Shown piece after piece: positions 1 to 64,000 of a stretch of 64,000 nt of DNA. Origin of the DNA: a virus. Within the stretch, counting starts at the first letter, position 1; every line of letters starts with the position of its first letter. The stretch is from the IMG/VR virus record IMGVR_UViG_3300022602_000001. The stretch is one strand, 5' to 3'. The translations under genes and the position numbers were made by a program. A model generated the notes under the pieces. The model had not been told where the DNA came from, did not search any database, and was given only the letters and a program-made list of their open reading frames with translations.

Positions 1-2
1 AG

Positions 3-209
3 TTGGTGGGATCGACTCCACCAAACTACTGGTACACAAAGGACTTCAGAAAAAAACTCCACAGGTACAACTTCACAAAATCAAGGCTGGTCAAGGAGTT
101 TGGAGCGGATCCATCGAACACTGAGTTTAGGATAATGTCTGAGCTTGGGTACGACAGAGTTTGGGACTGCGGAAGTTTGAAGTACGTGTATCCAAAGAGC
201 AAAAATTGA
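3..209 (+). CDS. C-terminal fragment of a Hef-like homing-endonuclease-related protein (partial)
   Basis: Ends in GYDRVWDCGSLKYVY, a tail typical of phage Hef-like proteins; truncated by the window edge. Confidence 0.55.
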   Translation: MVGSTPPNYWYTKDFRKKLHRYNFTKSRLVKEFGADPSNTEFRIMSELGYDRVWDCGSLKYVYPKSKN

Positions 210-230
210 TTGAACCACAAGCAGTCTTTT

Positions 231-258
231 GGTGCCCCAAGAAATTGGGGCATTTTTT
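231..258 (+). terminator. Intrinsic terminator
   Basis: ggtgccccaa-gaaa-ttggggcatt hairpin followed by T-run. Confidence 0.85.
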
Positions 259-308
259 GTTTTGGAAACAACCGTCATTGTCTCATATTTATTTAAAATA
301 AAAACAGC

Positions 309-980
309 ATGCTGGAAACAGAAGAGCCAAAGAAGAAACCAAAAGGACCTATCAAATTCAATGTGCAACTCAACGATGAACAAAAAGCAGCAAAGCAGGC
401 AATACTGGAAAACAAAATAACGGTCATAAAGGGGCAGGCGGGATCAGGAAAGTCCCTTGTTGCTGCCCAGGCGGCTCTGGACCTTCTGTTCAGGAAGGAG
501 GTGACAAAGATAGTGCTGACAAGGCCTGCAGTGACGTCAGGAGAGGAGATCGGGTTCCTTCCAGGAACAAAGGACGAAAAGCTGGCTCCCTACATGGCAG
601 CAATATACGACAACATGTACACACTGTACAACAAGGAGAAGGTGGACAAGGAGCTCGAGGAGGGAAAGATAGAGGTGATACCCCTTGGATTCATGAGGGG
701 AAGAAACTTGAGCAACGCATGCGTGCTGGTGGACGAGGGACAGAACATAACAAACAGGCAGATGGAGCTTCTATTTGGGAGGATATGCAATGGAACCAGA
801 ATGATAATATGCGGAGACAGCGTTCAGATAGACCTAAAGGACAGGTCATCTTCTGGGTTCAACTTTGTCTGCAACAACTTGAAGGAAATACCCGGGTTCA
901 AGGTGATCACATTAAAGACCAACCACAGGGACCCAATAGTTGAATCAATACTTGAAGTTTACAGACAAAACGACAACTGA
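309..980 (+). CDS. phoH: PhoH-family ATPase
   Basis: GQAGSGKS Walker A, TRPAV, GFLPG, FMRGR, VDEGQN, GDSVQID motifs. Confidence 0.95.
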   Translation: MLETEEPKKKPKGPIKFNVQLNDEQKAAKQAILENKITVIKGQAGSGKSLVAAQAALDLLFRKEVTKIVLTRPAVTSGEEIGFLPGTKDEKLAPYMAAIYDNMYTLYNKEKVDKELEEGKIEVIPLGFMRGRNLSNACVLVDEGQNITNRQMELLFGRICNGTRMIICGDSVQIDLKDRSSSGFNFVCNNLKEIPGFKVITLKTNHRDPIVESILEVYRQNDN

Positions 981-2152
981 TGGCAAACCCAATAATATAC
1001 ACAGGATCTGCACAGCCCATATCAGGAAGCACTCCTTTTGGATTCTACGACTCCGATCTGTCCTACCAAAACGACGGCCCCAGAGTGGTCAACTATGTGT
1101 GCACAAAGCTGGGCTACCCAATAATGGACGTGGAGCTTCAGGACACTCAGGTGTACGCCTGCTTTGAGGAGGCGGTTTCTGTGTACGCGGAGGAAGTGTA
1201 CCAGTCGAAGATAAAGGACAACTACTTCTCTTTGGAGGGAGCCACGACCTCCTCCTTGCTGAACAATCAGGTGGTCGTTCCGACAATAAACTCAATAGTC
1301 AACATAGCGGACAACTTTGGATCGTACGTTGGAGTGGGTGGGCTAATGACTTGGTACAGCGCATCTCTGTCACTGACGGCAAGCCAGCAGGCCTACGACA
1401 TGCAGGCGTGGGCGGTTCAGAACGGAATAATATCATCAAGCACAAGCGACAGGATCATCATACAGAGGATATTCTACCAATCGCCTCCTGCAATAAATCA
1501 GTACTACGACCCGTTCATAGGAGGATCGATAAACTACCAAGGAGCAACGGAGAACTTTGGATGGGCCAGTTACTCGCCAGGTCTCAATTTCCAGTTGTTT
1601 CCGGTTTACTGGGACATTCAGAGGATACAGGAGATAGAGATGTCGAACGAGGTGAGAGTGTCAAAGTACACCTTTGAGCTCACAAACAACGTGCTGAAGA
1701 TATTCCCTGCCCCTGACATGGGTGGACTGGTCCTTTGGTTCGAGTACTCCCTAAAGAGCGACTACTCCAGCGTAGCAAAGAACAGTCCTTACGGAAGCAA
1801 CCAAGGCCTGGTGACAAATCCGTCCAACGTGCCGTACGGAACGATGACGTACTCCCAGATAAACCAGCCAGGAAAGCAGTGGATCTACGAGTACACTCTG
1901 GCCCTTTCGTCGGAGCTTCTTGGTCTAATAAGAGGAAAGTACCAACAAGTGGCAATACCCGGCTCAGAGGTTACCCTAAACGGGTCAGACCTCATAGCAA
2001 AGGCAAACACTGCAAAGGAGTCTCTCAGAGAGAAGCTGAGGCAGGACCTAGACGACATGAGCAGAAGATCACAACTGGAGAGGAAACAGTCGGAGAACGA
2101 GTCCATGTCGAACACGCTGAACCAGGTGCCACTATTTATTTACATTGGATAA
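980..2152 (+). CDS. Neck/head-tail adaptor protein (T4 gp13-like)
   Basis: KLGYPIMDVEL N-terminus, LGLIRGKY...LNGSDL C-terminus; first gene of the neck module. Confidence 0.75.
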   Translation: MANPIIYTGSAQPISGSTPFGFYDSDLSYQNDGPRVVNYVCTKLGYPIMDVELQDTQVYACFEEAVSVYAEEVYQSKIKDNYFSLEGATTSSLLNNQVVVPTINSIVNIADNFGSYVGVGGLMTWYSASLSLTASQQAYDMQAWAVQNGIISSSTSDRIIIQRIFYQSPPAINQYYDPFIGGSINYQGATENFGWASYSPGLNFQLFPVYWDIQRIQEIEMSNEVRVSKYTFELTNNVLKIFPAPDMGGLVLWFEYSLKSDYSSVAKNSPYGSNQGLVTNPSNVPYGTMTYSQINQPGKQWIYEYTLALSSELLGLIRGKYQQVAIPGSEVTLNGSDLIAKANTAKESLREKLRQDLDDMSRRSQLERKQSENESMSNTLNQVPLFIYIG

Positions 2153-2172
2153 TTTCAGACTAATAGACCAAC

Positions 2173-2667
2173 ATGGCAATATTTGGATCCAGCAGAGACA
2201 TACAGATGTTCAAAGGAATAAGCTACGAGTTCGTTGAGAACGTGGCAAGCCAGCAGTGCGGATACTACAAGGTGGTGCTGTCTGACACCCCGCCGAACGT
2301 CTACGGAGAGGCTGCAGAAAAGCAGTACATAGGCCCTGTTCTTCTCTGGACACTGGTTAAGAGGGGAGACTTTTCCTTTCAGGACTGGAACGACCAGTCT
2401 ACTGACGTTCAGAGGGAGGTGACTTTCAGGTTCTTCAAGGACCACTTAATTAATGCAAACGTGTTTCCTGAGGTTGGAGACATAGTGATGTACAACGAGC
2501 TGTACTTTGAGGTAGACAACGTGAATGAGAACCAACTGATAATGGGAAAGGATCCAAATTACAGCTACTCTAGTGGGCTGAACAATTTTGGATCTTCCTA
2601 CTCAATAATATTAAAAACTCACTACACAAGCCCAGACAGGCTTGGTATCCAAAAACAAAGAGTGTAA
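2173..2667 (+). CDS. Head closure/neck protein (gp14-like)
   Basis: NVYGE and PEVGDIV...YFEV motifs; follows the gp13-like gene. Confidence 0.65.
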   Translation: MAIFGSSRDIQMFKGISYEFVENVASQQCGYYKVVLSDTPPNVYGEAAEKQYIGPVLLWTLVKRGDFSFQDWNDQSTDVQREVTFRFFKDHLINANVFPEVGDIVMYNELYFEVDNVNENQLIMGKDPNYSYSSGLNNFGSSYSIILKTHYTSPDRLGIQKQRV

Positions 2668-2670
2668 CAG

Positions 2671-3951
2671 ATGGCAAGTCAGGTAACAAGGCCACAAAAT
2701 AGACAGGAGTTCATGGACAAGCTGGTCATGCCGTACCTTCCATCTTTGGGAAATCCAAATACAGTTTTTTCTGAACCACAAAAGTTGGGACAGCCTGAAA
2801 TCAATCGAGCGCTAGAGGTCACTCTAAGGAATGACACCAACAAAGACTTTTCAATAGGAATAAAGGACTTCGACGAGGCGCTGAAGTACTACTTTGACAA
2901 CATCTTAAAATTGTCAGTGACCCAGAATGGAACCAGGGTGGACGTCCCCGTTCTGTACGGCAACCAGGAGAACTGGAAGGACATTCAGCTTGAGGGCTAC
3001 CTGAGAGACAAGAATGGAAAGATGATGGCGCCCATGCTGTTCTTCAGAAGGACTGGCATAGAGCAGAACAGAACACTGGGATTCAAGTTGGACGGGAACC
3101 AGGCGCACAATCTGCAGTACTTTGAGGGAAGCTACGACAGACGGAACGTCTACTCAAACTTCAATGTGCTCAATTCAAGAGTACCAACAAAAAAGTACAT
3201 TGTCTCCGTTACTCCAGACTACGTCACCGTCAGCTACTCTTGCATAGTGTGGACCTACTACGTGGAGCAGATGGACAAGCTGGTGGAGTCTTTGAACTTT
3301 GCGGCAAGGAGCTACTGGGGAGACCCAAACAAATTTCTGTTCTACACGGACATTGAGAGCTTCAGCGAGACCCTTCAGTACAACATAGGAACAGACAGAT
3401 CAGTCAGAAACGATTTCACCTTAAAGCTAAACGGGTACCTCATACCAGATTCAATAAATGCAAAGTTGTCCGCTGGAAACAGAGTGTACAGCATAGCAAA
3501 CATATCCTTTGGGCTGGAAACTGCCACCAGCTTTGAGCAGTTCCAGGCGAACTTGGCCAAGCCAAAGTCTTCTCAAATTGCAGCAGTTGCAGCAAACGAC
3601 TCTGTGAACGTGACAAACAACACAACAGTACAGACCGTCTACAGTGGAAGCCTACCAAGCTCTGTGTCAGCTTATCTTCTGCAGACGAAGCAGGTGCAGG
3701 GTACCTACGTGGCTGCAAACACGGTAATATTTGCGGACGGGTGGGCAGTACCACCTTCTGGATACAGCCTTCCGAGCAACACGGTGGCAAACTTCAACTT
3801 TTTTGTCAACTCTACTCTGATAGACCCTGGAGCTGTGGTGAGCTTTGTGGACAACTTGAACAGCACGAGTACACTGACAATAAACACGGGGTCTCTCGGC
3901 TTTGGCTTTGATTCTTCCGACACAATATACGCAATAGGTAAATTCGCATAA
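2671..3951 (+). CDS. Tail terminator/sheath stabiliser (gp15-like) with C-terminal extension
   Basis: VPVLYG..E.W motif; position between neck and tail genes. Confidence 0.55.
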   Translation: MASQVTRPQNRQEFMDKLVMPYLPSLGNPNTVFSEPQKLGQPEINRALEVTLRNDTNKDFSIGIKDFDEALKYYFDNILKLSVTQNGTRVDVPVLYGNQENWKDIQLEGYLRDKNGKMMAPMLFFRRTGIEQNRTLGFKLDGNQAHNLQYFEGSYDRRNVYSNFNVLNSRVPTKKYIVSVTPDYVTVSYSCIVWTYYVEQMDKLVESLNFAARSYWGDPNKFLFYTDIESFSETLQYNIGTDRSVRNDFTLKLNGYLIPDSINAKLSAGNRVYSIANISFGLETATSFEQFQANLAKPKSSQIAAVAANDSVNVTNNTTVQTVYSGSLPSSVSAYLLQTKQVQGTYVAANTVIFADGWAVPPSGYSLPSNTVANFNFFVNSTLIDPGAVVSFVDNLNSTSTLTINTGSLGFGFDSSDTIYAIGKFA

Positions 3952-3953
3952 AT

Positions 3954-6900
3954 ATGTCCTACGTAAAGAGCAAGCAAATAGGTTATCCCTTAACTGGATC
4001 ATTCACTGGATCATTTTTTGGAACTTTCAGCGGAAGCATTATTGGAGTGCTGAGCGGGAGCACAAGCAACTCCCTGACTGCATCCACAGCGGTGAGCTCG
4101 TCGTTCTCTTTGACCAGCTCATACACCCTTCAGGTGGCAACTGCCTCATATGCCGTAACATCGTCCTATACGGTGTCTTCTTCCTATGCAACTTCTGCTT
4201 CTTACTCTCTGTCATCTAGCTACGCTGTTAGTTCTTCTTACTCAACTCTGTCGTTGACAAGTTCGTATGCACAGCAAGCTTTGAGTGCATCTTACTCTTA
4301 CACTGCGTCCACCGCAGTAAGTGCATCTTATGCAGTGTCGGCTAGCAATACAGTTAGTGCAACTTCTGCTTCTTACTCCTACACAGCTTCAAGCGCAGTG
4401 AACTCATCAGCTTCGTTAATATCAGTGTCAAGCTCTTACGCTGTCACAGCTAGTTACGCATCCACCTCTTCATTTTCTTTAGTATCTACAACCAGTTCGT
4501 ATTCAATACAGGCATCAAGTGCGTCATACGTTAGCACGGCAAGTTACGTTGCTAGTTCTTCTTATTCTTATCAGTCTTCTACGTCGTCGTATTCGTTGAA
4601 CAGCGGACTGCTCAGCGGAACTTCATCTGCCACATTTGCAACAACTGGAAGCAACGCATTTGTTGGGACTCAGATCATAACAGGATCAATAATTAGCACA
4701 TACAGTGGCAGCTTGGGAAACACTATAAATTTAAGCACAACAACAGGCAGCCTATACGACGGAAATATATACTTTACTCAAACTGGATCAAACCCACAAT
4801 TGTATTTTTTCCAAAATGGAGTTTCTTGGTTTTCAAGCAGAAATAATTCGGTGTTTTTTACGGACGTGTCTTCTTTTTACTTGTCAAGCTATTCAATAAC
4901 TATAACTACAAATGGATCTATAAATCTTAGAGGATACATTTCTTTAGGATACACATCATTCGATTCAGGAATAAATCAGTTCGTGAAGGTCGGTGGAAAT
5001 TATGCGTCGTTTTCTTTTACTGGAAGTTCATCATCCTCCGCCACAAGCATAATTTTTCAGGACAAGAATTATACAGTCGCAGGCCTAGACGACGTGAACA
5101 GTCTAACTTCCTCCTTGTCAAGCAGCTACGTAACTCTAAACACAGCTCAAACTGTGTCCAGCTCAAAGATTTTTGTTGGAAATCAAACTGTCAGCGGAAG
5201 TTTGAGCGTGACAAGCGGCATCACGGGGTCGTTATTTGGAACGGGATCCCAAGCAGTTTCAAGTTCGTACTCAGCAACTGCGTCGTATGCACTTTCCGGC
5301 CCGCTTCTATCTGGTTCCTACATACTGAATACGACATCAACTCAGGTAAGTTCAAGCTTGGCGATCGATGGCACAATTGGAATAGGGCAGTCGGCTAGAC
5401 CAGGAAATAATCTTGACATCCAGTCGTCTATCGGAGGCACAAGCTTTGGCACCTCCGATCCAACTGCCTCTACAGTTCTGTACCTCAACAGGTCTTTTGG
5501 AACTCCAGCTTCACCAACAATTCCAACTAGCACAGGTTCGATAGGGTCCATAAATTTTATGATGTACACTGGTACGGGATCTCCTGACACAACCACCTAT
5601 CGTGAGTCTGCAAAGATAGTGGGAGGGATGGACGGAATTCCAACTTCTTCTTCAATACCTGGATATTTGTCATTCAGAACAACTCCCTCAGGCTCAACAA
5701 GTTCTGTGGAGGCACTGTGCATAAATTCTACAGGTGTATCTGTGTTTGGAGGGTACACTCCAACTGGTTCAGCACTGACCAATGCAAACATATTAAAAGC
5801 AGTAACTAACAGCACAACTGGTTTAGTTGGCTTTCAAAATTTGAATGCTGCTGGATACTCAAGCTTTGATTATTACGATAATACTGGTACGTTTACACTA
5901 AACACTGGATATGCCAACGCAAGCGCTTCAAGCTTTGCTGGTTTAGTTTATTGGAACACCACTAAAGATATGGTGTATGCTTATAATATTATTGAATGGC
6001 TTCGTTTTAACAGCGCAAATAGTAGAGTAGGTTTACTTACACCATCTCCAACCCATACCCTTACTTTAGGTTCAACCGCTACAGGATTGTCGGCTTACAA
6101 CACATCAGACCAAACCACAAACTACGAAAGGATTGTTGGACAGTGGCAATCAAATGCGTATACAATAGGGAGCTATGCTGGTGGAACTGGTACTTTAAGA
6201 TCTATTGTTTTAGGAGTATCTGCTAATACAGGTAGTACAACAATATCAAATGGAAATGCAAGAATATTTACAATAAACTCATCTATATCTGCAACAGCAG
6301 GTTTTTATGATTTCAACTCAATTACTGGTCTCACACCAAGTATAACAACCTTTCAGGGTACAGCAGCAGCTTCAACAAGCTCACAGAATTGGGTGTCAAT
6401 ACAGCCTACAATAAGCCAATCAAGCTCTGCTGGCTACTCTGCTTTGTTGGTGCAGCCGTACGAACAGGCAATTGGTTCAGGCAACAGGTATTTAATAAAT
6501 GCAGGAACAAATTCCGCTTTAAATGGAGCAGGGTCGTTCAACCAACTGTTCTCAGTTGCAAGTAACGGAAAGACTGCCATAGGATCGACCAATAATAGAA
6601 CGTCTGTTTTGGCGGTGACTCCATCACCAACCAACAGCTCAAATGTAGCTTGGGGATCGGTCGGTCCTGTGTTCAGCGTCAATGCAGGGTCAATTGTAGA
6701 CACCACCTCTAGCGGAAGCGTCGCATCAGTCACCGCCATAAGCTCCTTTGCCAATGCAACTCTATCTGCGTCGAGCGCAGTCACGTACTCAAACGCAACA
6801 CTTCTGTACTTGGGCTCTCTTTCAGCAGGAGGCAGTGCGTCTCTAGTAAATCCAACGTCTTTGTACGTGTCAGGATCACAGTATACAGGAAATGTATATG

Positions 6901-8606
6901 TGGCAAACACATCAGGAATTTCTATTAACAACAATGGAGCTCCGGGGAGTGGATCTAAAATTTATGTGGGAAATGCATCTCAAGTGTCTGCGGCAACCAC
7001 ATTTGGAGTAGGAAATAGCTTATCATCAATTAGCATTCCGGCAAACACATACATAAGCACGACTTCAACAGGTTCAACAACAACAGCGGGGATGTACATT
7101 TTTGGAACTCCTACATTGTCAGCGTCAAACTCTACAACGATCACCAACGGAGCTTCAATGTACATAGACGGAGCTCCAATTGCTGGAGGCAATGTGGTGA
7201 TAACAAATCCGTGGGCACTGTACGTAAACACAGGAAACATATCTGCCCAAGCTTCTAGCGTGCTTTTTCAGAGGATGCAGCTGGGGACTAGTGCATTTTC
7301 AACATCTACAATAGGAACTTCTGGAAACTTGCTCAATGTGAATGCACTAACTGTTTCAGATAATATAACAGCAACCAGCGGCTCAGTTGTTCACGTTGCT
7401 GCAAATGGAATAGCGCAGACCACCTACACCACAACAGGAAACACGAACATAACATATGCAACTTCAAGCACTCTTTACATAGCAGGAGCTCCAATAGCAG
7501 GTGCAAACATGACCATGAGCAATCCTTACTCACTGTTTGTGAACTCTGGAACAGTATACATAGGAGGAAGTGTAAACATGGCTTCCAACTTGTCCATAGG
7601 ATCCTACAGTGGCCAGTCGATATTCTACATAAACAAAATCGGTTGGAACGTTGCAGCTTGGGGAACCACAGGAGTTGCAACAAACGTCGTGGGAAACGTC
7701 TACAAGGACTCAACCTCTACATCAGGGTCGACTGTAGCTGGCATGACTGTATTCAGTTCATTTGGAGCTCCCACCCTTTCTTCTTCGTTGGCTGTTTCGG
7801 GGTCCTCTGTTACATACTCAACAGCGTCTACAGTTTATATAGCCAGTGCACCACTTGCGGGAGCAAATGTCACCATGTCAAATCCATACGCTCTGTATGT
7901 CAATGCGGGTAATGTTTATTTAGGACCAGGTACAACTTTTTCTAACAGGATACTAAATAACTTAAATAATGCTTTTAGCACAACAGCTATAGGTGTAAAC
8001 GGTTCTTTATTTGCACTGTCTTCTGGTGTTATTACTGATACTTCAACTGCTGTGAGCGGTACAGTGGCTACGTACGCTATAAATGGGATAGCCCAATCTA
8101 CAATAGCAGCGTCCAGCTCAAGGGTTACATACACCAATGCGGCCACTCTGTACATAGCAGGAGCTCCAGTAGGTAGCACCAATGTGACAATGAGCAACTC
8201 CTGGTCTCTTTACGTTAACAGCGGGTCTGCTTACTTTGGCGGCTCACTGACGGTCAAAGGACAGTTGGCAAACGTTGCTTCTCCACTGATTTTAACATCT
8301 GGAAGTGGGGCAGGGACTGGATCGATCATATCAGCCACTGGATCGGTAAACGGAGGAGTGCTGTACGTCACGGCAGGATCTTCTCCCGCTGCAAACTCAA
8401 CCATAGTCACTCTGACATACTCCTCTCCATTTCCTACTGGGTCATCTGTCCTGTTGTACCCTGCAAACTTTGCAACGGCCAATTTGACGGGATCTGCAAC
8501 AGTTTTTGCTTCAGGAAGCACAACAGGATTCGGAATTTTTGCAAACTCAAGCTCGTTGGCATCTTCTTCGTTGTATGCATGGAACTACGCTGTGGAGGGA
8601 TATTGA
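3954..8606 (+). CDS. Ser/Thr-rich tail fibre/virion fibre protein with internal repeats
   Basis: 1550 aa; tandem xSSYA/ASYA repeats at the N-terminus; ~5 copies of a TLYIAGAP..GANVTMSNPY.LYVN repeat. Confidence 0.7.
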   Translation: MSYVKSKQIGYPLTGSFTGSFFGTFSGSIIGVLSGSTSNSLTASTAVSSSFSLTSSYTLQVATASYAVTSSYTVSSSYATSASYSLSSSYAVSSSYSTLSLTSSYAQQALSASYSYTASTAVSASYAVSASNTVSATSASYSYTASSAVNSSASLISVSSSYAVTASYASTSSFSLVSTTSSYSIQASSASYVSTASYVASSSYSYQSSTSSYSLNSGLLSGTSSATFATTGSNAFVGTQIITGSIISTYSGSLGNTINLSTTTGSLYDGNIYFTQTGSNPQLYFFQNGVSWFSSRNNSVFFTDVSSFYLSSYSITITTNGSINLRGYISLGYTSFDSGINQFVKVGGNYASFSFTGSSSSSATSIIFQDKNYTVAGLDDVNSLTSSLSSSYVTLNTAQTVSSSKIFVGNQTVSGSLSVTSGITGSLFGTGSQAVSSSYSATASYALSGPLLSGSYILNTTSTQVSSSLAIDGTIGIGQSARPGNNLDIQSSIGGTSFGTSDPTASTVLYLNRSFGTPASPTIPTSTGSIGSINFMMYTGTGSPDTTTYRESAKIVGGMDGIPTSSSIPGYLSFRTTPSGSTSSVEALCINSTGVSVFGGYTPTGSALTNANILKAVTNSTTGLVGFQNLNAAGYSSFDYYDNTGTFTLNTGYANASASSFAGLVYWNTTKDMVYAYNIIEWLRFNSANSRVGLLTPSPTHTLTLGSTATGLSAYNTSDQTTNYERIVGQWQSNAYTIGSYAGGTGTLRSIVLGVSANTGSTTISNGNARIFTINSSISATAGFYDFNSITGLTPSITTFQGTAAASTSSQNWVSIQPTISQSSSAGYSALLVQPYEQAIGSGNRYLINAGTNSALNGAGSFNQLFSVASNGKTAIGSTNNRTSVLAVTPSPTNSSNVAWGSVGPVFSVNAGSIVDTTSSGSVASVTAISSFANATLSASSAVTYSNATLLYLGSLSAGGSASLVNPTSLYVSGSQYTGNVYVANTSGISINNNGAPGSGSKIYVGNASQVSAATTFGVGNSLSSISIPANTYISTTSTGSTTTAGMYIFGTPTLSASNSTTITNGASMYIDGAPIAGGNVVITNPWALYVNTGNISAQASSVLFQRMQLGTSAFSTSTIGTSGNLLNVNALTVSDNITATSGSVVHVAANGIAQTTYTTTGNTNITYATSSTLYIAGAPIAGANMTMSNPYSLFVNSGTVYIGGSVNMASNLSIGSYSGQSIFYINKIGWNVAAWGTTGVATNVVGNVYKDSTSTSGSTVAGMTVFSSFGAPTLSSSLAVSGSSVTYSTASTVYIASAPLAGANVTMSNPYALYVNAGNVYLGPGTTFSNRILNNLNNAFSTTAIGVNGSLFALSSGVITDTSTAVSGTVATYAINGIAQSTIAASSSRVTYTNAATLYIAGAPVGSTNVTMSNSWSLYVNSGSAYFGGSLTVKGQLANVASPLILTSGSGAGTGSIISATGSVNGGVLYVTAGSSPAANSTIVTLTYSSPFPTGSSVLLYPANFATANLTGSATVFASGSTTGFGIFANSSSLASSSLYAWNYAVEGY

Positions 8607-8644
8607 GTTTTTTGTTTTAAAATTGACATATTTATTAATAAAAA

Positions 8645-8917
8645 ATGAAGTCAATACAGCCAGTTTCAGTGTACCAACCTGGAATAGCATCATTGAATCC
8701 ACCAACAGCTCAGGCAACCAGCTTTGACGTGACCATAATCAATGATAATTTGGTCGACATGTGCCAAATGTACTTTGAGCTATACGACGATAGCGGTGGG
8801 AGGGTTTACTATGGAAACACGTCTATAGTCGGAGACGATTATGCAAATTGGAATGGAAACAACGACTATCCTTATCAGTACATAGCAAAATTATTTTCTT
8901 TGACTATTTTAGAATAG
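8645..8917 (+). CDS. Small fibre-associated protein (possible fibre chaperone)
   Basis: Follows the fibre gene; DYANWNGNNDYPYQYIAK..LTI tail common downstream of phage fibres. Confidence 0.55.
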   Translation: MKSIQPVSVYQPGIASLNPPTAQATSFDVTIINDNLVDMCQMYFELYDDSGGRVYYGNTSIVGDDYANWNGNNDYPYQYIAKLFSLTILE

Positions 8918-8972
8918 CGGCAATTTGTCTAACTAACCTGGATATTTATATACATAAGATAAAATACATAAA

Positions 8973-9242
8973 ATGACAATCATAGCAATACTACTTTTGA
9001 CTGCTGTTCTTTATGTGTTGTATTTGAGCAACAAAAAAAAGATAGAGAACTTTGAAAGTAAAGTTGAGGAAAAAGAAAAGGCTGAAGTTGAAAGTGCAAC
9101 TAAAATTATTGATGCAGTCGCATCAGATGCAAATAAAATTATTAGTAAGGCAAAGAGCATTGCAACGGAGGATACTAAGGCAGTGCTGACAACTGCCGAG
9201 CAGGCAATTTCAGAGGTAAAAAAGATAACAAAAAAGTCTTAA
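8973..9242 (+). CDS. Membrane-anchored coiled-coil hypothetical protein
   Basis: N-terminal hydrophobic helix; ATATTTAT motif upstream. Confidence 0.6.
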   Translation: MTIIAILLLTAVLYVLYLSNKKKIENFESKVEEKEKAEVESATKIIDAVASDANKIISKAKSIATEDTKAVLTTAEQAISEVKKITKKS

Positions 9243-9265
9243 AAATTCTATAAAAAACACAGTTT

Positions 9266-9511
9266 ATGGCAGAAGTTAAAAAGCTCACAGAACAGGAATT
9301 CTCAAGGTTGAATTTGTTAAAACAGGACGCAATAGAAGTGGCGTCTGCTTTGGGCGAATTGAACTATCAAAAAACAATCCTTGAACTGCAGATTCAAGAA
9401 CTGACCCAAAAGATAAAAACAATAAGATCGAAGGAGTCAGAATTTTTTCAGGAGTTGAGAGACACCTATGGAACAATTTCCATTAATATCAACACAGGTG
9501 AGTTTCAGTAG
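9266..9511 (+). CDS. Small coiled-coil phage protein
   Basis: Heptad pattern with YG.ISINI.TGEF end; agtttATG start context. Confidence 0.7.
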   Translation: MAEVKKLTEQEFSRLNLLKQDAIEVASALGELNYQKTILELQIQELTQKIKTIRSKESEFFQELRDTYGTISININTGEFQ

Positions 9512-9562
9512 TGAGTTTTGACAGACTGGCCCCATATTTATTGGTAGATAAAAATAATGTAA

Positions 9563-11662
9563 ATGGCCGAAACACTCATTAGCCCAGGAGTTTTCTTGAA
9601 TGAAAACGATCAAAGTCAAATAACCCAGGGTCCAATTGCAGCTGGAGCAGCTGTGGTGGGCCCAACAGTATTGGGACCAGTTAACACTCCAACTCTAGTA
9701 ACTTCATACTCACAATACAAGCAGATATTTGGATCCACCTTCATCTCAGGAGGTGTGACTCTTGAATACACAACCAACGTAGCTGTCCTAAACTACTTCA
9801 ACCAGGGGGGAAACTCTCTTCTTGTGACCAGGGTGGCTTCAGGTTCATACACCTCAGCAACTGCAAGCGTTCCAAGCCAAACAGGCCTGACAACTGCAAG
9901 CCTGGTGATTGACTCATCTACCATAGCAACTGGCTCTGGGATTTCAACTTCACTGGTGATAAACGGATACACATTTGTCATAACAGGGTCAAGCTTTGGC
10001 TCTGCTCCAGTGAGCACAAGCTACGTCAGCTCAGGATCGACCTACCCATTAACATCAAATTCACTTACTGCATCAATAAATGCGGTGAAGAGCACCATAA
10101 ACGTAACAGCATCGTTGGTGAGCGGAAACACGTTCACAGTGTCTGCAACGACTCCTGGAATTCAGGGAAACACGTACTACTACATTTCTGGAAGCAACAC
10201 CTACCTGTTCTCAGGAGGCACAAATTCAGTGTCCTTTCAGCTGTCAACATTGTCAGTCGGCCAGGTGATGAACAATGCAACTTCATCTCAGCTGACGCTA
10301 AACTCTTTGCCGTCAGGATCCTCTTCAAACATCAGGTGGGAGATAGTTCAGACCAGCACTGGATCTGGACTCTTCACAGTAAACATAAGAAGAGGGGACG
10401 ACTACGAGAACAGCAAGACCGTTATTGAGAGCTGGACCAATCTTTCGCTGGATCCTAACCAAAGCAACTACATATCCTACGTTATAGGAGACCAGTTCCA
10501 GACCCTTACGCAGGACCCAAGCACAGGAACTTACTACCTGCAGATGACAGGAAGCTACACAAACAAGTCAAAGTACGTGTACGTGTCGTCGATCACTCCG
10601 ACTCCAAACTACATCAACCAGCTTGGAAAGCCACAGAGCCAATACACAGGTTCTCTGCCCCTTTTGGGATCAGGATCCTACAACGGAGGTTTTGGAGGTG
10701 CAAACGGCGCATTCTGGGGTTCTTACGGACTTGCCCCTCTCAACATGTTTGAGAGCATACCAACTGTGACCTCAGTGTACACAAACCCAACAACGAACAT
10801 TCAGGGAGTTTACGCCCCAGACTACGACGTGGCAATAAGCCTGTTGAGCAATCAGGACCAGTACGACTTCAACATCGTATACGCCCCGGGGCTAAACAAC
10901 CAAAATGCCCCAACAGAAATAAACAATCTTCTGTTGCTTGCAAGCAACAGAGGAGACAGCATAGCAGTGGTTGACATGGTTGGATACAACCAGCAGCTCT
11001 CCACTGTGACTAACCAAGCAATAAGCTTTGACAACTCCTACGGAGCAACGTACTGGCCGTGGGTGCAGATAAGGTCCTCAGAGACTGGAAGGATGAACTT
11101 TGTGCCGCCTTCCGTGCTAATACCAGCCGTGTACGAGTACAACGACAAGATTGCGGCAGAGTGGTGGGCCCCAGCAGGTCTGAACAGAGGAGGACTTTCA
11201 ACTGCTCTTCAACCAGAAAGAAAGCTGTCAATCACCGACAGAAACACACTCTACGCAAACAGAGTCAATCCAATAGCAACGTTTGCTGGAGTTGGAACTG
11301 TAGTGTACGGCCAAAAGACTCTGCAGGCAAAGGCATCTGCTCTGGACAGGGTTAACGTGAGAAGACTTCTGATATCCTTGAAGAGGTACATAAGGCAGAT
11401 AGGGCAGACTCTGGTGTTTGAGCCCAATACACAAGTGACGTGGAACAAGTTCCTAAACCAAGTGAATCCTTATCTGGAGTCAGTTCAGCAGAGGCAGGGC
11501 CTCTACGCATTCCAGGTGGTGATGGACAGCACAAACAACACGCCGGACCAAATAGACAGAAACATACTGGTGGGAAGCATATACCTGCAGCCGACCAGAG
11601 TTGCTGAGTTCATACAGCTGGACTTCAACATACTTCCAACAGGGGCAACTTTTGCACAGTAA
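9563..11662 (+). CDS. Contractile tail sheath protein
   Basis: SPGVF.NE.D start, YWPW, WWAPAGLNRG, RVNPI, GQKT, RVNVRRL motifs. Confidence 0.95.
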   Translation: MAETLISPGVFLNENDQSQITQGPIAAGAAVVGPTVLGPVNTPTLVTSYSQYKQIFGSTFISGGVTLEYTTNVAVLNYFNQGGNSLLVTRVASGSYTSATASVPSQTGLTTASLVIDSSTIATGSGISTSLVINGYTFVITGSSFGSAPVSTSYVSSGSTYPLTSNSLTASINAVKSTINVTASLVSGNTFTVSATTPGIQGNTYYYISGSNTYLFSGGTNSVSFQLSTLSVGQVMNNATSSQLTLNSLPSGSSSNIRWEIVQTSTGSGLFTVNIRRGDDYENSKTVIESWTNLSLDPNQSNYISYVIGDQFQTLTQDPSTGTYYLQMTGSYTNKSKYVYVSSITPTPNYINQLGKPQSQYTGSLPLLGSGSYNGGFGGANGAFWGSYGLAPLNMFESIPTVTSVYTNPTTNIQGVYAPDYDVAISLLSNQDQYDFNIVYAPGLNNQNAPTEINNLLLLASNRGDSIAVVDMVGYNQQLSTVTNQAISFDNSYGATYWPWVQIRSSETGRMNFVPPSVLIPAVYEYNDKIAAEWWAPAGLNRGGLSTALQPERKLSITDRNTLYANRVNPIATFAGVGTVVYGQKTLQAKASALDRVNVRRLLISLKRYIRQIGQTLVFEPNTQVTWNKFLNQVNPYLESVQQRQGLYAFQVVMDSTNNTPDQIDRNILVGSIYLQPTRVAEFIQLDFNILPTGATFAQ

Positions 11663-11678
11663 AAAAATACACAGATAA

Positions 11679-12185
11679 ATGAAAGATAGCACGTTAATAA
11701 GGATAAAGGTGCCAAAGGCCCTCTACGAATCAGCTCTTAGACAGGCACTTTTGGAGGCAAAAGAGCCAATTGGAGGCCCCAAGGGAAGGAAGTACTCAAA
11801 GGAGGACGACTACGACAAGCCTGCAAAGAAAGTAAACCCTGCAAAGAAGTACAAGGACGCTGAACCAAAGAGGGGAGTCGGCGCGCACAAGGGAAAGGCA
11901 TTCGTGAAGGACGACGCCTACACAGAGAAGGTGAGCAAGAAGAAGAGCCTTAAAGAGGATGAGTTTGGCTCTGCATACCCCCACCCACACGAGAACACGG
12001 GAGGATCGAGGAACGCAACCCTGTACCCAAACAGAAAGCCAGAGCTGGACGCTAACAGACTGGCGGAGAAGAAGAAAATTCAGGAGCGCAAGCGCAGGGC
12101 GGAAAAGAAGCACAACGACGCTGCTGAGGACAAAAAGTTGATAAAAAAACTGGTAAAGCCGGGAGCTCTTAGGGGTTCAAAATAA
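11679..12185 (+). CDS. Lys-rich low-complexity protein (possible internal head protein)
   Basis: 168-aa ORF with phage-typical codon use, lying between sheath and tube genes. Confidence 0.6.
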   Translation: MKDSTLIRIKVPKALYESALRQALLEAKEPIGGPKGRKYSKEDDYDKPAKKVNPAKKYKDAEPKRGVGAHKGKAFVKDDAYTEKVSKKKSLKEDEFGSAYPHPHENTGGSRNATLYPNRKPELDANRLAEKKKIQERKRRAEKKHNDAAEDKKLIKKLVKPGALRGSK

Positions 12186-12226
12186 TTTTTTACAGCAGAT
12201 ACTTATACTAAACAAAGAATTACACC

Positions 12227-12712
12227 ATGCCACTGTTGGATCCAAATGAGATAATGTTCACTAGCTTTGAGCCGATGGTTCAAAACCGCTTCGTGTTCTA
12301 CGTAGACGGAGTACCATCCTACCTTATAAAAAAGGCGGACGCCCCAGGAGTGACTCTTGGAGAGATAAAAATTGAGCACATAAATGTCTACCGCAAGCTG
12401 AAGGGAAAGGCCGAGTGGAAGGACATAACCCTGGAGCTCTACAGCCCAATATCTCCGTCGGGCCAGCAGGCAGTGATGGAGTGGGTGAGGCTGCACCACG
12501 AGTCTGTGACGGGAAGGGACGGCTACTCTGACTTCTACAAGAAGGACTGCAGCCTTTCAATACTCGGCCCAGTTGGGGACATAGTGTCCGAGTGGGTCAT
12601 CAAGGGAGCTTTCATAAAGGACGCGGCTTTCGGCTCGTACGACTGGGCAACCGCTGATCCCACAATGCTGACGCTGTCACTTGGAATGGACTACTGCGAG
12701 CTTCAGTACTAG
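12227..12712 (+). CDS. Tail tube protein (gp19-like)
   Basis: FEP..QNRF, W.DITL.LY, VMEW, GRDGYSDFYKKD, EW..KGAF motifs. Confidence 0.9.
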   Translation: MPLLDPNEIMFTSFEPMVQNRFVFYVDGVPSYLIKKADAPGVTLGEIKIEHINVYRKLKGKAEWKDITLELYSPISPSGQQAVMEWVRLHHESVTGRDGYSDFYKKDCSLSILGPVGDIVSEWVIKGAFIKDAAFGSYDWATADPTMLTLSLGMDYCELQY

Positions 12713-12731
12713 CAAATACTTTAAATTTTAC

Positions 12732-12758
12732 AGAGCCTCCAAATTTGGGGGCTTTTTT
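12732..12758 (+). terminator. Intrinsic terminator
   Basis: agagcctcca-aatt-tgggggcttt hairpin plus T-run. Confidence 0.8.
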
Positions 12759-12802
12759 GTTTTAAAAAGGTTGTATGCGTATATTTATTATAAATACAAT
12801 TT

Positions 12803-13564
12803 ATGACGGATTCAAAGTTCACTGCGCCGACCGAGGTGGTCGACCTTCCAAGCAAGGGCCTGCTGTACCCAAAGGACAATCACCTGTCCTCGGGCAGCGT
12901 GGAGATGTACTACATGACTGCTAAGACAGAAGACATACTGACAAACACAAACCTTCTTCGACAGGGGCTGGCAGTGGAAAAGATGCTGAAAGCCCTGATA
13001 AAGTCCCCAATAAACTACGAGGACCTTACGATAGGGGACAGAAACGGCCTGCTGATCGCCGCAAGAGTGCTGGGATACGGGAAGGAGTACATAGTTGAGG
13101 CGACGAATCCAAACACAGGAGATTCAGAAAAAGTGAACGTTGACCTGCAGACGCTGAAGTACAAGGAAATAGACTTCTCCGTATTCAGCAATGGAGAGGC
13201 GACCTACGAGCTGCCGCACACAAAGAACGTGGTGACGTTCAAGATTCTGACGGTTGGCGACGACAAGAAGATAGACGAGGAGGCAAAGTCACTAAAAAAG
13301 GCCCTTGGAATTGAGCTGGGAGCCAGCGAGAGGCTCAAGTACCAGATCACGTCGATCAACGGAGAGAGGTCTCCAAAGGCGGTCAGAGAGTTCATAGACT
13401 CTGGTGCGCTTCTTGCTAGGGACTCTAACCCTCTTAGAAAGTACATAAATTCTGTGACTCCAGACGTTGAAATGAGGGCGACTGTCACCTTCAAGGACGG
13501 CACGGACCTGGACATAGACGTTCCGATGACGGCAGAGTTCTTTTTTCCCAACATCGGCGTATAG
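12803..13564 (+). CDS. Tail assembly chaperone / baseplate hub assembly protein (gp26-like)
   Basis: LPSKG..YP, YMTA..EDILT, GDRN.LLIAAR..GYG motifs; lies between tube and tape-measure genes. Confidence 0.8.
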   Translation: MTDSKFTAPTEVVDLPSKGLLYPKDNHLSSGSVEMYYMTAKTEDILTNTNLLRQGLAVEKMLKALIKSPINYEDLTIGDRNGLLIAARVLGYGKEYIVEATNPNTGDSEKVNVDLQTLKYKEIDFSVFSNGEATYELPHTKNVVTFKILTVGDDKKIDEEAKSLKKALGIELGASERLKYQITSINGERSPKAVREFIDSGALLARDSNPLRKYINSVTPDVEMRATVTFKDGTDLDIDVPMTAEFFFPNIGV

Positions 13565-13838
13565 ACCCGTCTTCATGAACGAAGTCTTTGAGCTCGTGTA
13601 CCACGGGGGAGGAGGCTTCAGCTACTCAGAGGTGTGGAATATGCCGGTTCCCCACCGTCGTTTCAGTCTTAGAAAGATAAACGAATACCTGGAAAAGGTC
13701 CAGGAGATGAGAGAGAAGAGCAGCAAGGTTTTGACGGAGAAGTCCGACCTGAGACAGTCAGTCAGAGTGCCAGACCACGTCAACAGAGCGTCCCAGAATG
13801 AGCAGGCGTTCGTTTCCAAAGTGCAGCCAAAAAAATAG
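13545..13838 (+). CDS. Frameshift extension of the tail assembly chaperone (ORF track starts it at 13575)
   Basis: +1 frame open from 13530, reading FFPTSAYRPVFMNEVFELVYHGGGGFSYSEVWNMP; overlaps TTT TTT CCC at the end of the upstream gene. Confidence 0.65.
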   Translation, partial: FPTSAYRPVFMNEVFELVYHGGGGFSYSEVWNMPVPHRRFSLRKINEYLEKVQEMREKSSKVLTEKSDLRQSVRVPDHVNRASQNEQAFVSKVQPKK

Positions 13839-13874
13839 GCCAATTCAATATTTATATGGGTAAAACCACCACGA

Positions 13875-16208
13875 ATGTCTGTTAGCAAGGAAGGCAAAGA
13901 AGTAAAAGCATTTTTGCAGGAAATAAAAAAGAGCGAGGGAGACTACAACGACCTGCTAAAGGATTCCATAAGGGGGCTGGACCGCATCATTGATGCGTAC
14001 GAAAAGATACAGGAGAAAGTCAATGGCCTCTCCAAGTCGACAATAAATTTGTCTGCGCTCAACAAGGAGCTGGAAAAAGCAAAAGCAAAAGAATTCACAT
14101 CTTCCAAAAAGCTGTCAGAGCTGCAAAAAGAGATAAACAAGGACGGAAGGACCGGAGTCGCCAATGCAAATGACTATATAAAATCTCTCAGCAAGTTGAA
14201 GGACTTAGAGGACCAGATACAAAAAGCGGCCGCAATTGGAGACAAAAAGAGAGGAATCAGTCTGCAGAGGGATTACAAGTTGGAACTTGAAAGAAATGAG
14301 AGGCAAAAAACAGGTTTGACTATTCAGGAGGCTGCCTACATAGGTCAGCTGAAGGCAAACCAAATTGCAAAGGAGGCGGTCAATTATGCTCAGGATCACG
14401 TGGACAAGGAGAAGGAGGTTGCAAAGAGAGTGGGATTCACTGGAAATCTCATTGGTCAAGTCAGCAAGTACTTGAAGATTGGTGGAAAATTGTACGAAAA
14501 AATAGTCTTAGAGGCAAGGGAGGGCGAGAAGACCACTAAAAATTTGGTAATTGCAATTTCTTCTTTGGGAATTACTGGGTACGTAGCCACGAGGTCTTTG
14601 GCAAAAGGACTGGCACAAGTTGTTGCTCCAATGAAGAGCATCAATGCCAATTCAACAGGAGTGGTCTCAAACCTAACCAGCAAACTTTCTAGCATTATAA
14701 AAAGCATACCAGTGGTAGGAGGACTGCTGGGAGGGTTAGTAGATGCATTTTCAAGCATTGCAGACCTTTTGTTGGGAGCCAACGATCAGATAGTGAAGGT
14801 TGGAAGAAACCTTGGGCTAAGCACAGCGCAGGCAGAACAAATGGCCCACCACTTTCAGGACTTGTCATATGCCAACAACGACGTATTTGTCACCTCAACA
14901 AAGCTGCTGGAGACTCAGGTGTCCATAGGCGCCCAGCTGGGAATAAACAACCAGCTGACAGACGAGCAGCTGTCAACCCTCAGCAAGCTCAAGGACATTG
15001 CTGGCATTGACGAGGAAACTCAAGCAAGAATAGCAGAGAGCTCTGTTATCACAAGCAGGTCTGCGCAGAGCACGGTCAATTCGGTTTTGGCCCAGGTTGT
15101 TGGACTGCAAAAAGCCACAGGAATTGCTCTTAATCAGAAGCAGGTGCTAAAAGAAGCGTCCAGTTTGGGGGGGTACCTGGGACTGTCATTTGCAAAGTAC
15201 CCCGGGCAGCTGTCAAAGGCATTGGTTGAGGCGAAGACCCTTGGCCTGGAGCTGAAGCAACTGGACTCCATGGCAGACTCCTTTTTGGACTTTGAATCGA
15301 GCATATCAAGCGAATTTGAGGCCCAGCTCTTAACAGGAAAGGACATAAACCTGTCAAAGGCAAGGGAGCTGTTCTTGAACAACGACCTGGCGGGAGCGGC
15401 TGAAGAAATAACCAGCCAGGTGGGAAGCTCTGCGGACTTTTTAAAGATGAACAGAATCCAGGCGGAGTCCCTTGCAAAGGCATTTGGAATGTCAAGGGAC
15501 CAAATGGGAGAAATGCTAAAAAAACAGGAGCTGCTCTCCAAGATAGGAGCAAAGGACACGGACAATGCACAGAAGCAGTTGGAGATAGGAATAAAGAGGT
15601 TCCACGGGCAGAAAGAGCTGGCAGCAGCAATCGGGGAGGAGGCCTACCAAAACATGTTAAACGCATCCACACAGGAAAAGATAGCCGCCTACGTGGACAA
15701 ACTAAAGACGTCAATAGTGGACTTTGTGGAAAAATCTGGGCTGATAGACAAAATTACGGGATTTATTGATTGGCTTTCGAATCCAAAAAACATGCAGGGA
15801 GTGCTGAACACCATAAAGGGGGTCATAGCAAATGCAATAGACTTTTTTGGATATGTGGCTTCGAGCGTTGCAGACTTGATAAGCCACCTGCCTTTTACTG
15901 ACAAAGAAAAGTGGCAGGGAATATCGGATAGCATAATGAGGGGAACAGCGGGTGCTTCTGCAGCAGTCAGAGGCGTTGGTGGATCCTCATTCGGGTCAGA
16001 GAGCGTTGCAGGAAATGCTGCAAGCTCAACAGTCGCGCAGAGCCAGACAATCCAGTACACGCCGTCTGCAGCGGCAGCAGCCACGGGGGGACCAAACATA
16101 TACATAGTGGGAGAAGAAATTAACGGAAGGATGATATATAGGCAGACCGACCAAAGCCACTTTCCTAGTTTTGATAAAACAACTCTTGCGACTGCAGGAA
16201 ACAAATAA
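13875..16208 (+). CDS. Tape measure protein
   Basis: Helical coiled-coil; LDFESSISSEFEAQLLTGK.INL..AR motif; follows the chaperone genes. Confidence 0.8.
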   Translation: MSVSKEGKEVKAFLQEIKKSEGDYNDLLKDSIRGLDRIIDAYEKIQEKVNGLSKSTINLSALNKELEKAKAKEFTSSKKLSELQKEINKDGRTGVANANDYIKSLSKLKDLEDQIQKAAAIGDKKRGISLQRDYKLELERNERQKTGLTIQEAAYIGQLKANQIAKEAVNYAQDHVDKEKEVAKRVGFTGNLIGQVSKYLKIGGKLYEKIVLEAREGEKTTKNLVIAISSLGITGYVATRSLAKGLAQVVAPMKSINANSTGVVSNLTSKLSSIIKSIPVVGGLLGGLVDAFSSIADLLLGANDQIVKVGRNLGLSTAQAEQMAHHFQDLSYANNDVFVTSTKLLETQVSIGAQLGINNQLTDEQLSTLSKLKDIAGIDEETQARIAESSVITSRSAQSTVNSVLAQVVGLQKATGIALNQKQVLKEASSLGGYLGLSFAKYPGQLSKALVEAKTLGLELKQLDSMADSFLDFESSISSEFEAQLLTGKDINLSKARELFLNNDLAGAAEEITSQVGSSADFLKMNRIQAESLAKAFGMSRDQMGEMLKKQELLSKIGAKDTDNAQKQLEIGIKRFHGQKELAAAIGEEAYQNMLNASTQEKIAAYVDKLKTSIVDFVEKSGLIDKITGFIDWLSNPKNMQGVLNTIKGVIANAIDFFGYVASSVADLISHLPFTDKEKWQGISDSIMRGTAGASAAVRGVGGSSFGSESVAGNAASSTVAQSQTIQYTPSAAAAATGGPNIYIVGEEINGRMIYRQTDQSHFPSFDKTTLATAGNK

Positions 16209-16216
16209 TCAAAAAA

Positions 16217-18106
16217 ATGCCATTAGTAGATTTAAAGACAAAATTGAAGGACCTTAAGTTTGGATCTGACAGGGCAATGGGAGGAAGCTCAGGCCAACCG
16301 TATGTGAAGTTCCAGAGCCCTGACAGCGTTCCGACTCAGTTGATTGCGGACTTTTGGCAGAGCACAAGGGATGGGCTGGACTACCCAATAAGGGGATCCA
16401 GCGTATTTGGAGCAGGAGGAATCATGAGCACTCCCAACGGGGAGATCGACAGGCAGAGGATTGGAGAATTTTTGAGGGACTCACCAAGAGGATACACTTT
16501 TGTGCAGAAGCAGATCGGGCTGCAGAAGTCCAATCCACGCATGGAAACAGGAATTCCAAACAGCACATTGACAAATATTCAAAGCATTGTTGGATCGATC
16601 GACAACATAATTCCTGGTGTGAATCTTGGAATAGGAAGGACAATAAATTCTTACATAAACGACTCTTTTACTTTCAATGGAGCTGGAGGAAACAACCAAA
16701 TTTATAACAATGGGAGGAACACCCTAGCGCAGGTTGCATCGTCTGGTACGGGCACTCACATTCCCTACGGGGGATTGGCTCCCTACGACTTAAACGCGCA
16801 GTACTACGTCGACACAGTAGGGCAGCAAATTGGGCTGGGAGTGGACGCAAGCAAGTACAACAGGCTCCTCCTCCTTCAGCAGAGCAAGTTGATCTTGGAC
16901 AATTCAAGCAATCAGACTTCGTTGCTTTCATACGAGGCAGTCAACCTTGGAATATCTCCAAGAGATTTTGTTTTGTTTGACTACCCAGGCGGGCCTGGAT
17001 CTACCTATGGAATAGGAAACACAGTGATCAACAGAGCAGTAGACAGCTCAGAGGCGTACGGCATGACCCAGGATGGATCAACCCAGCAGCTGTTTCCCAA
17101 CGTGTTCACAATGACGTACTCTCAGATTGCTGGGATGGAGAGCAACACACCAGGAGTTCTTTCTGGAAACGGAAAGGACAGAAATTCTACCATACTCTAT
17201 GACTTCAGGGACCTCACTGGAGCTCCCAAAGGCAGCAGTACGTGGACAAAGCAGCAGGGGGTGGACTACAGGTTCTACAGCAGTGGAGTGGACAACATGA
17301 ACAGCGCAATACTAAAGAGCTTGACGGCGGACGATCCGTTCAGCAACATAAGCCAGGGCTCTCCTGACGACATAATAAAGTTTGGGTTTGAGTGTATGAG
17401 CAATGACTTCCCAGGACAGTCCGTTCCTCTTCTGTTCAGGGCCTTTCTGATCAATGGAATAAATGACTCAAACACAGGCGAGTGGAGCTCATTTAAGTAC
17501 ATGGGAAGAGGGGAGACGTTCTACACCTACCAGGGATTCACAAGGCAGATATCGTTTGCTTTCAAGGTAGTTGTGTTTTCCCAGGACGAGCTGCAGCCAC
17601 TATACAACAAGCTGAACTACTTGGTTTCACAGGTGTATCCAGACTACTCAAACGACGGCTACATGAGAGCTCCACTGGTGAAGGTGACCATAGGGGACTA
17701 CCTGTATCGTGTGCCGGGAGTGCTTGAGAGCGTCAACGTGACGGTGGACAACAGCTCCCCATGGGAGCTCCAAGGCTACGACTCTGGGAGCGTGGCCCAG
17801 CTTCCAAAGATGCTGGACGTTGCAGTGTCCTTCAAGCCAATATTTGACGAGCTGCCAAGGAGGTCGGTGACCGGAGTTGACTCTATTGTGGTGGGATCTG
17901 CAATAACGGGAAGAAGGGGATTTTTGAACATCACAAGCGGAAGCATTGTAAAAACTGTAGAAAGACCCCCCATAAACGCGTCTCCAACAGCGGGCCCAAC
18001 CAGCCTTCCTCCGGCCAATGAGCTGCAAATACCGGTATCTCCTCCAGTGCCTAAGAAGTACCAGATGGTTCCAAAAAGGGGACACTGGGTTCCTCCTGGC
18101 TCTTAA
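16217..18106 (+). CDS. Baseplate tube-initiator/hub protein
   Basis: C-terminal tube-like domain (FRAF...W...KYMGRGE.FYTY.GF.R.I.F.F). Confidence 0.65.
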   Translation: MPLVDLKTKLKDLKFGSDRAMGGSSGQPYVKFQSPDSVPTQLIADFWQSTRDGLDYPIRGSSVFGAGGIMSTPNGEIDRQRIGEFLRDSPRGYTFVQKQIGLQKSNPRMETGIPNSTLTNIQSIVGSIDNIIPGVNLGIGRTINSYINDSFTFNGAGGNNQIYNNGRNTLAQVASSGTGTHIPYGGLAPYDLNAQYYVDTVGQQIGLGVDASKYNRLLLLQQSKLILDNSSNQTSLLSYEAVNLGISPRDFVLFDYPGGPGSTYGIGNTVINRAVDSSEAYGMTQDGSTQQLFPNVFTMTYSQIAGMESNTPGVLSGNGKDRNSTILYDFRDLTGAPKGSSTWTKQQGVDYRFYSSGVDNMNSAILKSLTADDPFSNISQGSPDDIIKFGFECMSNDFPGQSVPLLFRAFLINGINDSNTGEWSSFKYMGRGETFYTYQGFTRQISFAFKVVVFSQDELQPLYNKLNYLVSQVYPDYSNDGYMRAPLVKVTIGDYLYRVPGVLESVNVTVDNSSPWELQGYDSGSVAQLPKMLDVAVSFKPIFDELPRRSVTGVDSIVVGSAITGRRGFLNITSGSIVKTVERPPINASPTAGPTSLPPANELQIPVSPPVPKKYQMVPKRGHWVPPGS

Positions 18107-18123
18107 AAAGAAAACAATAAACA

Positions 18124-18432
18124 ATGTTTAACAGATACCAGACCATACCGATACAGAAGGACCAGGCCAGCGGCAGCAGATTCTTTGCAAACGCGGTTTA
18201 TCCCGACATAGAAGTGTCAGACAACGACCTCTACGTAATAACAACCCTGGGAGACAGGTTGGACGTGCTGTCTCAGAGCTACTACGGAGACGTTGACTTT
18301 TGGTGGGTGATAGCTTCGGCAAACTCTCTCACTGGGGACTCTCTGTTCCCTCCCGTCGGTGTGCAGCTCAGAATTCCCACCAATTTGGCCAGCATAGTAA
18401 ACAGTTACAAACAAATAAACTACACGAGGTAA
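18124..18432 (+). CDS. LysM-like baseplate wedge protein (gp53/TailX-like)
   Basis: GDRLD.LS..YYGD..FWWVIASAN...G.QLRIP. Confidence 0.85.
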   Translation: MFNRYQTIPIQKDQASGSRFFANAVYPDIEVSDNDLYVITTLGDRLDVLSQSYYGDVDFWWVIASANSLTGDSLFPPVGVQLRIPTNLASIVNSYKQINYTR

Positions 18433-18433
18433 T

Positions 18434-21400
18434 ATGGACGCAGGAATGGACAATAAAATATCCAACGTTCTTGGGAAGGCGCTCCCCCAGTGGCTTAAGA
18501 ATCAGTTGGGAACAAGAATAAAGGCCAACACACAGTCCAGCAGGAACGATGAAAATATTCTCTACTTGGGAAACAGAACGGCCTGGGTCAGGCTGGTGTC
18601 CTCGATCGATCTTTCCAAAAACGGCAATCTTTCCAGCAACGACATAGACTACTTTAAAAACACTTTGGGCATAGAAGACATAAAAGAGCCGGCAGACCTG
18701 TCCAAGAAGTTCGTTCTTTTTGGAGGCACCTCTCAGTACCTGAAATCAGACCAAGGAAAGTTGAGGTCTGGACTGGGCAGAGACGGATCGTACGGAATTA
18801 TGGGAGAAGAAGAAATAAAAAAATACGGCTACAGGCCCATGCCAGGGATAACTGACGCAAAGATAGAGACTCAGGGAAGGTTGGGATCACTGAAGATGGC
18901 CACCATAAATTTCAAAGTCTGGGACAGAATGCAGCTGGACGTGATCGACGCTCTGTACTTCAAGCTGGGTTACACCATGCTACTTGAGTGGGGGCACACG
19001 GTGTACTACACCACAGATCAAAAGACTGCAGACATAAATTACAACTACTCTGAGTTCAACGCAATAGATCCATTTATCAATAATCTGTCAAAGGAGACCA
19101 TCAATTTGATGATAGCGCAGAAATCGAGGCAGTCTGAGGGAAACTACGACGGCATGCTTGGGGTCGTGACCAACTTCAACTTTTCTTACAACCAGGAAGG
19201 TGGATACGACTGCACCCTAAAAATAATAGGCCTTGGATCAATAGGAGACACCCTAAAAATAAACAATCCGGGAAACTTGCCGGATTTTGTCAGAGCTCAG
19301 TTAAAGCTGTACATAGAGACCCTGACTAAAGCAAAGATAGCAGAGGAGGAGAAGAAGATGAATGATCAAATTTCCGCCCAAGAAAAAAATTTAACAGACA
19401 CTCTTAATAATCAATTGGCTGCTGTAACGGGAATATCTTACTCTGAAAAAATAAAGCAACTACAAGAAGCTGGAAAAAATATAGACTACATAAATACATC
19501 AGATCAAGAAAATACAGCACACACCATTGATAAAAAAATAAACGACTCTAATATAGATTCTGCTATAGAAAAAAATTTATTAACTATACAGACAATTTAT
19601 GAAGTATTTGCTTTTCCTAAATTTAAAAAAATTCTTATTGCAGGAGACGATAATTTAAAAAATGCAACAGTCAAAGTTGATTTAACTGCTGCAAATAAGT
19701 TTTTTTTATCAGATAATGGCGTTCAAGATTATTTACCGTATAATCCACTTGTAAATTATCCAGGTTACAAGAATGAACCATATAATAGATTTAAAGAAAC
19801 GAATGATGATTTTTATTATAGCAAAATAACATATGAAGATAAAAATAAAATTCAATACAGTGTAGGTGTTACTGTACCAAATAAATTAAAAAAAGACGGT
19901 TATGTGAATATAGATTTATTTAAAAATTCTAGTTTCACAAATTTTTATGAAAGTAATATTCCGTATATTGTATATGGAGTAAGAGATAAAATATTTGCTT
20001 CATTGTTTGATAGCGAGGATTGGAATTTTGATTTAGACGGAAAAAAAAATTACGATGGTACTCAATACTCATTATACAATGTTGTAGACACATACAATTA
20101 TTCTAAATATGATGCAAATACGTTTACACATTATGATGTCAATCTATCATATCGTAAAATTAAATTTACTTTATATAAAAAGCTAACAATAACAGTACCA
20201 AGAGTAGGCAAAAAAGATACAGAAACAAAAGATCGTATTTCAGGAATAGTAAATGGAATTAAAGGAGTAACTGAGGAAAATGTGCAATTTGATTTATATG
20301 TCGGTCTTACATTTGATGATGCAGCATTAATTACAAATATTCAGCAAAATATAGATGGTTATAAAACAAAAGAAGCTGAACAAATACAAATACAACAAGA
20401 TTTAAAGAATCAAATAAAACAACTGGAAGATAAAAAAAACCAGCCTCCTGAAGCCCCAGATCAACAGGCAACAGACGCGCAACTGGACTCGTCTTTGAAC
20501 TACCAGTCCAATTTGGAGCTTGCAATAAAAGCGGTGGAACTGTACGCCCTTTCCACGTCGATAAGGTCTAGAGGAGGTAAATTAGACTTGAACAACAGCG
20601 TGTACAGCTACTCACTTTCTAAGGATAGTAACAAAGACGGATTTTTTAAAAAACTAATGGAAAAAAGTATTTTTGGAGGTATTTTTCAAGATCTTTTTGT
20701 GGGTGGAATAAATGACGACAATAATTTTGGTATTGAGGATTCTTACGTAAGTAATTTGATAAACGCCACCGAAAATATAAAGTTCAGGGTATTTTCAAAG
20801 TACGGATTCAACAGCGCGCTGATGGGAGGAAAGACTGCTGCATTTGGCTCGAATAAATCTTTTTTGGTGCACTCTGTGGACTACGGGGAGCTCACCACAG
20901 TTTACGTGGTTCCATACACAATAAATGACACCGGAGACGGAGGCACTCAAATAGTGCATCCTGTGTACTTGCAGCTTGGGTTTGTTCTTATGCTGATAAA
21001 CTCAATGGCAGTCATATACGAGTCGGACTCACATCCAGAAAGTGATGCAAAAAGCACGACCTCTAAACCACTGGTCTATGTGGACTTCAATCCAGAAACA
21101 AACCGCTGCTTCACAAACTCCTTGCAGTTCAGCACAAATCCTCTAAACTTTTTAATTCCAATACAGGCAACTTTAAGCGACTACAAGACTCTTTTTGGCA
21201 AAAACACATTGGACAGTGATTCAATAAAAGCGCCTCAAAGCGGATCCACTAGTCCACTGTACGATCCAGCAAAAGAAGCGAACATATTTTCAGGAGTTGG
21301 CCTTCCAAAGTTTAGGGAAGGAGGCGCTGCTGGGGCTTACAGCGGAAAGACCATGAAGATGCTTGTGAGCTGCGAGTACCTGCTGGGGCTGGTGAGCAGC

Positions 21401-22846
21401 TTTGCAGACAAGAATTCATTGAACAAGGTGTACCTCAGGCCGTTTTTGGACCAATTGGTGTCGGACATAAATAAGTACTTGGGAGCCATGAACGTTTTTA
21501 GGGTGTCATACGATGATTCTTCCAACTGCTTTTCCATCGTTGACGACCAAACGCAGCCGCTGTTACCATCAGAGGTTGTTGTAACTTCAAAATTGAACGA
21601 CCAAATACCCGTGTATGGAAAAGATTCATTGGCAAAGTCTCTGAACATACAGACGGATATATCTACAAACCTTTCCAACATGATTGCGGTGTCTGCCAAT
21701 TCCCATCCAAGCGACCAATCAGCAAACTCAACAAACGCCAGCAGCTTTGGATTCATAAACAACTCCTACACTGATAGGTACGTGCCTGTCAGAAAGGATC
21801 TTACTGCTGACGAAATAAAACAAAATAATGATAATCAGGAGAGTATTGAAAAAAAGAATTTGGACTCTACTCTGAGATCAGAACAAAAGTTCAACGAGGC
21901 AATAAGGCAGTTCTACGGAAAACTGACCGTCAACAAAGACGATATTAATCAGGCAACTAGCTACTACATAGAAAAAATAACAAAGATTAATAACAACGAT
22001 ACTAGTCCAACAAGGGCGTCTGCAATGATACCCGTGTCAGTCAACTTCACAACAGAAGGAATATCAGGATTCAACATGGGCCACGCTTTTACCCTCCCAC
22101 CAGAGGTGCTTCCCTACACGTACACTGCAAGAAACACCCCTTACTTGAGTAAAACAACAGGAATAGGAGCGTCTGACACAAAGGTGGCATTTGTTGTGAC
22201 GGGACTCAGCCACAACCTTCAGAACAACATGTGGGACACGGCCATCAAAGGAAACATGATACTCATAAAGGATCAAAGTGTGTACTCAGAAGGAAAAATA
22301 AATACAGAGTACAGCTCCACCGTCATAGTAAAACCTGCAACTGAAGAAGAAAAAGCTAATCTTGATAAAGTTAATACGCAATCTGATTACTCTAATTATC
22401 CAACTGCCACTGAAGTGAATTCATATAAAAACACTCTATTTGTAGACGGGCCCATGGGGCAGGCTCTTAGTGACTTTACAATTGGCAAAATTGACACAAA
22501 ATTATTGGATGATGTTGACGCTGCAGCCAAAGCAGCTGGAGTCAAAGTCACAATAACCACAGCCTTCACAGGACATGAATCATACACAACCGCTGGAAAT
22601 TATAGCAGGCACCAATTTAACGGAATTGCACGCGCGGTTGACATAGCAATAATAGACAAAAAGCCAGTAAATAAAAAAAATACTTCAGCTATTGAATTTA
22701 TGAAAAAATTGATTGGATTAGGTTATCAGTACAACGTTCCTGAAAGCGGAAGACCCAAAGTTGTTTTGGGGCCAGGTTTTGACGGAACGCCTGATTTTCC
22801 TAATCACGGAACTCACGTGCACGTATCCTATAGAGACGATCTTTAA
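18434..22846 (+). CDS. Large baseplate hub protein with C-terminal Zn-peptidase (M15-like) domain
   Basis: RPMPGI, LEWGH, NYDGMLG.V.NF hub motifs; C-terminal SRH...AVDI and HGTHVHVS. Confidence 0.7.
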   Translation: MDAGMDNKISNVLGKALPQWLKNQLGTRIKANTQSSRNDENILYLGNRTAWVRLVSSIDLSKNGNLSSNDIDYFKNTLGIEDIKEPADLSKKFVLFGGTSQYLKSDQGKLRSGLGRDGSYGIMGEEEIKKYGYRPMPGITDAKIETQGRLGSLKMATINFKVWDRMQLDVIDALYFKLGYTMLLEWGHTVYYTTDQKTADINYNYSEFNAIDPFINNLSKETINLMIAQKSRQSEGNYDGMLGVVTNFNFSYNQEGGYDCTLKIIGLGSIGDTLKINNPGNLPDFVRAQLKLYIETLTKAKIAEEEKKMNDQISAQEKNLTDTLNNQLAAVTGISYSEKIKQLQEAGKNIDYINTSDQENTAHTIDKKINDSNIDSAIEKNLLTIQTIYEVFAFPKFKKILIAGDDNLKNATVKVDLTAANKFFLSDNGVQDYLPYNPLVNYPGYKNEPYNRFKETNDDFYYSKITYEDKNKIQYSVGVTVPNKLKKDGYVNIDLFKNSSFTNFYESNIPYIVYGVRDKIFASLFDSEDWNFDLDGKKNYDGTQYSLYNVVDTYNYSKYDANTFTHYDVNLSYRKIKFTLYKKLTITVPRVGKKDTETKDRISGIVNGIKGVTEENVQFDLYVGLTFDDAALITNIQQNIDGYKTKEAEQIQIQQDLKNQIKQLEDKKNQPPEAPDQQATDAQLDSSLNYQSNLELAIKAVELYALSTSIRSRGGKLDLNNSVYSYSLSKDSNKDGFFKKLMEKSIFGGIFQDLFVGGINDDNNFGIEDSYVSNLINATENIKFRVFSKYGFNSALMGGKTAAFGSNKSFLVHSVDYGELTTVYVVPYTINDTGDGGTQIVHPVYLQLGFVLMLINSMAVIYESDSHPESDAKSTTSKPLVYVDFNPETNRCFTNSLQFSTNPLNFLIPIQATLSDYKTLFGKNTLDSDSIKAPQSGSTSPLYDPAKEANIFSGVGLPKFREGGAAGAYSGKTMKMLVSCEYLLGLVSSFADKNSLNKVYLRPFLDQLVSDINKYLGAMNVFRVSYDDSSNCFSIVDDQTQPLLPSEVVVTSKLNDQIPVYGKDSLAKSLNIQTDISTNLSNMIAVSANSHPSDQSANSTNASSFGFINNSYTDRYVPVRKDLTADEIKQNNDNQESIEKKNLDSTLRSEQKFNEAIRQFYGKLTVNKDDINQATSYYIEKITKINNNDTSPTRASAMIPVSVNFTTEGISGFNMGHAFTLPPEVLPYTYTARNTPYLSKTTGIGASDTKVAFVVTGLSHNLQNNMWDTAIKGNMILIKDQSVYSEGKINTEYSSTVIVKPATEEEKANLDKVNTQSDYSNYPTATEVNSYKNTLFVDGPMGQALSDFTIGKIDTKLLDDVDAAAKAAGVKVTITTAFTGHESYTTAGNYSRHQFNGIARAVDIAIIDKKPVNKKNTSAIEFMKKLIGLGYQYNVPESGRPKVVLGPGFDGTPDFPNHGTHVHVSYRDDL

Positions 22847-22865
22847 AAGTGAAAAATAATCAACA

Positions 22866-23498
22866 ATGCCGATAAGATACTACCCGTCATTTAGGATAAG
22901 AAAGAACTTGAAAACCAACGGAGGTGAGCTGTCCCTGAACGGAGAGCCGTACTCTGGCCCCTACTATGTGACCTTTTCTGGAGAAATTTTTAGTGGCCCC
23001 GATCCGATCACTGGCCCCAACGAGCCCCTCGAGAGTATGAACGACTACGCTCAGGAGTCCGTCGGCCTGCAGTCAATTGGGGGCAGCAGGCAGTTTGTGA
23101 AGCAGATGGTCTCAGCAACAAAGAATGCATCTACAAAGCCGAAGCCCCTTGTGTCTCATTTTCCAAATCCAATAAAGAACGACTACGACCTTGGGTACAT
23201 AGACAGGTACTTTGCCAAGCAGATAAATAACAAAGGGTACATAACTGAGATCTCCCCACAGCAGTACACCGACATAAAGAACGGAGCAGTGGGCTACGAC
23301 GTGTCGATAATACAGGCCATCAGCATCAGGTGGAAGCTCACCGGCCCCCTCAACGCAGTTAGGATAAGCCAGTTCGACGTGAGGGCCGGAATAGTGGACA
23401 CAAACAAGAGGCTGGTAGAGGCCGCAAACCCAAACTTCTTTGGGCTGGTCGAGTTCATCGGAGGAAACTACTCAAAATTTGCAAGGCCAACTCAATAG
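22866..23498 (+). CDS. Conserved phage hypothetical protein (baseplate-associated)
   Basis: YYP..RI..NL.TNGGE, DY..GYI.RYF, WKLTGP motifs. Confidence 0.65.
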   Translation: MPIRYYPSFRIRKNLKTNGGELSLNGEPYSGPYYVTFSGEIFSGPDPITGPNEPLESMNDYAQESVGLQSIGGSRQFVKQMVSATKNASTKPKPLVSHFPNPIKNDYDLGYIDRYFAKQINNKGYITEISPQQYTDIKNGAVGYDVSIIQAISIRWKLTGPLNAVRISQFDVRAGIVDTNKRLVEAANPNFFGLVEFIGGNYSKFARPTQ

Positions 23499-23527
23499 TT
23501 TTATTTCATTTTGTAAAAATAGTGTCG

Positions 23528-23535
23528 TACTTTTG
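23528..23535 (+). promoter_or_regulatory. Bacteroidota-type -7 promoter element (TAnnTTTG)
   Basis: TACTTTTG at the structural-to-replication module boundary, 21 nt before an ATG. Confidence 0.55.
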
Positions 23536-23556
23536 TAGTCAATAAAGGTTACAAAC

Positions 23557-24867
23557 ATGTACTTCATAGTAGAAACAGAAGAACAGCTTGCAAGGATGTC
23601 CACTGCGGAGGAGTGTTTTGTTCATCTTGTATCGGGGAATGACCTCTGCCACCCAAAGCTGTCTTACCCTAGCCTGATCTACTACCACAACGGCAGTAAG
23701 GGGTACATAATGCCCGTGAAGCACTCGGAGGCATTCTCTCTTGGCCTTGATCTAATCGTTGACTTCCTATCAAAGCACGATCGGGTGTACATGGTGGACA
23801 AGAAGTACCACTCATATTTCTTTGATCTACCCAACACCATAGACGTAAATTTTGCCTGCATAGACAGAAACAACTCATACGAACCCAAGGACTGCAGCAC
23901 TAGACTTCACTCAAACTACTACTCCAAATTCTTCCGACTGAAGGGAGTCAACGAAATAATACCCATATCAAAGCACTACGAGAAGTGCCAGTGCCTGTAC
24001 GACTCAGTGAAGCATGCACTTGGTATGGAGTCCAATTTAGAATTCCAGAATGAGATGATTGCCGCGTACAGGAGCGTTGAAGAGAATCCAATTTTCATAG
24101 ATGCAGAAAAGTTTAAAAAGAAGTTCACTCTACATCAGGATCTTCATTCTAGGGTAGAAGACTCTGTGTACTCATACTACAACCTGTACAACCTTACCGG
24201 CCGGCCGACCAACTCGTTCAACGGGCTGAATTTTTTGGCAGTGCCAAAGGATCCAGAGTTCAGGGAGTGCTTTGTTTCAAAGAATGGGTACCTGGTTGAG
24301 TTCGACTTTGACGCGTACCATCTTAGGCTCATAGGAAACATGGTGGGCTACGACTGGGGAGCGGAGTCCGTGCACGCTCAGCTCGGAAGGCACTATTTCT
24401 GCAAGGGCGTCCTGACCCAAGAGGAGTACCAGGAGTCAAAGTCAATGACTTTTAAACAGCTGTACGGTGGGGTTGACGAGCGGCACAGGCGCATAGAGTT
24501 CTTTGCAAAGATGGACGACTTTGCGCAGGACCTGTGGAACAGCTACAAAAAGCAGGGAGCAGTTGCACTTCCCAGCGGCAGAGTGATAAAGTGGTCGGAG
24601 GACATGAGCAAGTACAAACTGTTCAACTACCTAGTGCAGAATAAGGAGACCGTGGTCAACACGAAAAAGATAAACAGTATAAACCACTACCTCAAGCAAA
24701 ACGGCATGAAGACGAGCCTCCTATTAATAACCTATGATGCTTTTCTGTTTGACTTCAGTCCAGAAGACGGAAAGCAGGCTCTTTTGAGCATAAAGGAGAT
24801 TCTTGAGGAGGGCGGCATGGTGGTGAGGCACAAATACGGAAGAGACTACTCATTTTCATCTCAATAA
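23557..24867 (+). CDS. Divergent short family A DNA polymerase-like protein
   Basis: TGRP.N, motif A FDFDAYHLRL, motif B K.MTFKQLYG, motif C TYDAFLFD; exonuclease region degenerate. Confidence 0.75.
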   Translation: MYFIVETEEQLARMSTAEECFVHLVSGNDLCHPKLSYPSLIYYHNGSKGYIMPVKHSEAFSLGLDLIVDFLSKHDRVYMVDKKYHSYFFDLPNTIDVNFACIDRNNSYEPKDCSTRLHSNYYSKFFRLKGVNEIIPISKHYEKCQCLYDSVKHALGMESNLEFQNEMIAAYRSVEENPIFIDAEKFKKKFTLHQDLHSRVEDSVYSYYNLYNLTGRPTNSFNGLNFLAVPKDPEFRECFVSKNGYLVEFDFDAYHLRLIGNMVGYDWGAESVHAQLGRHYFCKGVLTQEEYQESKSMTFKQLYGGVDERHRRIEFFAKMDDFAQDLWNSYKKQGAVALPSGRVIKWSEDMSKYKLFNYLVQNKETVVNTKKINSINHYLKQNGMKTSLLLITYDAFLFDFSPEDGKQALLSIKEILEEGGMVVRHKYGRDYSFSSQ

Positions 24868-24892
24868 TTAATATTTATAAGTAATAGCAGTT

Positions 24893-25333
24893 ATGGAAAA
24901 TTTAAAGTTGATAGAACTAACACCGGAAGACATAATGAACAAATTATTTTGCAGCTTCACTCCAAAGGAGGAATTGGACGAGAGGCTGCAGGAAATAAAC
25001 AGAGAGTACAAGATAATGTACGGAAAGATATTCGTGCTGGAGTCCCTAGACTCAGACGAGTACATGTGCACCTACAACATAGAGATAGAGTCTTCCATCA
25101 CCAGAGTTCTTAAGAACACAATCCTTCTTCACAGAAAAAAGGAATCAAACACCCTGTACACCATAAATGCACTCAACACGCTGATCAGGTCCCTGAACGA
25201 CGGAGTGCTGGACACCAAGTACATGATCAACTGGATGGACTACAAGAACTCAGTGCTCCTGACCCAGGGCAGTGAACTGAGAAAATTGGACACTGCAATC
25301 CACAGGATAGTAAATGTGTCACTTGATTTTTAA
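24893..25333 (+). CDS. Conserved phage hypothetical protein
   Basis: NKLFCSF, TYN, HRKKESNTLYTINALN motif. Confidence 0.75.
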   Translation: MENLKLIELTPEDIMNKLFCSFTPKEELDERLQEINREYKIMYGKIFVLESLDSDEYMCTYNIEIESSITRVLKNTILLHRKKESNTLYTINALNTLIRSLNDGVLDTKYMINWMDYKNSVLLTQGSELRKLDTAIHRIVNVSLDF

Positions 25334-25393
25334 ATTTTTTATCTTCAATTTGATTCCTTAGATTTCAATCATTAACTAAAACAACACAGAGTT

Positions 25394-26221
25394 ATGGATT
25401 TATCAGCATTAAAGAGCCGTTTGGCGGCTCTACAAAATCCTCGTGCTGGCCAGGGTGGGGAGACAGCAAAGACCCTATGGTCCCCATCGGTCGGAAAGCA
25501 CCTGGTGCGCCTAGTTCCGTCTGCGTACAACAAGTCAAACCCATTCAAGGAGCTGTTCTTCTACTACGGCATCGGCAACAAAAACGCAATGATTGCACTG
25601 ACAAACTTTGGCGAAAAGGACCCCATTGTGGAGTTCTGCCAAGGATTGAGAAGGTCCTCAGTGAAAGAGGACTGGCAGCTTGCAAGAAAATTGGAGCCAA
25701 AGATGAGGGTGTACGCACCTGTAATCGTCAGAGGGGAGGAAGAGCTTGGAGTGGTTCTTTGGGGATTTGGCAAGCAGGTGTACATGGACCTGTTGGCGCT
25801 GGTTGAGGACGAGGACGTGGGCGACTTCACTGACCCAGTTCAGGGCCGCGACATAACGATAGACGTGCTAGGCAAAGAGAGCACAGGCCTGAACTACAAC
25901 ACGTCGAGCATAAGGGTGAAGACCAAGGTGACCCCACTGTCGTCGGATCCAGCAAAGATGAAATTATGGCTCAGCACTCAGCCTGACCCAATGACCCAAT
26001 TTAGGAAGTACACGTACGACGAGATGAAGAGCACTCTGATGGCCCACTTGAACCCAGAAGAGGAGGCTCCAGCAGCTCCTGCCTCCCCTGAAATCAAGGA
26101 AGAGGGCATCGGCGACCTTCCTTGGGAAAAAGAACCACCCAAGTCCAAAAACCAGTTCTCTTTGAGCACGTCAAAAACAGACATAGACTCAAAGATAGAC
26201 GAACTTTTCAAATTTGACTAA
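25394..26221 (+). CDS. Single-stranded DNA-binding protein (gp32-like)
   Basis: W.P..G...VR.VP, NPF.EL.FYY, GDFTDP..GRDI motifs; acidic C-terminal tail. Confidence 0.85.
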   Translation: MDLSALKSRLAALQNPRAGQGGETAKTLWSPSVGKHLVRLVPSAYNKSNPFKELFFYYGIGNKNAMIALTNFGEKDPIVEFCQGLRRSSVKEDWQLARKLEPKMRVYAPVIVRGEEELGVVLWGFGKQVYMDLLALVEDEDVGDFTDPVQGRDITIDVLGKESTGLNYNTSSIRVKTKVTPLSSDPAKMKLWLSTQPDPMTQFRKYTYDEMKSTLMAHLNPEEEAPAAPASPEIKEEGIGDLPWEKEPPKSKNQFSLSTSKTDIDSKIDELFKFD

Positions 26222-26226
26222 CAAAC

Positions 26227-26251
26227 AAAGCCCTCAAAAGAGGGCTTTTTT
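26227..26251 (+). terminator. Intrinsic terminator
   Basis: aaagccctc-aaaa-gagggcttt hairpin plus T-run. Confidence 0.85.
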
Positions 26252-26264
26252 AACGTTAAAAAAG

Positions 26265-27332
26265 ATGGCAAAAGCACTAACAAATAAAATAGCAACGGCT
26301 ATAAAGACAGAATTCAACCTTGAAAAATTCAAGACGTCAAAGAACCTCTCGTCGTCTTCTGTGAAGTTCAAGGACACAAAGTGGATTCCTCTGTCTCCTG
26401 CTTTTCAGGAAGCTCTGCAGATACCTGGAATTCCAATTGGGCACATAACTCTGCTGAGGGGACACTCGGACACGGGCAAAACCACAGCACTTCTGGAGAC
26501 GGCAGTGCAGGCGCAGAAGATGAACATACTCCCAGTATTCATAATCACCGAGATGAAGTGGAGCTGGGACCACGCAAGGGAGATGGGGCTTAAGTTCGAG
26601 GAGGTGCCAAACGAGGATGGAGTGGTTGCGGACTACTCGGGGTTCTTCATCTATGTGGATAGGGAAAAGTTAAACTGCATAGAGGACGTGTCAGCCTTCA
26701 TACTGGACATTCTGGACGAGCAGAAGAGGGGAAACCTTCCGTACGACCTGTGCTTCTTGTGGGACTCCGTAGGCTCCATACCTTGCAGGATGTCCATAGA
26801 GAAGTCGACCAACAACAACGAGTGGAACGCAGGAGCAATGTCTCAGCAGTTTGGGAACTTTGTCAACCAAAAAATAGTGATGTCCAGAAAGGAGAGCCAG
26901 CCCCACACAAACACCATGGTTGCGATCAACAAGGTGTGGGTGGCCAAGCCAGAGCACATAATGGGCCAGCCAAAGATGAAGAACAAGGGCGGGGACACGA
27001 TGTTCTTTGACTCCAGCCTGATAATAACGTTCGGCAACGTGACGAACTCAGGTACCAATAAAATAAAGGCCACAAAAAATGGAAAGGAGGTCGAATTTGC
27101 AAAGAGGACAAAGCTCTCCTGCGACAAGAACCACATAACCGGCGTGACCGCAACGAACAAGCTGATAATGACAGTCCATGGATTCATTGAGGACAAGCCA
27201 TCCGCACTGGAAAAGTACAAAAAGCAATACTCCAACCAGTGGCTCCAAGTGCTGGGGTCTACAGACTTTGACCTTGTTGAGGAGCAGGACGCAGATGCAA
27301 AGGACATTTTTGACTCATCAGACTCAGAGTAA
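26265..27332 (+). CDS. RecA/UvsX-like recombinase
   Basis: GHSDTGKT Walker A, WDSVG Walker B; start placed at ATG 26265 after the terminator. Confidence 0.85.
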   Translation: MAKALTNKIATAIKTEFNLEKFKTSKNLSSSSVKFKDTKWIPLSPAFQEALQIPGIPIGHITLLRGHSDTGKTTALLETAVQAQKMNILPVFIITEMKWSWDHAREMGLKFEEVPNEDGVVADYSGFFIYVDREKLNCIEDVSAFILDILDEQKRGNLPYDLCFLWDSVGSIPCRMSIEKSTNNNEWNAGAMSQQFGNFVNQKIVMSRKESQPHTNTMVAINKVWVAKPEHIMGQPKMKNKGGDTMFFDSSLIITFGNVTNSGTNKIKATKNGKEVEFAKRTKLSCDKNHITGVTATNKLIMTVHGFIEDKPSALEKYKKQYSNQWLQVLGSTDFDLVEEQDADAKDIFDSSDSE

Positions 27333-28363
27333 TGGAAGACAGACACAAAAAAATGATGGAATTCCTTGGAAAGGAGGACCAGAGCAAAAAAGCAGCACCC
27401 TTAAAAATAAACGATCGGGTGCTCATAGTGGACTCGCTGAACTCCTTCATAAGGTCTTTCACAATAATAAACCACGTAAACAAGTACGGAATCCACATAG
27501 GGGGACTCTCTGGATACTTGAAGTCGCTGGGGTACGCTATAAATTTGGTGAGGCCAACTAGGGTGATGCTGGTTTTCGACGGCCAGGGAGGGTCTACCAA
27601 CAAGAGGTACCTCTACCCTGAGTACAAGGCGAACAGAGGGTACAGGAGGGTGACCAACTGGGAGCTGTTTGACAACCAGGAGCAGGAAGCAGAGTCCATA
27701 ACCAACCAAATACTGAGGCTGATAGACTACCTGAAGTGCCTCCCCGTCGACCTGCTGTCAATAGACAAGATAGAGGCGGACGACGTGATTGGGTGCCTGT
27801 GCAACAATCTTCAAGGAGAGGTGACCATAGTTTCCAGCGACAGGGACTATCTGCAGTTGGTCAACGACAGGGTCTGCGTATACTCACCAGTGAAGAAGAA
27901 GTTCTACGAGCCAAAGGACGTACTGAAAGAGTATGGAGTGACTCCACAGAATTTTCTGATGCAGAAGGTCATAACCGGCGATGCAGGAGACAACGTTCCA
28001 GGAGTCAAGGGAATAGGGCAAAAGACCCTTTTAAAGCACTACCCCGAACTGTCGGAACAGGAAGTGTACACTCTAGACGAGATGTTGAACAAGGCAAAGT
28101 CAAACAGCGCAAGTGCCTACAAAAAGATAGTTGCTTTTGAGAGCCAGCTCAGGATAAACGAAAAGCTGATGGACCTTAAAAAGGTGAACATACCGGAGGA
28201 TTCAATGTTGGTGATAGAGGAGGTTCTGAGCAGCCCAAATAAGCTGTTCAGGCCAAAGGAGTTTGCGGAGCTGTACGAGGAGGACGACCTAGGAAAGAGC
28301 ATAAACAACCTGCAGTTGTGGCTGTTTGAAAAGTTCCATGCTCTGTCAAAATACGAACAATAA
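27332..28363 (+). CDS. 5'-3' exonuclease/flap endonuclease (T4 RNase H-like)
   Basis: VDSLN, FDG, YKANR, EADD, SSDRD, GD.GDNVPGVKGIG.KT motifs. Confidence 0.92.
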   Translation: MEDRHKKMMEFLGKEDQSKKAAPLKINDRVLIVDSLNSFIRSFTIINHVNKYGIHIGGLSGYLKSLGYAINLVRPTRVMLVFDGQGGSTNKRYLYPEYKANRGYRRVTNWELFDNQEQEAESITNQILRLIDYLKCLPVDLLSIDKIEADDVIGCLCNNLQGEVTIVSSDRDYLQLVNDRVCVYSPVKKKFYEPKDVLKEYGVTPQNFLMQKVITGDAGDNVPGVKGIGQKTLLKHYPELSEQEVYTLDEMLNKAKSNSASAYKKIVAFESQLRINEKLMDLKKVNIPEDSMLVIEEVLSSPNKLFRPKEFAELYEEDDLGKSINNLQLWLFEKFHALSKYEQ

Positions 28364-28379
28364 AAAAAACAAAAAAGTT

Positions 28380-28844
28380 ATGTACCAAGAAGTATACGGA
28401 GACCTGATTAAATTGACAAAAGACGGGCATTTTGACGTCATTACCCACGGTTGCAATTGCATGTGCAAAATGGGAGCAGGGATTGCTCCACAGATGGCCA
28501 GAGCATTTGGATGCAACGGATACCCACTGGAAGAATTATCAACAGAGGGAGACATGGACAAATTGGGAAGGATCGACTGGAAGTACTACCCAATCTCTCC
28601 CAATAAAAGCGTAGCGGTGGTAAACTCTTACACACAGTACTCTCCAGCGCCATGGCTTAAGCCGTTGGACTACGAAGCGCTGACGCTCTGCATGAGAAAA
28701 ATCAATCACGCATTCAAGGGAAAACATGTTGGACTTCCGCAAATAGGTGCCGGCCTGGCAGGAGGAGATTGGGAAAGGATCAAACAAATAATACAAACGG
28801 AATTGAAGGACTGTAACACAACAGTTGTCATATTCAAAAAATAA
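28380..28844 (+). CDS. Macro-domain (ADP-ribose-processing) protein
   Basis: GDL, HGCNC...MGAGIA, N.YTQ, P.IGAGLAGG.W motifs; start at aaagttATG 28380. Confidence 0.88.
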   Translation: MYQEVYGDLIKLTKDGHFDVITHGCNCMCKMGAGIAPQMARAFGCNGYPLEELSTEGDMDKLGRIDWKYYPISPNKSVAVVNSYTQYSPAPWLKPLDYEALTLCMRKINHAFKGKHVGLPQIGAGLAGGDWERIKQIIQTELKDCNTTVVIFKK

Positions 28845-28849
28845 AAATA

Positions 28850-29641
28850 ATGCCAGTACTGAACACGTTGCAGAGTTATGGAAATGGTTTCCAAATAAAA
28901 GTGCTGTCCAGCCTATTGAAGCACAAGGAGTTTTTGCAAAACGTCAACGACATACTCAGCACAGACATGTTTGACTCCCCTGCGCACAAGTGGATAGTGT
29001 CCGAGACGCTCAGGTACTACCACAAGTACCACACGACCCCAACCATGGAGTCGCTTCAGGTGGAAGTAAAAAAGATCGACAACGAGATTCTTAAAGTGGG
29101 AGTAATAGACCAGCTCAAGGAGTCCTTGAAGGCAATAAACGACGACAGGGAGTACATAGAGCAGGAGTTTGCAAACTTTTGCAGAAACCAACAGTTGAAG
29201 AACGCAATACTTGAGTCGGTTAAGCTCCTTGAGAAGGGCGAGTACGAGGACATAAGGAGCATAATAAACACGGCCGCAAAGGCCGGTCAGGACAAGACGA
29301 TAGGCCACGAGTACGAAAAGGACCTGGAGACCCGCTACAGGCAGGAGCAGAGGTCGCCTATTCCCACTGCATGGCCCCAGGTGAACGAGCTGCTAATGGG
29401 AGGGCTTGGAGTGGGAGACCTAGGAATCATATTTGGAAATCCTGGAGGCGGAAAGTGCATTGGGCCTAACTCCATAGTAGAAATAGAGTACGAAGAAATA
29501 GGCGTCGATGTGAACAACAACGGAAAGACAACGACCATTTGGTTTGATTCTTTTGCTGAGTTCAACATAGACGGAACGCACATGTGGGGGCACGAAGTAA
29601 AAAAGTTCTTTGAATTTGTTGAGGCCCAAAAATTAAATTAA
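28850..29641 (+). CDS. DnaB-like replicative helicase, N-terminal half fused to split-intein N-fragment
   Basis: Helicase sequence runs to GNPGGGK, then CIGPNSIV (intein block A, Cys1 at 29456); 61-aa IntN then stop. Confidence 0.88.
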   Translation: MPVLNTLQSYGNGFQIKVLSSLLKHKEFLQNVNDILSTDMFDSPAHKWIVSETLRYYHKYHTTPTMESLQVEVKKIDNEILKVGVIDQLKESLKAINDDREYIEQEFANFCRNQQLKNAILESVKLLEKGEYEDIRSIINTAAKAGQDKTIGHEYEKDLETRYRQEQRSPIPTAWPQVNELLMGGLGVGDLGIIFGNPGGGKCIGPNSIVEIEYEEIGVDVNNNGKTTTIWFDSFAEFNIDGTHMWGHEVKKFFEFVEAQKLN

Positions 29642-30059
29642 AAAGTTACATATGCTAAAGACCAGAAAAGTCCAGAGAAAAATTTCAATGGAAAATTTGT
29701 TCATGAAGTTGGCAATAGATCCCAGACCAAACAATGTTAGGCTGATTGATTTTCCCCTAAAGGTGAAGACTCCCCACGGCTACAAACAAATAGTCAATTT
29801 GTTCACCACTGAAAAACAAAAGAGGGTCACAACCTACTTCTCAAATGGAAAAACTCTGACCAGTTCAAACCAGCACTTGCTAAAAGTGGGAGAGGAGTGG
29901 AAAAAAGTCGAAGAGCTGCACAAGGGAGACTATGTGACAACAGAAAAGGGAACAACAAAAATAACAAAAAAAGTGCACCTCAAGAATGACAAAGTCCTCT
30001 ACGACATGTCCGTTGACGAGGTCCACTGTTATTATTCAAACGGGTTGCTCTCGCACAAC
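29456..30059 (+). mobile_element. Atypically split mini-intein (IntN 61 aa, IntC 136 aa) in the helicase Walker A motif
   Basis: Cys1; block B-like LTSSNQHLL; block F VLYDMSV; terminal SHN followed by Ser+1. Confidence 0.88.
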
Positions 30060-30830
30060 TCCTGGTGTTTGATAAATTTGGGAGCAGCAGCAGTTAAGGC
30101 GGGATACACGGTCTGCCACTACACTCTTGAACTGTCGGAGGACTACGTTGGAAAGAGGTATGACGCCATATTTACGGGAATTGATGCTCAGCAGATACAC
30201 CTACACAAGGACAAGGTGGCCGAAGCAATAGAAAAGCTTCCCGGAAAGCTGATCATAAAAGAGTACCCCATGGGAAAGGTTGGACCAAACACCATTGAGT
30301 CCCACATTCAGAAGTGCAGAGACCTCAAGCACCCTCCCAATCTCGTTATAATAGACTACGTGGACCTTTTGAAGAGCAAAACAAGGTCCATAGATCCAAA
30401 GGACGCCATAGATGACGTGTACACTGCGGTGAAGGGGCTGGCAAGAGAGCTAAAAATACCAATATGGACCGTTTCCCAGGTTAATCGCATGGGTTCTAAG
30501 GACGATGTTATTGAGGGAGACAAGGCTGCAGGATCCTACAACAAGATGATGATCGCGGACTTTGCCATGTCTTTGTCAAGAAAACGTCAGGACAAGGTGA
30601 ACGGCACTGGCAGGATCCACATAATGAAGAACAGGTACGGTGGAGATGGAATGACGTACGGTGCAAGAGTAAACACTCATAACGGATCGATTGAAATAAA
30701 CAGCGAAGAAATTGGAGATGAAGATTTAACATTTGACACTGGCCAAAAACAGCCCTTTCAGGGAAAAACAATGTTCACCCTGGACGAGAAGAGCTACCTG
30801 AACAAAAAATTCACAGAGCTGATTGGCTAG
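29652..30830 (+). CDS. Split-intein C-fragment fused to C-terminal half of DnaB-like helicase
   Basis: ...GLLSHN|SWCLINLG, then HYTLELSE, IIDYVDLL, WTVSQVNR, KNRYG helicase motifs. Confidence 0.9.
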   Translation: MLKTRKVQRKISMENLFMKLAIDPRPNNVRLIDFPLKVKTPHGYKQIVNLFTTEKQKRVTTYFSNGKTLTSSNQHLLKVGEEWKKVEELHKGDYVTTEKGTTKITKKVHLKNDKVLYDMSVDEVHCYYSNGLLSHNSWCLINLGAAAVKAGYTVCHYTLELSEDYVGKRYDAIFTGIDAQQIHLHKDKVAEAIEKLPGKLIIKEYPMGKVGPNTIESHIQKCRDLKHPPNLVIIDYVDLLKSKTRSIDPKDAIDDVYTAVKGLARELKIPIWTVSQVNRMGSKDDVIEGDKAAGSYNKMMIADFAMSLSRKRQDKVNGTGRIHIMKNRYGGDGMTYGARVNTHNGSIEINSEEIGDEDLTFDTGQKQPFQGKTMFTLDEKSYLNKKFTELIG

Positions 30831-30885
30831 AGGAGAGGCAATTTTCTGAGGGTAGATCATATTTATTACAACAAAACAAACTCGC

Positions 30886-31092
30886 ATGTTTTTAATAGAC
30901 ATATTCAAAAAAGCAACAAAGGGCGACGCCTTCAGGCCGTCAGCCTCACCGGACAGATACACAGACAAGATCGCTGCCATGAACTCTGGAGGATCTGCCA
31001 CACAGAACAACAACAAGATCACCACTCCAAATTTGGCCAAAATATCGAATTCTTCTCCTGGCAACAGCGCAGGAATTCTGCCTTCGGCCTAA
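30886..31092 (+). CDS. Small hypothetical protein
   Basis: 68-aa ORF 19 nt downstream of an ATATTTAT motif. Confidence 0.55.
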   Translation: MFLIDIFKKATKGDAFRPSASPDRYTDKIAAMNSGGSATQNNNKITTPNLAKISNSSPGNSAGILPSA

Positions 31093-31183
31093 TTTTTGAA
31101 TTTTAATCTACTGTCAACCGTCAATGGGTGCCAAAAGCAGACCAAACGGTTATCTATTTTTCTTAACTAAAAAATTATTTTAA

Positions 31184-32158
31184 ATGTCAGTTTTTGACAA
31201 GAGGATAGCGTTTAAGCCATTTGAGTATCCTGAACTGTACGATTTTGTAGATGCAATAAATCACAGCTATTGGATCCATACAGAGTACTCCTACGAGTCG
31301 GACATTCAGGACTTCCACGTGAACCTGAACGACGTGGAAAAGAACGCAGTGAAGAATGCCATGCTGGCAATATCCCAAATTGAAATAAATGTAAAGAGGT
31401 TTTGGAGCAATCTGTACACTCAGTTTCCCAAGCCGGAGTTTGATGCTCTTGGAAACACCTTTGGGGAGTCAGAGGTGAGGCACAGCCGGGCGTACAGCCA
31501 CGTGCTGGAGCTGCTTGGGTTCAACAACGCATTCGACGAGATGATCGACAATCCAGTGATTCAGGGAAGGATCGACTACCTGACTAAGTACCTAAAAAAT
31601 GCAGGGTCAAACAACAAGGAGCTGTACACGCTCACGCTGGCCCTTTTTTCTTTGTTTGTTGAGAACTGCTCCCTGTTCAGCCAATTTTACATCATAAAGT
31701 CATTCAACAAGCAGAAAAACACGTTCAAAGGAATCGACAACGTCATAGCTGCAACCATGAAAGAGGAAAAGCTCCATGGAATGGCAGGCGCATACATCAT
31801 AAACCTAATAAGGAAGGAGAATCCAGAGTGGTTCAACGAGGACTTTTTTAAGACTGTGGAAAGGGCGTGCAAAAAGGCCTACGCAGCAGAGGAAAAAATA
31901 ATAGACTGGATCTTTGAACTGGGAGAATTGACTTTTTTGTCCAAAAAAAATGTCCTAGAATTCACAAAGAACAGGTTCAATGAGTCGCTAAAGATGATAG
32001 GCGCACAAGAAGTCTTTGAGATAGACAAAAAGCTGCTGAAGGGATCTGAGTGGTTCAATGTGGAAGTGGACTCAGAGACTCACACTGACTTCTTTCACAA
32101 GACTCCAACTGCCTACCAAAAAAAGGCACAGTCAATAAACGCAGAGGACATTTTTTAA
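31184..32158 (+). CDS. nrdB: Ribonucleotide reductase class I beta subunit
   Basis: KPFEYP, E.RHSRAYS, EE.LH iron-ligand motifs; TDFF...PTAY tail. Confidence 0.95.
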   Translation: MSVFDKRIAFKPFEYPELYDFVDAINHSYWIHTEYSYESDIQDFHVNLNDVEKNAVKNAMLAISQIEINVKRFWSNLYTQFPKPEFDALGNTFGESEVRHSRAYSHVLELLGFNNAFDEMIDNPVIQGRIDYLTKYLKNAGSNNKELYTLTLALFSLFVENCSLFSQFYIIKSFNKQKNTFKGIDNVIAATMKEEKLHGMAGAYIINLIRKENPEWFNEDFFKTVERACKKAYAAEEKIIDWIFELGELTFLSKKNVLEFTKNRFNESLKMIGAQEVFEIDKKLLKGSEWFNVEVDSETHTDFFHKTPTAYQKKAQSINAEDIF

Positions 32159-32170
32159 AAAAACAATACT

Positions 32171-33811
32171 ATGGAAATTAGATGGCTGAATGAGCACTCC
32201 AAAGCATTTTTGGAGAAGGACTACCTGCTTCCTGGACAAACGGTGCAGGAGAGGCTAAAGGTGATAGGAGACGCTGCAGAGAGGATTTTGGGGATGGAGG
32301 GGTATGGAGAAAAGCTTCAGAGGTACGTGTCAAATGGATGGATAAGTCTGAGCACTCCCATGTGGACGAACTTTGGAGTTGACAGGGGGCTCCCCATAAG
32401 CTGCTTTGGAGTTCACGTGGACGACAGCGTAGAGAGCATACTCAGCTCGGTCGCAGAGATAGGCACAATGAGCAAGCACGGAGGGGGCACGTCAGGATAC
32501 TTTGGCGCTCTCAGGCCAAGGGGATCTGAAATAAAAAACAATGGCCACAGCAATGGATCAAAGGCGTTCCTTGAGCTCTTTCAATCATGCGCCCAGTCGA
32601 TGAACCAGGGGTCCGTTAGAAGGGGATACTTTTCAGCATATCAGGACATAAGCCACCCAGACTTTGAGGAGTGGCTAAACATAAGAGCAGAGGGAGATCC
32701 AATACAGCACATCACCTGGGGAGCGTGCGTCTCAGACGAGTGGCTCAAGTCGATGAGGGACGGAGACGCCAAAAAAAGAAAGATTTGGGCAAGGGTGATC
32801 CAAAAGAAGTTTGAAACTGGTCTTCCTTACATATTTTTCACAGACAACGCAAACAATCATGAGTCCGTTCCAGAAGTTTACAGAGGAAAAGGCAAAATAT
32901 TAAGTTCACAAATGTGCAGTGAAATCATGCTACCGGCTGACAACACCCAATCGTTTGTGTGCGACCTGGGCTCGATGAACGACTTCTACTACGACGAGTG
33001 GAAGGACACGGACTGCGTAGAGGTGCTGACATTCTTGCTGGACGCAGCAATGACAGAGTTCATAGAGAAGGCGTCAAAGATAAAGTTCCTTTCCAGGGCA
33101 GTTGAGTTTTCCAAAAAGCACAGAGCCATTGGAATAGGCAGGCTGGGGTACCACTCCATGCTGCAGAGCAGGATGATTCCCTTTGAGAGCCTTCTGGCAA
33201 GAAATCTAAACATAGAAATCCAAAGGAACATCCAGGAAAATTCAATGAAGGCTTCCAAGAAGCTGGCTGAGCTGTTTGGAGAGTGCGAAATGACGAAAGG
33301 GCTGGGCAGAAGGAACACAACAACCCAAGCAATAGCTCCAACGACCTCGTCCGCCTTCATAATGCAAGTGTCCCAGAGCATAGAGCCGTGGATGAGCAAC
33401 TACATGATCAAGGACCTTTCCAAGGGAAAGTTTGTTATTAAGAACGTGTTCCTGGAGAGGCTGTTGCAACAGTTGGGAAAAAACACCGACGAGGTCTGGG
33501 AGAGCATACAGAAGCAGCAGGGAAGCGTCTTGCATTTGGACTTCCTGACGGACGATGAAAAGCTAGTGTTCAAAACAGCAAGGGAGATCTCCCAGACGGA
33601 GATAGTGGTTCAGGCGGCCCACAGGCAAAAGTACATAGATCAGGGGCAGTCTCTGAACCTCCTCATAACTGCAGACACAAAGGCAAAGGAGGTAAACGAG
33701 CTCATCCTCCTTGCCCACGATATGGGACTCAAGTCGCTGTACTACCAGCACAACATATCAAAGGCTTCTGAGTTCGCAAAGAACTTCAACCACTGCGTTG
33801 CGTGCGAGTAG
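32171..33811 (+). CDS. nrdA: Ribonucleotide reductase class I alpha subunit (no ATP cone)
   Basis: PISCF, QGSVRRG, SQMCSEI, AIAPTTSS, DQGQSLN, KSLYY motifs; C-terminal CVACE. Confidence 0.95.
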   Translation: MEIRWLNEHSKAFLEKDYLLPGQTVQERLKVIGDAAERILGMEGYGEKLQRYVSNGWISLSTPMWTNFGVDRGLPISCFGVHVDDSVESILSSVAEIGTMSKHGGGTSGYFGALRPRGSEIKNNGHSNGSKAFLELFQSCAQSMNQGSVRRGYFSAYQDISHPDFEEWLNIRAEGDPIQHITWGACVSDEWLKSMRDGDAKKRKIWARVIQKKFETGLPYIFFTDNANNHESVPEVYRGKGKILSSQMCSEIMLPADNTQSFVCDLGSMNDFYYDEWKDTDCVEVLTFLLDAAMTEFIEKASKIKFLSRAVEFSKKHRAIGIGRLGYHSMLQSRMIPFESLLARNLNIEIQRNIQENSMKASKKLAELFGECEMTKGLGRRNTTTQAIAPTTSSAFIMQVSQSIEPWMSNYMIKDLSKGKFVIKNVFLERLLQQLGKNTDEVWESIQKQQGSVLHLDFLTDDEKLVFKTAREISQTEIVVQAAHRQKYIDQGQSLNLLITADTKAKEVNELILLAHDMGLKSLYYQHNISKASEFAKNFNHCVACE

Positions 33812-33867
33812 TTTCTAACATGAGTTTTAAATTTTTATTGATAAATTTTAATTAATAAATTACAGTT

Positions 33868-34074
33868 ATGGAAAAACAGGACTTTTACCTTTTGATTGTC
33901 ATCATTCTGTTCGTCATCCAATTGTACCAGATGATCTTAATAGACAGAATAAAGAAGGAGCTTGACCAGCTTTGGGACCAAATCAGTTTGTTGACGGCCA
34001 TAACGTCGGCAAAATTGGTGGACGCACTGCTAAAAAAGAAGGAGGAAATAGATGGAAAAGGAAAAGAAGCCTAA
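33868..34074 (+). CDS. Small membrane protein
   Basis: N-terminal TM helix; cagttATG start context. Confidence 0.6.
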   Translation: MEKQDFYLLIVIILFVIQLYQMILIDRIKKELDQLWDQISLLTAITSAKLVDALLKKKEEIDGKGKEA

Positions 34075-34234
34075 GGGGCTTGGAGATACGGTGGCAAAGA
34101 TAACACACGCACTCAAGTTGGACGAGCTGGCCCACACCGTGGCAGAGCTGACAGGAAAGGAGGACTGCGGCTGCTCAAGGAGGCAGGAGAAGCTAAACGA
34201 AATGTTTCCTTACAAGAGCAAGGAGTCGGAGTAA
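34052..34234 (+). CDS. Conserved small phage protein
   Basis: KGLGDTVAK...DCGC..RQEKLN.MFPY motif. Confidence 0.75.
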   Translation: MEKEKKPKGLGDTVAKITHALKLDELAHTVAELTGKEDCGCSRRQEKLNEMFPYKSKESE

Positions 34235-34253
34235 AACAAACAAAAAAAAGGTC

Positions 34254-36557
34254 ATGCAAAAAAGTTACGTCCTTGTCAACACCATAGAATTGGCCCAGCA
34301 GATGACTCGTCACATTTTGGAGAACGACGTCATTGCATTTGACACGGAGACCACGTCCCTGAATCCAAGGAAGGGAGAAATTATAGGCTGGTCTATCTCT
34401 GCAGAGCCTGGAGTTGGGTACTATCTGCCAACAAAAATTTACCAAGACGGAGAACTGGTGGACGCTCTGATAGACGGCCACTCTGCTCACGACATCTCAG
34501 TGAAGATGATCAAGATGCTGGTGGGCAAAAAAATAATTGGTCATAATTTTTCTTTTGACGTGAGATACGTCAAGAACTATTTTGGGGTGGACCTTCTGTC
34601 CTCTCTGTACGCGGACACCATTCTTTTGGTGCACACGGTGAACGAGGAGGGCGCTGGGTTTGGCACCAATTCCCCATTTGGCTTGAAGAGCATAGCAAAG
34701 TCCATACAGGAAGAGCTCGGGCTTGACCTTGACAAGGAGGCAAACGAGGAGCAGGTTGAGCTCAAAAACTCAATAAAGCAGAACGGCGGGTCTGTGACAA
34801 AGGACGACTACGAAATATGGAAGGCAGACATAGACGTTCTTTCAAAGTATGCTGCTGCGGACACGGATCTAACGCTTAGAATTTACAACCATTTCATAAA
34901 GGAACTGTACAGACAGGATCTTCAGGACTTCTTCTTTGAATCGGAGGTGATGCCCCTCTACAAAGAGGTCACCATACCAATGGAGGAGAGGGGGATAAAG
35001 CTCGACATGGACCTAATTGTCAGAACAAGGGATGAAATTTCTTTGTCCCTGGAGGAGTACAAAACAAAAGTTGTCAATGGGCTGATGGACCTTGCAGAGG
35101 TCAAGCACTGGATAATGACAAAAGCCGCAACTGCATTTCCTGCAAACAACAGGGGAGCTTTTGCAGTTGAACTGATAAAGCAGAGCGGACTGGAGTTTCC
35201 AAAGTCGGAAAAGACGGGAAAGTATAACGTGTCCAACGCAAACATACACCGCATGGAGGAGAGCAGCGTAAAGCAATTCCTCCTGCACGGAGACAAAGAA
35301 ATTTTGGACAGCGACACAGTTACAAAAGTTCAGTTGAAGCTGTGGAGGCAGTCCAACGACGACACTTGGTTCAACATTCAGTCCAAGGACCAGATGGGGG
35401 AGATTGCGTTCAAGGCTCTTGGAATAAAGTACAAGTCCGTTACAAAGACCGGGAAGCCCCAGTTTGACGACGACGTGATTCAGGAAATAGCAGATAAGGA
35501 GGAGTGGGCAAAAAACTTAAGAATATACAACAGGCTGCTGAAGATAAAGTCCACCTACGTGGACAGGTTTCTAGAGGGCCAAGAGGATGGTAGGTACTAC
35601 TTCAGCTACAAGCAGCACGGCACAGTTTCGGGAAGGTATGGATCGGACGCCCAACAGCTCCCAAGAACCAAGGAGGAGGGGGACGACGATCCTATTGTGG
35701 TGGAGTACAACAATCGAGTGAGAGCATTTTTTGTTGCTGAAGAAAACAACGTATTCATAGACGACGACTACACCTCGCTGGAGCCGGTGGTTTTCTCCCA
35801 CGTGTCTGGAGACGACGGCCTAAAGGACATTTTCAGAAATGGGTGGGACTTCTACTCAACAATTGCAATAAAAACAGAGAAGTTGAACGAGTACTCCCCA
35901 GACAAGAAGGCGGACAACTACCTTAGAAAGCTGGCTCCAAAGCTAAGAAACAAGGCAAAGGCGTACTCGCTGGGAATTCCTTACGGAATGTCCCCCTACG
36001 CCCTTGGAAAGACCCTTGAAATATCCACCAAAGAGGCAAAAAAGCTGGTTGACGGCTATCTGGGAGGATTTCCAAAGCTGAAGAAGTGGATGGAAGACTC
36101 AACTGCCTACGCAAAGGAGCACGGGTACATAAAGACTCAGGTCGGGCGAATAAGGCACCTACCAAAGGTGAAGGAGATATACACTGCAGTTGGAGACGCT
36201 CTTTTGGACTGGGACCTTAGAAAGCAGCTGTCGTACCAGTTCGGAGAGGAGAAGATTAAAAACTTGTACAGGGACTACAAGAATGGCCTGAACAACTCTC
36301 TCAACGTTCAGATACAAGGACTGGCTGCTTCCATTGTAAATCGAGCGGCCATAGCAATAAACAGAGAGTTCAAGAGGATGGGAATCGACGGGTGGGTGTG
36401 CGCTCAGGTGCACGACCAATTGCTGATCGAGGTCCTTGAGAGCCAGCGCAAGGAGGCAGCCCAAATTGTCCAGGACAAGATGGAGAACACGACAAAGTTG
36501 GACATAGACCTGATCGCAGTTCCACAGTTCTCAAAGAACATGAGGGACGGCCACTAG
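34254..36557 (+). CDS. polA: DNA polymerase family A with 3'-5' exonuclease
   Basis: FDTETT ExoI, HNFSFD ExoII, YAAAD ExoIII; DYTSLEP motif A, RNKAKAYSLGIPYGM motif B, QVHDQL motif C. Confidence 0.95.
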   Translation: MQKSYVLVNTIELAQQMTRHILENDVIAFDTETTSLNPRKGEIIGWSISAEPGVGYYLPTKIYQDGELVDALIDGHSAHDISVKMIKMLVGKKIIGHNFSFDVRYVKNYFGVDLLSSLYADTILLVHTVNEEGAGFGTNSPFGLKSIAKSIQEELGLDLDKEANEEQVELKNSIKQNGGSVTKDDYEIWKADIDVLSKYAAADTDLTLRIYNHFIKELYRQDLQDFFFESEVMPLYKEVTIPMEERGIKLDMDLIVRTRDEISLSLEEYKTKVVNGLMDLAEVKHWIMTKAATAFPANNRGAFAVELIKQSGLEFPKSEKTGKYNVSNANIHRMEESSVKQFLLHGDKEILDSDTVTKVQLKLWRQSNDDTWFNIQSKDQMGEIAFKALGIKYKSVTKTGKPQFDDDVIQEIADKEEWAKNLRIYNRLLKIKSTYVDRFLEGQEDGRYYFSYKQHGTVSGRYGSDAQQLPRTKEEGDDDPIVVEYNNRVRAFFVAEENNVFIDDDYTSLEPVVFSHVSGDDGLKDIFRNGWDFYSTIAIKTEKLNEYSPDKKADNYLRKLAPKLRNKAKAYSLGIPYGMSPYALGKTLEISTKEAKKLVDGYLGGFPKLKKWMEDSTAYAKEHGYIKTQVGRIRHLPKVKEIYTAVGDALLDWDLRKQLSYQFGEEKIKNLYRDYKNGLNNSLNVQIQGLAASIVNRAAIAINREFKRMGIDGWVCAQVHDQLLIEVLESQRKEAAQIVQDKMENTTKLDIDLIAVPQFSKNMRDGH

Positions 36558-36607
36558 AATTTTAAATTTTTTTGCAGAGCAAATTTCTGTATATTTATTA
36601 GAAACAA

Positions 36608-37138
36608 GGTACTTGGTAGGCCTTAGGTTGCAAAAGAAACACTAACCGTTCACCGCAAGGGAACACAAAACTAAAAAAAAATGACTTACACACTGAGACC
36701 ATTTGAACTGGATCCGTTTGATCTTCTGTGGAAGGACCTGCTGGACACCCAATCCCACTTTTCTTCCATCACGCAAAAAGTAACGCACCCCGTGGACATT
36801 TTTGAGACAAAAAAGGGCATTACCATAGAGGTTGCCGCAGTCGGACTTGAGAAGGACGACATAAACATAATCGTCGAGGGGGACCAACTAAAAATAACCT
36901 ACGAAAAACCAAAGGACGAAGAATCCACCGCCCTGTACAGGGGAATAAAGAGGTCGTCGTTCAATCTGAGCTGGAAGATAGCTTCCAAGTTTGACCTTTC
37001 CAAGCTAACGGCTTCCCTGGACAAGGGGCTGCTAATCCTGTCGATACCAGTCGCAGAGGGCAAAGAGCCAAAGAGAGTTGAGATACACACAGCAAAGCAG
37101 CTGTTAAAGGACTAATTTAAAAGAGCCTGCCAAGTACC
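36608..37138 (+). repeat. 14-nt inverted repeat (one G-U pair) flanking hsp20
   Basis: ggtacttggtaggc at 36608-36621 versus gcctgccaagtacc at 37125-37138. Confidence 0.85.
36681..37115 (+). CDS. Small heat-shock protein (Hsp20/alpha-crystallin)
   Basis: PVDI.ET, EVAAVGL.K.DI, YRGI.RSSF, ASLDKGLL.L.IP motifs. Confidence 0.92.
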   Translation: MTYTLRPFELDPFDLLWKDLLDTQSHFSSITQKVTHPVDIFETKKGITIEVAAVGLEKDDINIIVEGDQLKITYEKPKDEESTALYRGIKRSSFNLSWKIASKFDLSKLTASLDKGLLILSIPVAEGKEPKRVEIHTAKQLLKD

Positions 37139-37143
37139 AAGTT

Positions 37144-37335
37144 ATGTTTTCAATTTCAAAAAATTTCATCAGAGTCAACGACACTCTTTTTCACGTCAAA
37201 AAAACTTTCCTCGAAGAGAGAATAAAGAACGTAGACGCTGCAAAGGAGCTGTTCGGGTGCACGCACGTCTTCAAGAAGGACGAAACGCTTTATTTTACAG
37301 AAGAGGTGCCAGAGGCACAGACAACAACAGAATAA
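37144..37335 (+). CDS. Small hypothetical protein in the chaperone operon
   Basis: aagttATG start; fills the gap between hsp20 and groES. Confidence 0.7.
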   Translation: MFSISKNFIRVNDTLFHVKKTFLEERIKNVDAAKELFGCTHVFKKDETLYFTEEVPEAQTTTE

Positions 37336-37339
37336 ATTT

Positions 37340-37633
37340 ATGAGTAAATTAAATCCAAAGAACGGTTTCGTTGTTTTGAAACCCATCGAGGAGCAGGAGC
37401 AGACCTACGGAAACATAGTGATCCCTGACCTCGGAAAAGAGCGCCCAGAAATGGGGGAGGTAATTGCAACCAGCAGGACCTACAACTGGCACAGGGGAGA
37501 GTTCGTGGAGTCGCAGTTTGAGGTGGGACAGAAGGTCCTGATACCAAAGATGGGCACCATGAAAATATCCATGGAAGGAGAAGAGTATTTTTTAACAAAA
37601 GACACAGAGATACTTTCTGTGGTGGAGAATTAA
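37340..37633 (+). CDS. groES: Co-chaperonin GroES
   Basis: KL.P..G.VVLK, GNIVIPD..KE.P..GEVIA, VGQKVL motifs. Confidence 0.9.
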   Translation: MSKLNPKNGFVVLKPIEEQEQTYGNIVIPDLGKERPEMGEVIATSRTYNWHRGEFVESQFEVGQKVLIPKMGTMKISMEGEEYFLTKDTEILSVVEN

Positions 37634-37637
37634 GACT

Positions 37638-39269
37638 ATGAGCACAACAACAAACGTTAGCGGGACAGAACTCAAGGAGAGGCTGCTTTCAGGAATCAAC
37701 AAGCTGAACCATGCGGTGTCTTCCACTCTTGGGCCAGGGGGAAGAACAGTTCTCATCAGGGAGCAGAGCGGCGAGGTGAAAGTCACAAAGGACGGAGTCT
37801 CTGTTGCAAAGTCATTCCACAAGCTGGAGGACGACATAGAGGACCTTGGAGCAACGCTGGTGAAGCAGGTGAGCATAAAGTCTGCAACCGAAGCGGGCGA
37901 CGGCACAACTACGTCCACTCTGCTGGCCACAAGGATTGTGGAAGAGGGACTGAAGAACATAAGACAGGGCACAAACGCAGTCGAGATAAAGATTGCAATT
38001 GACAAGGGCGTGGACGACGTCATAAAGCAGATAAGGAGCACTGCCAAGGAGGTGTCCTCCGAGGACCAAATAAAGCAAATAGCAACAATATCTGGCAACA
38101 ACGACGAGGAGGTCGGAAGCCTGATAGCAGTCGCAATAGAGAAGGTGGGAAGAGAAGGAGTCGTGACGATAGAAGAGTCAAAGACCGGAGAGACCAGCCT
38201 AGAAATAGTGGAGGGAATGCAGTTCGACAGAGGGTACAAGTCCCCCTTCTTTGTAACAAACAACTCCAGCATGACGGCCGGCCTGGAGAACCCATACGTA
38301 CTGCTGTACGATGGAAGAATATCTACCGCAAAGGACGTCCTTGAGTCTCTAACAAAGGCAAACACTGACAACAGGCCTCTGCTGATAATTTCTGAGGACA
38401 TCGGCGACGAGGCACTGGCCACGCTGATCGTGAACAAGATGAGAGGACTAGTTCAGGTGTGCGCCGTAAGGGCTCCAGACTTTGGGGACAGAAAGACCCT
38501 GATACTCGAGGACATAGCAGTTCTCACAGGGGGCCAAGTCATATCGAAGGACAAAGGCCACAAGCTTGACAAACTCACTCCTCAACAGTTGAGTGGATTC
38601 TTGGGCTCGGCCCGCCTGGCAACCGTGTCAAAAGAGGAGACGACCATAGTAGACGGAAGGGGAGACGAGAGCAAGATTGCTGCCAGGGCCGAAGAGATAA
38701 AGGACCAGATCGACAAGGCCACCTCTTTCTACGAGAAGGAGAAGCTGCAGGAGAGGCTGGGCAAGCTCGTCGGCGGAGTGGCAATAATAAACGTTGGAGG
38801 AAACTCTGACATAGAGATAAGGGAGAAGAAAGACAGGGTGGAGGACGCTCTGTACGCAACAAAGGCCGCCCTTGCGGATGGAATAGTTCCCGGCGGAGGC
38901 GCAGCTCTCTACAGCGCGTGCAGTGCCATTGAGCCGAGCGACTCGGACAGCAGGAGCACTGCAATTGCAAAGGAGGTGCTAAAAAAAGCCCTGCAGTCTC
39001 CGTTCAAGACCATACTCTCTAACGCAGGCGTTGAGAACTGGTACGAGTTCGTTCCAAACGCGGAGGAGGGGACAATATACAACGCAAAGAGCCACAGGAT
39101 GGTGAATGCCCTTGAGGCTGGAATAATAGACCCTGCAAAGGTGGTGATCACGGCCCTGAAGAATGCTGCCTCTGTGGCAGGAACAATTTTGACGACAGAG
39201 TCTGTTGTCTACGAAAAAAAATCAAAGGACGAAAAGGAAGAGCCAAATCCAATGGCTGGACTGATGTAA
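37638..39269 (+). CDS. groEL: Chaperonin GroEL
   Basis: TLGP.GR, TKDGVSVAK, AGDGTTT, EGMQFDRGY.SPFF, GIVPGGG motifs. Confidence 0.97.
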   Translation: MSTTTNVSGTELKERLLSGINKLNHAVSSTLGPGGRTVLIREQSGEVKVTKDGVSVAKSFHKLEDDIEDLGATLVKQVSIKSATEAGDGTTTSTLLATRIVEEGLKNIRQGTNAVEIKIAIDKGVDDVIKQIRSTAKEVSSEDQIKQIATISGNNDEEVGSLIAVAIEKVGREGVVTIEESKTGETSLEIVEGMQFDRGYKSPFFVTNNSSMTAGLENPYVLLYDGRISTAKDVLESLTKANTDNRPLLIISEDIGDEALATLIVNKMRGLVQVCAVRAPDFGDRKTLILEDIAVLTGGQVISKDKGHKLDKLTPQQLSGFLGSARLATVSKEETTIVDGRGDESKIAARAEEIKDQIDKATSFYEKEKLQERLGKLVGGVAIINVGGNSDIEIREKKDRVEDALYATKAALADGIVPGGGAALYSACSAIEPSDSDSRSTAIAKEVLKKALQSPFKTILSNAGVENWYEFVPNAEEGTIYNAKSHRMVNALEAGIIDPAKVVITALKNAASVAGTILTTESVVYEKKSKDEKEEPNPMAGLM

Positions 39270-39279
39270 AATTAAGATT

Positions 39280-40041
39280 ATGAAAAAATACAACACAACG
39301 GACCTGGATCCACAGACAACTTTTGAGCGACACGTGTTCCACAGGGACCAGTTTGCCCACTACCTGAGGTGGACTCACATACTAAAAGAGGCCAACGAGG
39401 GGGACACAATTGTGGACTTTGGGTCAGGCAAGGGAGCGCTGCTGGAGGTTCTGTACAGAAACAGAACCAGGTGCAAGAGCTACACGGGCATAGACATAAG
39501 AAGCAAAACCATCGAGGCAGCCAGCAAAAAGTACGAAATGGTCGAGTGGGCAAAGTTCTATGCGGACGATTTGATATACCCAAAGCTGAACTACGACGAA
39601 TTTCAGGCGGACAGGGTGTGCTCGTTTGAGGTGGCCGAGCACGTGGGCAAGAACAACATACAGACGTTCCTAGCAAACTTCAAGCGCTGTGGCCATTCTG
39701 ACGCAGTCTACTACCTCTCTACGCCCAACTTTGACTCGCAAGTGGGAGCTGCAGGCAACCACACCTACGACTCGGGAGACGGAAGAGGAGTTGCAGTGCA
39801 GGAGTTCGAGCACGAGGAGCTTGCAGCAGAGATCAGGTCGGCAGGGTTTGAGATCGTCAAAAAGTTCGGCACCTTTGCCAGCATAAAGGACTACAAGCAC
39901 CTAATGAACGACTGGCAGACCAGCATGTTCAATGCTCTGAAGGAGTACTACGACGTAAATCTCATATCAAACATAATGGCGCCAATGTTTCCGGAAAACT
40001 CAAGAAACACAATGTGGATTCTGAAGCAGGCAGGCAGCTAG
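39280..40041 (+). CDS. Class I SAM-dependent methyltransferase-like protein
   Basis: VDFGSGKG motif I, GIDI, SFEVAEHV, LSTPN. Confidence 0.85.
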   Translation: MKKYNTTDLDPQTTFERHVFHRDQFAHYLRWTHILKEANEGDTIVDFGSGKGALLEVLYRNRTRCKSYTGIDIRSKTIEAASKKYEMVEWAKFYADDLIYPKLNYDEFQADRVCSFEVAEHVGKNNIQTFLANFKRCGHSDAVYYLSTPNFDSQVGAAGNHTYDSGDGRGVAVQEFEHEELAAEIRSAGFEIVKKFGTFASIKDYKHLMNDWQTSMFNALKEYYDVNLISNIMAPMFPENSRNTMWILKQAGS

Positions 40042-40068
40042 TTCTTTTTGCAGTAAACGCTTTAATTA

Positions 40069-40092
40069 GGTCCCCCAGCAATGGGGGATTTT
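40069..40092 (+). terminator. Intrinsic terminator-like hairpin
   Basis: tccccca-gcaa-tggggga followed by tttt. Confidence 0.7.
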
Positions 40093-40149
40093 ATCTTTAA
40101 CTGCAAAAATTAATTTTACAATACAAAACAATTTTCATACATTGTCCTT

Positions 40150-40446
40150 ATGAAAAAGGAAAATCACAAAAACATACTCGATCAGGCAAAGGACATCGTC
40201 TACGAGAGGAACGAAGAGGCCGAGAGAATGTACGGCCCGTTCGACCAGGGAATGGAAAGAGTGTCAAAGCTTGCAACCATCATGTGCTCAAAGGAGATAA
40301 CCCCCAGCGACTGCTACAAGGTGCTGATAGCCCTTAAGCTGTCGAGGGAGTCCTACAACAGAAAGTACGACAACCTCCTGGACGCAATCTCATACATGAC
40401 CGGGCTGTACGAACACTACAAGGAGGAGTACGATGCAACACGATAA
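40150..40446 (+). CDS. DUF6378-like helical protein (nucleotide-pyrophosphatase-related)
   Basis: IL..A..IV..R....R.YG, LKLSR......DN.LD...Y pattern. Confidence 0.65.
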   Translation: MKKENHKNILDQAKDIVYERNEEAERMYGPFDQGMERVSKLATIMCSKEITPSDCYKVLIALKLSRESYNRKYDNLLDAISYMTGLYEHYKEEYDATR

Positions 40447-40699
40447 AATACAGTCGATCTCAGAGGAGATCCTAAAAATGGAAGCAATCGTTGAAAAGAT
40501 GAAGGCTGACAGGATAGAAATCAACCACGCATACGGCACTTACTTTCATCTTCCAAAAATGGCAGGAGGCTACGAGTGGGGAAGAAAGCATGGCAGCAAG
40601 TACATTCCATTCTACATCTCCTTTGAGGAAAAGCCCAGCTGGTTGAAGAGGACCATGGTGAAGTGGATTTTGGGCTTTGAATGGGTGGACAAAAAGTAA
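40433..40699 (+). CDS. Hypothetical protein
   Basis: Overlapping operonic ORF; KPSWLKR.MVKWILGFEWVD tail. Confidence 0.6.
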   Translation: MQHDKIQSISEEILKMEAIVEKMKADRIEINHAYGTYFHLPKMAGGYEWGRKHGSKYIPFYISFEEKPSWLKRTMVKWILGFEWVDKK

Positions 40700-40714
40700 A
40701 CAAAACAAACAAAA

Positions 40715-41012
40715 TATGTGCGTAGTATCAATGATCGGCGACCACTACCGTGACAAGTGGAGCGTGCCCCCTTACCAAGGTTATTTGTCTCAGGCAGTTG
40801 AAGGAACCACAACCAACCTGTTTTCTTTAATAACGCGGCCAGAGTTCGAGTCTCTGAAAAAAGAGGTCAAAGAGATGAAGGCCCTTTTGATCAAGGCCAA
40901 GATCTACGACGAAAAGAACAACGAGCCCAACTGCGAAATGGAGGACAAGATCAGCACTCTAAAGAAGATGGCAGAGCTGATGGGCGTGAGCCTGGACGAA
41001 GTCTTTAAATAA
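40715..41012 (+). CDS. Hypothetical protein (starts MCVVSMIGDHY; start coordinate approximate)
   Basis: A-rich leader; C-terminal YDEKNNEPNCEMEDK motif. Confidence 0.6.
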
Positions 41013-41025
41013 AAAAACAAAACAT

Positions 41026-41166
41026 ATGAAAAAAATCTTATTGGTGCTATTGGCATCAACAGCAATTGTGAGCTGCTCAGTGCAGAGATACGGGTGCAAC
41101 AATCCCACAGGACTGATTAAAAGAAACGGAGAGTACATTCATTTTAGAATAAGAGGAAAAAATTAA
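41026..41166 (+). CDS. Small lipoprotein (46 aa, not in ORF track)
   Basis: MKKILLVLLASTAIVS-C lipobox; fills the intergenic gap exactly. Confidence 0.7.
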   Translation: MKKILLVLLASTAIVSCSVQRYGCNNPTGLIKRNGEYIHFRIRGKN

Positions 41167-41173
41167 ACAAACC

Positions 41174-41476
41174 ATGAACTTAACAAACGAATTTGACAGC
41201 ATCAGGCAGTGGGCCCATGACAAGGGAATCCTCGAGAAGGGGGATCCAAAGACTCAGTACGCAAAGTTGATTGAGGAGGCAGGAGAGCTTGCCAAATCAA
41301 TACTCGACGACGACGAAGAGGAGTTCATTGATGCCATAGGGGACTGCGTTGTGGTGCTCACAAACTTGGCCAAGCTCAAGGGCCACAACATCGAGGACTG
41401 CATAAATTCTGCCTACGGTGTAATTGCCAAGAGGACTGGAAAAATGATCAACGGTACCTTTGTAAAGGAGCAGTAA
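41174..41476 (+). CDS. MazG-like nucleotide pyrophosphohydrolase
   Basis: KLIEEAGEL, DAIGD..VVL, AY..I..RTG motifs. Confidence 0.88.
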   Translation: MNLTNEFDSIRQWAHDKGILEKGDPKTQYAKLIEEAGELAKSILDDDEEEFIDAIGDCVVVLTNLAKLKGHNIEDCINSAYGVIAKRTGKMINGTFVKEQ

Positions 41477-41487
41477 AAAAAATCAAC

Positions 41488-41991
41488 ATGCCAACACAGA
41501 AAGAGCTGGACACAGTTTACATAAACGTTGCAAAAGAAATATCTTCCCTTTCAAAGTGCAGAAGGGCAAAGGTCGGCGCCATAATTGTCAACAACGGCAA
41601 CATAGTGAGCATGTCCTACAACGGCACAATTGCTGGAGAGGACAACTCCTGCGAGGACAAGCAGTACATGTCGGAGGACGCCGGTGGCTGGTTGGATCCA
41701 GAGATGGTTGACGAGATTTGGCCTTACGAGGACTCTGAGGGAAGGTACGCTCTTGTAACAAAGAAGGAGGTGATCCATGCTGAGATGGGGGCAATACTGA
41801 AAGCTGCAAAGTCTGGATACCCAGTTGAAGGATCCACTCTGTACTTGACACTGTCTCCGTGCAAGGACTGCGCAAAGCTGATAATACAGTCGGGGGTGAA
41901 CAGAGTGGTGTACTCTAAGGACTACAGGGACCTTTCTGCTGTTGAGTACTTAAAAAAATTCATACAAATAGACAAGCATGATTTACAGTAA
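41488..41991 (+). CDS. dCMP deaminase
   Basis: C.R.KVGA, YNG, HAE, LSPCKDC zinc motifs. Confidence 0.92.
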   Translation: MPTQKELDTVYINVAKEISSLSKCRRAKVGAIIVNNGNIVSMSYNGTIAGEDNSCEDKQYMSEDAGGWLDPEMVDEIWPYEDSEGRYALVTKKEVIHAEMGAILKAAKSGYPVEGSTLYLTLSPCKDCAKLIIQSGVNRVVYSKDYRDLSAVEYLKKFIQIDKHDLQ

Positions 41992-42613
41992 TGCAACAAG
42001 CGCCTTTGAGTCTCTTTACGGGCGCATAATGTCTGACGGAGAGCTGTTTGCAGACACCAAGGCCCTGTTCAACGAGTCATTTTCTCTGCTGAACCCAAAG
42101 GAGAGAATAATAATGACCCCACAAAGAAAGTTCAGCCAGGACTACGCAGAGTTAGAGTGGAAGTGGTACCTCTCTGGAGACAGGGATGCCACAGAAATTT
42201 CCGAAAGGGCAAAGATGTGGAAGAAGATGATGGTGCCTGGCACATCCAGCGTGGTCAGCAACTACGGCCATTTTTGGAACTATAACGACCAATTAAAAAG
42301 AGCAATAAATGAAATCAAAATCAACCCAGAGACCAGAAGGGCTATCGTCGTTCATTATCTACTACACGAACTGGATCTATATAAATACGATACACCTTGC
42401 AACCTGGCTCTTAACTTTTATGTGAGATCAGGACAATTGGACCTTACCGTCATGGCAAGATCGATTGACATTTGGTTTGGGTTCGGATGCGACCAGTACT
42501 GCTTCTCAAAGCTGATGGACATGGTGTCTGAGCAAACGGGACATCCAGTGGGACAGATGCATTGGCACGTGACAAACCTGCACCTGTACCCCAGGCACTT
42601 TGGTCTACTGTAA
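41978..42613 (+). CDS. Thymidylate-synthase-fold protein, dCMP hydroxymethylase/methylase-like
   Basis: SNYG, TRRA, DTPC (catalytic Cys), RSIDIWFGFGCDQY (Asp at the specificity position), NLHLY. Confidence 0.8.
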   Translation: MIYSNATSAFESLYGRIMSDGELFADTKALFNESFSLLNPKERIIMTPQRKFSQDYAELEWKWYLSGDRDATEISERAKMWKKMMVPGTSSVVSNYGHFWNYNDQLKRAINEIKINPETRRAIVVHYLLHELDLYKYDTPCNLALNFYVRSGQLDLTVMARSIDIWFGFGCDQYCFSKLMDMVSEQTGHPVGQMHWHVTNLHLYPRHFGLL

Positions 42614-42620
42614 AGATAAA

Positions 42621-42652
42621 TTTGCGGAAGTCTCACTAGTTTCCTATATTTG
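42621..42652 (+). promoter_or_regulatory. Bacteroidota sigma70-type promoter (TTTG-N20-TAnnTTTG)
   Basis: tttg at 42621-24, 20-nt spacer, tatatttg at 42645-52. Confidence 0.75.
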
Positions 42653-42666
42653 TAAAAATAAAAGTT

Positions 42667-43125
42667 ATGAGAGCGTACTGCGACAGATCTTTCCTTGAGT
42701 CGAAACTTTCCTGCCTGGACAAAAAAACTTACAATCCCTACCAGTGGTGGAGGAGGTACGGGGCAAAGAAGGAGCTGAACAAAAAGACTCCTTTGTACGA
42801 AAAGATAAAGAACGGCGACTACGATCCGTCGAGCTACTTGTACCAGATGGAGCACGAGTTCTATTTGATGGACGACAAGTTGTCCTCTCTGAAGGATCCC
42901 GAAAAGCTTCACGAGGCAAGGAGCCTATTTTTGGAGAGGGCCAGACGGCTCAACGAGGACTACCAAAAGAACGAGAAGGAGATCATGGACGGCCTGTGCA
43001 CGGACTTCTGCAAAACTTTCAAAATGAGCAGGCAGGAGCTGACTGACATCATGGAGAGCTTTGACGGAACCCTGTTGGAGCTGTACGAGTTCGTAAAAAA
43101 ATCGAAGAATGGAGACGTCGACTAA
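42667..43125 (+). CDS. Hypothetical protein
   Basis: aaagttATG start; YNPYQWWRRY and KIKNGDYD motifs. Confidence 0.75.
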   Translation: MRAYCDRSFLESKLSCLDKKTYNPYQWWRRYGAKKELNKKTPLYEKIKNGDYDPSSYLYQMEHEFYLMDDKLSSLKDPEKLHEARSLFLERARRLNEDYQKNEKEIMDGLCTDFCKTFKMSRQELTDIMESFDGTLLELYEFVKKSKNGDVD

Positions 43126-43408
43126 CAAGTACAGGCTGTACCTGTTCACCTATGGCATACTGTCTTTGCTGAAAGTTCTGGACCACTTTGTTTCAGAGGA
43201 AAAGTACGAGGAGTGCAAGAAGATAGTGGACGCAATAAAAGAGCAGAACAGCAGGCTTGGACTAGACCTGCCAACAGCCCTGAACAAAGAAGTCTATGCC
43301 ATGGTGATGGAAGAGTTCAACAGGACAGATCCGAAGGTGGACTTGGAGTGGCTGGAAAATTCAACTGATTATTACAAAAAATTTAATATTAAAAGAAACA
43401 GACCATGA
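43109..43408 (+). CDS. Hypothetical protein
   Basis: Operonic overlap; E.YEEC..I..AI helical-hairpin-like motif. Confidence 0.6.
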   Translation: METSTNKYRLYLFTYGILSLLKVLDHFVSEEKYEECKKIVDAIKEQNSRLGLDLPTALNKEVYAMVMEEFNRTDPKVDLEWLENSTDYYKKFNIKRNRP

Positions 43409-43992
43409 AGCACTACAATAAGCTGTGCATACCAACAGAATCATCTTGGAACAAGCGCACGTGGAGGAGATACTCTCCCTACTGGATAATTAGCATTGTT
43501 GATGGCATTTCCAACCTCATCAGGTGGCTTCCAACCATCTGGAGGGACAGGGACTGGGACGACTTCTACATCACAAAAATCCTGCAGAAAAAGATAGAGT
43601 TTCAGCGCGAGTATCTGGTTAAGCACAACAGGCACACTAGCACGGAGAGGGACAACAGGTACATGACGCTGGCGCTGAACCTGCTGGATAGGATCCACGA
43701 AGATTACTACTCGTTGGAGGCGTACGACTACCAAAAATTGGACATTGAGTTCGAGGATGCAGAGCATGGAACAAAGAGCTTGAAGATGGTGTCGGACGAA
43801 AAATTTAACCGGCTGGATGAGTACCTTGAAAAGTACAAGTCCTCAGTTCGTGCAGTAAAAAAAAGAAATCCAGAATTTGACCTATCCGACAAGCAGAGGC
43901 TGGCATTTTTTGTGTCGCACCACAACCAAAACAAGTGCGAGGACCTTCTTTACAGGATCCTGCGTGAGCACCTATCGTCTTGGTGGGATTAA
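43405..43992 (+). CDS. Conserved phage hypothetical protein
   Basis: W.PTIW.DRDWD motif and terminal WWD. Confidence 0.75.
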   Translation: MKHYNKLCIPTESSWNKRTWRRYSPYWIISIVDGISNLIRWLPTIWRDRDWDDFYITKILQKKIEFQREYLVKHNRHTSTERDNRYMTLALNLLDRIHEDYYSLEAYDYQKLDIEFEDAEHGTKSLKMVSDEKFNRLDEYLEKYKSSVRAVKKRNPEFDLSDKQRLAFFVSHHNQNKCEDLLYRILREHLSSWWD

Positions 43993-44013
43993 ACAAAAAA
44001 ATTAAAACAGAGA

Positions 44014-44157
44014 ATGAAAAAGTACATCAATGCTGCGCTCAGCTTGGCCACCGTAGGAATGCTGTTCTACACAATACACAATCAGAAACAGCAAATAAAT
44101 TTCTACAGGAGCAAAATTGCAGCTGCAGACTCAACAAAAATAAACATCAAGCGATGA
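44014..44157 (+). CDS. Small membrane protein (47 aa, not in ORF track)
   Basis: MKKYINAALSLATVGMLFYTIH...; its TGA overlaps the next ATG (ATGA). Confidence 0.6.
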   Translation: MKKYINAALSLATVGMLFYTIHNQKQQINFYRSKIAAADSTKINIKR

Positions 44158-44630
44158 AAAAAATGATCCTCTGTCTTGCACTTTTGTCGTCTCCTGCCAG
44201 GAGTACCACCCAGTGCAGTTTTGTCGACACCTCAGAGCCAGTCAAGGCACAGGACACAATCACGGTCAAAAGTTTGAGGGCACTAGTGGATTCAACGCCG
44301 CTAAGATTCAAGAGCATTGTTGTTGCGCAGGCAGTCCTGGAGAGCGGTTGGTTCAAGTCAAAGAATTTTGTTCAAAACAACAACCTGTTTGGGATGAAGA
44401 GGGTTTCTCACAGGGGCACTCTGTCTGACACCTCAATAAACGGGTATGCCCACTACAGGGGATGGAGGGAGAGCGTGTTGGACTACTGCATGATGGTTCA
44501 GTCAAACAGGAGGATGTCAAAGATAATTACTGAGAGGGCCTACTACGACTACCTCGACAGGGTGTACTCTGGCATGGGACTGAAGTACAGCACAGCAGTA
44601 AAAAAAATGATAAAAAAATATAAACTGTAA
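44154..44630 (+). CDS. Signal-peptide-bearing glucosaminidase (GH73-like)
   Basis: AQAVLESGW, NNLFGMK, Y..WRESVLDY motifs; hydrophobic N-terminus. Confidence 0.8.
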   Translation: MKKMILCLALLSSPARSTTQCSFVDTSEPVKAQDTITVKSLRALVDSTPLRFKSIVVAQAVLESGWFKSKNFVQNNNLFGMKRVSHRGTLSDTSINGYAHYRGWRESVLDYCMMVQSNRRMSKIITERAYYDYLDRVYSGMGLKYSTAVKKMIKKYKL

Positions 44631-44633
44631 TTG

Positions 44634-44816
44634 ATGAAAGAGGAAAAAAGGTTCAACTACGTGGTGGGCTTCTACGCGGACAACGGAGCAGTGCTTCCTT
44701 ACTCTTACGGATCTACTGTGTTTTTTGGCACGGATCAGGGAGCGGAGAGCATGAGAAAGTTCCTGTCCGAAAGAGCAAAAAAGGAGCTGAAAATCTTTAA
44801 ACTAAAAGAGGCATGA
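44634..44816 (+). CDS. Hypothetical protein
   Basis: Operonic ORF overlapping the thyA start. Confidence 0.55.
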   Translation: MKEEKRFNYVVGFYADNGAVLPYSYGSTVFFGTDQGAESMRKFLSERAKKELKIFKLKEA

Positions 44817-45940
44817 ACAGACTAGACCAGGACTACAAAAGTCTACTGAGCGACGTGCTTGTCAGTGGAACTGCAAAGGAGACCAGAAATGGCAAAGTTC
44901 TGAGCGTGTTTGGCAGGCAGATAAGGCACAGAATGAAGGATGGATTTCCAATTATAACAACAAGGAAAATTCACTGGAATTCTGTTGTGGCTGAGCTGCT
45001 GTGGTTCTTGAGAGGGGACACAAACATAAAGTACCTCGTCGACAATGGGTGCAACATTTGGGTTGGAGATGCGTACAAGAAGTACGCAGACCACTGGGGA
45101 AGTCCAGTAGAGGACATAAATTTTGAACTGTACAGAGGGGAGTTCCACCACGAAAAAAGGCTGTTCACAAAGGAGGAGTTCTTGGAAATTGTGAAAGGAA
45201 AGGACTTTTTGTCCTCCAACAACTCTTGGTGGGGAGACATGGGACCAATATATGGAAAGCAGTGGAGGAGGTGGTTTTACGGAAACTGGTGGTACAACGG
45301 CACAAGGCCGATGCCGGAGTCGAAGAACATCGATCAGCTGGCCAATTTGATCACAGAGCTGAAGACGAATCCGGACAGCAGAAGGCTGGTGGTCTCGTCG
45401 TGGAACCCGGGAGAGCTGGACAGAATGGTTTTGCCTCCCTGCCACTACTCCTTTCAAGTCTACACTCGCAAGCTGAGCACGGATGAGAGAAAAAAAATCT
45501 ACGAAGAATTGCACGTTGGTGGGCACGAGATTGAGTTTGACCACTGGCTGGAGGCAAAGTTAGCGACGCACAACATTCCAACCAGGGCCGTGTCCCTCAT
45601 GTACAACGCAAGAAGCCAAGACCTTCCGCTGGGCACTCCGTTCAACATTGCAAGCTACGGACTGCTGCTCAGCATCATTGCAAAGATTGTCAACATGGTG
45701 CCAGACGAGCTCATTGCAAGCATGGGAGACTGCCACATTTACCAGAACCAAGTGGAAGCGGCCATAGAGCAGCTGGACAGAAGCCCGTATGACCTTCCCA
45801 TCCTGATTCACAAAAAAGAAAACAGTTTTTACGAGTCAATTTTTGAGAACATGTCCCTGATTGAGAGCCTGAGTCCAAGCGACTTTCTGCTAGAGAACTA
45901 CGAGAGCCACCCACCAATAAAAATTCCTCTATCAAACTGA
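44813..45940 (+). CDS. thyA: Thymidylate synthase (canonical, dUMP)
   Basis: ELLWFLRG.TN, GPIYG.QWR, PDSRR, LPPCH, RSQDLPLGTPFNIASY, DCHIY motifs. Confidence 0.95.
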   Translation: MNRLDQDYKSLLSDVLVSGTAKETRNGKVLSVFGRQIRHRMKDGFPIITTRKIHWNSVVAELLWFLRGDTNIKYLVDNGCNIWVGDAYKKYADHWGSPVEDINFELYRGEFHHEKRLFTKEEFLEIVKGKDFLSSNNSWWGDMGPIYGKQWRRWFYGNWWYNGTRPMPESKNIDQLANLITELKTNPDSRRLVVSSWNPGELDRMVLPPCHYSFQVYTRKLSTDERKKIYEELHVGGHEIEFDHWLEAKLATHNIPTRAVSLMYNARSQDLPLGTPFNIASYGLLLSIIAKIVNMVPDELIASMGDCHIYQNQVEAAIEQLDRSPYDLPILIHKKENSFYESIFENMSLIESLSPSDFLLENYESHPPIKIPLSN

Positions 45941-45966
45941 TTGTTAAATACAACATACTTATAACA

Positions 45967-46638
45967 ATGAAAAGAATACTAACACTGGTCTTGATGCTGT
46001 TCATCTGGTCCACGACCAGAGCACAGGACACAGTTCACATTGTGCACACAAACTACACTACAGTCTATTCAAAGTCTTTGAAGTATCCGCTGCTGGTGGA
46101 ATGGTGGGACACAAGAGCAAAGGTGCAGTGCACAAATCCAGAGGCAAGAAAGGACCAGTTTGCTCCAGACCCTCAGGACGTAAACGACACAAAAATACAA
46201 GCAGACTACGATTCAGCAAACAAAGCGCACAAGAGGATGGGGCTGAAGGGGTTCGACAGAGGACACATGTGCCCTGCTGCTGACAACCTGTGCCAGACTC
46301 CAAAGGTTCAAACGGAGTGCTTCTACTTCTCAAACATGGCGCCGCAGTACCATGCACTGAACGCAGGCGACTGGAAGTCGCTGGAGACAGCTGAAAGGCA
46401 GTGGTCGATTCAGAACGACTCGGTCCACATTTGGTGCGGATCACTGGGAAGATCGGAGGTCTTTGGGCCCGACAGCCTTGCAGTTCCCGTGAAGTGCTGG
46501 AAGGTGCTGTTCATAGTGAGGACCAATGAGTGGCTTGCATACTTGTTCAACAACCTGGACGAGAAGCAAACGGGAATAAACCCCCACAGAGTGGACGTCA
46601 AAGTCATCGTCCAGCTAACAGGATTCAAATTCAACTAA
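45967..46638 (+). CDS. Secreted DNA/RNA non-specific endonuclease (NucA/Serratia-like)
   Basis: Signal peptide; DRGHMCPA, NMAPQ...LN.G.W..LE motifs. Confidence 0.9.
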   Translation: MKRILTLVLMLFIWSTTRAQDTVHIVHTNYTTVYSKSLKYPLLVEWWDTRAKVQCTNPEARKDQFAPDPQDVNDTKIQADYDSANKAHKRMGLKGFDRGHMCPAADNLCQTPKVQTECFYFSNMAPQYHALNAGDWKSLETAERQWSIQNDSVHIWCGSLGRSEVFGPDSLAVPVKCWKVLFIVRTNEWLAYLFNNLDEKQTGINPHRVDVKVIVQLTGFKFN

Positions 46639-46651
46639 TAAACAAAATTTC

Positions 46652-46909
46652 ATGAGAACTGCGTACTATTTTTCCTCTAGGACTTGCATACCGTGCAAGA
46701 CGTTCAAGCCCATATTCAAACAAGTCGCCTCTCAGGCGGGAATTACAGTCTCTGAGGTGGACGTTGACTCAAACGGATCCATGGTTCAGCAACTTGGAAT
46801 AAGCAAAGTTCCAACAATAGTCCTGACGGATGCGTTGACCAACAAAGAGCTGAAGAGGCACTCTGGAGCCATGAGCGCTCCAGCCCTTCTGCAGTTTTTA
46901 AAGTATTAG
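46652..46909 (+). CDS. Thioredoxin
   Basis: CIPC active site, VDVD, VPT motifs. Confidence 0.85.
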   Translation: MRTAYYFSSRTCIPCKTFKPIFKQVASQAGITVSEVDVDSNGSMVQQLGISKVPTIVLTDALTNKELKRHSGAMSAPALLQFLKY

Positions 46910-46963
46910 CAGGGTTGTTTTTTAGAGCTGTGCACATATTTATACTAAATTCACTGCACAGTC

Positions 46964-47479
46964 ATGGCAAAATTTGATCAGTACTTTCCAAGGATATTGG
47001 ACTCAGAGGGCAGAGTGTACGAAAACGTTCCAGGAGACTCCGGTGGGTGCACTCACTACGGTCTAATTCTTGACGACGTAAAGAGCTTTTTTAAAAAATT
47101 GGATGCTACCTGCGAGGACGTAAAGTCCTTGACAGAGGATGATGCTTTTAAAATGTACAAGAGCTTATACTGGGACAAGTTCTTTGCAGATGAAATACTG
47201 AACCAGTCAGTGGCAGAGTATGCGGTAGACGGCGCCATCAACCAGGGAGTCAGGCTGATATCAAAGTACGTCCAGGAGATTGTGGGAATTGCAGTGGACG
47301 GAGTTGTGGGAAAAAATACAGTTGATGCAATCAATGCCCACGATCAGAAGGACCTCTTTGACAGGCTGAAGCAGAAGAGAATCAACAGGTATAACGAGAT
47401 TGTTGCAAACAATCCAAGCCAACAGAAGTTCTTGAAGGGGTGGATGAACCGCGTGAATTGCATATCCTTTAAAGCATAA
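46964..47479 (+). CDS. Endolysin, GH108 with peptidoglycan-binding domain
   Basis: EG...N.PGD.GG.T.YG, Y...YWD, VDG.VG..T, FLKGWMNR motifs. Confidence 0.9.
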   Translation: MAKFDQYFPRILDSEGRVYENVPGDSGGCTHYGLILDDVKSFFKKLDATCEDVKSLTEDDAFKMYKSLYWDKFFADEILNQSVAEYAVDGAINQGVRLISKYVQEIVGIAVDGVVGKNTVDAINAHDQKDLFDRLKQKRINRYNEIVANNPSQQKFLKGWMNRVNCISFKA

Positions 47480-47494
47480 CTAAAATAATATCCT

Positions 47495-47761
47495 ATGACA
47501 TTTAAGGAGTGGATAGTTGACCTATTCAAGGACGAGAGAGGAAGAACTTCAATAAAGCCCGTAGTCGCTTTTTTGGGAGCGTTGTTCCTTTGCGCAACAA
47601 TGTGCACAAATTCCTACAGCCAGAGCAAGGTGAATCCTTCCGACAAGCTGGTGGACGCAGTGATGATAATAACCGCAGTGGGGATGGGAGCGGACAGCTT
47701 AGACAAGTTCACAAAGAAAGATGGTGGAGATTCTCAGCCACCCACAGACAAACAGAGCTGA
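47495..47761 (+). CDS. Holin-like two-TM protein
   Basis: Two hydrophobic segments and charged C-tail, directly after the endolysin. Confidence 0.6.
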   Translation: MTFKEWIVDLFKDERGRTSIKPVVAFLGALFLCATMCTNSYSQSKVNPSDKLVDAVMIITAVGMGADSLDKFTKKDGGDSQPPTDKQS

Positions 47762-47764
47762 TTC

Positions 47765-48124
47765 ATGAAAGACTTAACAAAGCTGACGAGCATCCTATTT
47801 GAGGCACTGGACGAAGACATGGGCTTCTTGGAGTTCTCCTCAAAGAGGCTTGCAGGTGCAACAAAGATAGCGGACGACGCAAAAAAGAAGGGAGGGCCAG
47901 CAATGCTCACGTACCATCACTTTTCAGTAAAGCTCCCGTACTACAGCAGGGCAAAAGATGGAAAGATGGATCCAGAGAAGTCAAAAGAGGAGTACAAAAA
48001 GCTTGTTGAGAGGCTCTCAAAGGCTGGAGACTCCATTGACATGACCCAGACAGAGTTCCAAAAGCTTCTCGGAAGAATAGAGTGCATAGGAGAGCTGATA
48101 ATAAAATCAAAGAACAACAAATAA
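47765..48124 (+). CDS. Hypothetical protein
   Basis: R..GA.KI...A..KGG.A.LTY.HF.VKLPYY motif. Confidence 0.7.
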   Translation: MKDLTKLTSILFEALDEDMGFLEFSSKRLAGATKIADDAKKKGGPAMLTYHHFSVKLPYYSRAKDGKMDPEKSKEEYKKLVERLSKAGDSIDMTQTEFQKLLGRIECIGELIIKSKNNK

Positions 48125-48135
48125 AAACTACAGTT

Positions 48136-48387
48136 ATGACAGAAACAAGAACATTTTTGAGAGTGAGGTGCGCCAAGGAGGACCCACACGGCCTGACACA
48201 GGTGGGAGAGCACTATACGGTGACCTCCTTCACCAAAGAGGGGAACTTCCTGCTGATGGAGTGCGATCCGCCAGACCCGTACAACTGTTTTGATTCCAAC
48301 AGGTTTGAGGAGGAGGGACTCGTCCACTTTGACGTGGACTACGACCAGGACCTGGCGTACGAGGAAGAGTACTGGCAGAACAACTGA
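48136..48387 (+). CDS. Acidic hypothetical protein (start MTETRTF)
   Basis: cagttATG start context at 48136. Confidence 0.6.
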   Translation: MTETRTFLRVRCAKEDPHGLTQVGEHYTVTSFTKEGNFLLMECDPPDPYNCFDSNRFEEEGLVHFDVDYDQDLAYEEEYWQNN

Positions 48388-48482
48388 TTTGGCTGAAAGT
48401 ACAGTGAGAAGACTGGGCGGATTTTGGCCCGCGATTGTAGAGCTTACGCTCCCGCACGCCAATGCGGGAAAATTTAGCCAAA
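48388..48482 (+). ncRNA. Putative multi-branch structured RNA
   Basis: 10-bp closing stem tttggctgaa/tttagccaaa enclosing four hairpins. Confidence 0.5.
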
Positions 48483-48570
48483 CTAAAAAGATAAATTTTT
48501 CTTACAAAAGAATGTTGAGTACTTTTACTATGTAACAACAAAACAAGCATATTTATAAACAAACAGCAGA

Positions 48571-48723
48571 ATGAGGCACACAACATCACACAAATCAAAT
48601 TGGAAGGCAGAATCCGTTATAAGAAATCAGCCGGAGTATTGCTTTATGCCCATTCAAAGTAACGACGGGATGAGCAGAGTCTCAAAGAGTTCGGAAAGTA
48701 ATGAAGAGGACGATTGTAAGTAA
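48571..48723 (+). CDS. Putative 50-aa leader peptide of the tRNA island (not in ORF track)
   Basis: ATG 14 nt after ATATTTAT; ORF ends 20 nt before a terminator. Confidence 0.55.
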   Translation: MRHTTSHKSNWKAESVIRNQPEYCFMPIQSNDGMSRVSKSSESNEEDDCK

Positions 48724-48743
48724 ATTATAAATCTCAAATCATG

Positions 48744-48776
48744 AAAAGCCCCGAACCTAAAAAATTCGGGGTTTTT
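48744..48776 (+). terminator. Intrinsic terminator immediately before the first tRNA
   Basis: aaaagccccgaa-cctaaaaaa-ttcggggttttt. Confidence 0.8.
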
Positions 48777-48786
48777 AATTTTTTCC

Positions 48787-48859
48787 GGTGCTCAAGCTAA
48801 CTTGGTAGAAGCGTAAGTTTGAAAAACTTAAGGACTCGGGTCGAAACCGAGGAGCACCA
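48787..48859 (+). tRNA. tRNA-Phe(GAA)
   Basis: ggtgctc/gagcacc acceptor; taagt-ttGAAaa-actta anticodon arm. Confidence 0.85.
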
Positions 48860-48915
48860 CAAAAAAACAAACATGAAAAAAATAACAATGCATTAGGTAC
48901 CAAACCTAATGTAAA

Positions 48916-49098
48916 GTGAAAGTAAAAAAACTAAAAAATTCATCCTGCAGCAGAGAATACACAATAAGGATGAAGGGCTACAAAGTGTACTGTACAGTGT
49001 GCAACAGACGAGCAGGAGTGTTCAATGCATACTGTGGAAAGGAGAGCAAAAAACAAAACAGAAACTGGAAAAACTACAGAAAAACAAAATGGAAGTGA
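48916..49098 (+). CDS. Small basic protein with CxxC
   Basis: C-terminal RNWKNYRKTKWK motif typical of small phage proteins. Confidence 0.55.
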   Translation: MKVKKLKNSSCSREYTIRMKGYKVYCTVCNRRAGVFNAYCGKESKKQNRNWKNYRKTKWK

Positions 49099-49148
49099 AA
49101 AACTATAAACGAAAGCAGTAGGCTCCCCCTTGACAGAGGGAGCAGAAC

Positions 49149-49222
49149 TCCCTCTTAACTCAGCGGTCAGAGTACTATACTTTTAATATAGGAGTCGCTC
49201 GGTTCAAATCCGGCAGGGGAAC
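49149..49222 (+). tRNA. tRNA-Lys(TTT)
   Basis: ctata-ctTTTaa-tatag anticodon arm; ggttcaaatcc T-arm; imperfect acceptor. Confidence 0.8.
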
Positions 49223-49256
49223 ACAGTTGATCTTTGACATAACAAAACCAAGAAAC

Positions 49257-49328
49257 ACGTCTTAGCATAAGAAATGCAGCAGGCCTCCAAAACCTTGCAT
49301 GGACAGAGTTTGATTCTCTGAAGACGTG
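49257..49328 (+). tRNA. tRNA-Trp(CCA)
   Basis: acgtctt/aagacgt acceptor; ctCCAaa loop; short D-arm. Confidence 0.75.
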
Positions 49329-49334
49329 CAGCAC

Positions 49335-49408
49335 GCTCTAGTAGCTCAATTGAAGAGAGCATTTGACTACGAATCAAAAGGTTGAACGTTTGAGTCGTTC
49401 CTAGAGCC
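49335..49408 (+). tRNA. tRNA-Arg(ACG)
   Basis: gctctag/ctagagc acceptor; tttga-ctACGaa-tcaaa. Confidence 0.88.
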
Positions 49409-49420
49409 AATTTTTTAAAT

Positions 49421-49493
49421 AGTCGAGTGGCCGAGAGGATTAAGGCACAGGGCTGCAAACCCTGCCACGTCAGTTTGACTCTGACCTCGACTT
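49421..49493 (+). tRNA. tRNA-Cys(GCA)
   Basis: agtcgag/ctcgact acceptor, U73; caggg-ctGCAaa-ccctg. Confidence 0.88.
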
Positions 49494-49549
49494 CTAAAAT
49501 AAATTTTTTTGTTTGATTGATTGTTTGTACATTTATCTGACTCTAATAT

Positions 49550-49622
49550 CTAGGTGTGGCCGAGTTGGTAAGGCACTAGCTTTGGGAGCTAGACCAAGCA
49601 GGATCGTCACCTGTCGCCTAGA
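49550..49622 (+). tRNA. tRNA-Pro(TGG)
   Basis: ctaggtg/cgcctag acceptor; ctagc-ttTGGga-gctag. Confidence 0.85.
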
Positions 49623-49630
49623 CAAAATTT

Positions 49631-49703
49631 GGGGATGAAGCTCTAGTGGATGAGCGTGTGCTTTGCAAGCACGATGGTGCGGTTTCGAGTACCGCCTTCT
49701 CCA
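49631..49703 (+). tRNA. tRNA-Ala(TGC)
   Basis: ggggatg/cttctcc acceptor with G3-U70; tgtgc-ttTGCaa-gcacg. Confidence 0.85.
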
Positions 49704-49708
49704 CCCTC

Positions 49709-49783
49709 GGGCGCTTCGCTTAGTTGGTTTTAAAGCCCTTGCCTTACAAGCAAGAGATCATTCGTTCGATTCGGAGCGCGGCA
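49709..49783 (+). tRNA. tRNA-Val(TAC), degenerate 3' acceptor (possible pseudo-tRNA)
   Basis: cttgc-ctTACaa-gcaag and ttcgatt T-loop present; acceptor pairs poorly. Confidence 0.55.
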
Positions 49784-49801
49784 ACAGTGCTTTTTGAAAA
49801 T

Positions 49802-49873
49802 TGCCTGATGGTGTAATGGTAAACATTCCAGATTTTGGATCTGGGGATTTTAGTTCGAGTCTAAATCGGGCAA
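49802..49873 (+). tRNA. tRNA-Gln(TTG)
   Basis: tgcctga/tcgggca acceptor; ccaga-ttTTGga-tctgg. Confidence 0.88.
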
Positions 49874-49875
49874 CT

Positions 49876-50226
49876 ATGGAAATCAAATTTTACAAAGAGA
49901 AAAACGACCTTTGGTACGTAGACCTTCCAGAGTACATAGAGTCGGGAGGCACAAAGGAGGACTGTCAAATGGTGGCAGGAGCGGACGACTGGTTGGACGT
50001 GTTGTCCCAGGGAGAAAGCAGGGTGGTTCTCGAAATCCAAACGGTCCCATTCGACGGAGCAAACTCCCTAACCATGGACGAGCTTCTAACAGATGCCTTT
50101 GGATACGGCGCCTACTACAAAGTGGAAAAGTACAACGGCGTGGACTATCCAGACCTTTCAATTTGGCTGTGCCCAGTGACAGTCTACGTGTTCGGAGAGT
50201 ATCCAAAGACAATCTACTACAGGTAG
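49876..50226 (+). CDS. DUF6717-like hypothetical protein
   Basis: WYVDLPEY, MVAGAD..LD, WLCPVT.YVFGEYPK.IY; start after tRNA-Gln. Confidence 0.75.
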   Translation: MEIKFYKEKNDLWYVDLPEYIESGGTKEDCQMVAGADDWLDVLSQGESRVVLEIQTVPFDGANSLTMDELLTDAFGYGAYYKVEKYNGVDYPDLSIWLCPVTVYVFGEYPKTIYYR

Positions 50227-50231
50227 TTATT

Positions 50232-50315
50232 GGAAGAGTAATTCTAGCGGCCTAGAATCCAGTCTTGAAAACTGTGAGTGCCTCAGGGCATGGGGATCGA
50301 CACCTCACTTTTCCG
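50232..50315 (+). tRNA. tRNA-Ser(TGA)
   Basis: ggaagag/cttttcc acceptor, G73; ctTGAaa loop; long variable arm. Confidence 0.82.
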
Positions 50316-50317
50316 CT

Positions 50318-50388
50318 GGCCTAGAAGCTTTAAGGTGAAGCGCAAGTTTGTGGCACTTGAGAATCCGGATCGGTACCGGGCTTGGCCC
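50318..50388 (+). tRNA. tRNA-His(GTG)
   Basis: caagt-ttGTGgc-acttg; C discriminator. Confidence 0.8.
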
Positions 50389-50404
50389 CCCCCCCCACAG
50401 AAAT

Positions 50405-50491
50405 GGATGGTGAGCAGAGGGTTCTGCAGCTGGTTTGCTAAACCGGCGATCGTTCAAAAAGGCGGTTGAATTTCGATTATTCCGCCATCCG
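50405..50491 (+). tRNA. tRNA-Ser(GCT)
   Basis: ggatggt/gccatcc acceptor; ttGCTaa loop; long variable arm. Confidence 0.8.
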
Positions 50492-50506
50492 CTGAGTTTA
50501 AAAAAT

Positions 50507-50580
50507 GCTCATCTAGCTCAACTGGTTGGAGCACCCGCCTGATACGCGGGAGGTTGTTGGCTCGAATCCAACGATGAGCA
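50507..50580 (+). tRNA. tRNA-Ile(GAT)
   Basis: gctcatc/gatgagc acceptor; cccgc-ctGATac-gcggg. Confidence 0.88.
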
Positions 50581-50627
50581 CAGGTCAGTTTGCTATTTCT
50601 GCGTGGAGTTAAAAAATAGCTGTTTTA

Positions 50628-50699
50628 GCCTTCGTCGTATAAAGGTCAGTACGAAAGACTGTTAATCTTTTTGTCCAAGTTCGAGTCTTGGCGAAGGCG
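50628..50699 (+). tRNA. tRNA-Asn(GTT)
   Basis: gccttcg/cgaaggc acceptor; aaaga-ctGTTaa-tcttt. Confidence 0.9.
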
Positions 50700-50868
50700 C
50701 TAAAAATAAAATGTGAAGACTAAAAAAATAAACTTTTTTCATTCATCCGCATTGTATACTTTTACTCTATAATAGCAACTAATAGATCTTTGAAAATAAA
50801 GACAATAAACTTACACGTAAGGGATTGTGAGCCAGCCGAAAGGTTGCAATTACTCACTTTCCCAGGAA

Positions 50869-50986
50869 ATTTTGATGAATAGCAAGGACCAGCGTTACTT
50901 CGCGTGCATGGTGCACAATTTTTATGTTAAAAAAATACAGAGGTTCAATTCCTCCTGAAACGCTACCAATTTTCTTTCATCTAAAT
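50869..50986 (+). ncRNA. Y-RNA-like scaffold copy 1 with tRNA-like arms
   Basis: gatgaa-T-ag/ct-ttcatc bulged stem and agcgtt/aacgct inner stem enclosing a hairpin, a 7-nt-loop hairpin (atGTTaa) and a T-arm (gagg-ttcaatt-cctc). Confidence 0.65.
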
Positions 50987-50987
50987 C

Positions 50988-51060
50988 GTTCCCGTCGTCT
51001 AATGGTCAGGACAGCCCCCTTTCACGGGGCAAATTTCGGTTCGAGTCCGTGCGTGGAACA
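50988..51060 (+). tRNA. tRNA-Glu(TTC)
   Basis: gcccc-ctTTCac-ggggc; ggttcgagtcc T-arm. Confidence 0.85.
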
Positions 51061-51069
51061 CAAAAATTC

Positions 51070-51143
51070 GGAGTAGTGGTTGAATGGTTTACAACACCGG
51101 CTTGTCGCGCCGTGAGGTGGGGGTTCGAGTCCCCCTTATTCCG
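51070..51143 (+). tRNA. tRNA-Asp(GTC)
   Basis: ggagtag/ttattcc acceptor, G73; ttGTCgc loop. Confidence 0.85.
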
Positions 51144-51160
51144 CCTTGACTTTTTTAAAC

Positions 51161-51237
51161 GTATTCGTATAGGCTCTGTCTCATAAACAGTTGAAACCTT
51201 AACAGGTTACATGAGAGTTCGATTCTCTCCGAATACA
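51161..51237 (+). tRNA. D-armless tRNA-like RNA, anticodon CAT, long variable arm
   Basis: gtattcg/cgaatac acceptor; only 7 nt where the D-arm belongs; ctgt-ctCATaa-acag; gagag-ttcgatt-ctctc. Confidence 0.7.
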
Positions 51238-51262
51238 CTCTGGACTTTTTGAAATAAAGACA

Positions 51263-51397
51263 TTAGTCATAGTAATAGAAAGCGTTTCATCGTGTGGGTT
51301 CGATTCCCATTTTTTGCGACTGCAAAAATAGCCAAATGGTTAAGGCACCAAATTCGTAATTTGTAAAACAAACACGCTCCTAAAATTTCTTGACTAA
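51263..51397 (+). ncRNA. Y-RNA-like scaffold copy 2 containing a circularly permuted tRNA (anticodon CGT)
   Basis: T-arm, loop-closed acceptor stem, D-arm and anticodon arm in that order, inside a ttagtca-T-ag/ct-tgactaa stem. Confidence 0.8.
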
Positions 51398-51410
51398 ATT
51401 ATTTGATCAC

Positions 51411-51483
51411 AGCTGGTGGGAGGTAAGGTATCTCGTTGGTCTCATAAGCCAAAATAACCCCGTTCGATTCGGGGACGCAGCAA
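51411..51483 (+). tRNA. tRNA-Met(CAT), initiator-like
   Basis: ttggt-ctCATaa-gccaa; ccccg-ttcgatt-cgggg; mismatched first acceptor pair. Confidence 0.72.
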
Positions 51484-51502
51484 CTAAAGTGAAGTAAAGT
51501 AC

Positions 51503-51757
51503 AATCTAGAGCAGCAGTACCCATAGGGCAACATTGCGTACCCCTGAATTGACAGGCCGTTTATTGAAACAGATAAGCGTGGTGGGATTTCTACCTGCGA
51601 ATGGCCAGTCGCTACTACTGGTGTCTGAGTGGGTGTAATTAACCTTTCCTCCCGAAGTGGGAGGCTTACTGTACGTGCTGGTACAGACAGGGATAATACC
51701 TTGATGGAAGGAGCCGGTTAATTACCGTATTACCGTAGCAGGCTGCTGCTCTAGATT
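51503..51757 (+). ncRNA. Unidentified 255-nt structured ncRNA
   Basis: Perfect 15-bp terminal stem aatctagagcagcag/ctgctgctctagatt; internal 10-bp stem and multiple hairpins; flanked by tRNAs. Confidence 0.75.
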
Positions 51758-51758
51758 T

Positions 51759-51830
51759 GGCGCCGTAGTTCAAAGGCAGAACATTTGGCTCATATCCAAA
51801 AGGTTGAGATCTCAGAATTCTCCGGCGCCA
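51759..51830 (+). tRNA. tRNA-Met/Ile2(CAT)
   Basis: ggcgccg/cggcgcc acceptor; tttgg-ctCATat-ccaaa; atypical T-loop. Confidence 0.8.
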
Positions 51831-51956
51831 CGAAGAGCATGAAGGCCACATGATCGTAGATCCTCTCAGCCTCTCAACGATGCACACTGTAGAGCCAGAC
51901 CGTAGGCTGGATGAGTTGACAACTTACTCACTGACTTTAGAAAAGTTGTAAATTTT

Positions 51957-52029
51957 GCCTGAATAACTCAATTGGTAGAGTATCTCATTTGTAATGAGAA
52001 GGTTGCGGATTCGATTTCTGCTTCAGGCT
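51957..52029 (+). tRNA. tRNA-Thr(TGT)
   Basis: gcctgaa/ttcaggc acceptor; tctca-ttTGTaa-tgaga. Confidence 0.9.
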
Positions 52030-52057
52030 CAAAAATAGCAGCATTGCTGCTTTTCAT

Positions 52058-52132
52058 GCGACAGTCGTATAATGGTCATTACTCCATCCTTCCAAGTTGG
52101 AGATGAAGGTTCGATTCCTTTCTGTCGCTCCA
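52058..52132 (+). tRNA. tRNA-Gly(TCC)
   Basis: gcgacag/ctgtcgc acceptor with encoded tCCA; ctTCCaa loop. Confidence 0.9.
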
Positions 52133-52158
52133 GTGGACTTTTTTGAAATTGGTCAATT

Positions 52159-52232
52159 GATCCCATAGCTCAACTGAACAGAGCAATTGCCTTCTAAGCA
52201 ATAGGTTTCCAGTTTGAATCTGGATGGGATCA
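52159..52232 (+). tRNA. tRNA-Arg(TCT)
   Basis: gatccca/tgggatc acceptor; attgc-ctTCTaa-gcaat. Confidence 0.9.
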
Positions 52233-52247
52233 CTTTAAAAATGAAAC

Positions 52248-52574
52248 ATGACAGCAAGAGAGTTGAAGGACCACATTCTAAATTACATGACGGCAGAGGA
52301 GGCTCTTGAGAGGCTCATTGCGTCCACTGTGAAAAATTTAAACGAAGAAGAGGAAAGTTCCCATGAAAGAATCTACCTCGAGGAGGACCAGGAATCTGAA
52401 TTAGACGAGACAGACACCGAATTGCCCAACTACAATTCTCCCTACTTTGAAATAATTACTGCAGCAAAGAAGCTGGGCTGGGACATAGCGATTCAAGGGG
52501 ACAAGGACTTTGTGAGAGGGATATCGATAGGCACGGCTGAGTACTTGGACGAGAACATAAAACATACAACATGA
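52248..52574 (+). CDS. Acidic hypothetical protein
   Basis: 108-aa ORF inside the tRNA island. Confidence 0.65.
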   Translation: MTARELKDHILNYMTAEEALERLIASTVKNLNEEEESSHERIYLEEDQESELDETDTELPNYNSPYFEIITAAKKLGWDIAIQGDKDFVRGISIGTAEYLDENIKHTT

Positions 52575-52780
52575 TAATTTTATTCGTTTACCACATAATC
52601 GCTGTTGCGTATTGCATGTGGAGAATTCTAAAGAGGTACAAGAAGTCCTCCTTGGACGGAGTCATAGGAACCAGCCCTGGGTTGGACACCTTGGCGGTGG
52701 TTTTTTTGGCGCCGCTGCTGATGCCCCTGGATCTTCTGATCACTCTGGCAGGGCTCAAAAAGAAGAAGGAGTCCGCATAA
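52571..52780 (+). CDS. Small two-TM membrane protein
   Basis: Two hydrophobic stretches; ATGA overlap with the upstream gene. Confidence 0.65.
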   Translation: MIILFVYHIIAVAYCMWRILKRYKKSSLDGVIGTSPGLDTLAVVFLAPLLMPLDLLITLAGLKKKKESA

Positions 52781-52792
52781 ACTTTTTAAAAA

Positions 52793-52921
52793 CTGGCGGG
52801 TGGTGAAAAGCTACATGGTGGCTGGGTAAACACACCTCATAGTCTCTGAGGCGCGGAACAGGAAATAGATTGCAATTGCCGTTGAATCCCCGCTTGTTGG
52901 TTCAAGCCCAACCTCGCCAGC
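52793..52921 (+). ncRNA. Oversized tRNA-like RNA (8-bp acceptor, expanded D-loop and variable arm)
   Basis: ctggcggg/ctcgccag; cctca-tagtctc-tgagg; gttgg-ttcaagc-ccaac. Confidence 0.7.
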
Positions 52922-52924
52922 GAC

Positions 52925-52999
52925 GCTCTTGTAGCCCAATTGGAAGGAGGCAACAGACTTAGGATCTGTGCAGTATCAGTTTGAATTTGATCATGAGCA
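52925..52999 (+). tRNA. tRNA-Leu(TAG) with short variable loop
   Basis: gctcttg/catgagc acceptor, A73; acaga-ctTAGga-tctgt; 5-nt variable region. Confidence 0.82.
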
Positions 53000-53091
53000 C
53001 TGAACTTTTTAAGCCACAACAAAAAACAATTCTCTAAAATTCAACATGGAGCAAGTCGTGCCTTTATATTTATTCTAAAAAGCTTTGTCTC

Positions 53092-53553
53092 ATGGATAGA
53101 ACATTTAAAACACTGAGCAACAGCGCAGTTGTGGATTTGGTGCCCTACACAAAGCAGTACATTGAAAATTTTCCCGATACTGAAATACTAATAGGGTGCG
53201 ACTCTCAAAACAGAAAAACTGAGACCGTCTATGCAATAGTTGTTGGATTTTACAAGCCAGGAAAGGGCGCGCATGTGGTGTACTCAAGATTCAAAAATCA
53301 AAGAGAGAAGGACAACGTGGGAAGGCTTTTGAACGAGGTGTGGAACTCAGTTCAGGTTGCTGAAGTTTTAAAAAATGAAGTTGGAATCCACACAAAGTGG
53401 ATAGACATAGACCTAAATCCCGACCCCAAGTACAAGTCGAACGCGGCGCTGTCCAGCGCAGTGGGAATAGTAACAGGAATGGGGTACAACGTCAGGCACA
53501 AGGGCAATTCTCCAATAATGACGTACGCAGCAGACTCTCTCGTAAAATTTTAA
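53092..53553 (+). CDS. RNase H-like YkuK-family protein
   Basis: IGCDSQ, RLLNEVW.S, IDIDLN, YAAD motifs. Confidence 0.8.
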   Translation: MDRTFKTLSNSAVVDLVPYTKQYIENFPDTEILIGCDSQNRKTETVYAIVVGFYKPGKGAHVVYSRFKNQREKDNVGRLLNEVWNSVQVAEVLKNEVGIHTKWIDIDLNPDPKYKSNAALSSAVGIVTGMGYNVRHKGNSPIMTYAADSLVKF

Positions 53554-53609
53554 ATGGGGGCAATCCACCGTTCTTTGCATATAGATATTTATTAGAAAAT
53601 ATTTGTATC

Positions 53610-55502
53610 ATGGCCCAATTTAACATATCCAATCCCAACTATGGGTTCAGCGGAACCTCTTTGGTTGACGGAGGATATTCTTTGCACACACAACCATCTG
53701 AAAAAACCTCCGACAACTTTGGCCGTCAGAAGGTGACAATACACCAAAACGTCTACGAGGCTGACTTTGAGTACGGCACGCAGCCCCTTCGCTGGGAAGT
53801 GCTAACAAACGGATCTGCTTCCGTTCAACAGGTGTCAAGCCTGGGAGGCGTAACAATGATAGTAGGAACAGGATCTAACGACATGGTGGTGAGGCAGTCG
53901 AGGCCCTACCACAGGTATCAGCCGGGAAAGACAATGTACATGTCGTGCAATGCCAACTTTGGTGGCCCTGTAGTGGGAAACTACACGAGGGTTGGATTCT
54001 TTGACGACTCCAATGGAGTTTTTTTTGAGCAGAGCATACCCACAACAAACAATCCGTCTGGAATGTACGTGTGCGTGAGGACCGATGCGAGTCTTACGGG
54101 AAGCCTTCCAAGCACCGTAAAGGTACCTCTGAACCAGTGGAACGGAGACCAAAACATAATTCCAACTCTAAACTGGTACAACGTTCAGATGCTGTGGATA
54201 GAGTTTGCTTGGTACGGAGCAGGAACGATAAGATTCGGAGTGACCATGAACAGCGAGCAGTACGTGCTTCACACAATAAACACTGGAAACGTAGGCAACG
54301 GTCCGTGGGCAAGAACCGGAAACCTCCCTGTGAGGTACGAGAACAGAAACAGCGGATCATGGATACCTGCCAACACCGTAGTGACGTCGTCCTTTGGAGA
54401 CGGATCCTACTTTCAGCTGAGCGGGTCTGTAAGCGCATCATTTTACGTAACGTCTAGCACCAGCCTGGTGAGCACAGCGGCGGTGAAGTACGTGACCACG
54501 GGCTCAACTCTGTACGGAACCTATCAGAACATAGCAACAACAATAAACGCCTCCTCTTCACAGTTTGGAATAGTGGCATCTGCCTCTTCTGGAATTCCGT
54601 CCCTCTTGCTGTCGGCCAGCTCTCCAGTGGGAAACAACGGTCTTGGTCTGAACTACACATACGCATCGGGCGGCCTGAGCCAGTCGTTTGTGGCAATCAC
54701 AGGGGGCACAACCCTAATCCACTACGGAGTGTCCGTTATAGTCGAAGGAGGCCGTGATGCTCAGAGAGGATTCACCTACTCGTACGGAATAAACCCAACT
54801 ACACCGAGAGGAAGAACAGTTCCAGCCGGATCGTTCAGGTACCCAGTACTGTCGATTCAGAACCGTGTAATGGGCACACAAGAGTACACAGGATCCATAT
54901 CGTCAGCAACCACCTCCAGCATAACGACTGCGGGAAATCCATGGAGTGCGAACCAGTGGGTTGGAAAGTGCGTGTACGTGAGCGGAAGTGCAATAAACGG
55001 AAGGATACTGAGCAACACGACAAACACGATCAACTTTGTCGACGTGGTGACGGGGCTGGCCCAGACCGCATCAATAGCAACAAGCGCAGCAACAAACTCA
55101 TTCACTATAGGGCTTATAAACAGAGGGCAAATACTTCCCCTGCAGTTCATCCTTTCCGCGGACAACATCTGTACTGTGGAGTTCATAGCAAGCGCTCCTG
55201 CGAATCCTGTGGTGCTGACCGGGTCGAACTTCGTTCCAATGACTCAGTTGGGATCCAATTACTCTTTTGCCACAAGGGACATATCTGCAACGGGAATCAA
55301 CTCAGGAAGCGGGGAGGTGGTTTACGCCTTCGTGTCACCAGCAGGAGGATCTGGCCTTCAGGTTATCGACCTGAATCAGTTCTTCCCTCTTTACAACACC
55401 ATCCGCGGAAACATTCCTGACATTCTGACCGTTGCAGTGAGCACAGCAGCGACTGCGTCTAGCATAGGTTGCCACCTGGTTGGACAGGAAGCAATGTCTT
55501 AG
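53610..55502 (+). CDS. Ser/Thr/Gly-rich virion structural protein
   Basis: Start MAQFNIS 17 nt after ATATTTAT; DNFGRQKV, RQS..Y.RYQPGK, WYGAG.IRFG, NLPVRYE motifs. Confidence 0.7.
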   Translation: MAQFNISNPNYGFSGTSLVDGGYSLHTQPSEKTSDNFGRQKVTIHQNVYEADFEYGTQPLRWEVLTNGSASVQQVSSLGGVTMIVGTGSNDMVVRQSRPYHRYQPGKTMYMSCNANFGGPVVGNYTRVGFFDDSNGVFFEQSIPTTNNPSGMYVCVRTDASLTGSLPSTVKVPLNQWNGDQNIIPTLNWYNVQMLWIEFAWYGAGTIRFGVTMNSEQYVLHTINTGNVGNGPWARTGNLPVRYENRNSGSWIPANTVVTSSFGDGSYFQLSGSVSASFYVTSSTSLVSTAAVKYVTTGSTLYGTYQNIATTINASSSQFGIVASASSGIPSLLLSASSPVGNNGLGLNYTYASGGLSQSFVAITGGTTLIHYGVSVIVEGGRDAQRGFTYSYGINPTTPRGRTVPAGSFRYPVLSIQNRVMGTQEYTGSISSATTSSITTAGNPWSANQWVGKCVYVSGSAINGRILSNTTNTINFVDVVTGLAQTASIATSAATNSFTIGLINRGQILPLQFILSADNICTVEFIASAPANPVVLTGSNFVPMTQLGSNYSFATRDISATGINSGSGEVVYAFVSPAGGSGLQVIDLNQFFPLYNTIRGNIPDILTVAVSTAATASSIGCHLVGQEAMS

Positions 55503-55589
55503 AGACTGAATTTTAAAATTTTACGATTAGTGGGATACATCCTATATTGATGATGTATCCCATTTTTTATTTTAAACAAAGCGAACAAA

Positions 55590-55838
55590 ATGCAACAGCA
55601 AAAACAGTTGAACATTTCAATTGACAAGACGACTCCCGTCTTCTGCGAGTACTGCTCCAACCAAACATTCACTGAGGCTCTGATGCTTAGAAAGGTGAGC
55701 AAGTTTTTGACGGGACAGTCTCAGGATGCAATAACACCAATATCAGTGTTTCTGTGCTCTGAGTGCGGAGAGGTGAACAGGGACCTGCTTCCGCAGGAAT
55801 TGTTGAACCAACTAAACAAGGAAAAGAATGTCGAGTAA
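55590..55838 (+). CDS. Zn-ribbon protein
   Basis: CEYC...CSECG. Confidence 0.75.
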   Translation: MQQQKQLNISIDKTTPVFCEYCSNQTFTEALMLRKVSKFLTGQSQDAITPISVFLCSECGEVNRDLLPQELLNQLNKEKNVE

Positions 55839-56088
55839 GGACTTTGTAAACGACACGATCATCTATGACGAGGCGAATTCTAGAAAGGTTCTCAGGACGG
55901 ATTCAGTTGTTGACTCGATTGTGGACAAGTTCATAGACAGGTCGAGGGTGGGAAAGCTGAAGTACGGAACTGACCTAGACAGGCAGGACCTGTCCCTCTG
56001 CGAATGGCTCACCCACCTTCAGGAGGAGCTGATGGACGCCGTCAACTACATAGAAAAGGTAAAAATTTTAGTAGGGGGTAAAAAGTAA
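55828..56088 (+). CDS. Small all-alpha nucleotide-pyrophosphatase-like protein
   Basis: RSRVG..KYGT.LDR.DL...EW..HLQEELMD..NY. Confidence 0.65.
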   Translation: MSSKDFVNDTIIYDEANSRKVLRTDSVVDSIVDKFIDRSRVGKLKYGTDLDRQDLSLCEWLTHLQEELMDAVNYIEKVKILVGGKK

Positions 56089-56091
56089 AAA

Positions 56092-56991
56092 ATGCCAAAG
56101 AGAGAATCCACTATTAATTACGCTTACCAAAAGTCGATCTCTTATTCGCAGTACTCAATGTACAGGCAGTGCAATTTTAGGTGGTATTTGAGCTACGTCA
56201 AGAAGCAGAGGGTGTTCAAGCCGACTGTGCACTTGACGTTTGGCACCAGCTTTCACGAAACCATACAGGAGTATCTGAGAATAATGTACGAAGAGTCCGT
56301 AAAAAAATCAGACGAATTCGACTATGAGACCTATCTGAAGGAGAGAATGGTTGCAAACTACAAAGAGGAGCTGGAAAAAAACAAGGGAGAGCACTACATA
56401 AAGAAGGAAGAGTTCAATGAGTTTGTTCAGGACGGGATGAACATAATGTCCTGGTTAAAAAAGAACAGGAAGAAGTACTTTACAACTAGAAAGGTCAAGC
56501 TGGTCGGAGTGGAAGTTCCTATGGAGCAGAGAGTTTTGGAAGACTTTCCCAACGTCATAATGCAGGGCTACATAGACATAGTGTTCTACGACCAGGAGCT
56601 CAAAAAGTACCTGATCATCGACTTCAAGACATCCACCTCAGGGTGGAAGGACTCTGACAAGAAGGACGACCTCAAGCTCAACCAAGTTCTTTTCTACAAG
56701 CACTTCTACTCCAGAGCTCTTAAAATATCACCAGAAGAGGTCGACGTAATGTTTTTGGTGGTTAAGAGGAGGCCCTTCATAAGCGAGGACTTTCCAACAA
56801 AGTGGGCTCAGGAGATAAGGCCTGCTCAGGGAAAGATCAAGATGAAGAAGGTGGTCGAGGACCTTGAGAATTTTGTAAAAGAGTGCTTTACAAAGGACAC
56901 CAAGTACGCCGAGCGGGAGTACAGCAAAAATTTTGACTCCTGCAAGTTCTGCGAGTACAGGGACAGGGACGATCTGTGCGCAAAGTCATAG
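56092..56991 (+). CDS. PD-(D/E)xK nuclease (RecB/Cas4-like)
   Basis: SYSQ...Y.QC, FGTSFH, GYID, IIDFKT, Q..FY motifs; C-terminal CKFC...C. Confidence 0.88.
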   Translation: MPKRESTINYAYQKSISYSQYSMYRQCNFRWYLSYVKKQRVFKPTVHLTFGTSFHETIQEYLRIMYEESVKKSDEFDYETYLKERMVANYKEELEKNKGEHYIKKEEFNEFVQDGMNIMSWLKKNRKKYFTTRKVKLVGVEVPMEQRVLEDFPNVIMQGYIDIVFYDQELKKYLIIDFKTSTSGWKDSDKKDDLKLNQVLFYKHFYSRALKISPEEVDVMFLVVKRRPFISEDFPTKWAQEIRPAQGKIKMKKVVEDLENFVKECFTKDTKYAEREYSKNFDSCKFCEYRDRDDLCAKS

Positions 56992-57054
56992 AAATATTTT
57001 GTATACGCAAATATATTTATGCTGTTGTGAAGATATTTATATAAAAACAACGCA

Positions 57055-57258
57055 ATGACAACAAACGTAAAAAAAACGACCACGTCTCTTAAGCTTCCTG
57101 AGACTCTCTACGAGGACTTCAAAGTAACCTGCATAAAATCAAAGATGAATCTTCAGCAGGTTGTGGAGAGAACTCTGTTTCTCTACATGACCGACGCAGA
57201 GTACAGAAACAAGATCTACAACCAGATAAACACTCACTACACCGGGTCTACAAACTAA
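57055..57258 (+). CDS. Ribbon-helix-helix-like regulator
   Basis: TTSLKL...LYEDFK..CI....NLQ.VVER; two ATATTTAT motifs upstream. Confidence 0.65.
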   Translation: MTTNVKKTTTSLKLPETLYEDFKVTCIKSKMNLQQVVERTLFLYMTDAEYRNKIYNQINTHYTGSTN

Positions 57259-57286
57259 AGATCAACAAAACAACTAGAGTAAAGTT

Positions 57287-58738
57287 ATGCTAGAAGGTTA
57301 CATACCTAGAGAAAAGAGAAAAAAGATACTGCTCCTGTCGGACGACATAAGAATGACGTCTGGGATATCCACAATGGCAAGGGAGATAGTAGTCAACACT
57401 GCGCACGTGTTCAATTGGGTGAATCTTGGAGGAGCAATAAACCATCCGGACCAGGGGAAGAGGCTGGACATCTGCGCCGACACCAACACCATAATGGGAA
57501 TAAGCGACTCCCACGTGTACATCTATCCAGTCAGTGGATACGGAACGCAGGAGATAGTGAGAAACATGATCCAGATGGAGAACCCAGATGCCATCATGAT
57601 GTTCACCGATCCCAGGTACTGGATATGGCTATTTCAGATGGAGAACGAGATAAGGAGGAAGATTCCAATCATGTACATTAACATTTGGGACGATCTTCCT
57701 GCCCCTCTGTACAACAGGGCCTACTACGAGTCGTGCGATGCTCTGTTCGCAATATCCAAGCAGACCAAGAACATAAACGAAATGGTGCTGGGAGAAAAGG
57801 CAAACAGCAAAATAATCAAGTACATTCCCCACGGAATAAACGAAAAGCACTTCTACCCAATAAATGAGTTCATGCAGGAGGACTTTGCCAAGCTGAAGGA
57901 GTTCAAAAATAGAATTTTTAAGGGGAAGGAGTACGAATTTGTTCTGTTCTACAACGCAAGGAACATCAGGAGGAAGTGCGTTCCTGACTTGGTAGCTGCA
58001 TGGTCCCACTTCTGCGACAGCGTTGGAAAGGACAAAGCCAGCAAGTGCGCCCTTCTTCTGCACACTCAGGGGCTGGACGAGAACGGCACAGACCTTCCCG
58101 CCGTTGTGAACCTTCTCTGCTCAGAGGACCACAAGAACGTGATCATCAACGAGGATAGGCTGTTGGTTGACCAAATGAACCTCATGTACAACTCCTGTGA
58201 TGCTGCAGCTCTGATCTCTTCTAACGAAGGATGGGGACTGAGCCTCACAGAGGCCATGATGTGCGGAATGCCAATACTTGGGACAGTCACTGGAGGAATG
58301 CAGGACCAAATGAGGTTTGAGGACGAAGAAGGAAACTGGTACACTCCAACAAGAGAGGTGCCATCCAATCACTTTGGAACTTACAAAAAACACGGGAATT
58401 GGGCGATTCCAGTCTTTCCAAACAACATGAGCCTGGTTGGATCGATCCCCACACCATACATCTGGGACGATCGTGTAGACTTCAGAGACGTTGCAGCTGC
58501 AATAGAAACTCTAGTGGACACAAAGAACCTGAACACTCCGTTGTGGGACGAGATGAAGAAGCAGGCCAGACAGTGGGTGACCTCAGACGAATCAATGATG
58601 AGTGCCAGGTGGATGGCAAAGAACATAATCGACGGAGTGAACGACACCTTCGACCACTGGAGTCCCAGGCCAAATTTTGAGTTCATAAAAACAGAACCAC
58701 TAAAACCAAAAAGCTTAGCTCACCCGCTAACATACTAA
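57287..58738 (+). CDS. GT-B (GT4-like) glycosyltransferase
   Basis: KILLLSDD...SG, IPHGI, RNIRRK, SSNEGWGLSLTEAM.CG motifs. Confidence 0.88.
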   Translation: MLEGYIPREKRKKILLLSDDIRMTSGISTMAREIVVNTAHVFNWVNLGGAINHPDQGKRLDICADTNTIMGISDSHVYIYPVSGYGTQEIVRNMIQMENPDAIMMFTDPRYWIWLFQMENEIRRKIPIMYINIWDDLPAPLYNRAYYESCDALFAISKQTKNINEMVLGEKANSKIIKYIPHGINEKHFYPINEFMQEDFAKLKEFKNRIFKGKEYEFVLFYNARNIRRKCVPDLVAAWSHFCDSVGKDKASKCALLLHTQGLDENGTDLPAVVNLLCSEDHKNVIINEDRLLVDQMNLMYNSCDAAALISSNEGWGLSLTEAMMCGMPILGTVTGGMQDQMRFEDEEGNWYTPTREVPSNHFGTYKKHGNWAIPVFPNNMSLVGSIPTPYIWDDRVDFRDVAAAIETLVDTKNLNTPLWDEMKKQARQWVTSDESMMSARWMAKNIIDGVNDTFDHWSPRPNFEFIKTEPLKPKSLAHPLTY

Positions 58739-58746
58739 ATCAGTTT

Positions 58747-60054
58747 ATGAAGCAATACGTAGTTATATCGTGTCCAATAGACACAGTCAGCGGATACGGA
58801 TTCAGGTCGAGGGACTTTGTAAAGGCCCTCTACGAATTAAAGAAGGACGAGTGGCAAATAGAGATACTCCCCCAGAGGTGGGGATCAACCCCGTGGGGGT
58901 ACATATCGGAGAACAAGGAGGAGTGGGCGTGGGTAATTCCTTTGCTGAACACGACTGGACAGCTGAGGGCACAGCCGGACTGTTGGATTCAGATAACAGT
59001 TCCCAACGAGTTTCAACCGATAGGAAAGTTTAACGTAGGAGTGACTGCAGGCATAGAGACGAACATCTGCCACGCGAGCTGGATAGACGGACTCAACAGG
59101 ATGAACCTCAATTTGGTTTCTTCCAAGCACGCAAAGAACGTGTTTGAGCGATCGACCTTCCAGGAAAAGAACCCGCAGGGGCAGGTGGTGAGAGACATAA
59201 AGCTAGAAAGGCCCGTGGAAGTTCTGTTCGAGGGCGTAGACCTAAACAAGTACTTCCACTTAGAGGACAACGACATACCGGAGACCAATCTGGTCGGTGT
59301 TCTTGACCAAATAAAGGAGGACTTCAACTACTTGGTCGTGGGACACTGGCTGCAGGGAGACCTGGGAGAGGACAGAAAGAATATAGGACTCACGATAAAG
59401 ACCTTCTTCGAGACGTTCAAGAACAAGAAAAGCAGGCCGGGGCTCGTGCTTAAGGTGTCTGGAGGCGGCGCAAGCATAATGGACAGGGACCTAATTCTCG
59501 AGAGGATAGACGCCATAAGAAAGTCAATAGACTCAAAGGACCTTCCGAGCGTGTACCTACTCCACGGAGAGATGTCTGACACTGACATGAACCACCTGTA
59601 CAACCACGGAAAGATAAAGGCAATGATCAGCCTCACCAAGGGCGAGGGATTTGGCAGACCGCTGCTCGAGTTCAGCGTCTCAAAAAAGCCGATAATAGCA
59701 ACCGCCTACTCTGGCCACATCGACTTCCTGTACTCAGAGTACACGTCTTTTGTGGGAGGCCAGCTCAAACAGATACACCCCTCTGCAGTTGTGGAAAATT
59801 TGCTGATACCAGAGTCTGGGTGGTTTTCCCCAGACGTCAAACAGGCAGAGTTCTACCTGAGGGACGTGTACGAAAAGTATCCAAAGTACCAGGAGAAGGC
59901 AAAGCAGCAGGCCCACAAGTCAAAGACGCTGTTCTCCTACGACGAAATGAAAAAGCTATTGGCCACCCACTTGGACAAAGTTCCAAAGCAGGTCTCTCTA
60001 AAGCTGCCTCAGCTGAAAAAAATTGAACTTCCAAAATTAACCAAAGTACAATAA
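58747..60054 (+). CDS. GT-B (GT4-like) glycosyltransferase
   Basis: SGYG..SRD, DRKN, TKGEGFGRPLLEF motifs. Confidence 0.88.
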   Translation: MKQYVVISCPIDTVSGYGFRSRDFVKALYELKKDEWQIEILPQRWGSTPWGYISENKEEWAWVIPLLNTTGQLRAQPDCWIQITVPNEFQPIGKFNVGVTAGIETNICHASWIDGLNRMNLNLVSSKHAKNVFERSTFQEKNPQGQVVRDIKLERPVEVLFEGVDLNKYFHLEDNDIPETNLVGVLDQIKEDFNYLVVGHWLQGDLGEDRKNIGLTIKTFFETFKNKKSRPGLVLKVSGGGASIMDRDLILERIDAIRKSIDSKDLPSVYLLHGEMSDTDMNHLYNHGKIKAMISLTKGEGFGRPLLEFSVSKKPIIATAYSGHIDFLYSEYTSFVGGQLKQIHPSAVVENLLIPESGWFSPDVKQAEFYLRDVYEKYPKYQEKAKQQAHKSKTLFSYDEMKKLLATHLDKVPKQVSLKLPQLKKIELPKLTKVQ

Positions 60055-60500
60055 TGACAAACACGTTACTGCAGACGTGCCCGCTGTGCAAACAAGAGGA
60101 GTGCTGCAACTCAGAGCCCATAAACGAATTCCACAGCCAGTACACCTGCCTGTCGTGCGGGTTTGAAACCAACGACCTGATGAGAGAGGGAGAATTTGAC
60201 TTCGAGGCCTACGAGTCCGACGACTCCTTTCCCCTTCTCTACAGGGACATAAAACAGACCGACGAAGAGGGAAGGGTGTGGTACCCAATAACCATAAACA
60301 CCCCGGGAAGGGGAACAGTGTACGCATTTGGAAAATCTGCAGAGGACTGGAGGTGGAGGGCCACAAAGAGCGTTGGGCTGACGGAAGAGGAGAGGTCTCA
60401 GCCCAAGTTCAAAGGACAAACCCACAGGTCGGACCCAACCACAACTCAGGACTTTGGGAGGGACTTCTTTGGCGCAGTGGAGTACGTGGGAATTTTTTAA
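60054..60500 (+). CDS. Zn-binding hypothetical protein
   Basis: CPLC...CLSCGF. Confidence 0.7.
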   Translation: MTNTLLQTCPLCKQEECCNSEPINEFHSQYTCLSCGFETNDLMREGEFDFEAYESDDSFPLLYRDIKQTDEEGRVWYPITINTPGRGTVYAFGKSAEDWRWRATKSVGLTEEERSQPKFKGQTHRSDPTTTQDFGRDFFGAVEYVGIF

Positions 60501-60513
60501 AAAAACAAAGACA

Positions 60514-61158
60514 ATGCCAACAATAAGTTACGCAGTTACCGCATGCAACGAAAGCGTTGAGCTGGGCAGGCTGCTGGAGCAGCTGTCCCGCTGCGCCGAC
60601 AAGGAGGACGAGATCGTAGTCCAGGTGGACACGGAGACCGTCACCAAGGAGGTCTCTCAGGTCTTTCAGTACTTCAAAAAAGAGCACTATCCAAATGGAA
60701 ATTTGTTTATCGTGTACAACTACCTAAACAAAAACTTTGCCAACCACAAAAATCATTTGAAGTCCTTCTGCAAAAAGGACTACATTTTCTTCATAGACGC
60801 GGACGAGTACCTGTCCTACGTCCTCGAGACCAGCCTAAAGGATCTTCTTGAAGACGACGGAGGGACAACGGACTGCTTCCTTGTGCCAAGAGCAAACACG
60901 GTCGAAGGTCTTACGGACGAGCACGTTGCCAAGTGGGGATGGAGGGTGGACAACAGACGTTTTGTCAACTGGCCTGACTACCAGTCGAGGATCGTAAAGA
61001 ACGACAGCAGAATAAGATGGGAGGGAAAAGTCCACGAGAGGATAACTGGGCACTCCACCTATGCGTTCCTTCCAGATGATGACGAAACGTGGGCACTTCA
61101 CCACCCAAAGGACATAAAGAGGCAGGAAAAACAGAACAACTTCTACAGCAGCATATGA
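60514..61158 (+). CDS. GT-A (GT2-like) glycosyltransferase
   Basis: ISYAVTACNE, FIDADE (DxD), WPDYQ.RI, W.GKVHE motifs. Confidence 0.88.
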   Translation: MPTISYAVTACNESVELGRLLEQLSRCADKEDEIVVQVDTETVTKEVSQVFQYFKKEHYPNGNLFIVYNYLNKNFANHKNHLKSFCKKDYIFFIDADEYLSYVLETSLKDLLEDDGGTTDCFLVPRANTVEGLTDEHVAKWGWRVDNRRFVNWPDYQSRIVKNDSRIRWEGKVHERITGHSTYAFLPDDDETWALHHPKDIKRQEKQNNFYSSI

Positions 61159-61826
61159 CAAAAGAAATAGTGGTTGCGGCCTACGACAAGTACCTGGACT
61201 GGCTGGACGGCCTGGACTCTGACGTCAAGAGGACGGTCTACAGAAAGGGAATGGAGCCTGCGCAGAGGGACGACGAAATTTTCATAGAACCAAACAGAGG
61301 CAGGTGCGTCCACACGTTCTTCAACCACATTTGGAAGAACTACGACTCTTTGTCGGACGTCACCTTCTTTGCCCAGGACTATCCATTTGACCACTGGGAG
61401 GACATAGTCGACGTGATAAACTCAGGCACACATGAATCAAAGTGCCAACTGAAAACTGCAGGCTACTACGGATTTCACTACAACACAATAATGGTTCCCT
61501 CTCCTATGGGAGGGAGGATGTGGGACCTGTCTCCATCCAAACACCACGGCACGGGGAAGGTGTTGGTTTGTCAGAGCAACGGACGTCCTCAGGACTCCAA
61601 TCCCGGCATTGACGTGGACAGGTACTGGAGGATGCTCTTTGACGATCCAACTCCAATGAACTACGAATTCATGCCGGGAGGGCACTTTGGAATCACAAGA
61701 GATCATGCAAGGCTGAGGACAAGGGACTTCTACGGCAGAGTGTGCAAAATTCTGCTGGAAGAGGACGCAGCCCCATGGAACATAGAGAGGCTGGAGTGCT
61801 ACATATTCAATCCATCAATACAATAA
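61155..61826 (+). CDS. DUF3431-like (glycosyltransferase-related) protein
   Basis: IVVAAY...LDW, PNRGR..HT..NHI..NYDSL.D.T.F.Q..PFDH, W..ERL. Confidence 0.7.
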   Translation: MTKEIVVAAYDKYLDWLDGLDSDVKRTVYRKGMEPAQRDDEIFIEPNRGRCVHTFFNHIWKNYDSLSDVTFFAQDYPFDHWEDIVDVINSGTHESKCQLKTAGYYGFHYNTIMVPSPMGGRMWDLSPSKHHGTGKVLVCQSNGRPQDSNPGIDVDRYWRMLFDDPTPMNYEFMPGGHFGITRDHARLRTRDFYGRVCKILLEEDAAPWNIERLECYIFNPSIQ

Positions 61827-61827
61827 A

Positions 61828-63114
61828 ATGGTAAAAATAGAAAACATACAGGAGCTGGTGGGAAACCACGTGGCTCCCTACATCTACAACGCAAAGAACT
61901 TCGTGCCAGGCGCCACTCCCATCTACTACAGTGGGCCCTACTGGGACAACAAGGAGACCGAAGCCGCAATGGACAGCTTCTTAAACGGAAAGTGGATCAC
62001 TGCAGGAGAAAAGGTCTACAAATTTGAGAACAAGTTCAGCAAGAGGTTCAACGTGAAGCACTCCCACATGGTGAATTCCGGCAGCTCTGCAAACTTGGTG
62101 CTGATAGCCGCTCTAAAAAAAAGGTTTGGGTGGGAGGACGGAGATGAAATAATTGTCTCTCCAGTGGGATTTGCAACCACAGTGTCGGTTCTCTACCAGC
62201 ACAGGCTCAAGCCAGTGTTTGCTGACATTGAGTGGGACACTTTGAATTTCGACCTTTCAAAGGTGGAAGAGAAGATCACCAGCAGAACCAGAGGAATCTT
62301 CGTTTCTCCTGTGCTGGGAAATCCACCCAACATGGACGTGCTCGTTCAGCTGGCTGAAAAGCACAACTTGAAGCTGATAGGGGACAACTGCGACAGTTTG
62401 GGATCAAAGTGGGACGGCAGGTACCTGAACGAGCACTACGTTGCGTTTTCAAACTCCTTCTATCCGGCCCACCACATATCGACGGGAGAGGGAGGCATGG
62501 TGTGCTCCGACGACGACGAGCTGAAGAAGCTGTTCGTCAGCTTTAGCTGGTGGGGCAGGGACTGCTACTGCATTGGGTCAGCAAATCTTCTGCCGTGCGG
62601 AACGTGCGGAAAGAGGTTCGATAACTGGCTGGAGAGCTACGACGGGGTCATTGACCACAAGTACGTGTTCAGCGAGATGGGGTACAACCTAAAGCCCCTG
62701 GATCTGCAGGGAGCGATTGGGCTGGAGCAGCTGGACAAGTTGGACACCATGGAACAGAGGAGAAGGACAGCAAAAAACAGGATTGAAAAGATATTTACCA
62801 GCAGCATACAGGATTTGAGGTCTCCAAGCGCATTGGACAAAGCAGACCCTTGTTGGTTTGGCACTCCTTTTATATGCGACGAGCCAGGGCTGAAGCACAG
62901 GTTGGTTTCATTTCTGGAGCAGAACAAGATACAGACCAGGAACTACTTCGCTGGAAACATACTGATGCACCCAGGGTACTCCTTCTTGGACGACTACAAA
63001 AATTATCCAGAGGCAAACAAGGTGCTGGACAAGGTGTTCTTCATAGGAGCGGCCCCACACTACACAGAAGAGGTGTTCGAGTATATAGAAGAAGTAGTAA
63101 AAAAATTCAAATGA
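61828..63114 (+). CDS. NDP-4-keto-6-deoxyhexose 3-dehydratase (RfbH/E1-like, DegT family)
   Basis: VNSGSSANL, DNCDSLGS, SFYPAHHISTGEGG (His in place of Lys), GRDCYC...CGTC Fe-S-type Cys cluster. Confidence 0.88.
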   Translation: MVKIENIQELVGNHVAPYIYNAKNFVPGATPIYYSGPYWDNKETEAAMDSFLNGKWITAGEKVYKFENKFSKRFNVKHSHMVNSGSSANLVLIAALKKRFGWEDGDEIIVSPVGFATTVSVLYQHRLKPVFADIEWDTLNFDLSKVEEKITSRTRGIFVSPVLGNPPNMDVLVQLAEKHNLKLIGDNCDSLGSKWDGRYLNEHYVAFSNSFYPAHHISTGEGGMVCSDDDELKKLFVSFSWWGRDCYCIGSANLLPCGTCGKRFDNWLESYDGVIDHKYVFSEMGYNLKPLDLQGAIGLEQLDKLDTMEQRRRTAKNRIEKIFTSSIQDLRSPSALDKADPCWFGTPFICDEPGLKHRLVSFLEQNKIQTRNYFAGNILMHPGYSFLDDYKNYPEANKVLDKVFFIGAAPHYTEEVFEYIEEVVKKFK

Positions 63115-63935
63115 TGATTGAAGTTTTCGGAGGCACAGGGTTTGTGGGGACAGAGTTCTGCAAGAGGCACAGCGGCGAGTGCAGAGCGGTCCCCAGGGAA
63201 ACCCTGGAGGTGCCAAAAAATTCCAAAGTTCTATACTTGATCAGCACAGTGGACAACTACAACGTGCTGACCGATCCCTACGTGGATATAAACACCAACC
63301 TGATCCACCTGATGAAGGTGCTGGATGCAAACAAGGCCAACGACGTTGAGTTTCACTTTGTGAGTTCGTGGTTCGTCTACGGAGAGGTTGCGCTACCGGC
63401 GAGGGAGGACTCTTGCTGCAGGCCAAAGGGGTTCTACTCAATAACTAAGCTGGCTGCAGAGCAGCTTTTGGAGTCCTACTGCAGGACCTACAAAATCAAG
63501 TACACGATAACCAGGCTTGGGAACGTTGTTGGGAGGGGCGACGAAAAGGCGTCAAAAAAGAAGAACGCAATGCAGTACTTGGTGGATGAGATGAGGGCCA
63601 ACCGTGACATAGCGCTCTACGATTCTGGAATGTTCTACAGGGACTTCGTCCACGTTTCCGACGTGGCAGACGGGCTGAAGTTCATAGTGGAAAATGGAGC
63701 CAGCGGAGAGGTGTACAACCTGGGATCAGCCTCAGAGGATCCAACTCTCTTCAAGGACGTCATAGAGTACGCCCACAGAGAGCTCAATTCAACGAGCAGA
63801 GTGGGCACAATGAGCGCAACGGAATTCCACAGCATAGTCCAGGTAAAGAACATGCATCTGGACTGCAGCAAGTTGAAGAGCCTTGGGTGGAAGCCGTCTA
63901 GGACTGTGCTCCAGGCTATAAAAGAAATTTTATGA
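63111..63935 (+). CDS. NAD-dependent sugar epimerase/reductase (extended SDR)
   Basis: GGTGFVG, SSWFVYG, YSITK, RDFVHVSDVA motifs. Confidence 0.9.
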   Translation: MMIEVFGGTGFVGTEFCKRHSGECRAVPRETLEVPKNSKVLYLISTVDNYNVLTDPYVDINTNLIHLMKVLDANKANDVEFHFVSSWFVYGEVALPAREDSCCRPKGFYSITKLAAEQLLESYCRTYKIKYTITRLGNVVGRGDEKASKKKNAMQYLVDEMRANRDIALYDSGMFYRDFVHVSDVADGLKFIVENGASGEVYNLGSASEDPTLFKDVIEYAHRELNSTSRVGTMSATEFHSIVQVKNMHLDCSKLKSLGWKPSRTVLQAIKEIL

Positions 63936-64000
63936 TCAGCTACAAAAGAATAGGCCACTTTGGACGATGTGGAAATCAGATGTTCCAATTTGCAGCAACT
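63932..64000 (+). CDS. GT11 (alpha-1,2-fucosyltransferase-like) N-terminus, partial
   Basis: MISYKRIGHFGRCGNQMFQFAA resembles the GT11 GxLGNQMFQYA motif; only 23 codons visible. Confidence 0.65.
   Translation, partial: MISYKRIGHFGRCGNQMFQFAAT

Follow-up and report, generated by a model that had tools for sequence, protein, structure and literature searches.

How does a phage build a working replicative helicase when the P-loop of that helicase is encoded in two pieces, by two genes in different reading frames? The question is raised by positions 28850-30830, on the (+) strand, of the viral DNA IMGVR_UViG_3300022602_000001, the full 64,000-nt stretch of which we refer to as the window. A sequence-only reading had proposed that the helicase is broken at Walker A by an atypically split intein. 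Natural split inteins that break near their N-terminus are rare, and they are sought for protein semisynthesis and labelling; to our knowledge, only a few have been published, from genes for terminase and PolB. We consider it highly probable that the P-loop of this phage's DnaB/gp41-like replicative helicase houses a class-1 intein that is naturally split and functional, where expression, the order of docking and splicing itself are what we infer.

The first gene (ORF1, 28850-29641, 263 aa) begins with residues 1-202 of a DnaB-like helicase (28850-29455, +), comprising the N-terminal domain, the linker and the first half of Walker A up to GNPGGGK, and continues into a 61-aa N-terminal intein fragment (IntN). 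Cys1 of this fragment (ORF1 residue 203, 29456-29458) directly follows GGGK and opens the IntN core, Cys1-Glu14 (29456-29497, +), which holds block A and strands beta1 and beta2 and is acidic; the remaining 47 residues form a tail (29498-29638, +). The gene 1 TAA stop (29639-29641) and the 10-nt spacer (AAAGTTACAT; 29642-29651) together occupy 29639-29651 (+) and precede the ATG of the second gene (ORF2, 29652-30830, 392 aa), which lies in a different frame. Residues 1-136 of ORF2 are the C-terminal intein fragment (IntC, 29652-30059, +): a basic head with strand beta3 (residues 1-12), helix alpha1 (MENLF), block B with Ser72 and His75 (LTSSNQHLL, 29856-29882), block F with Asp118 (VLYDMSV, 29994-30014) and block G with His135-Asn136 (SHN, 30051-30059). 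The C-extein (30060-30830, +) starts with the codon for Ser+1, which completes GGGKS, and carries the remaining RecA-like ATPase domain. The coordinates thus bear out the layout originally described, with GNPGGGK and a 61-aa IntN in gene 1 and, 10 nt on and in another frame, a 136-aa IntC with blocks B, F and G followed by Ser.

The boundaries of the insertion can be read directly from helicases that lack it. In the intein-free helicase of Flavobacterium phage immuto the site is continuous, GNPGGGK being followed at once by SW. The N-extein aligns with immuto residues 1-202 without gaps (51% identity), both ending in GNPGGGK, and ORF2 residue 137, the first of the C-extein, pairs with immuto residue 203 (SW...), identity across residues 203-425 being 61%. 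Matches of the loci L006-L081 to ORF2 likewise start only at residue 137. The intein is therefore an in-frame insertion at a conserved host site for which intein-free alleles exist (immuto; L006-L081), and joining the two products would, as proposed, restore GNPGGGKS.

Within the insertion, the features expected of a class-1 intein are in place: a nucleophile at position 1, a block B of the form T/S-x-x-H, a block F Asp together with a block G His-Asn and Ser+1, and, in the model of an unsplit relative, a Hint fold. All 11 N-part sequences have Cys1, and the I/E/Y core around it is conserved; Ser72 and His75 of the block B motif S72-N-Q-H75 are invariant in 30 sequences, as are the IntC columns D118, S134, H135 and N136 and S137, which is Ser+1. 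Pfam searches with the window fragments match IntC to PT-HINT (6e-8) and Intein_splicing (5e-6) and the C-extein to DnaB_C (8e-14); with IntN alone, Pfam returned only an insignificant match to DUF2341 (E 0.029). Together with relatives split at the same site, the exact boundaries and conserved residues support the proposal that the helicase Walker A motif houses a class-1 intein that is split naturally and at an atypical place, its halves being encoded by ORF1 and ORF2, with splicing predicted.

A change of frame over a few nucleotides may nevertheless have a more trivial origin. If the intein were in truth unsplit, a one-base sequencing or assembly error near 29637-29639 would have created both the stop and the new frame, and it is true that unsplit versions of the same intein occur in relatives and that the junction lies within an A-rich stretch. 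However, two independent metagenome assemblies from different samples (L084 and L085) have the same stop, 10-nt gap and ATG, with an identical spacer and 2 SNPs nearby. Moreover, among 80 loci surveyed in IMG/VR, 48 are split with a gap of 750-1370 nt, 18 are split with -4 to 271 nt, 8 are unsplit and 6 are incomplete; some 66 thus share the split site, 48 with a nuclease gene between the halves and 18, including the window, with none, and as most contain a gene of ~900 nt at this point an indel artefact does not explain the break. C-fragments fall into ~35 protein clusters (90% identity) that are 46-99% identical and all begin at the same site, with the IntC start and the basic head conserved across them. 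The possibility conceded from the start, that one wrong base had separated fused frames, gives way before an identical junction in two assemblies and dozens of diverged relatives split there, and we accord it almost no credence. Alternatively, ribosomes themselves might join the ORFs by a programmed +1 frameshift at AAT-TAA-A, so that the intein would be made unsplit and splice in cis. The gap is just 10 nt and the frame of ORF2 already opens at 29637, which means that slipping by +1 at the stop would indeed fuse the frames. Against this, there is no recognisable slippery or re-pairing site, tRNA-Asn would mismatch on moving from AAU to AUU, and no such slip is open to relatives whose gaps measure -4, 11, 12, 40, 41, 50, 108, 134, 170 or 241 nt or hold an entire nuclease gene, and yet they have kept the same halves; recoding of this kind is barely credible.

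A genuine split need not be a working one. The helicase gene could have been broken by a mobile element and now be a decaying, unused pseudogene, a scenario for which deletion of an endonuclease gene, as a sign of ongoing rearrangement at the locus, might be cited. Selection speaks against it: with dN/dS of 0.04-0.13, every part of the intein evolves under purifying selection, and the comparison of the window with L003 gives 0.04 in the IntN core, 0.089 in the IntN tail and 0.05 in IntC. Towards more distant relatives synonymous sites of the intein parts are saturated (pN 0.2-0.4), and both exteins show pN of only 0.05-0.10 despite saturated synonymous sites. Both ORFs are intact, the helicase sits within a conserved replication module, and a partial check, covering the annotated part of the 64-kb window, revealed no other DnaB-like ORF, all of which leaves decay with very little chance of being correct. 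Somewhat less improbable, though still unlikely, is that the halves associate without splicing, either because the intein pieces only dimerise or because the reaction stalls at cleavage, leaving a helicase that is a non-covalent two-piece enzyme or does not work. There is a precedent for non-covalent assembly in NrdA of Aeromonas phage Aeh1, where a phage gene is split by a mobile endonuclease and the product is reported to assemble non-covalently (PMC3045599). But binding alone would not need the catalytic residues, and all of these (C1, S72/H75, D118, H135, N136 and S+1) are invariant or nearly so among members at 43-89% identity; furthermore, the break falls within the P-loop, between GGGK and S, where a retained 197-residue domain should block nucleotide binding. 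On balance, we favour a split intein that splices.

The helicase neighbourhood in which the two genes lie comprises genes for a gp32-like SSB, a RecA-like protein, a 5'-3' exonuclease, the helicase, NrdB, NrdA and PolA.

How widespread is this arrangement, and what do its members look like? All family members occupy a phage helicase P-loop and have Cys1 and Ser+1 (~74 classifiable IMG/VR loci). An N-part profile run against 1.84 billion representatives gave 23 matches, nearly all of them either ~260-aa N-fragments or ~640-aa unsplit helicases, with a few truncated pieces. Three weak matches in multiple stretches, to proteins of other lengths, look unrelated. Each half is encoded by a gene that has a stop and a start of its own, the separation is reproducible across independent sequences, and the halves are under selection and complementary, complementarity being judged partly from a model of their complex. 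Relatives also carry a second split intein, with the usual break site, after SQVNR.

Where, then, does the break fall in the intein fold? The AF2 model of a 52-57% identical, unsplit relative (P0033:197-399; pLDDT 91.9, pTM 0.86) has a Hint fold that superposes on many solved inteins with a Z of about 20 and an rmsd of 1.6-2.2, and its secondary structure was carried onto the window through the family alignments of the N-part and IntC, the window's own pair having been modelled only as a complex. In P0033, strand beta2 (12-25) is followed by an insert (26-57), a loop that corresponds to the split site (58-62), beta3 (63-73) and alpha1 (74-80). By this model the break comes just after strand beta2 and before beta3/alpha1 and block B, an S1-type site, and lies behind an insert of 40-50 aa at the tip of the beta2-beta3 hairpin. 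About 45-50 residues of the P0033 model are left unaligned by every solved intein. The standard Hint core within IntN would be its first ~14-18 residues only and the remainder extra, the 47-residue tail being predicted to complete a lengthened beta2, to form a small beta-sheet and to end in a helix; the insert at the hairpin tip is specific to the family. Alignments show the tail to be conserved among family members, with differences in length. Searching the ESM Atlas with the IntN part yielded no feature match of use, every structure row having TM < 0.5, and the insert consequently has no recognisable relative there. Because unsplit relatives also contain the insert, and because IntN varies naturally between 27 and 74 aa across the family along with the length of the insert, the earlier suggestion that the tail might be a regulatory or chaperoning module finds no support as a role tied to the split, although the complex model does place part of the tail against IntC.

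That complex model, together with a conserved pattern of charge, suggests how the fragments might find each other. An acidic IntN core and a basic IntC start had been noticed at the outset, and both are conserved: IntN 6-19 carries a net negative charge in 46 of 47 family members and IntC 1-14 a net positive one in 44 of 47. Modelled together, window IntC and IntN score an ipSAE of 0.82, while the best of 3 controls scored 0.01, with at least 91% contact agreement between runs and a partner pLDDT of at least 77. The calibration of the ipSAE mark, which was reached in 58 of 80 cases for solved complexes and in 2 of 110 for mismatched pairs, is only a rough guide here, our own alignments having been used, and the score may partly be the model's memory of solved split-intein structures, in which case it would reflect likeness rather than binding by this copy. 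In the model the IntN core lies between IntC 7-13 and IntC 36-39, and pairing is predicted between the acidic strand of IntN and the basic head of IntC.

From these elements a plausible course of events can be assembled. The two genes are probably co-transcribed and translationally coupled, since they lie 10 nt apart. The acidic, lengthened beta2 of IntN (IVEIEYEEIGVDV) would dock antiparallel to the basic beta3 of IntC (LKTRKVQRKIS) and on IntC strand 34-39, thereby completing the Hint horseshoe, and the IntN insert, a small sheet and a helix, may pack against the IntC head and alpha1 to give a larger interface. Judging by the conserved residues, Cys1 would then undergo an N-S acyl shift aided by Ser72 and His75 of block B, the acyl group would pass to Ser+1, and Asn136 would cyclise with help from His135 and block F Asp118, followed by an O-N shift. 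The expected product is a 458-aa helicase with the GNPGGGKS P-loop intact.

What the window lacks is also informative about its past. It had been noted that no endonuclease gene lies between the halves, and there is indeed no such ORF, the 10-nt gap being too small for one. Most relatives have a Vsr/PD-(D/E)xK-like nuclease gene in this position (48 of 66 split relatives have a free-standing one), which points to its absence from the window as the derived state. The spacer matches the last ~24 nt of the endonuclease gene of L003 save for a 4-nt deletion, and is likely what is left of the 3' end of an endonuclease gene that has been deleted. The aagtt motif before ORF2, which had been taken for this phage's typical start context, is the weak detail of that reading, being found at only 7 of 55 gene starts versus ~5% of random 20-mers; it appears to have been inherited from the 3' end of the lost endonuclease gene. 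As for the nuclease itself, the L003 protein has a weak Pfam match to REase_MTES_1575 (7e-4) and a PHROGs match to phrog_22677, of unknown function, while a PDB sequence search with it found nothing; the label 'Vsr-like' is a weak one, based on the faint PD-(D/E)xK-type match and the motifs GDYWH...IIWE. Most likely, the ancestor of the present arrangement was a 'fractured gene', and the free-standing Vsr-like homing endonuclease gene that it contained was later deleted. A bolder scenario, which we regard as speculative and on the whole doubtful, is that the hairpin-tip insert is a second, non-standard landing site of such an endonuclease, that the family switches repeatedly, and perhaps reversibly, among unsplit, fractured and endonuclease-less split states, and that the insert is kept because it supplies the 14-residue core strand with an interface large enough for finding its partner. 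If some of the unsplit members arose by re-fusion of split halves, splitting would not be an evolutionary dead end for natural inteins.

These features place the intein in a known, rare kind, that of the atypically split intein, in the form of a nuclease-less 'fractured gene', although in the literature that could be searched here we found no description of this split-helicase family. Natural atypical split inteins, for which S1 and S2 split sites have been defined, have a reported IntN of 15-37 aa (PMC13014065), a range that the 61-aa IntN of the window exceeds. Close to it in design are VidaL (6vgv/6vgw) and PolB16 OarG (8cpn/8cpo), which share with it the class-1 Hint fold, the split right after beta2 and a block B in a long IntC. 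VidaL is the top Foldseek match to the P0033 model (6vgv, E 9.5e-9) and aligns with it over 144 of its 145 residues (VIA-align Z 19.7, rmsd 2.2), practically on a par with other inteins, whose Z is about 20; it is also the second-best family-profile sequence match among solved inteins (9e-10), and in the profile alignment its IntC start falls at the beta3/alpha1 element that opens the IntC of the window. By comparison, IntN of VidaL has 16 aa and that of PolB16 15 aa, the window's being longer because the beta2-beta3 hairpin is lengthened and carries a 40-50-aa tip insert that has stayed on the N-side of the break. PolB16 resides in a PolB-type DNA polymerase (PMC10189870) rather than a helicase P-loop, and splicing of both VidaL and PolB16 has been shown experimentally, whereas the window intein is known from sequence and models. 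The S2-type AceL-TerL, GOS-TerL and Cat inteins of phage large terminases likewise come from phages or metagenomes and combine a short IntN with a long IntC, and CatC matches the family profile at 1e-7; however, they are split after alpha1, with an IntN of 25-37 aa (PMC13014065), while alpha1 (MENLF) of the window lies in IntC, and their host protein and insertion site differ.

Close in genomic setting are the 'fractured genes' that Dassa et al. described in 2009 (PMC2677866), among them gp41-1 to gp41-9, in which a phage gp41/DnaB-like helicase gene is also broken inside an intein. As in these, a free-standing Vsr-like endonuclease gene separates the halves in the relatives L003, L082 and L083; the endonuclease-less gp41-7 locus (PMC2677866) parallels the window as a derivative without that gene, and gp41-1 is the best family-profile sequence match among solved inteins (4e-11). 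Yet the split inteins of that study, the terminase one excepted, break at the usual N4-C2 site, where nested endonuclease domains sit (PMC2677866), whereas the family described here breaks near the intein N-terminus, and the insertion point is the P-loop rather than position 356 of P-SSM2 gp41, the site of gp41-1 to gp41-7. Mycobacterial DnaB intein 1 does occupy the P-loop of a replicative helicase, whose activity depends on splicing (PMC6195587), but this and other DnaB inteins of its kind are unsplit, bacterial and only distantly similar, and in structure comparisons lower scores were obtained for MchDnaB-1 and for the class-3 DnaB intein of Msm.

A large family with an IntN of 27-74 aa and matched unsplit relatives offers a ready comparison series for what an S1 split requires and whether the insert aids fragment association. 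The family further documents how a homing endonuclease gene came to enter an intein away from the usual endonuclease site and was later lost many times. The phages of this family are found in fresh and brackish water, and, to go by their sequences, an essential enzyme of their replication would depend on trans-splicing.

The DnaB-like replicative helicase of the window is encoded by two genes. ORF1 (28850-29641, 263 aa) has an N-terminal domain of the DnaB type and terminates with GNPGGGK, Cys203 and 60 further residues before a TAA stop. ORF2 (29652-30830, 392 aa) starts 10 nt past ORF1 in another frame; its residues 1-136 match Hint-domain profiles (PT-HINT, 6e-8; Intein_splicing, 5e-6) and the remainder is DnaB_C. 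When compared with the intein-free helicase of Flavobacterium phage vB_FspM_immuto, ORF1 residues 1-202 align without a gap, ending in GNPGGGK, and the phage protein picks up again with SW at ORF2 residue 137. Judged by this alignment the intein boundaries are exact, so that the predicted spliced product is a 458-aa helicase, colinear and with its P-loop intact. In phage immuto the exonuclease gene is directly followed by the helicase, whereas in the window the 5'-3' exonuclease and helicase genes are separated by a 168-172-aa ORF (28326-28844; PHROG 335 'phosphatase', 4e-43; no Pfam match at 1e-5). Downstream of the replication module, at a distance of a few kb, lies a full-length GroEL/Cpn60-type chaperonin gene (37638-39269; Pfam Cpn60_TCP1, 8e-63).

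Might the split be an artefact? The sequence-only reading had allowed for a one-base error, the correction of which would fuse the two frames. This can be dismissed: the stop, the 10-nt spacer and the ATG are identical, with two SNPs close by, in two short contigs from separate metagenome projects (L084 from ENA, L085 from JGI), and relatives are broken at the same place. In four of these (L002-L005, 85-89% identity) the break falls at the same residue and a 287-aa ORF separates the halves. A word-seeded search with the C-terminal intein fragment (IntC) returned ~35 clusters of C-fragments, 46-99% identical and sharing a start position, which begin with Met, ~10 mostly basic residues and a V/I-K-I-G-D-L-F element. 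The same search recovered six full-length unsplit helicases (638-669 aa) bearing the same intein, along with a truncated seventh, the intein of which lacks most of the insert described below. A profile of the N-part, run against 1.84 billion representatives, matched 23 proteins, nearly all of them ~260-aa N-fragments or ~640-aa unsplit helicases; a few are truncated, and three weak multi-stretch matches, to proteins of other lengths, look unrelated.

A real split might nonetheless belong to an intein that is decaying, or that is kept for a purely structural role. Neither scenario would predict the low dN/dS and invariant catalytic residues that we observe. Between the window and its relative L003, dN/dS is 0.04 in the core of the N-terminal fragment (IntN; Cys1 to Glu14), 0.09 in its 47-aa tail, 0.05 in IntC and 0.13 in the IntC head. 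In comparisons with loci further away, where synonymous sites are saturated, pN stays at 0.2-0.4. Cys1, Ser72/His75 (block B), Asp118 (block F), His135-Asn136 (block G) and Ser+1, the first C-extein residue, are invariant in the intein alignments.

Where, then, is the fold broken? We used AlphaFold2 to model the intein of P0033, an unsplit relative that shares 52-57% identity with the window IntC (pLDDT 91.9, pTM 0.86). A long strand (12-25, beta2) is followed by a small sheet (31-36, 41-44, 47-50), a short helix (51-57), a loop (58-62), a second long strand (63-73, beta3), a helix (74-80, alpha1) and the usual Hint strands. Mapped through the alignments of the intein parts (A2, A4), the window break falls in the 58-62 loop. 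The top Foldseek match of the model is VidaL (6vgv, E 9.5e-9), and VIA-align places many inteins at Z ~20, aligning 144 of 145 VidaL residues (Z 19.7, rmsd 2.2); no solved intein matches the ~45-50 model residues of the insert. A sequence profile ranks gp41-1 (4e-11), VidaL (9e-10) and CatC (1e-7) as the closest inteins of solved structure. Two natural sites of atypical splitting are known, S1 directly after beta2 (VidaL, PolB16) and S2 after alpha1 (AceL-TerL, GOS-TerL), with an IntN of 15-37 aa (PMC13014065, Mootz laboratory, 2026; also PMC10189870); in Dassa et al. 2009 a terminase intein alone was broken away from the usual site (PMC2677866). Since alpha1 (MENLF) and block B both reside in IntC, the window break is topologically S1, as in VidaL and PolB16, except that here an insert precedes the break and stays on the N side.

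A regulatory role had been suggested for the extended IntN tail, for which we find no support. Unsplit members also carry the tail (although one, P0045, is without most of it), and IntN length varies widely, from 27-33 aa (L129, L155-L165) through 45 aa (L134) to 74 aa elsewhere, so that the tail is a lineage-variable insert at the tip of the beta2-beta3 hairpin. Sub-lineages each conserve an aromatic motif in it, W-F/I-x-P-W/F ... D-G-x-H-x-x-G-W-Q/E-V. In a complex model of the window halves, IntN Trp29, Phe33 and the terminal helix contact the IntC head and alpha1, which is consistent with an insert that would enlarge the interface.

This model scores an ipSAE of 0.82, while the highest-scoring of three controls gave 0.01; in calibration, 58 of the 80 solved complexes and 2 of the 110 mismatched pairs attained that mark, counts that are only approximate for the window pair because the alignments were self-supplied. 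Runs agreed on at least 91% of contacts, with a partner pLDDT of at least 77. As split-intein complexes have already been solved, the passing score may stem from resemblance to them and not from binding by the window copy. Contacts are best defined for IntN 7-12 (IVEIEY), sandwiched by IntC 7-13 and 36-39. The acidic IntN and basic IntC noted from the window sequence prove to be family-wide: among 47 distinct members, IntN 6-19 is net negative in 46 (mean -3.5) and IntC 1-14 net positive in 44 (mean +2.7), paralleling the electrostatic pairing proposed for usual-site split inteins (PMC2677866).

Across IMG/VR, 80 loci contain the IntC: 48 are split with an endonuclease gene (750-1370 nt between the halves), 18 are split without one, like the window (gap -4 to 271 nt), eight are unsplit with no gap and six are incomplete. 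In L003, L082 and L083 the intervening ORF, the stop of which overlaps the IntC start codon, weakly matches the PD-(D/E)xK family REase_MTES_1575 and PHROG 22677, an arrangement that matches the 'fractured gene' of Dassa et al. 2009, who likewise described an endonuclease-less locus, gp41-7 (PMC2677866). Two loci with proteins ~35% different in sequence share a conserved AT-rich element, ATATTTATAATAAA (L003:3121-3143, L082:1026-1056), just upstream of the endonuclease start; it may exert control in a late-promoter-like manner or at translation, in the way described by Dassa et al. The more distant relative L083 also has a fractured ribonucleotide reductase large subunit (4769-8167), the intein-bearing halves of which flank a GIY-YIG endonuclease gene, similar to the NrdA loci of Dassa 2009.

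A 4-nt deletion aside, the window spacer and last two IntN codons are matched by the 3'-terminal ~24 nt of the L003 endonuclease gene, consistent with a deletion of ~860 nt, though the match is short and hence suggestive only. In a quick maximum-likelihood tree built from 45 distinct IntC sequences, the well-supported branches require at least seven state changes for endonuclease-less loci and at least three for unsplit loci; the nuclease gene was therefore lost many times, and switching between unsplit and split, in whichever direction, occurred more than once. Synonymous divergence between the window and L003 (pS) is 0.49-0.58 in the intein and 0.8-1.0 in the helicase exteins, a difference hinting that the intein was exchanged between lineages more recently than the host helicase gene. 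A second split intein interrupts the same helicase at SQVNR| in close relatives (L003:4001-5107 and 5152-5649; L084:585-2248; also L085), among them some whose IntC is 99% identical to that of the window. This second intein is gp41-8-like and broken at the usual site (IntN ~87 aa, IntC ~47 aa), with a 369-aa ORF separating its halves in L084-type contigs; the window has a clean intein-free allele there (30488/30489).

A description of this P-loop helicase split-intein family was not found in the searched literature outside subscription journals. Class-1 Hint chemistry, the S1 atypical split, the fractured gene and loss of the nuclease gene are already known. What is new is the helicase P-loop as host site of an atypical split, the structured insert that brings IntN to 61 aa, and the size of the family, with all three states within it.

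Follow-up and report, generated by a model that had tools for sequence, protein, structure and literature searches.

A predicted long-range RNA helix brackets hsp20, the first cistron of an apparent phage chaperone operon

The stretch of DNA analysed here (the window; 64,000 nt of IMG/VR record IMGVR_UViG_3300022602_000001) had no match at the DNA level to known phages, and its nearest isolate by protein similarity was Flavobacterium phage vB_FspM_immuto, which displayed 54% identity in each of PolA and GroEL and was without hsp20. The locus under study was organized, entirely on the + strand, as follows: a promoter-like motif TATATTTAT (36590..36598), hsp20 (36681..37115; a 144-aa small heat-shock protein with Pfam PF00011, E 1e-13, and PHROG 432), ORF63 (37144..37335; a conserved small protein of 63 aa), groES (37340..37633; Pfam Cpn10), groEL (37638..39269; Pfam Cpn60_TCP1), a SAM-dependent methyltransferase gene (39280..40041), and a canonical hairpin-plus-T terminator (40068..40098). 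ORF63 was assigned to no family by Pfam, PHROG, or Atlas, and its homologues were present in most related loci (see below). ORF63, groES, and groEL were tightly packed with 4-nt gaps, and no further promoter-like motif was found between 36598 and 40068. Because a single promoter motif and a single canonical terminator delimited these genes, hsp20 was taken as the first cistron of a five-gene operon, with the methyltransferase gene as the final one. In operons with a single promoter and terminator, gene ratios are set by segmental mRNA stability or processing. The ATG at 37144 had initially been annotated as leading into groES–groEL; it did lie ahead of both, but it was the start of ORF63, and groES began only at 37340.

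The ATATTTAT motif (36591-36598 at hsp20) occurred in a total of 15 copies on the + strand and one copy on the − strand of the window. Copies of the motif lay before ATGs, and TATATTTAT resembled the Bacteroidetes −7 promoter element TAnnTTTG; it was kept upstream of the 5′ arm (see below) in related loci. The motif-to-ATG distance was 82 nt at hsp20, as described in the initial annotation, and 9 to 23 nt at all other motif-bearing genes. This leader also contained a hairpin, GTTC-A-CC-GCAA-GG-GAAC, with a GNRA loop (36648..36664), as had been noticed at first reading; compensatory change was found at five of its six pairs, and one clade replaced it by an ACAC-AGGAG-GTGT hairpin.

The long-range complementarity proposed in the initial annotation was reproduced exactly: 36608-36621 (GGTACTTGGTAGGC) paired with 37125-37138 (GCCTGCCAAGTACC) through 13 Watson–Crick pairs and one G-U, the sole U-G pair of this core being T36617/G37129. 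The core of the 3′ arm stopped 5 nt short of the ATG at 37144, also as first reported, and a repeat search lengthened the arms to 36603-36621 and 37125-37143: AAC (36603-36605) paired with GTT (37141-37143) beyond a 2-nt A/A mismatch, and the helix reached the base preceding the ATG. The 5′ and 3′ arms were accordingly delimited as 36603..36624 and 37122..37143 (both + strand), and the start region of ORF63 lay in and next to the latter. The 5′ arm by itself could also form a local hairpin with stem AAGG (36606-36609)/CCTT (36621-36624) and an 11-nt loop. In the window, AGTTATG opened genes at eight of its nine + strand copies and was a common start context of this phage, which accounted for its conservation after the 3′ arm. 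The related element AGTTAYG followed the 5′ arm in relatives, with a degenerate copy AGGTTGC (36625..36631) in the window, and this remnant is probably explained by the same start context.

The window was scanned for stems of ≥14 bp that had no more than one G-U and arms within 1 kb, with dinucleotide shuffles of the window as the control. Two stems were found in the 64-kb window versus 1.03 ± 0.97 in the shuffles; the second one sat in a tRNA array. With about one comparable stem expected per 64 kb, significance from the window alone was rejected, and the significance of the helix was based on its conservation with compensatory change in related loci. Among the protein-coding genes of the window with usable flanks, only hsp20 had strongly pairing flanks; a few stronger flank-pairing scores came from spurious ORFs inside the tRNA array. 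Rfam covariance models gave chance-level matches only at the element (E ≥1.6, far under gathering scores), and the Rfam scan of the whole window gave tRNAs and nothing else.

The sequence comparison was applied to 129 loci collected from IMG/VR with Hsp20 and GroES as the queries, together with one more locus from a genome collection; 114 loci had hsp20 with both flanks, and a non-redundant subset of 63 was used below. The 5′ leader paired with the sequence directly past the hsp20 stop codon in all 63 loci, giving helices of 14 to 27 bp (median 20) with duplex energies of −21.5 to −36.1 kcal/mol (median −27.8), in most cases interrupted by a single bulge or a small internal loop; certain clades had only 14 to 17 bp. 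When the full transcripts (541 to 751 nt) were folded, the helix was found in the minimum-energy structure of 63/63 loci with a pairing probability of ~1 at 37°C. The 5′ arm started 0 to 14 nt (median 4) past the promoter-like motif, close to where transcription would be expected to start; the 3′ arm started 0 to 21 nt (median 5) past the hsp20 stop, ahead of any next promoter. Both arms were therefore placed in one RNA. The orientation of the unit was the same in all loci, and the arms were absent from the hsp20-less relatives, namely locus L096 and phage immuto.

The arms varied in sequence with preserved pairing. More than 20 different arm sequences were recognized, in which the helix middle (cttgg, ctcgac, ctgtgag, cttag, cgg, etc.) was exchanged and the 3′ arm was changed to match, and four deep lineages (L095, L112, L128, and L131) had entirely unrelated arms, as exemplified by the 18-bp helix GGTTCACAGGCAGAAC × GTTCTGCCTGTGAAC of L131. 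The mean duplex energy was −28.5 for cognate arms versus −21.5 for non-cognate and −11.2 for shuffled ones; across eight loci spanning the deep lineages, cognate arms gave −23 to −34 kcal/mol and non-cognate arms mostly −6 to −19 (range −5 to −25). In alignment A1 (62 sequences covering the whole unit), 86% of cells were paired versus 29–45% when the partner column was slid by 1 to 3 positions, and double-change cells numbered 101 versus 19 ± 4 in shuffles (0 of 500 shuffles reached the observed value). The compensatory changes that the initial annotation proposed to look for in the flanks of phage hsp20 homologues were thus found within this subfamily, 10 of the 14 core pairs being changed on both sides. 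Taken on this comparative footing, the long-range RNA helix bracketing hsp20 is real and selected.

The local hairpin of the 5′ arm was likewise recovered in relatives, with the stems GAGG/CCTC, GGG/CCC, GAGA/TCTC, TTAAGAT/ATCTTAA, or GGTTC/GAACC, and all four pairs of its stem covaried. In the L003 group, the outer stem pair was G-C locally, but the long-range form offered no better than G-U or a mismatch at this pair; since the pair fits the local form better, the hairpin is selected for itself. The 3′ arm complemented the loop and both stem strands of this hairpin, and it was hairpin-forming by itself in some loci only.

The downstream contexts of the helix differed among lineages: (i) in 42/63 loci, the distance between the last paired base and the next ATG was −3 to +6 nt; (ii) ORF63 was absent from the L031 clade, where the 3′ arm lay 22 nt upstream of groES; (iii) the 3′ arm was followed by a new promoter motif in L095, L112, and L128; and (iv) L131 had sigma-70-like promoters (one of them new and following the 3′ arm), a Shine-Dalgarno sequence at hsp20, no groESL, and the next ORF ~660 nt off, and it kept the helix. 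In L058 to L060, a GIY-YIG homing-endonuclease gene was located between the leader and hsp20, and the arms, 1.15 kb apart, were still perfectly complementary. Because the helix persisted whatever lay downstream, it belongs to the hsp20 message of this Hsp20 subfamily. The clamp on the next initiation region, as first proposed, held for the clade of the window, and covering of the ORF63 start is a trait of that clade only; it did not hold as a general function, since a helix equally conserved before a new promoter, before groES, or with no near gene cannot be maintained by covering the next initiation region.

The single G-U had initially been read as a sign of selection on RNA. The pair does exist, but a strict internal count gave eight G-U and no A-C in the sense run, and four G-U and six A-C in the antisense run; a looser count of 69 G-U to 1 A-C was discounted, being inflated by peripheral pairs and by the scoring of the folding program. 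Sense and antisense duplex energies were not significantly different (p = 0.10). The G-U pairs are therefore weak evidence for RNA-level selection, and RNA was favoured on the better argument that both arms lay inside the transcription unit in every lineage.

The helix bracketed the hsp20 cistron alone within the hsp20–ORF63–groES–groEL–methyltransferase operon. We tentatively propose, with a little less than even confidence, that a 5′UTR/3′UTR panhandle makes this first cistron a nuclease-resistant or RNase III-processed unit. The first ~20 nt of the hsp20 transcript would pair with the first ~20 nt past the stop codon, with leader and ORF (~500 nt) looped; in the presumed folding order, the 5′ arm would fold first as a short-stemmed hairpin with a 7- to 13-nt loop, and the emerging 3′ arm would nucleate on this loop and zip into the 14- to 27-bp duplex. 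The duplex would act on the fate of the message, rather than on hsp20 translation or in temperature sensing: its double-stranded ends may shield the hsp20 cistron from 5′-end-dependent and 3′-exonucleolytic decay, and host RNase III may cut it, freeing hsp20 from the downstream chaperonin message. In the clade of the window, the duplex would bury ORF63 positions −1 to about −20, and cut or unclamped molecules would be the best templates for translating ORF63, groES, and groEL. An effect on message fate was favoured because it was the one role remaining in every context, while the effects on decay, cleavage, or translation are all ones that we infer.

The RNase III-type processing or excision suggested in the initial annotation remains a leading candidate for such a role. 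A search of two relatives with a completeness of 95–100% gave no phage RNase III gene (the family was detected in a Bacteroides control genome), and thus the host enzyme would be required. In an RNase III processing stem, near-continuous double-stranded RNA extends over some two turns (roughly 20 bp), and the 14- to 17-bp helices of some clades are short for a classical two-turn site. Protection of the very 5′ end would not be universal, because the 5′ arm of L131 was seemingly ~20 nt downstream of the likely transcription start. It also counts against the panhandle that equal protection would come from two local hairpins, one per end, so that stability alone leaves the long-range pairing unexplained.

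To our knowledge, pairing of the 5′ with the 3′ untranslated end is established for very few bacterial messages, in each case from a single-gene experiment. In Bacillus subtilis hbs mRNA, a 14-bp helix that joins the 5′ UTR to the 3′ UTR modulates cleavage by RNase Y (PMC5737220, Braun, Durand and Condon 2017). The phage pairing would similarly modulate endonuclease access or stability with its own start unmasked, this function being proposed only; unlike hbs, a Firmicutes host gene dependent on RNase Y and J1, it had no sequence relation, reached 27 bp, showed its 5′ arm as a hairpin loop, and concerned the first cistron of a phage operon. Pairing of the 5′ and 3′ UTRs in Staphylococcus aureus icaR gives rise to a substrate for RNase III (PMC3868564, Ruiz de los Mozos et al. 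2013); the icaR pairing targets its own Shine-Dalgarno region and blocks translation, whereas the hsp20 start was untouched. In hok mRNA of plasmid R1, the tac/fbi stem closes and stabilises the message (PMC9841398). The hok helix likewise joins the 5′ end to the 3′ end, closes the whole message, and has a stepwise folding pathway, but the closed form keeps a toxin silent until the 3′ end is trimmed, with participation of an antisense RNA, and no such partners were seen here. As in these three messages, the arms lay in the 5′ leader and 3′ UTR of one transcript, and here they carried compensatory changes; the geometry is that of hbs, icaR, and hok, with homology to none of them, and it differs from this type in being phage-borne, bracketing the first cistron of an operon, displaying the 5′ arm in a loop, and leaving its own start free.

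Double-stranded stems also delimit RNA segments in the RNase III stems flanking rRNAs and in the intercistronic RNase III sites of phage T7. The hsp20 helix resembled these in delimiting a functional segment within a longer transcript, but rRNA stems flank non-coding RNA and T7 sites are local intergenic hairpins, whereas this helix spanned a whole cistron.

The gating of ORF63–groESL in the clade of the window would be a secondary consequence of the panhandle or else its main rival. As a rival, it holds that the helix hides the ORF63 start and that ORF63, groES, and groEL are translated only with the clamp open, which we consider unlikely. The closeness of the next ATG to the last paired base in those 42/63 loci agrees with it; a block at ORF63 could spread downstream across genes only 4 nt apart, and start-site structure would be decisive if the host group initiates without a Shine-Dalgarno sequence, as it probably does. 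However, the helix was just as conserved before a new promoter, with no near gene, or with groES 22 nt off and no ORF63 (L031), and removal of the 5′ arm brought only a modest and variable gain in how accessible the ORF63 start was predicted to be (for example, from 0.44 to 0.49 in the window). Long-range pairing that masks a downstream start is known from the Min Jou interaction of MS2 and the Escherichia coli IF3-L35-L20 pseudoknot, in which, as in the clade of the window, a distant sequence pairs beside the start of the next cistron. In both of those systems the upstream arm is in translated or regulator-bound RNA and can be opened, whereas here both arms were untranslated (the 5′ arm in the leader and the 3′ arm 0 to 21 nt past the stop), the masking was clade-specific, and hsp20 translation would provide no conserved opening. 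The translation-sensitive switch initially suggested is weakened by this same placement of both arms outside the translated hsp20 ORF.

An improbable reading, next to the panhandle, is that of a co-transcriptional capture device, in which the 5′ hairpin loop would seize the emerging 3′ UTR and circularise the hsp20 message, with ribosome recycling or a half-terminator as the outcome; we know of neither a ribosome-recycling closed loop nor a distant 5′ half-terminator in natural bacterial or phage messages. The half-terminator outcome was also considered by itself: the 5′ arm would be the upstream half of the stem of a long-range terminator or attenuator yielding more hsp20 than groESL message. 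The loop-displayed 5′ arm would favour fast capture, GTTATGTTTT came after the helix in many main-clade loci, and in L095, L112, and L128 the helix was directly followed by a T-rich run and then the new promoter, with no local terminator hairpin. However, the T-run was not conserved (absent from L002, L012, L026, L048, L094, and L131), and the helix was weakest beside it; instead of the local G+C-rich hairpin plus U-tract of an intrinsic terminator, the arms were ~500 nt apart. The phage has an ordinary local terminator (40068-40098), and the chaperonin genes of the window, without their own promoter, need read-through, so that termination must be inefficient; the terminator reading is accordingly given little credence.

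Slightly less credible still is closed-loop translation, whereby a stop codon held beside the 5′ leader would return terminating ribosomes and boost Hsp20 output. In every lineage, the arms lay outside the ORF with the stop codon and the 5′ end close by, and the hsp20 start stayed accessible, as this would demand, but ~60 nt of leader, in which a stable hairpin folds, separated the 5′ arm from the ATG, and we know of no bacterial precedent.

A DNA-level element, in which the arms would be terminal inverted repeats bounding a mobile cassette with hsp20, or else sites of recombination or inversion, is very improbable. The presence or absence of hsp20 among related phages, the arms going along with it and flanking the unit precisely, would suit such an element, as would the weakness of the strand-specific G-U evidence. 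However, no second arm copy was found in the window at ≤3 mismatches, no transposase or recombinase was associated, and orientation was identical in all loci; moreover, the arms always respected the boundaries of the transcription unit, and they differed completely between lineages yet remained complementary, which argues for pairing and against a protein site.

The least probable alternative, an RNA thermometer controlling hsp20 and hence the temperature switch of the initial annotation, could draw on the uniquely long leader (82 nt versus 9 to 23 nt at the other motif-bearing genes) and on the many bacterial small heat-shock genes governed by 5′-UTR thermometers, such as ROSE, Synechocystis hsp17, and ibpA, which share the gene class and a long structured leader, but in those a weak local hairpin covers the SD or AUG, whereas this was a strong, G+C-rich long-range helix (median −27.8 kcal/mol, range −21.5 to −36.1, and pairing probability ~1 at 37°C, far from marginal stability) off the start, with the 5′ arm 60 nt upstream of the start and the 3′ arm past the ORF, and the predicted unpaired probability of the hsp20 start was 0.63 when the 3′ arm was present and 0.64 when it was absent (p = 0.43).

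The phages that carry the element are uncultured relatives of Flavobacterium phages, and the RNA biology of their probable hosts is poorly known. A literature search for a described phage example returned nothing relevant, and the comparative support is unusually strong (63 non-redundant loci, >20 versions of the arms, and unrelated arms in four lineages). Judging from these sequences, phage chaperone modules composed of hsp20, groES, and groEL may carry their own post-transcriptional control, and natural compensatory mutants are at hand for relating end-to-end pairing to the decay and processing of mRNA and to operon stoichiometry. An extension to phage hsp20 genes at large was rejected on the flanks of cyanophage S-H38 hsp20, a member of another subfamily with an ordinary terminator, which paired no better than shuffles (−31.8 versus −30.3 ± 4.0). 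A scan of bacterial genomes for the same architecture gave one locus, located on a probable phage contig in a MAG, and the helix was present there as well.

The hsp20–ORF63–groES–groEL–methyltransferase unit ended at a canonical hairpin-plus-T terminator (window 40068–40098) located 3′ of the methyltransferase gene. The promoter-like motif ATATTTAT displayed a strong strand bias across the window, with 15 copies on the + strand (six of them at 285, 8628, 12781, 24871, 36591, and 57033) versus one on the opposite strand. Gene starts lay 9–23 nt downstream of this motif, which points to very short leaders. AGTTATG was a recurrent start context, and eight of its nine copies in the window opened genes.

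The hsp20 leader harbored a hairpin with a GNRA tetraloop (window 36648–36664), five of whose six pairs covaried; the L036/L067 clade of related phages carried, instead of this GNRA hairpin, a small hairpin displaying AGGAG in its loop, immediately 5′ of the ATG. ORF63 (window 37144–37335), encoding a small protein between hsp20 and groES, was conserved in most related phages; the L031 clade lacked it, and the L095 clade had other small ORFs in its place. Pfam, PHROG, and Atlas each provided no lead for ORF63.

In three related loci, L058, L059, and L060, the hsp20 leader was separated from hsp20 by an inserted GIY-YIG-type homing endonuclease gene (193 aa; L058:1190–1771). The promoter and GNRA hairpin that originally preceded hsp20 now belonged to the inserted gene, as did the 5′ arm of the long-range helix bracketing hsp20, and hsp20 retained a second leader copy. 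Complementarity of the 5′ and 3′ arms was still 14/14 in these loci, despite a separation of 1.15 kb.

The contig L131, binned in a Methanosarcinales MAG, encoded an Hsp20 relative with 41% identity (L131:2400–3000), and its bracket architecture was as in the window, with unrelated arm sequences. Because it had sigma-70-like promoters plus a Shine-Dalgarno sequence, L131 was most likely a mis-binned bacteriophage contig.

A 16-bp helix composed of 15 Watson-Crick pairs and one G-U pair (window 51503–51518/51742–51757) was also observed in the tRNA array, flanked by a tRNA-like element (51412–51482) on one side and a tRNA (51759–51830) on the other. It closed a non-coding stretch of about 255 nt (51503–51757), which had no Rfam match at the gathering score and may be an unknown structured RNA.

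Follow-up and report, generated by a model that had tools for sequence, protein, structure and literature searches.

What function does a dense island of tRNA genes serve in the genome of a lake phage, and how should the unusual tRNA-shaped RNAs within it be understood? The island lies in the window analyzed here, a 64,000-nt stretch of the virus record IMGVR_UViG_3300022602_000001 (IMG/VR), and the original prediction described it as an integrated countermeasure against host attack on translation, combining a sensor (the leader), replacements (the tRNAs), and decoys or repair adaptors (the tRNA mimics). Comparison of the sequence with those of related phages leads us to favor, with moderate confidence, a reading in which the island is the window phage's version of a lineage-wide tRNA operon, with small ORFs between the tRNA genes, a YkuK-type nuclease gene after them, and a leader-peptide attenuator at the entrance; within this reading, the odd RNAs would be a mixed set (diverged tRNA orthologues, a truncated giant-armed RNA, two scaffolded RNAs, and one orphan) and no designed panel.

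Composition of the tRNA operon

The window contains a tRNA operon of ~23 genes with a small gene and a stop signal at its entrance. ARAGORN with default settings identifies 17 tRNAs at 48787-53000. Rfam adds a CAT tRNA at 51759-51830 (53 bits) and weak tRNA matches at 51412-51482 and 51161-51237, while relaxed ARAGORN adds Trp-CCA (49257-49329), Ser-TGA (50232-50316), and Ser-GCT (50405-50492). The resulting 23 tRNA-type genes, of which 18 are firm and 5 are weak (the weak ones matching tRNAs of related phages), cover 19 amino acids, in good agreement with the initial count of ~22 tRNAs for 19 amino acids without Tyr. No tRNA-Tyr is found in the window array by ARAGORN or Rfam; in relatives, Tyr-GTA lies between Asn and Glu. 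Gene order of the arrays is kept in more than 50 related loci. The firm genes, found by both ARAGORN and Rfam unless stated otherwise, are as follows:

48787..48860, + strand: tRNA-Phe (GAA)
49149..49222, + strand: tRNA-Lys (TTT)
49335..49408, + strand: tRNA-Arg (ACG)
49421..49494, + strand: tRNA-Cys (GCA)
49550..49623, + strand: tRNA-Pro (TGG)
49630..49706, + strand: tRNA-Ala (TGC)
49713..49783, + strand: tRNA-Val (TAC); ARAGORN, low Rfam score (30 bits)
49802..49874, + strand: tRNA-Gln (TTG)
50318..50390, + strand: tRNA-His (GTG); ARAGORN, Rfam 35 bits
50507..50581, + strand: tRNA-Ile (GAT)
50628..50700, + strand: tRNA-Asn (GTT)
50988..51059, + strand: tRNA-Glu (TTC); ARAGORN, Rfam 36 bits
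51070..51145, + strand: tRNA-Asp (GTC)
51759..51830, + strand: tRNA-Met type gene (CAT); Rfam, 53 bits
51957..52030, + strand: tRNA-Thr (TGT)
52058..52132, + strand: tRNA-Gly (TCC)
52159..52233, + strand: tRNA-Arg (TCT)
52925..53000, + strand: tRNA-Leu (TAG); class-I length (76 nt), without a long variable arm

The short form of tRNA-Leu (TAG) also occurs in the related loci L013, L015, L046, and L030. A replacement role for the island tRNAs is plausible and agrees with existing knowledge. The boxA-like spacers that had been proposed were not confirmed, since matches to the boxA consensus, with as many as 3 mismatches allowed, show no enrichment (35 versus 27.7 expected) and all those in the island have 3 mismatches.

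Four ORFs lie in or beside the array:

48916..49098, + strand: small Cys-rich ORF (60 aa) within the array
49876..50226, + strand: DUF6717 protein gene within the array (PF20475, E = 3e-31)
52571..52780, + strand: small hydrophobic ORF (69 aa)
53092..53553, + strand: YkuK/DUF458 RNase H-like protein gene (PF04308, E = 1.3e-17)

The Cys-rich ORF has no family match in Pfam or PHROG and a 58% identical counterpart in L001, and the DUF6717 gene has homologues in L001 and L002. The 69-aa ORF, which has no Pfam family match and, judged by eye, may encode a membrane protein, is always found in or beside the array (tblastn matches in more than 50 loci). The YkuK gene stands right after the island, as had been noted; it is located 3' of the array in more than 100 related loci, and three unrelated phages have such a gene inside or next to their tRNA arrays.

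Divergent tRNAs and other structured RNAs

The remaining RNA elements of the island include the five weak tRNA-type genes and several structured RNAs:

49257..49329, + strand: variant tRNA-Trp (CCA); relaxed ARAGORN only
50232..50316, + strand: divergent tRNA-Ser (TGA) with an atypical T loop; relaxed ARAGORN, below Rfam reporting
50405..50492, + strand: divergent tRNA-Ser (GCT); relaxed ARAGORN, in the relatives' Ser-GCT slot
50874..50981, + strand: scaffolded tRNA-like RNA E1; fold, and homologues in L003, L004, L006, and L008
51161..51237, + strand: CAT-anticodon tRNA-like gene that lacks a D arm and has a long variable arm; Rfam 31 bits
51263..51397, + strand: scaffolded RNA E2; fold, with a scaffold in common with E1 (read from sequence)
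51412..51484, + strand: CAT-anticodon tRNA-like gene with a degenerate acceptor stem; Rfam 31 bits
51503..51757, + strand: orphan 255-nt structured element with a 16-bp perfect closing stem; MFE -101 kcal/mol
52793..52921, + strand: truncated member of a giant-armed tRNA-Asp-like family; nhmmer family, alignment A8

The variant tRNA-Trp has a short D arm, a longer variable region, and a C31-A39 mismatch; L067 and L096 each carry a single Trp gene, with which it shares 81-82% identity, and covariation is seen in the acceptor stem. The Ser-TGA gene aligns with the relatives' Ser-TGA in the same slot. The CAT gene at 51412..51484 is 88% identical to L019:2282-2341 and has canonical Met genes as homologues in L018 and L022 (with a covarying T stem), and the one at 51161..51237 sits in the relatives' first-Met slot, although no relative has such a form. 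Several of the supposed mimics (Trp, two Ser, and CAT) are orthologues of ordinary tRNAs.

The prediction of at least four non-canonical tRNA-shaped RNAs, three of them larger, holds (50874-50981, 51161-51237, 51263-51397, and 52793-52921). The last of these belongs to a family of ~38 distinct members (nhmmer) that is absent from Rfam; in alignment A8 of this family, 98% of cells are paired, slid controls reach 46-49%, and compensatory changes are present in 30 of the 40 pairs. The window copy has an 8-bp acceptor, a D-loop hairpin, a normal T arm, and a GTC loop without U33 and without a purine at 37. It shares with the family the 8-bp acceptor, the 3-bp D stem, the GTC loop with U at 37, the variable-arm internal-loop motifs, the T arm, and the C discriminator; it differs in having A at position 33 and, like the L030 copy, in that its long variable arm ends in a short palindromic hairpin only, without the family's apical domain.

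In its predicted fold, E1 consists of an outer stem and internal loop around a tRNA-shaped body, in which a hairpin replaces the D arm, the anticodon stem is entirely A/T, and the T arm is normal. Pairwise identity of E1 to its homologues is 85% including flanks (93% mean column identity in the four-way alignment), with a compensatory change in the T stem and differing anticodon loops. The E2 scaffold encloses a permuted tRNA (T arm, closed acceptor hairpin, D arm, and anticodon hairpin). L031, L032, and L034 contain a partial homologue of E2, in which the acceptor hairpin covaries. The 255-nt element, which bears out the expectation of further structured RNAs, folds far better than shuffles (z = -4.3) and has no Rfam match, homologue, or second copy.

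Some of these features would also fit an ordinary constitutive tRNA cluster that is decaying in this phage, with the odd elements being pseudogenes or scars of tandem-tRNA recombination and the micro-ORF at the entrance being a small protein gene with its own terminator. The window tRNAs have lower scores than the orthologous genes (30 bits for Val, 35 for His, and 36 for Glu, while Trp and both Ser fall under the reporting level); Tyr, Leu-TAA, and tmRNA of the relatives are absent; the giant-armed RNA has lost its apical domain; and a hybrid tRNA fragment occupies the E2 site in L031, while tandem copies can yield a 3'-half followed by a 5'-half. However, E1 is 85% identical including flanks across phages whose YkuK proteins are 75% identical, and the variant Trp, with its covarying acceptor stem, is the only Trp gene in three phages. 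Together with the leader comparison below, these observations make decay an unlikely general explanation, even though the weak attenuator features of the window would suit it.

Leader ORF and terminator at the entrance

The entrance of the island has the predicted layout of a leader ORF with a terminator, and this layout is conserved in relatives:

48549..48560, + strand: candidate promoter element, an A/T-rich motif 5-25 nt upstream of the leader start codon
48571..48723, + strand: leader micro-ORF (50 codons; 19 amino-acid types, Leu absent), with homologous peptides at the same place in relatives
48685..48705, + strand: weak candidate antiterminator segment, homologous in position to the relatives' segment
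48749..48784, + strand: intrinsic-terminator hairpin and T-run (-13.8 kcal/mol), ending 3 nt before tRNA-Phe

The hairpin proper occupies 48749-48771, with the T-run next to it. The order of leader ORF, terminator, and first tRNA recurs in 24 distinct related phages from two clades (with Phe as the first tRNA in one clade and Asn in the other), with leader ORFs of 30-53 codons and a terminator hairpin that is present in all relatives and differs in sequence. In most of the 14 clade-1 leaders (11 noted by eye), this A/T-rich motif stands directly ahead of the ATG, and it may be a promoter element. The window micro-ORF has no Pfam or PHROG family match.

The leaders share common descent, so the counts that follow do not represent independent events. 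Of the 24 leader peptides, 22 include every one of the 20 amino acids (0.3-3% expected by chance in simulation), and the set is complete ahead of the antiterminator segment in 22 of 24. The full set of 20 is present in 24 of 759 control small ORFs, at least 17 of which are themselves members of the leader family. Relative to their own arrays, which encode 20-24 anticodon species, the leaders sample 19-24, a result matched by random gene segments in 0-4 of 2000 trials for seven of nine relatives. A segment near the 3' end of the relatives' leader ORF covaries with the terminator 5' strand in the manner of an antiterminator; the corresponding duplex is equaled by few shuffles (up to 17/1000 in 11 of 14 clade-1 leaders and up to 63/1000 in all 10 clade-2 leaders) and, in 21 of the 24 leaders (exceptions: L016, L040, and L077), its end is 5-19 nt ahead of the stop codon's last nucleotide. 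Synonymous codon choice is fixed at conserved leader residues. Since the leader peptide contains a conserved motif, it could also act as a small protein.

The comparison supports the leader as a sensor of translation, making this the most strongly backed part of the original prediction; it holds for the relatives, but the window copy is weak on each count. The window leader samples 18 of 21 array anticodons, as do random segments in 232 of 2000 trials, and the duplex between 48685-48705 and 48736-48758 (-10.6 kcal/mol) is not above shuffles (856/2000). The switch appears degraded or altered in the window copy. It also counts against the sensor reading that the window leader contains Tyr, for which the array has no tRNA, and lacks Leu, for which the array has one.

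We infer the direction and physiological trigger of the switch from its arrangement in relatives. The short ORF would be translated while RNA polymerase nears the terminator just before the first tRNA. All amino acids and nearly all anticodon species of the array are represented in the first 30-41 codons, and the codons that follow contain a copy of the terminator 3' strand. Fast ribosomes would cover this copy, allowing the terminator to form and keeping the array low, whereas a slow decoding step or failed translation would let the copy pair with the terminator 5' strand, with read-through into the tRNAs. tRNA production would thus probably rise when translation slows, and phage tRNA supply would follow demand through negative feedback. 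A decaying cluster leaves unexplained the all-20 leaders, the anticodon rostering, and the covarying antiterminator in 23 relatives.

Less probable still is the integrated anti-defence system, in which phage tRNAs stand in for host tRNAs that anticodon nucleases have cleaved, and tRNA-like RNAs serve as nuclease decoys or repair adaptors. Phage tRNAs are known to counter tRNA-cutting defences, several of the tRNA-like RNAs are conserved and covarying and therefore functional, the giant-armed RNA keeps a GTC loop unfit for decoding, and a translation-sensing leader would respond to tRNA cleavage too; however, the panel varies among close relatives, several proposed mimics are simply the Trp, Ser, and Met genes of the lineage, none of the RNAs has a feature that connects it with a specific nuclease, and nothing was found linking the island to PrrC- or PARIS-type defences. 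The suggested gene search recovered no Ro60/TROVE, RtcB, or CCA-adding enzyme in the window ORFs or in a complete 274-kb relative, and no RNA ligase family in that relative or in the window ORFs (general Pfam scan), leaving the decoy or repair-adaptor role unsupported.

Comparison with known systems

Among the structured RNAs, E2 resembles the bacterial YrlA Y RNAs (PMC4201824) in its T arm, closed acceptor-like hairpin, and D arm, and in having its 5' and 3' ends paired in a stem. It differs in retaining a separate anticodon hairpin and in having no Rfam match beyond tRNA; in addition, no Ro60 gene occurs near the island or in one complete relative, and the 5'-strand motif linked to Ro60 binding (PMC4201824) was not found by eye in the 5' strands of E1 and E2.

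Leader attenuators of amino-acid operons include trpL, hisL, pheL, and the multivalent ilv and thr leaders. What the phage leader has in common with them (e.g., the pheL leader-peptide attenuator; PMC3082878) is a short ORF for translation, an intrinsic terminator placed ahead of the genes under control, and a second pairing option that would keep the terminator from forming when ribosomes fall behind. Whereas those attenuators regulate biosynthetic enzymes, the phage leader precedes tRNAs, and it has no enrichment in a single amino acid, instead using each of the 20 in one or a few codons and rostering the array anticodons. In contrast to trp, its antiterminator is located within the ORF and upstream of the stop codon, so that occlusion by ribosomes would depend on close coupling of translation and transcription, and there are three segments rather than four, so that the absence of translation should also give read-through. 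Slowed leader translation likewise relieves a downstream terminator in drug-sensing attenuators of the mef/mel type (PMC4335068), where the trigger is a ribosome with bound drug at a particular peptide; the phage leader shows no obvious arrest motif, and the codons it uses suggest that tRNA supply is what is sensed. Like the phage tRNA clusters surveyed previously (PMC6409571), the island has its tRNA genes, over 20 in number, on a single strand, with small ORFs between them, and it is distinguished from those clusters by a conserved gated entrance and by its fixed companions, the conserved non-decoding tRNA-like RNAs and the YkuK-type nuclease gene.

The tRNA array and its lineage

The window, in which every long ORF lies on the + strand, comes from a large myovirus and encodes tail sheath, baseplate, gp32-like and RecA-like proteins, a family A DNA polymerase, ribonucleotide reductase, thymidylate synthase, chaperonin and endolysin. 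The chaperonin is of the GroEL type, and the phage also encodes an Hsp20 (37638-39269 and 36681-37115, respectively) and a DnaB-type helicase in two ORFs (28850-29641 and 29652-30830), the second of which opens with a HINT/intein-like domain followed by the helicase C-terminal domain and therefore points to an intein-bearing or split helicase. None of 50,697 deposited phages is a close relative of the window, and megablast and blastn searches of these records with the tRNA island and its 255-nt element returned single-tRNA matches only, or nothing. The YkuK protein used as a query retrieved 27 viral and 80 metagenomic loci with 48-95% identity, many of them from lakes, going by recognisable sample names. 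The gene order of the window's array is kept in the arrays of these relatives, which allows the odd elements to be assessed from their location and by alignment. The following features of the island are discussed:

48571-48723, leader micro-ORF of 50 codons, directly 5' of the array
48749-48771, terminator hairpin followed by a T-run, 3 nt 5' of tRNA-Phe
50874-50981, tRNA-like RNA E1
51263-51397, tRNA-like RNA E2
51503-51757, 255-nt structured element
52571-52780, ORF for a hydrophobic protein of ~69 aa
52793-52921, window copy of a giant-armed tRNA-Asp-like RNA

The expected content of about 22 tRNAs for 19 amino acids, without Tyr, agrees closely with the 23 tRNA-type genes for 19 amino acids, Tyr again absent, that were found. 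ARAGORN at default settings predicted 17 tRNAs (48787-53000) and with relaxed settings added Trp-CCA, Ser-TGA and Ser-GCT, and Rfam contributed a 53-bit CAT tRNA (51759-51830) and weak matches at 51412-51482 and 51161-51237. The RF00005 gathering threshold of 29 bits is reached by 20 genes of the island; in the search at E <= 10 it was not reached by the Trp element (49257-49329), the two Ser genes (50232-50316 and 50405-50492), E1, E2 or the giant-armed RNA. Over the island, Rfam at E <= 10 gave tRNA matches only, with no tmRNA, GOLLD, group I intron, RNase P or Y RNA. Tyr and Leu-TAA, often together with a phage tmRNA, are found in the arrays of the relatives; all three are missing from the window, and the window's tRNAs score lower overall than those of the relatives.

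A panel of tRNA mimics had been proposed for the island. Several of its members align with ordinary tRNAs; roughly half of the panel are thus diverged orthologues of these, and the part of the proposal that stands is the presence of genuine tRNA-like RNAs. The Trp element is 81-82% identical to the sole Trp genes of two relatives (L067 and L096), with which it has in common a short D arm and a longer variable region, and its acceptor stem covaries; it is a variant tRNA-Trp and most likely a functional one. The two Ser genes occupy the relatives' Ser slots and can be aligned with normal Ser genes. The element at 51412-51484 is homologous to canonical Met genes (loci L018 and L022) with a covarying T stem; like the L019 counterpart, to which it is 88% identical, it has a degenerate acceptor stem. 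In the element at 51161-51237 the D arm has been lost and a long variable arm acquired, a form with no counterpart among the relatives.

Other variation was observed among the arrays. The tRNA-Leu (TAG) of the window (52925-53000) and of L013, L015, L046 and L030 measures 74-76 nt, a class-I length, and is without a long variable arm; other relatives have the usual 82-85-nt form. The unusual anticodons ATC (Asp) and TAT (Ile) occur in the close relatives L003, L004, L006 and L008 (e.g., L004:1282-1355 and 1668-1741). Phage tmRNA genes with varied tag peptides are present in many relatives, within or next to the array (L003:6455-6850, L004:685-1081, L009:7397-7822, L012:6821-7096, L023:1630-2005, L032:2068-2496 and L041:8946-9331), none being found in the window, and three relatives carry a GOLLD RNA (Rfam 264-303 bits) just 5' of their arrays (L019:3218-3628, L016:3930-4342 and L023:3775-4184), which the window also lacks. 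In the closest relative, L030 (95% identity in YkuK), ~750 nt that are absent from the window are inserted between tRNA-Leu and the YkuK gene (L030:238-986). Directly after the window's tRNA-His, 11 C residues follow in a row (50386-50396), which may be real or an assembly artefact.

Leader ORF, terminator and candidate switch

The leader and terminator noticed at the entrance of the array are not peculiar to the window, since homologous ORFs are present in 23 other phages. These were recognised by reading the regions 5' of tRNA-Phe in the relatives and with a degenerate DNA pattern; tblastn with the leader peptide gave a false negative. Clade 1 (14 distinct phages, including the window's) has an ORF of 39-53 codons followed by a spacer, a terminator hairpin of differing sequence, a T-run and then tRNA-Phe. 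The very divergent clade 2 (10 phages) has the same layout before tRNA-Asn, with nine ORFs of 39-53 codons and one of 30 (L077). The terminator is kept in all relatives, with compensating changes.

The composition of the leader peptides is unusual. All 20 amino acids are present in 22 of the 24; in a simulation using the window's own composition, a single peptide is complete with a chance of 0.3% at 39 residues and 2.9% at 53. Among distinct control small ORFs of equal length in the loci, 24/759 were complete for all 20, and at least 17 of those 24 were themselves leaders. Conserved leader residues have fixed synonymous codons. When anticodon coverage was scored under strict wobble rules against each leader's own array, seven of nine relatives tested sampled 24/24, 24/24, 23/23, 23/24, 21/22, 19/20 and 19/20 of the anticodon species, compared with an average of 13-18 anticodons for random gene segments of equal length, which reached the observed value in 0-4 of 2000 trials.

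Near the end of the ORF lies a putative antiterminator segment that can form a duplex with the terminator's 5' strand, and in 22/24 leaders the set of 20 amino acids is complete before this segment starts, usually by a few codons. In 21/24 leaders the segment stops 5-19 nt short of the stop codon's end, and its duplex (-13 to -23 kcal/mol) is equal to or stronger than the terminator itself. The pairing is found, with covariation, in 21/23 relatives, and the sequence of the antiterminator changes in step with that of the terminator. Shuffled sequences pair as well in at most 17/1000 cases for 11 of the 14 clade-1 leaders and in at most 63/1000 cases for all 10 clade-2 leaders.

The idea that the leader acts as a sensor thus fares differently in the lineage, where complete leaders, anticodon coverage and covarying pairing all speak for it, and in the window, whose own copy is weak. 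The window's leader contains 19 amino acids and no Leu; it samples 18 of 21 anticodons, a value that random segments reach in 232/2000 trials and that is not significant, and the antiterminator pairing at the homologous place (-10.6 kcal/mol) is no better than in shuffles. By these sequence measures the window's candidate switch is the weakest of the 24. The weak leader, the missing Tyr, Leu-TAA and tmRNA, the low tRNA scores and the shortened giant-armed RNA together suggest that in the window's phage the system of the lineage has been remodelled or has partly decayed.

Signals for transcription were also sought. An A/T-rich conserved motif lies 5-25 nt 5' of the leader start codon; sigma-70 promoter scans gave no excess over shuffles, and a Bacteroidota-type promoter pattern gave 6 matches versus 2.4 expected, just one of them usefully placed. 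The boxA-like spacers of the original prediction did not hold up (35 matches versus 27.7 expected, those in the island all with 3 mismatches). A 10-nt motif with similar flanks occurs in two A/T-rich gaps, one before the leader (48520-48529) and one before E1 (50757-50766); the exact repeat is not enriched in the window, and the second copy may mark an internal promoter. A GC-rich stretch after the upstream ORF (48404-48465), 81% identical to L015:199-260, may be a conserved RNA or a terminator 5' of the leader promoter.

tRNA-like RNAs and the YkuK gene

The giant-armed family, to which the RNA at 52793-52921 belongs, is absent from Rfam, and an HMM built from three copies found ~38 distinct members in more than 50 loci. 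Its members have an 8-bp acceptor stem, a D-like stem of 3 bp with an optional D-loop hairpin, a 7-nt loop with GTC and U at position 37, a structured variable arm of 45-90 nt whose internal loops bear conserved motifs and whose apex is a palindromic hairpin, and a normal T arm, and they show covariation; the discriminator is C, and CCA is not encoded. In the alignment of 25 sequences (A8), 98% of cells are paired versus 46-49% with slid partners, and compensatory changes affect 30/40 pairs versus 7-15 in the slid controls. The apical domain is missing from the window and L030 copies. A genome-wide search pattern proved too loose, with 4 of 120 true among the matches listed; three of these are short contigs from MAGs that bear the titles Bacteroidetes, Bacteroidia and Cytophagales, and the fourth is L223. 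The apex of the arm is a perfect 6-10-nt palindrome in the members read, different in sequence in each (A8 columns about 126-140) and kept as 8 nt in the window, and might serve as a loop that pairs with itself (dimerising) or as a site at the level of DNA. The gene of the ~69-aa hydrophobic protein, which belongs to no known family, lies in or beside the arrays of more than 50 loci throughout the lineage, often directly 5' of the giant-armed RNA.

E1 and E2 are built on a common scaffold, which consists of an outer stem, an internal loop that is asymmetric and bears identical short motifs in both, and the same inner helix of 5-6 bp. The tRNA-shaped body inside the scaffold of E1 has its parts in the normal order. 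Together with its flanks, E1 shares 85% identity with elements of L003, L004, L006 and L008; there is a compensatory change in the T stem, and the anticodon loop differs. In E2 the scaffold surrounds a tRNA whose parts follow one another as T arm, closed acceptor hairpin, D arm and anticodon hairpin, and in a partial homologue (L031, L032 and L034) the acceptor hairpin is kept by compensating changes and fused to a broken tRNA-Thr-like piece. E2 may be the scar of tandem tRNA genes. It was rejected as a Y RNA: its module order is that of bacterial YrlA (PMC4201824), with the acceptor-like hairpin between T arm and D arm, and it lacks the other two of three Y RNA features, as no Ro60 (TROVE) neighbour occurs in the window ORFs or in the complete relative G001, and the Ro60-linked motif (PMC4201824) is absent, by eye, from the 5' strands of E1 and E2.

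Further structured RNAs had been expected in the island, and the 255-nt element does fold far better than shuffles on both strands, purely thermodynamic evidence for a putative structured RNA. It has no homologue, Rfam match or second copy; a hairpin pattern derived from it found chance matches only in IMG/VR, and RNAalifold on the relatives' Met-to-Met gaps gave no common fold. An origin as a MITE was dismissed, there being no second copy of the terminal repeat.

A role of the mimics as decoys or repair adaptors found no support in the partner genes that were searched for. Pfam scans of 50 window ORFs detected no TROVE (Ro60), RtcB, RNA ligase or polynucleotide kinase (Pnkp/Rnl), or CCA-adding domains, and TROVE, RtcB, PolyA_pol and RNA_ligase are likewise absent from G001 (274 kb, 26 tRNAs in one cluster), a relative and not the window's own genome. 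The identification of the YkuK gene was confirmed by a PF04308 match (64.5 bits versus a Pfam cut-off of 25). The family is a predicted RNase H1-like endonuclease without tested function (PMC3985635). Outside the window's lineage, a YkuK gene is embedded in the tRNA array of a Leptolyngbya phage, adjoins a peptidyl-tRNA hydrolase gene between tRNAs in a Ruegeria phage and, in a Pseudomonas phage, is 1.4 kb away from tRNA genes. It is reasonable to infer that YkuK may handle tRNA or tRNA-like RNA.

A possible meter of tRNA supply

Phage tRNA arrays are usually viewed as passive codon-usage aids or as anti-defence spares. The most likely working of the candidate switch is as follows. A ribosome keeping pace as the polymerase transcribes the terminator would cover the antiterminator segment, so that the terminator would form and the array would not be made. 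With a ribosome stalled at any earlier codon, or with no ribosome, the antiterminator segment would be free to pair, and transcription would run into the tRNAs. Since the array's own tRNAs read the codons of the leader, what the array produces would feed back on its own synthesis.

The wider reading is put forward tentatively, its chances being judged a little under even: the lineage would possess a "tRNA-supply meter" with a terminator/antiterminator switch, in which a shortfall of any single tRNA (through host tRNA decay, starvation or defence nucleases) turns the whole array on and ample supply turns it off, the conserved, non-decoding tRNA-like RNAs and the YkuK nuclease being working parts of the same operon. 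In such a meter, each amino acid and each tRNA species of the array would be represented in the leader ORF by one codon or a few. A leader that samples all 20 amino acids and the anticodons of its array would sense decoding capacity in general, and the model of when phage tRNAs are produced is testable. Conserved RNAs that resemble tRNAs and are unable to decode normally, together with an uncharacterised RNase H-like protein that accompanies tRNA arrays in unrelated phages, offer ways into unexplored RNA biology.

No description of such control was found in the literature searched, most subscription journals lying outside the search. The candidate switch of the window's lineage has the same working principle as the trp-, his- and ilv-type attenuators and the drug-sensing leader attenuators (PMC4335068), and through it attenuation of the trp type, so far a matter of amino-acid genes, would reach tRNA genes as well. 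Unlike those known attenuators, it would control tRNA genes, and through a leader complete for all amino acids.
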